Shown one piece after another: positions 1 to 48,471 of a stretch of 48,471 nt of DNA. Positions within the stretch are counted from its first letter, which is position 1, and each line of letters starts with the position of its first letter. Source of the DNA: Ilumatobacteraceae bacterium (GTDB lineage Bacteria; Actinomycetota; Acidimicrobiia; Acidimicrobiales; Ilumatobacteraceae); contig JBKJJS010000223.1 in the NCBI GenBank assembly GCA_046597895.1, forward strand, positions 1 to 48,471, in the 5' to 3' direction. The position numbers and the translations under genes are program-made. Under the pieces are notes generated by a model that saw only the letters and a program-made list of their open reading frames with translations, was not told where the DNA came from and ran no database searches.

Positions 1-34322: not shown

Positions 34323-35744
34323 GTGAACGAGGCACTGATTCTGGACCTACGGGTGGTGCTCGGGGCGGATCGCGTGCGCACCGGTTCGACGGAACTGGTG
34401 CTGTATGGCCGCGATGCGTCGAACATGACCGGTTCCACGTCGGTGGTGTGCCTCCCGACGTCAACCGCCGAGGTTCAGGCCTGTGTCCGCGCCGCCGCGA
34501 GTCACGGTGTTCCGTTTGTCGCCCGCGGTTCCGGCACAGGGTTGGCGGGCGGAGCCGTTCCGCTCGATGGCTCGCTGGTGATCGCCCTCTCGAAAATGGA
34601 TCGCGTCCTGTCCGTCGATCCGGCGACACGCCAAGCCTGGGTCGAGCCGGGCGTACTCAATTTGGATCTGACGCGATTTGTCACCGGCGACGGCCTGCAC
34701 TTTGCGCCCGATCCGTCCAGCCAGCAGAGCTGTTCGATCGGCGGCAACGTTGCCAATAACTCGGGTGGGCCGCACTGCCTCGCCGATGGAGTGACGAGTT
34801 CCCACGTTCTTGCGATCGAGGTCGTGCTCCCCGATGGATCGGTGACGATCCTTGGTGGAGAGGACCCTGAGCCTCCGGGCTACGACCTCCGGGGGGCGTT
34901 CGTGGGCAGCGAGGGCATGCTCGGCATCGCCACGAAGGTGTGTGTGAGGCTCAGCCAGAACAGCCCCGACGTGAGAACGTTGCTGATGGACTTCGAGCGC
35001 GTCGACGACGGCGCGAGAACGGTGAGTGCCATCATCGCTGGGGGAATTCTCCCGGCCGCCCTCGAGATGATGGACCAGTTGTGCATCCGCGCCGTTGAAG
35101 CGTTTGTTCATGCTGGGCTTCCGGTGGATGCCGCGGCCGTGCTGCTCGTCGAGGTGACCGGGCTCCCCTTTGGCCTCGATGAGGACGTGACGCGCATCAT
35201 CGAGATCGGCCGGGCGAATGGCGCGGGGACAGTCCGCGTCGCCCAGGACGAGGCCGAACGACTGTTGCTGTGGAAGGGCCGCAAGTCCGCCTTCGGCGCC
35301 ATTGCCCGCATCAAACCCAACTACTACCTGCACGACACGGTGGTGCCGCGCCACCGACTGCCCGAAGTACTCGAGAAGGTCTACGAGATCGCCCGACGAC
35401 ACGAGTTGCTGGTGCTCAACGTGTTCCACGCAGGGGATGGCAATCTCCACCCGTTGCTGGTGTTCGACAAGCGCGAACCAGGTGTGATGGAGCGGGTTCA
35501 CAAGGCGGGCGAGGAAATCGTGGCGGTCTCGGTGGCGGTCGGCGGGGTGTTGTCCGGCGAGCACGGCATCGGTCTCGAGAAGCGGGACTACATGCACCTC
35601 ATGTTCAGTCCCGACGATCTCGACGCTCAGGGCCGGCTACGTCGGGCTTTCGACCCGAGCGGGTTGGCCAATCCGCACAAGGTGCTCCCGAGTCCGGCGT
35701 CGTGCGGCGACGTCCAGCATGTCCCAGACGGCGCATGGATCTGA
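34323..35744 (+). CDS. glcD: glycolate oxidase subunit GlcD (FAD-linked oxidase)
   Basis: FAD-binding PCMH domain (VARGSGTGLAGGAVP) and C-terminal SGEHGIGLEKRDYM. First gene of the glcDEF set. Confidence 0.88.
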   Translation: MNEALILDLRVVLGADRVRTGSTELVLYGRDASNMTGSTSVVCLPTSTAEVQACVRAAASHGVPFVARGSGTGLAGGAVPLDGSLVIALSKMDRVLSVDPATRQAWVEPGVLNLDLTRFVTGDGLHFAPDPSSQQSCSIGGNVANNSGGPHCLADGVTSSHVLAIEVVLPDGSVTILGGEDPEPPGYDLRGAFVGSEGMLGIATKVCVRLSQNSPDVRTLLMDFERVDDGARTVSAIIAGGILPAALEMMDQLCIRAVEAFVHAGLPVDAAAVLLVEVTGLPFGLDEDVTRIIEIGRANGAGTVRVAQDEAERLLLWKGRKSAFGAIARIKPNYYLHDTVVPRHRLPEVLEKVYEIARRHELLVLNVFHAGDGNLHPLLVFDKREPGVMERVHKAGEEIVAVSVAVGGVLSGEHGIGLEKRDYMHLMFSPDDLDAQGRLRRAFDPSGLANPHKVLPSPASCGDVQHVPDGAWI

Positions 35745-36649
35745 GCGTGGATCTCAACACGTTTGCCGAGGAGGTCGGCACCGCCGGACCCGTGACCATC
35801 GCTGGGCTTGGCACTCGTGGCGGCCCGGTGACGGGTGTGCGGGTCGTGGCCCCACCGGTCGGGATCGTGGAGTTCCTTCCCGAGGAGACGATCGTGCGGT
35901 GTGGGGCCGGGACGCCGATCGAATCGTTAGCCTCGACATTGGCGGAGGCAGGCCAGTACACGGCGCTTCCGGCCGGCGGCACGGTGGGTGGCGCGTTGGC
36001 GGTCGGGCAGAGTGACATCTATCGGCTCGGTCGGGGGCCGATGCGCGACACGCTGCTGCAGGCGAAGTACGTGAGCGCCGAGGGTCGCGTCGTGAAGGCC
36101 GGGGGACCGACGGTGAAGAATGTGAGCGGCTTCGACCTGTGTCGCCTTCTGGTCGGCTCACGCGGAACCCTTGGATTCGTTGGCGAAGTGATCCTTCGCA
36201 CGCGGCCGCTCCCGCAGAGCCGACGGTGGTTCCGTTCCTCGTCGACCGACCCGTTTGCGCTGTTCGTCGATCTCTACCGGCCGACCTCCCTGCTCTGGGA
36301 TGGCACCACCACGTGGGTGTGTCTCGAGGGGCATTCCGACGATGTGAAGGGACAGTCCACCCGGATCATCGGGGCGGTCGAGGTGGATGGCCCGCCCCCG
36401 CTGCCGACGGGAAGTCGCCGGTCCGTGGCGCCGGCCGCACTGCATCGAGCAACAGGCGAGTTCGTCGCCGAGATCGGTGTGGGCATCGTTCACCACGCGG
36501 AGGCGTGGACCGACCGGCCGTCGGTCGCCGCTGAGGTGACGGCGCTGCACCACCGGCTGTCGTCGCTGTTCGATCCGACCGGGCGGCTCAACCCGGGGGT
36601 CGACGTCTTGGCCCTACCGACGGGCCCGACAGCACCTACGGTGATGTGA
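35735..36649 (+). CDS. glcE: glycolate oxidase FAD-binding subunit GlcE
   Basis: ATG at 35735 overlaps the glcD end. Contains GLGTRGG, VKNVSGFDLCRLLVGSRGTLGFV. Positioned between glcD and glcF. Confidence 0.8.
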   Translation: MDLSVDLNTFAEEVGTAGPVTIAGLGTRGGPVTGVRVVAPPVGIVEFLPEETIVRCGAGTPIESLASTLAEAGQYTALPAGGTVGGALAVGQSDIYRLGRGPMRDTLLQAKYVSAEGRVVKAGGPTVKNVSGFDLCRLLVGSRGTLGFVGEVILRTRPLPQSRRWFRSSSTDPFALFVDLYRPTSLLWDGTTTWVCLEGHSDDVKGQSTRIIGAVEVDGPPPLPTGSRRSVAPAALHRATGEFVAEIGVGIVHHAEAWTDRPSVAAEVTALHHRLSSLFDPTGRLNPGVDVLALPTGPTAPTVM

Positions 36650-37812
36650 CCATGGACCTGCATCTCGTCGAGGACGAACTGAGCAGTTGTGTGGCCTGTG
36701 GACTCTGCCTACCTCACTGCCCGACGTTCCGGGTGACGGGGGAGGAGGTGCTGTCACCACGCGGGCGCATTGCCGCGATGCGCGCCGTGCAGTGGGAAGG
36801 ACTCGAGCCCGGTGAGGACTTCGTGCACTCGATGGAGACGTGCGTCCAGTGCCGAGGATGTGAGACGGCGTGCCCGAGCGCCGTGCCGTTCGGCCGGCTC
36901 ATGGAGACAACACGTCACGCGCTCGCCTCGGCGAAGCGGATCACGCCGTGGTGGCAACGAATCGGATTCCGGGTGCTCGGACGGCATCGACTTCTGCTCT
37001 CGGGGTCGACGGCGCTCGCCGCCGCCCAGCGGCTGAGGTTGATTCCCCGCCGACTTGGAATTCCCAGGCTGACAATTCGCCGAGGCGCGGCCGTGCAATC
37101 GAACGGGCGGGATGTCTGGCTGTTCACCGGCTGCGTGATGGACGCCTGGCAACGCTCGACTCACCGGTCGACGGCCACGGTCCTGTCCGCGGTTGGGGTG
37201 ACGTACCAGGTCCCCGGATCCGGCGCGGCGTGTTGCGGCGCGCTGCACACCCACGCCGGATTGTCTGACACGGCCGCTCGGATGGCGCGCAGGGTGATGG
37301 CGGCGATGCCCGGCAATGCACCGATCGTGGTGAACTCCGCCGGTTGTGGAGCGGCGCTCAAGGACTACGGACGCGTACTCGGCACACCCGACGCGGCGGC
37401 GTTCGCAGCCCGGGTCTTTGATGCTCAGGAGTACGTCGCTGCTCGGGTGGAGCAATTGCAGCCCCAACAGCGACTCGGTCCGGTCATCGTCCAGGATCCC
37501 TGCCATCTTCGCCACGTGCAGCGCGCCCACCAGCACGTTCGCACCGTGCTCGGGGCCGTTGCCGAGGTCGTGGAACTGGATGACGAGGGGCTGTGTTGCG
37601 GTGCGGGCGGGGCCTATAGCGCGTTTCAGCCCCAACTGGCGGGTGATATTCGCACCAGGAAGTTGGCGTCGATCGAACGGGCGAGGGCGACGTCAGGGGC
37701 CACTGTCGTGGCGAGTGCCAACCCGGGCTGCGCGATGCATCTCGAGGCGGTTGGCGTACGCGTACGCCATCCGATGGATCTCGTGGCTGAGGCGTTGGGA
37801 CGCGTTCCGTGA
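36646..37812 (+). CDS. glcF: glycolate oxidase iron-sulfur subunit GlcF
   Basis: Two ferredoxin-type clusters, CVACGLCLPHCPTF and CVQCRGCETACPS, plus C-terminal CCG domains (GSGAACCG, DEGLCCGAGG). Confidence 0.88.
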   Translation: MTMDLHLVEDELSSCVACGLCLPHCPTFRVTGEEVLSPRGRIAAMRAVQWEGLEPGEDFVHSMETCVQCRGCETACPSAVPFGRLMETTRHALASAKRITPWWQRIGFRVLGRHRLLLSGSTALAAAQRLRLIPRRLGIPRLTIRRGAAVQSNGRDVWLFTGCVMDAWQRSTHRSTATVLSAVGVTYQVPGSGAACCGALHTHAGLSDTAARMARRVMAAMPGNAPIVVNSAGCGAALKDYGRVLGTPDAAAFAARVFDAQEYVAARVEQLQPQQRLGPVIVQDPCHLRHVQRAHQHVRTVLGAVAEVVELDDEGLCCGAGGAYSAFQPQLAGDIRTRKLASIERARATSGATVVASANPGCAMHLEAVGVRVRHPMDLVAEALGRVP

Positions 37813-38045
37813 GCGCTGAGCGAGCGGAGCAGTTGGCGGCCCGACTCGACGAGATCGGCGAAGAGATCGCCGACCTCGCCATCGACGCGCTTCGCGAGGC
37901 GCTGCAGTCCGGCTCGGGGAGCCGCCCTGCGGCTGAGCGGGCGCTGACCCAGGCCCGTAGGGCCGTCGTGAAGGCAGCCACCGCTCTTCGCACAATGGAG
38001 TCCGCCGTCGCGGAGCCCGTGGCAACAGGGGCCGACGACGACTGA
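37809..38045 (+). CDS. small helical hypothetical protein (78 aa) translationally coupled to glcF
   Basis: GTGA overlap with the glcF stop and high third-position G+C. Sequence begins MSAERAEQLAARLDEIGEEIADLAIDALREAL. No family recognised. Confidence 0.55.
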   Translation: MSAERAEQLAARLDEIGEEIADLAIDALREALQSGSGSRPAAERALTQARRAVVKAATALRTMESAVAEPVATGADDD

Positions 38046-38065
38046 CGGGTCGGGCTCGGCCAGCG

Positions 38066-38491
38066 TCAGACGAGCAGGAACTCAATTCCGAGGCGACGGT
38101 ATGTACCCATCGCCCGCTCGTCGCGCGTGAGTAGGGGGAGGCCGGTGATCTGTGCCGACGCGGCGACGAGAGCGTCGTACACGGCACCTCCAGCGACGCC
38201 GGCTGACATCATGTCGTCGAAGGTGCGTTCGCACTGAGCGGAGTCGAGCCAAACCCGCACCGGGAAGTTGTGGTCGAGGATCCGGCGCGCCGTTGCCGCC
38301 GCGAGGCGGGAACGGCCCGGTAGCCGGGTGAGCACTGAGAAGGTCTCGAACAGTGCGTGGCCGGCGATGGCCGCCCGATGCGTCCGCACCGAGTTGACGC
38401 AGGCCTCATGGGCGACATGGTCCTCCATGATGGCGGCCAGGGCCACACTGGTATCGGTGACGGCCGTGGCATCACCGGTGGAGAGCGTCAC
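38066..38491 (-). CDS. vapC: PIN-domain ribonuclease toxin VapC
   Basis: 141 aa with acidic PIN residues in VTDTSVALA, GGAVYDALVAASA and LLTRDERA. Lies immediately downstream of, and overlaps, an AbrB-type antitoxin gene. Confidence 0.8.
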   Translation of the reverse strand: MTLSTGDATAVTDTSVALAAIMEDHVAHEACVNSVRTHRAAIAGHALFETFSVLTRLPGRSRLAAATARRILDHNFPVRVWLDSAQCERTFDDMMSAGVAGGAVYDALVAASAQITGLPLLTRDERAMGTYRRLGIEFLLV

Positions 38492-38717
38492 GAAGGCCTC
38501 GAACGTCGTCGTCGGTCAGTGAGCCGTCCCCGAGAGCCGAGACGACCAGGAGACCGTCGACTTCGAGCACCGCGGGCTCGGGCACCGGCACACGATCGAC
38601 CCGAATGCTCAACCCGTCGAAGGAGATGTCGACCTCACATCCCGGCGTCAGGCCGAGCTCGTCTCGCACGCCCTTCGGAATGACGATGCGCCCGCCACCA
38701 TCTATGGTAGTGATCAT
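38472..38717 (-). CDS. vapB: AbrB/SpoVT-fold antitoxin VapB
   Basis: 81 aa. GGRIVIPKGVRDELGLTPGCEV is a typical SpoVT-AbrB swapped-hairpin motif. 20-nt overlap with vapC. Confidence 0.8.
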   Translation of the reverse strand: MITTIDGGGRIVIPKGVRDELGLTPGCEVDISFDGLSIRVDRVPVPEPAVLEVDGLLVVSALGDGSLTDDDVRGLRDALHR

Positions 38718-38746
38718 GCCATCGATCCTACCATTGGTGTCTCAAC

Positions 38747-38788
38747 AGGCAGCCGTGATCGAGTCTCAGACGGCCGTGATCGAGTCTC
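38747..38788. repeat. 21-bp tandem duplication (19/21 identical) spanning the MOSC stop codon and the vapB upstream region
   Basis: Plus strand: aggcagccgtgatcgagtctc / agacggccgtgatcgagtctc. On the coding (minus) strand this reads G D S I T A V TGA D S I T A A C TGA. Confidence 0.95.
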
Positions 38789-39617
38789 CGACGTGGATGG
38801 GGCCATCGACCACCACGCGTGCGTACGCACCGAGGTTCTGGTCGAGGTCGCGCACGATGTGACGCAAAATGGCCCTGTCGCCAGGAATGGCCTCGCTGAC
38901 CTCACGCGTCGTCATCACACATCGTGGGCATCCGCCCAGGATCTCGATAGTCGCGGCACCGACCTGGAACTGGGTTCCAGCGGGCCACTGTAGCTCCGGA
39001 TGACCGGGCTCGTCACCGGTGTCGATGACGAAGCTCGGTCGGAAGCGGCGGACGTCGACGACGGAGCCTGGGACGGCATGGCCGAGCGAGCGCAGCGCCG
39101 AGGTCGTCATCACCATGAGCGGATGGACGTCGAGGTAGGTGCCGGGAGGTGATTCGAACTCGAAGATGACGGGTGGGAATTGCGTCAGATCCGGGAGCGG
39201 TTCGTCGCCCTCGCGCCCGAACACCGCCCGTAGCTCGGCAATCATGTCGTCTGAGTCGGCCGGGCCGCGTCGATAGTGCTCCAGGTCGTCGGCAGGGCGC
39301 AGCGCCTCGAGCCGTACCGGTTGTCCGAGCGCGGCACTCACCTTGTCGTTCACCGTCGGATCTGACGTCAGCACGGTCGAACCGTCCGGCAGCGTGATCT
39401 CGGCCTCGCCCCCGGGCACACCCGTGTACCGCGCCGCACACTTCATCAATCCGCCCAGCTTTTTGGCACCGCGAATCCCGCCGCGCTCGAGGTCGCGCGT
39501 TGCCCAGCCGCGGTCGCCTTCAACGCCCCACTCGCCGAGGCGGGTTGACGGCACGGTCTCGCCGATCATCGACTTCACGGGATAGCGCCAGATTTCGCTC
39601 ACGTGCATGGTCATCAC
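38766..39617 (-). CDS. MOSC-domain protein (MOSC_N beta-barrel plus MOSC)
   Basis: IWRYPVKSMIGE N-terminal motif and the invariant Cys block ILGGCPRCVMTT. The GTG/ATG starts at 39617/39614/39608 overlap the stop of the upstream MerB-like gene (GTGA). Confidence 0.88.
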   Translation of the reverse strand: MMTMHVSEIWRYPVKSMIGETVPSTRLGEWGVEGDRGWATRDLERGGIRGAKKLGGLMKCAARYTGVPGGEAEITLPDGSTVLTSDPTVNDKVSAALGQPVRLEALRPADDLEHYRRGPADSDDMIAELRAVFGREGDEPLPDLTQFPPVIFEFESPPGTYLDVHPLMVMTTSALRSLGHAVPGSVVDVRRFRPSFVIDTGDEPGHPELQWPAGTQFQVGAATIEILGGCPRCVMTTREVSEAIPGDRAILRHIVRDLDQNLGAYARVVVDGPIHVGDSITAV

Positions 39618-40273
39618 GGTAGACGCCAGAACTCGTTCGCCAAACCAAGTCCATCCAAGATGGCCTGGTTCTGTTCACGGGAGTGCGGTCGCCACTCCGG
39701 CGACACACGGTCCCCCCACCAGGCGTGGGCGAGATCGCTCAACGTCGTCACCGGGATGGTCGCTCCGGGTGGGCGACCATCCAACCAGCGCTCGATGTGC
39801 TCCTCCGACCGGAAGAGGTTCATGGTGCTTCAGGTGAACACGATGTCATCCCACCAAGAGACGGCCGGAACAAGGCAGTGAAACAGAAGGCCCATATCAC
39901 TCGGCTGCCCGTCGACCACCTCGAAGGCGATCGGGTCCTCACAGTCCGGACACGCCGATTCGATCCGACCATCGGCGTGGAGTGCAGCGCAGATGCCGAT
40001 GGCGTCCCACGCACAGTTCCCGTACCACCAGCGCCCACGGGCGTTCACCCGAAACGCGGTAGGGGTCGCCGAGAATGGGTTCGCCATGCGGATCGCGGCG
40101 TTGCCGGGTTCCAGCACGAGGGCATGCATGTCGTGGAGTCGCCGCCAACTCGCTTCGACCTCGGCCTCCGGCGCGCTCATCGCTCGGCTGACGTCGGAGA
40201 CCGTCGGACTACGTCCGAGTTCGACGAACAAACGATAGGTCGCATTGCGGATCACGCGGTCTGCCTCGTCCAT
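39614..40273 (-). CDS. MerB-like (alkylmercury lyase family) protein with in-frame TGA at 39830-39832; candidate selenocysteine codon (U148), 219 aa if recoded
   Basis: ORFs 40273..39830 and 39823..39614 share one frame and are separated only by TGA-AGC-ACC. GNCAWDAIG matches the MerB C96-x-x-D99 motif. DDIVFT-TGA-STMNLFRSEEHIERW lines up with MerB RQSF-C159-CHVHFFASVPTAEDW. A hairpin follows (next feature). Confidence 0.65.
39800..39817 (-). promoter_or_regulatory. SECIS-like hairpin CUCUUCC-GGUC-GGAGGAG starting 12 nt downstream of the in-frame UGA
   Basis: 7-bp stem (4 G-C, 2 A-U, 1 G-U) with a GGUC tetraloop. A possible 3-bp lower helix AUG/CAU flanks it. The spacing and loop resemble the E. 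coli fdhF SECIS as I remember it. Confidence 0.5.
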
Positions 40274-40303
40274 CGACCGATCCTTGCAGAGCGACGCAGA
40301 GAA

Positions 40304-41371
40304 TTATGGGCTGACCGGTGGGGGATGTCGCTCCGGGTGGCGCCGCCACGTGAACATCGAGACTGCCCCGAGAAAAATGGGCGGCACGAACGTGAGGACG
40401 CGGTAGAGCAGGACGGCCGCCACGACCTTGGCGTCGTCCCCGCCGAATCCGGTAAGCGCGCCGGCCATGGCGACGTCGATGATCCCGATTCCCCCTGGGG
40501 TGATGGGAACAGCCGACAGCAGACGCGTCACTGACCACGTGGCGAATGCCTCCGTCGCGCTGATCTCGGTACCGGCAATCCCGACCGCTCGAATCGCCAC
40601 CAACAACACGAGGAACGTCGACAACACGCCGACCAGCGTCGTGATCGTGAGGGCGAGCCACTTCTTTCGCAGCAGTTCGTTGCTATCCCTACGGAAGCGC
40701 ACCATGGTGTCGGCCATCGTCCGTCGGGTTGGCCTTCGCACGAGGCGGCGCAGCCCGTTCGCTGCTCCTTCCGCGACCTGCCCGATCACGCGGGCACCAC
40801 TATCGCTGGCGACGAGAAGAAGAAAGCCGCTGAGAATGACGACGAACAGCACTCCGCCGACCTCGGCCGCCACGATGAGCGTGGCGTTACGGCCGCCTCC
40901 AAGTGTCAGCATCGTCAGCGCCAGAACGGGGAGCGCCAAGTTGATGAGGTGGTTCCACACTCCGGTGACCACCATGGCGCGGCTCGACGAACTGGCAGTG
41001 AAGCCCCATTCACGCATCATCTTGTATTGGAAGCCGATGCTCACTGCGCCCCCGAGCGGCGCCACGTTGGAAAGGGCCGTGCCCGTGAACTGCACTTCGA
41101 GCGCCTGGCGGAATCGGAGTCCTGGCAGGGCCACCATGAAATTCGGTGCATACGTGGCGAGGTTGAGCACCTCGGCACACAACAGGAGCACGAGATACGC
41201 CCACGACATCGCCGTGAGTTGGTGCCACACGTCGCCATAGTTAGCAAAGCGTGGGAGCACGAAGCCGAATACCACGATCAAGACCGCCACGCCGATGGCG
41301 AGGCCGATGATATTCCTCATCGGCACGCGGCGACGGTGCGGCGTGTTCGGTGGGTCTGGCGTCGGGATCAC
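40304..41371 (-). CDS. UPF0104 / lysylphosphatidylglycerol-synthase-TM-like (flippase-like) integral membrane protein
   Basis: About 8 hydrophobic segments. FGFVLPRFANYGDVWHQLTAMSW, ALPGLRFRQALEVQFTGTALSNVAPLGGAVSIGFQYKMM. GTG at 41371 overlaps the upstream stop (GTGA); ATG at 41320 is an alternative start. Confidence 0.7.
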   Translation of the reverse strand: MIPTPDPPNTPHRRRVPMRNIIGLAIGVAVLIVVFGFVLPRFANYGDVWHQLTAMSWAYLVLLLCAEVLNLATYAPNFMVALPGLRFRQALEVQFTGTALSNVAPLGGAVSIGFQYKMMREWGFTASSSSRAMVVTGVWNHLINLALPVLALTMLTLGGGRNATLIVAAEVGGVLFVVILSGFLLLVASDSGARVIGQVAEGAANGLRRLVRRPTRRTMADTMVRFRRDSNELLRKKWLALTITTLVGVLSTFLVLLVAIRAVGIAGTEISATEAFATWSVTRLLSAVPITPGGIGIIDVAMAGALTGFGGDDAKVVAAVLLYRVLTFVPPIFLGAVSMFTWRRHPERHPPPVSP

Positions 41372-42408
41372 GACGCGTAGCCGTTGAGCGTGTCGATCAG
41401 CCGACGCAGATCCCCGAAACTGTGCCGACCGAACGCAAACCGGATCCGGGGCAGGTCCACTTGATCATGTTCTCGAACCTCGATGGGGAGCGGTCCGCTC
41501 GCCTCGATACGCCCGTTGGTGCACAGGTGTCCGAAGCGTTCGTTGAGCTCCGCCAATTGGTGAGGCGACGGGGTGTGGCGCAGGCGTACGACGAGTTGGT
41601 CGCGGACATAGCGCAGCGAGTCGTAGTTGGCGTAGAAGCCAGTGATCTCGCGGACGGCGACGTCACAATCGTCGGTGACGAGGAAGAGGCCTGTATCCGA
41701 CGCACCGACGAGTCCCCGGCTGACGAGCTGACGCTCCATGAACTCCTGGGCGGCTTCCCAGTAGGGATCACCCGGCACGTCGAGGAGCACGATGGGCACG
41801 GGTAGCCCCTTGCCGGTCTGCGTGAGTGTGAGTAACTCGAACGTCTCGTCGAGTGTGCCGAAACCCCCGGGGAGGCAGACAAAGCCCTTCGACTCCTTGA
41901 TGAGCATGAGTTTGCGGGTGAAGAAGTACTTCATCGAGACGAACTTCTTGTCACCGGCGATCACCGAGTTGGCTGATTGCTCGAACGGCAGCCGGATGGC
42001 GACACCGATGGAGCGGTCCCGGCCAGCGCCTTCCATCCCTGCTTCCATGATGCCGGGGCCGGCCCCCGTGATGACCATCCAGCCCTGCTCGGCGAGTCGG
42101 CGTGCGACGTCGCGTGCCTGGGCGTAGAGCGGGTCGTGGCGCTCGGTTCGGGCCGACCCGAACAGCGTGACCTTCGGTATCGACCGGAACGGTTGAAACA
42201 GCTCGAAGGCGGCGGCCATTTCCTGCACCGCGGCGGCGGCGATCTTCAGGTCGAGCGTGTCGACGTCGTCGCGCGCCATGGCGCCTACACCGTCGAGGAG
42301 ATCCATGAACAGTGTGCGGTTGTGGGTGACGCCCATTGCATCCAAGAACGCCGTCGCCGCGCTCTGCGATCCCGCTCCGGCAGGCCAGTCTCGGGCGACA
42401 TCAGCCAT
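41368..42408 (-). CDS. LOG-family (TIGR00730) nucleotide N-glycosidase with N- and C-terminal extensions (PpnN-like architecture)
   Basis: VTLFGSART, ITGAGPGIMEAG and PGGFGTLDETFE motifs. ATG at 42408 lies 10 nt after the tal stop. 346 aa, versus about 190 for a minimal LOG. Confidence 0.8.
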   Translation of the reverse strand: MADVARDWPAGAGSQSAATAFLDAMGVTHNRTLFMDLLDGVGAMARDDVDTLDLKIAAAAVQEMAAAFELFQPFRSIPKVTLFGSARTERHDPLYAQARDVARRLAEQGWMVITGAGPGIMEAGMEGAGRDRSIGVAIRLPFEQSANSVIAGDKKFVSMKYFFTRKLMLIKESKGFVCLPGGFGTLDETFELLTLTQTGKGLPVPIVLLDVPGDPYWEAAQEFMERQLVSRGLVGASDTGLFLVTDDCDVAVREITGFYANYDSLRYVRDQLVVRLRHTPSPHQLAELNERFGHLCTNGRIEASGPLPIEVREHDQVDLPRIRFAFGRHSFGDLRRLIDTLNGYAS

Positions 42409-42418
42409 CTCGCTCAAT

Positions 42419-48471: not shown

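Follow-up and report, generated by a model that had tools for sequence, protein, structure and literature searches.

Selenocysteine in the MerB family

The organomercurial lyase MerB (plasmid R831b; PDB 1S6L, 3F0P) and MerB2 of Bacillus megaterium (PDB 5C17) have a fold in common with the protein family described here. A selenocysteine (Sec)-containing relative of these enzymes has been predicted before. SaoL is a MerB-like predicted selenoprotein with Sec at the Cys159 site of MerB (Haft and Gwadz, 2022, bioRxiv 10.1101/2022.07.06.499078), and it is also listed in a 2026 review (PMC13188914). The reported hosts of SaoL are strictly anaerobic Firmicutes, Deltaproteobacteria and spirochaetes. 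Earlier, an "organic mercuric lyase MerB2", with 17 organisms under that name, was placed on a list of selenoproteins (Peng et al., 2016; PMC5029168, Table S3). A 2022 review cites the GOS paper for a "MerB-like" entry, and MerB is absent from the main text of that paper.

The earlier note on the DNA analysed here was not aware of a characterised Sec-containing member of the family, and its claim of novelty was overstated in view of the entries of 2016 and 2022. A selenium-containing MerB relative is not categorically new. Our literature search for a MerB-like selenoprotein of Thermoleophilia or Acidimicrobiia returned only SaoL and generic list entries, and the soil-actinobacterial branch described below appears to have been unrecognised so far.

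A MerB-like gene with one in-frame UGA

The gene was found in the window, which is the whole analysed stretch of 48,471 nucleotides from an Ilumatobacteraceae bacterium (contig JBKJJS010000223.1). Two minus-strand open reading frames (ORFs) in the same frame, 40273..39830 (147 aa) and 39823..39614 (69 aa), are separated by TGA (39832..39830), AGC and ACC alone, and the joined product has 219 aa; inspection of the sequence confirmed this description from the earlier note. The features of the gene are as follows.

39614..40273, minus strand: recoded MerB-like coding sequence, 147 aa + Sec148 + 71 aa = 219 residues, proposed from the frame, the Pfam match and selection
39830..39832, minus strand: in-frame UGA, codon 148, on the MerB Cys159 column, placed by TGA in 74/74 genes and by alignment
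39616..39614, minus strand: terminal TGA of the 219-codon frame

The best explanation of 40273..39614 is that one gene encodes a MerB-family protein of 219 residues, in which the UGA of codon 148 would be read as Sec, and from the sequence evidence we give this reading a probability of roughly 0.88. The match to the Pfam MerB family (PF03243) covers residues 67-186 and runs across the TGA (E=1.7e-27, 96.3 bits vs a cutoff of 27). In public annotation, NCBI records named "organomercurial lyase" end at 147 aa. Of the clusters at 50% identity with a match to the C-terminal part, about 90% are orphan ORFs of roughly 70 aa. The putative MerB-like Sec gene is one gene that is split into two ORFs across public databases. 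A scan of the 48-kb window for other TGA-split ORF pairs gave no convincing case.

Active site and fold

The earlier note had aligned the stop with Cys159, the second catalytic cysteine of MerB, and this held when the family profile was compared with the PDB MerB sequences 1s6l, 3f2g and 5c17; in the MerB-family alignment, homologues without the stop carry Cys in this column. The motif GNCAWDAIG is likewise present as described; its Cys87 codon is 40015..40013 and its Asp90 codon 40006..40004. Two motifs upstream of the UGA are relevant here.

40004..40015, minus strand: Cys87-Ala-Trp-Asp90 codons, counterpart of MerB Cys96-x-x-Asp99, assigned by invariance and alignment
39941..39952, minus strand: Cys108-Pro-Asp-Cys111 codons, CxxC motif, assigned by invariance and alignment

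The columns of C87, W89 and D90 are invariant and align with "AWCALD" of 1s6l and 3f2g. The alignment supports a predicted active site of Cys87, Asp90 and Sec148, as the counterparts of Cys96, Asp99 and Cys159 of MerB. C108, D110, C111 and H132 are also invariant (23 sequences). In MerB, the column of Cys108 holds the structural Cys117, and the extra Cys111 completes a CxxC motif with a presumed function in the protein.

The window protein differs from MerB in several respects. It has a predicted Sec in place of Cys159, no Cys160, and an additional invariant CxxC (C108, C111) and His132, while its gene is chromosomal and has no merR, merT, merP or merA nearby. The NCBIfam MerB equivalogs NF033555 and NF009710 gave 31.7 bits (cutoff 200) and 33.5 bits (cutoff 193), respectively, well under their cutoffs. 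The AF2 model of the Cys-containing relative P0001 has a mean pLDDT of 72 with low confidence in the active-site loop, and in a Foldseek search with this model the top 11 PDB matches were all MerB or MerB2 (E 3e-9 to 2e-6, probability 1.0, TM 0.43-0.52).

Relationship to SaoL

Like SaoL (NF040728), the window protein belongs to PF03243, has one UGA-encoded Sec on the MerB Cys159 column as predicted, and has counterparts of C96 and D99. Membership of SaoL itself was considered and rejected, as the score against NF040728 was 47.1 bits vs a cutoff of 140 bits and residues 27-123 alone were matched. The predicted Sec motif is F-T-U-S-T-M in the window protein, whereas SaoL has a C-U dipeptide. Furthermore, SaoL belongs to a nine-gene SAO neighbourhood with ABC transporter, efflux pump and thioredoxin-like genes, and the window gene has no SAO locus around it. 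The hosts are also unlike those of SaoL, being Actinomycetota and Chloroflexota, with many metagenome-assembled genomes (MAGs) from soil studies.

Recurrence of the UGA and selection on the downstream part

Homologues were found in 70 species-representative genomes of Solirubrobacterales, Gaiellales, Acidimicrobiia and Chloroflexota. The in-frame stop occupies the identical column in 67 of these 70, in the window and in six distinct distant metagenomic members, and at the column of codon 148 it is TGA in all 74 genes. The TGA form is present, for example, in OY969904.1, OY969768.1 and CAWJWW010000002.1. Of the first 68 genes, 37 truly terminate at TGA, 21 at TAG and 10 at TAA. Four relatives that are 62-65% identical (P0001, P0003, P0004 and P0007; loci L071-L074) have TGC or TGT at the UGA column, and Cys stands there also in the distant full-length relatives P0307, P0319, P0388, P0301, P0365, P0386 and P0376. 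The residues around Sec follow the pattern Thr/Ser-Sec-Ser/Thr/Asn/Gly in every member seen.

Purifying selection acts alike on the codons 3' of the UGA and on those before it. In 65 genomes, the 66 downstream codons have entropies of 0.48/0.39/0.99 at the three codon positions and a median dN/dS of 0.26, and for 30 upstream codons the values are 0.51/0.45/0.97 and 0.21. The downstream frame is intact up to the conserved C-terminus ...FWRLP*. The truncated gene with a decayed downstream part in close relatives, which the earlier note had named as evidence against a selenoprotein, is not the general pattern among the relatives.

These data bear on the idea that a nonsense mutation has struck a MerB-like gene and that the downstream part is an untranslated remnant. 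Such decay would agree with the 147-aa "organomercurial lyase" of public annotation and with three of the 70 related loci (L067, L069 and L070), which are genuinely broken by frameshift or deletion. However, the same stop recurs in the same column in 74 genes of several classes and phyla, the intact downstream frame varies mainly at third positions, and a product of 147 aa would be missing one third of the MerB fold. Recurrence of the stop, the intact frame and the downstream dN/dS refute a pseudogene for practical purposes, and we regard decay as extremely improbable.

Downstream selection fits a separately translated peptide equally well. Translation could stop at the UGA and reinitiate at the AUG 6 nt downstream, so that polypeptides of 147 aa and 69 aa together form a MerB-like fold without an equivalent of Cys159. 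The Met three codons past the stop (Met151) is invariant, and gene callers everywhere start the roughly 70-aa ORF at this codon. But Met151 is equally invariant in the uninterrupted Cys forms, and is therefore a structural residue rather than specifically a start. No Shine-Dalgarno motif precedes it (...TTCACCTGAAGCACCATG). Reinitiation, moreover, needs no restriction of the stop to TGA, never TAA or TAG, in 74/74 genes. Further evidence against it is the position of the stop, exactly on the catalytic Cys column and in alternation with Cys among homologues, and a hairpin with a GGUC loop of the fdhF type at SECIS distance. A split gene of this kind is very unlikely, and a single gene with Sec148 is preferred.

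In the metagenomic relative L076 (JGI 3300022690, Ga0247388_10056382), which has a low GC content, both catalytic Cys columns are occupied by UGA. If real, this double UGA would give a diselenol active site of the MerB type. An exact-peptide scan of metagenome contigs and a protein search returned no relatives of this variant.

A putative SECIS hairpin 3' of the UGA

The SECIS element of Escherichia coli fdhF is the paradigm of bacterial Sec insertion elements. The UGA of this gene is codon 140, and nt 22-25 from the U of this codon form the GGUC loop. In the window, a comparable structure was located.

39800..39817, minus strand: upper stem-loop of a putative bacterial SECIS, CUCUUCC-GGUC-GGAGGAG, proposed from conservation and UGA association
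39793..39825, minus strand: extended putative SECIS, with a weaker lower stem (CCAUG...CAUCG region) and an internal loop

The hairpin, in the arrangement already noticed from the letters, consists of CUCUUCC (39817..39811), GGUC (39810..39807) and GGAGGAG (39806..39800) and begins 12 nt past the TGA. The likeness to fdhF named in the earlier note stood up against the real gene with a difference of 1 nt in position. Both hairpins are part of the coding region, directly after the UGA, and have GGUC as the apical tetraloop, at nt 23-26 in the window gene vs nt 22-25 in fdhF. The upper stem of the window copy differs from that of fdhF in being a perfect 7 bp with no bulged U and in having another stem sequence, and SelB binding is putative.

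Across homologues, the upper stem is 99.3% paired (63 distinct sequences), and changes in it kept a standard pair in 31 cells and broke it in 3. The lower stem is 84% paired, and the window copy is less regular. Among distant family members, the loop variants GUUC, GGUU and a loop of 5-6 nt were found. As the Sec reading had called for, the hairpin is conserved in other TGA-containing orthologues: 6-7 of the 7 stem pairs are kept in 73 of 74 TGA forms vs 3-5 in the four Cys forms (Fisher p = 3.5e-6 for the association of hairpin and TGA, without correction for phylogeny).

The same nucleotides specify the conserved peptide LFRSEE, and selection on the protein could account for part of the hairpin's conservation. 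Two observations argue against this. Among 33 conserved codon columns with 4- or 6-fold degeneracy, zero codon entropy was found only at Leu+5 (CTC 62/62), Arg+7 (CGG 65/65) and Ser+8 (TCG 64/64), which encode the 5' arm and loop of the hairpin, and the 30 others vary. In addition, the hairpin is lost in Cys forms that keep the peptide (NLFRSEEH in L071).

Other measures were less distinctive. The stability of the window hairpin is not thermodynamically exceptional relative to shuffled sequences (z = -0.93). One double compensatory change was seen (C18-G31 to U-A, in L076), and the covariation score of 0.126 vs 0.116 for shuffled alignments was reached by 33 of 500 shuffles; two alignments were tested and neither was significant. 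Rfam gave no SECIS or other family, either for the whole window at the gathering threshold or for the hairpin surroundings at E<=10. The support for the hairpin is its conservation and its association with the UGA, not significant covariation. Taken together, the comparisons among sequences, from the recurrence of the TGA to its association with the hairpin, are far beyond chance.

Decoding of the UGA and host lineage

The earlier proposal of Sec at codon 148 gains support from the conserved UGA, the Cys homologues, the conserved downstream part and a hairpin with a GGUC loop that is confined to UGA forms. The sequence-based marks of a bacterial selenoprotein gene all appear to be present, which supports this assignment. 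Searches of the 48-kb window and of the flanks retrieved gave no selA, selB, selD or tRNA-Sec. Pfam annotation of 30 window genes contained no SelA, SelB or SelD, and ARAGORN predicted no tRNA gene in the window, while its predictions for related loci were limited to tRNA-Asn and tRNA-Glu. The lineage is better documented. The TypA of the window shares 84-89% identity with proteins under the NCBI names Ilumatobacteraceae or Acidimicrobiaceae. Ilumatobacter coccineus and I. nonamiensis have SelD, SelA and SelB, with 15 and 10 selenoproteins, respectively (PMC5029168, Tables S1, S2), and the same three proteins are recorded for Solirubrobacter soli, Solirubrobacter sp. URHD0082, Patulibacter americanus and Conexibacter woesei Iso977N (PMC5029168). 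Support for the window gene from the Sec machinery is at the lineage level only.

A recoded UGA might also be read as something other than Sec, as Cys by a SelB paralogue and a tRNA that resembles tRNA-Sec, or as Trp or Cys by near-cognate read-through that the hairpin stimulates. Sequence evidence does not distinguish the inserted amino acid, and one distant full-length database protein (P0292) has Trp at the UGA column, perhaps merely as a product of gene calling with UGA=Trp. Against such decoding, the lineages concerned are documented Sec users (PMC5029168, Tables S1, S2), and the classical signature of Sec is a UGA that alternates with a catalytic, metal-binding Cys and is accompanied by a SelB-type hairpin. 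The insertion of Cys by an elaborate signal would have no evident gain over TGC, which close relatives use, and UGA is still a normal terminator that ends 37 of 68 of the same genes. Recoding to another residue is very unlikely, and Sec remains the preferred reading of codon 148.

In the mechanism that we propose, the hairpin 12 nt past the UGA would act as a bacterial SECIS. SelB with Sec-tRNA(Sec) would bind the apical GGUC loop and bring Sec to a ribosome that has paused at this codon, and translation would go on for 71 residues past Sec148, completing the MerB fold. In the folded protein, the selenolate would take the place of one thiolate as a metal ligand, with Asp90 as the proton donor. 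By analogy with MerB, the product is most likely a lyase of carbon-metal (or carbon-metalloid) bonds that would work by protonolysis of the MerB type.

Genomic neighbourhood

The window represents core chromosome, as it contains aroC, aroB, efp, pyrB, pyrC, carB, pyrD, pyrF, coaBC, metK and rsmB, and also typA, glcD, glcF, tal and tkt. The neighbours of the MerB-like gene are MOSC, LPG_synthase_TM (an LPG-synthase-like membrane protein), LOG, tal, tkt and VapBC, and the nearest of them overlaps it.

38766..39617, minus strand: MOSC-domain gene, downstream, with a GTG start that overlaps the terminal TGA by 4 nt (GTGA)

This pairing is not conserved among the 70 related loci, and the MOSC neighbour is specific to the window. 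Clustering of ORFs from the 70 loci for a conserved functional partner gave just a ribonuclease-Z-like syntenic gene in 19 loci. No mer gene was found in the window, and the gene has no mer-operon or SAO context. With no mer operon nearby, classical mercury resistance is not implied.

Implications for the MerB family

We tentatively propose, at somewhat less than even odds, a second lineage of MerB-family selenoenzymes beside SaoL, which would be a stand-alone, mer-independent lyase of organometals or organometalloids hidden from annotation and from merB surveys. It would comprise Thermoleophilia, Acidimicrobiia and some Chloroflexota, and a high-affinity lyase for methylmercury or for another soft-metal-carbon bond is one possibility. 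The split into two called ORFs would be what hides the gene, and thousands of database entries are truncated halves of a single protein. A family model with a Sec-aware annotation rule would repair these entries.

Homologues of merB serve as metagenome markers of methylmercury degradation. Surveys based on merB could overlook or misinterpret an unrecognised clade of putative Sec proteins from abundant soil actinobacteria.

On the Sec reading, a metal-ligating selenol arose or persisted in two branches of MerB, in the anaerobes with SaoL and in Actinomycetota and Chloroflexota. Replacement of Cys by Sec as a metal ligand in two branches whose hosts are so unlike suggests that the selenol is of general benefit to catalysis. 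The MerB-like Sec protein and its natural Cys variants would offer a tractable stand-alone enzyme in which the advantage of the selenol can be tested, and the fdhF-like GGUC loop suggests that even E. coli might recognise the native putative SECIS.

Gene Structure and Family Assignment

The UGA at codon 148 of a MerB-like gene in the window is very probably decoded as selenocysteine (Sec; probability about 0.88). This interpretation is supported by the conserved UGA, the translated downstream part, the Cys-containing homologues and a hairpin downstream of the stop. The relevant features are as follows:

40273..39614, minus strand: recoded MerB-like coding sequence, 219 sense codons in one frame, interrupted solely by a TGA
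40273..39830, minus strand: upstream half-ORF (147 aa) from the mechanical ORF list, in the same frame as the 69-aa half
39832..39830, minus strand: in-frame TGA, codon 148, from the mechanical ORF list and the sequence
39823..39614, minus strand: downstream half-ORF (69 aa) from the mechanical ORF list, in the same frame as the 147-aa half
39817..39800, minus strand: hairpin CUCUUCC-GGUC-GGAGGAG, 12 nt 3' of the TGA, a 7-bp stem and tetraloop in the minimum-free-energy fold
38766-39617, minus strand: MOSC-domain gene (MOSC_N + MOSC), whose GTG start and the terminal TGA of the 219-codon frame overlap as GTGA (4 nt)

The two half-ORFs, split by the TGA in one frame, and the hairpin lie where the earlier note had placed them. 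With Cys put at codon 148, the joined product matched Pfam MerB (PF03243, E=1.7e-27) at residues 67-186, so the match spans the stop codon. A family profile built from 23 members and searched against PDB sequences matched MerB2 5c17 (E=2.4e-13) and plasmid MerB 1s6l and 3f2g. In this alignment YGNC87AWD90 falls on YAWC96ALD99 of MerB, which bears out the proposed counterpart of the C96-x-x-D99 motif in GNCAWDAIG, and FT-[148]-STMNLF falls on SF-C159-C160-HVHFF (a single-sequence alignment was also made). The AlphaFold model of P0001, the closest Cys-containing homologue, has a mean pLDDT of 72 and a low-confidence active-site loop, and MerB or MerB2 structures make up all of its best 11 PDB matches. 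The profile alignment and these structure matches together place codon 148 on the second mercury-ligating Cys of MerB, Cys159, as had been claimed. The window protein differs from canonical MerB in failing the NCBIfam MerB cutoffs.

C108-P-D-C111 (39941-39952, minus strand) and His132 (39877-39879, minus strand) are invariant in 23 aligned close members. Cys108 is the counterpart of MerB's structural Cys117, whereas Cys111 and His132 are without an equivalent in MerB, and the distant member P0319 is devoid of the C108-x-x-C111/H132 segment. Speculatively, these residues may form an additional metal-binding, redox or thiol-relay site.

Conservation of the UGA and the Downstream Part

A protein search yielded 5968 relatives; the length and coverage of the best 120 were examined. 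Exactly 147 aa were found in 94 of these 120, and 114 cover at most 67% of the query and therefore stop at or before the codon 148 column. Scanning one genome per species gave 70 loci, mostly from Solirubrobacterales and Gaiellales, the remainder including one Acidimicrobiia, two Chloroflexota/Anaerolineaceae and one Streptosporangiaceae MAG. An in-frame stop occupies the codon 148 column in 67 of the 70 loci and in the window, and it is TGA in 68/68; these genes truly end in TGA (37), TAG (21) or TAA (10). A frameshift or deletion disrupts the remaining three loci: L067 has a frameshift following CPDCG, L069 is divergent beyond the NCAWDA motif, and in L070 an in-frame deletion fuses ..NCAWDALGI to MNLFRSEEH, with loss of the Sec codon and ~58 residues.

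That the downstream part is a decayed remnant in close relatives, a refuting condition named in the earlier note, is excluded by its coding signature. Across 65 genomes, position entropies are 0.48/0.39/0.99 for the 66 codons 3' of the stop and 0.51/0.45/0.97 for the 30 codons 5' of it; median dN/dS is 0.26 and 0.21, respectively. When the 69-aa C-terminal ORF was searched against 1.84 billion cluster representatives, 279 clusters were matched, and about nine-tenths of the best 150 are orphan ~70-aa ORFs beginning at the Met after the stop. Eight loci of distant C-terminal fragments, representing six distinct sequences, all have a TGA 9 nt ahead of that ATG; in the four where the upstream ORF was complete and scanned, it is 147-152 aa long with a MerB Pfam match.

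Four close full-length homologues (62-65% identical) carry TGC or TGT at codon 148, and seven more distant full-length relatives also have Cys there; the column alternates between Cys and TGA. One distant full-length relative has Ala, with the first catalytic Cys lost as well. The full-length database protein P0292 (231 aa) has Trp (..DIVAT-W-GTILLFRSEE..), which may be a real variant or a gene-calling artefact, the TGA being translated under a UGA=Trp code.

The Hairpin Downstream of the UGA

Pairing in the upper stem reaches 99.3% among 63 distinct TGA-form sequences; of the changed cells, 31 still form a standard pair and 3 do not. Codon entropy at 33 conserved 4-/6-fold degenerate codon columns is 0.7-2.0, except at Leu+5 (CTC 62/62), Arg+7 (CGG 65/65) and Ser+8 (TCG 64/64), which encode the hairpin's 5' arm and loop. 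In the four Cys forms the same codons are unconstrained (CTG/CTT, TTT, CGC/CGA, TCC/TCT) and 3-5 of 7 stem pairs are left, even with the peptide NLFRSEEH retained. In total, at least 6/7 pairs are found in 73/74 TGA forms vs 0/4 Cys forms (Fisher p = 3.5e-6, relatedness uncorrected), and the hairpin is conserved among TGA-containing homologues. Distant members retain the register, with a variable loop (GUUC, GGUU, or 5-6 nt) and an extended stem base, and one has a compensatory C-G to U-A change. Covariation tests on alignments gave no significance. Taken by itself, the window hairpin does not exceed shuffled sequence in stability, and no Rfam model matches it. As for the suggested likeness to E. 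coli fdhF, the GGUC loop is common to both, and the spacing, said to be about the same, is 22 nt from the U of the UGA to the loop start in fdhF and 23 nt in the window gene.

Selenocysteine Machinery and Lineage

Neither a tRNA gene nor selA, selB or selD was found in the 48-kb window, where 30 annotated genes serve core chromosomal functions. SelD, SelA and SelB are reported for Ilumatobacter coccineus (15 selenoproteins), I. nonamiensis (10 selenoproteins), Solirubrobacter soli, Solirubrobacter sp. URHD0082, Patulibacter americanus and Conexibacter woesei Iso977N, and seven selenoproteins for Candidatus Microthrix parvicella (Peng et al., 2016; PMC5029168, Tables S1, S2). The trait is unevenly distributed, Conexibacter woesei DSM 14684 being without it, and these data support Sec decoding at the lineage level only.

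The window is an Acidimicrobiales (Ilumatobacteraceae-like) core-chromosome segment of 66.5% GC with actinobacterial gene order (aroC-aroB-efp ... pyrB-pyrC-carB-pyrD-pyrF ... coaBC-metK ... rsmB ... typA ... glcD-glcF ... tal-tkt), and its TypA is 84-89% identical to proteins of MAGs named Ilumatobacteraceae or Acidimicrobiaceae by NCBI. Yet the closest relatives of the MerB-like gene are in Thermoleophilia (65-71% identity), which hints that the gene may have spread laterally between actinobacterial classes.

Proposed Mechanism and Genomic Neighborhood

The data are best explained by SelB-dependent Sec insertion at UGA148, for which the hairpin 3' of the codon would be the signal; the product would be an enzyme of the MerB fold whose active site comprises Cys87, Asp90 and Sec148. 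In MerB, the metal of the organometallic substrate is bound by active-site ligands and Asp protonates the leaving carbon. By analogy, the two chalcogenolates of the Sec enzyme would serve as metal ligands, and Asp would be the proton donor to the leaving carbon.

No mer operon or SAO locus lies by the window gene, and no neighbor is conserved among related loci. The GTG start overlapping the terminal TGA of the recoded frame suggests that the MOSC gene is translationally coupled to the full-length MerB-like frame; this pairing is absent from the 70 related loci and particular to the window genome. Directly downstream of the MOSC gene is a VapBC-type toxin-antitoxin pair (38066-38717, minus strand), a PIN-domain protein (141 aa) with an overlapping MazE/AbrB-type antitoxin (81 aa) ahead of it.

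Relation to Known Selenoproteins

The earlier note knew of no characterised Sec-containing member of the MerB family; however, Sec on the Cys159 column is already known from SaoL (NF040728), which has a C-U motif and a nine-gene locus in strict anaerobes (10.1101/2022.07.06.499078) and is the sole MerB-type entry in a 2026 review of prokaryotic selenoproteins (PMC13188914). The window protein was rejected as SaoL: its score of 47 bits falls short of the cutoff (140), and it has a T-U-S motif and a different neighborhood and host range. A 2016 family list includes 'Organic mercuric lyase MerB2' in 17 organisms (PMC5029168), some of which may belong to the actinobacterial clade. Our literature search found no publication describing such a clade, and it appears unrecognised as a selenoprotein since its 147-aa fragments carry the NCBI-sourced name 'organomercurial lyase'.

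A distant member, L076:702-1367 (plus strand; JGI metagenome 3300022690, contig Ga0247388_10056382, GC 34%), has two in-frame TGAs. The first falls on the Cys96 column (..YWGA-TGA-IWDA..) and has a different hairpin ~20 nt downstream. The second falls on the Cys159 column (..DIGYT-TGA-STMLLFRSE..), and the hairpin after it is that of the family, bearing a compensatory change (UUUUCC-GUUC-GGAGAA). An exact-peptide scan of metagenome contigs and a protein search found no relatives of this single sequence, which, if true, would represent a MerB-type site with two selenocysteines. The practical value of the finding lies in re-annotation and in a tractable system for comparing Sec with Cys in carbon-metal bond cleavage.
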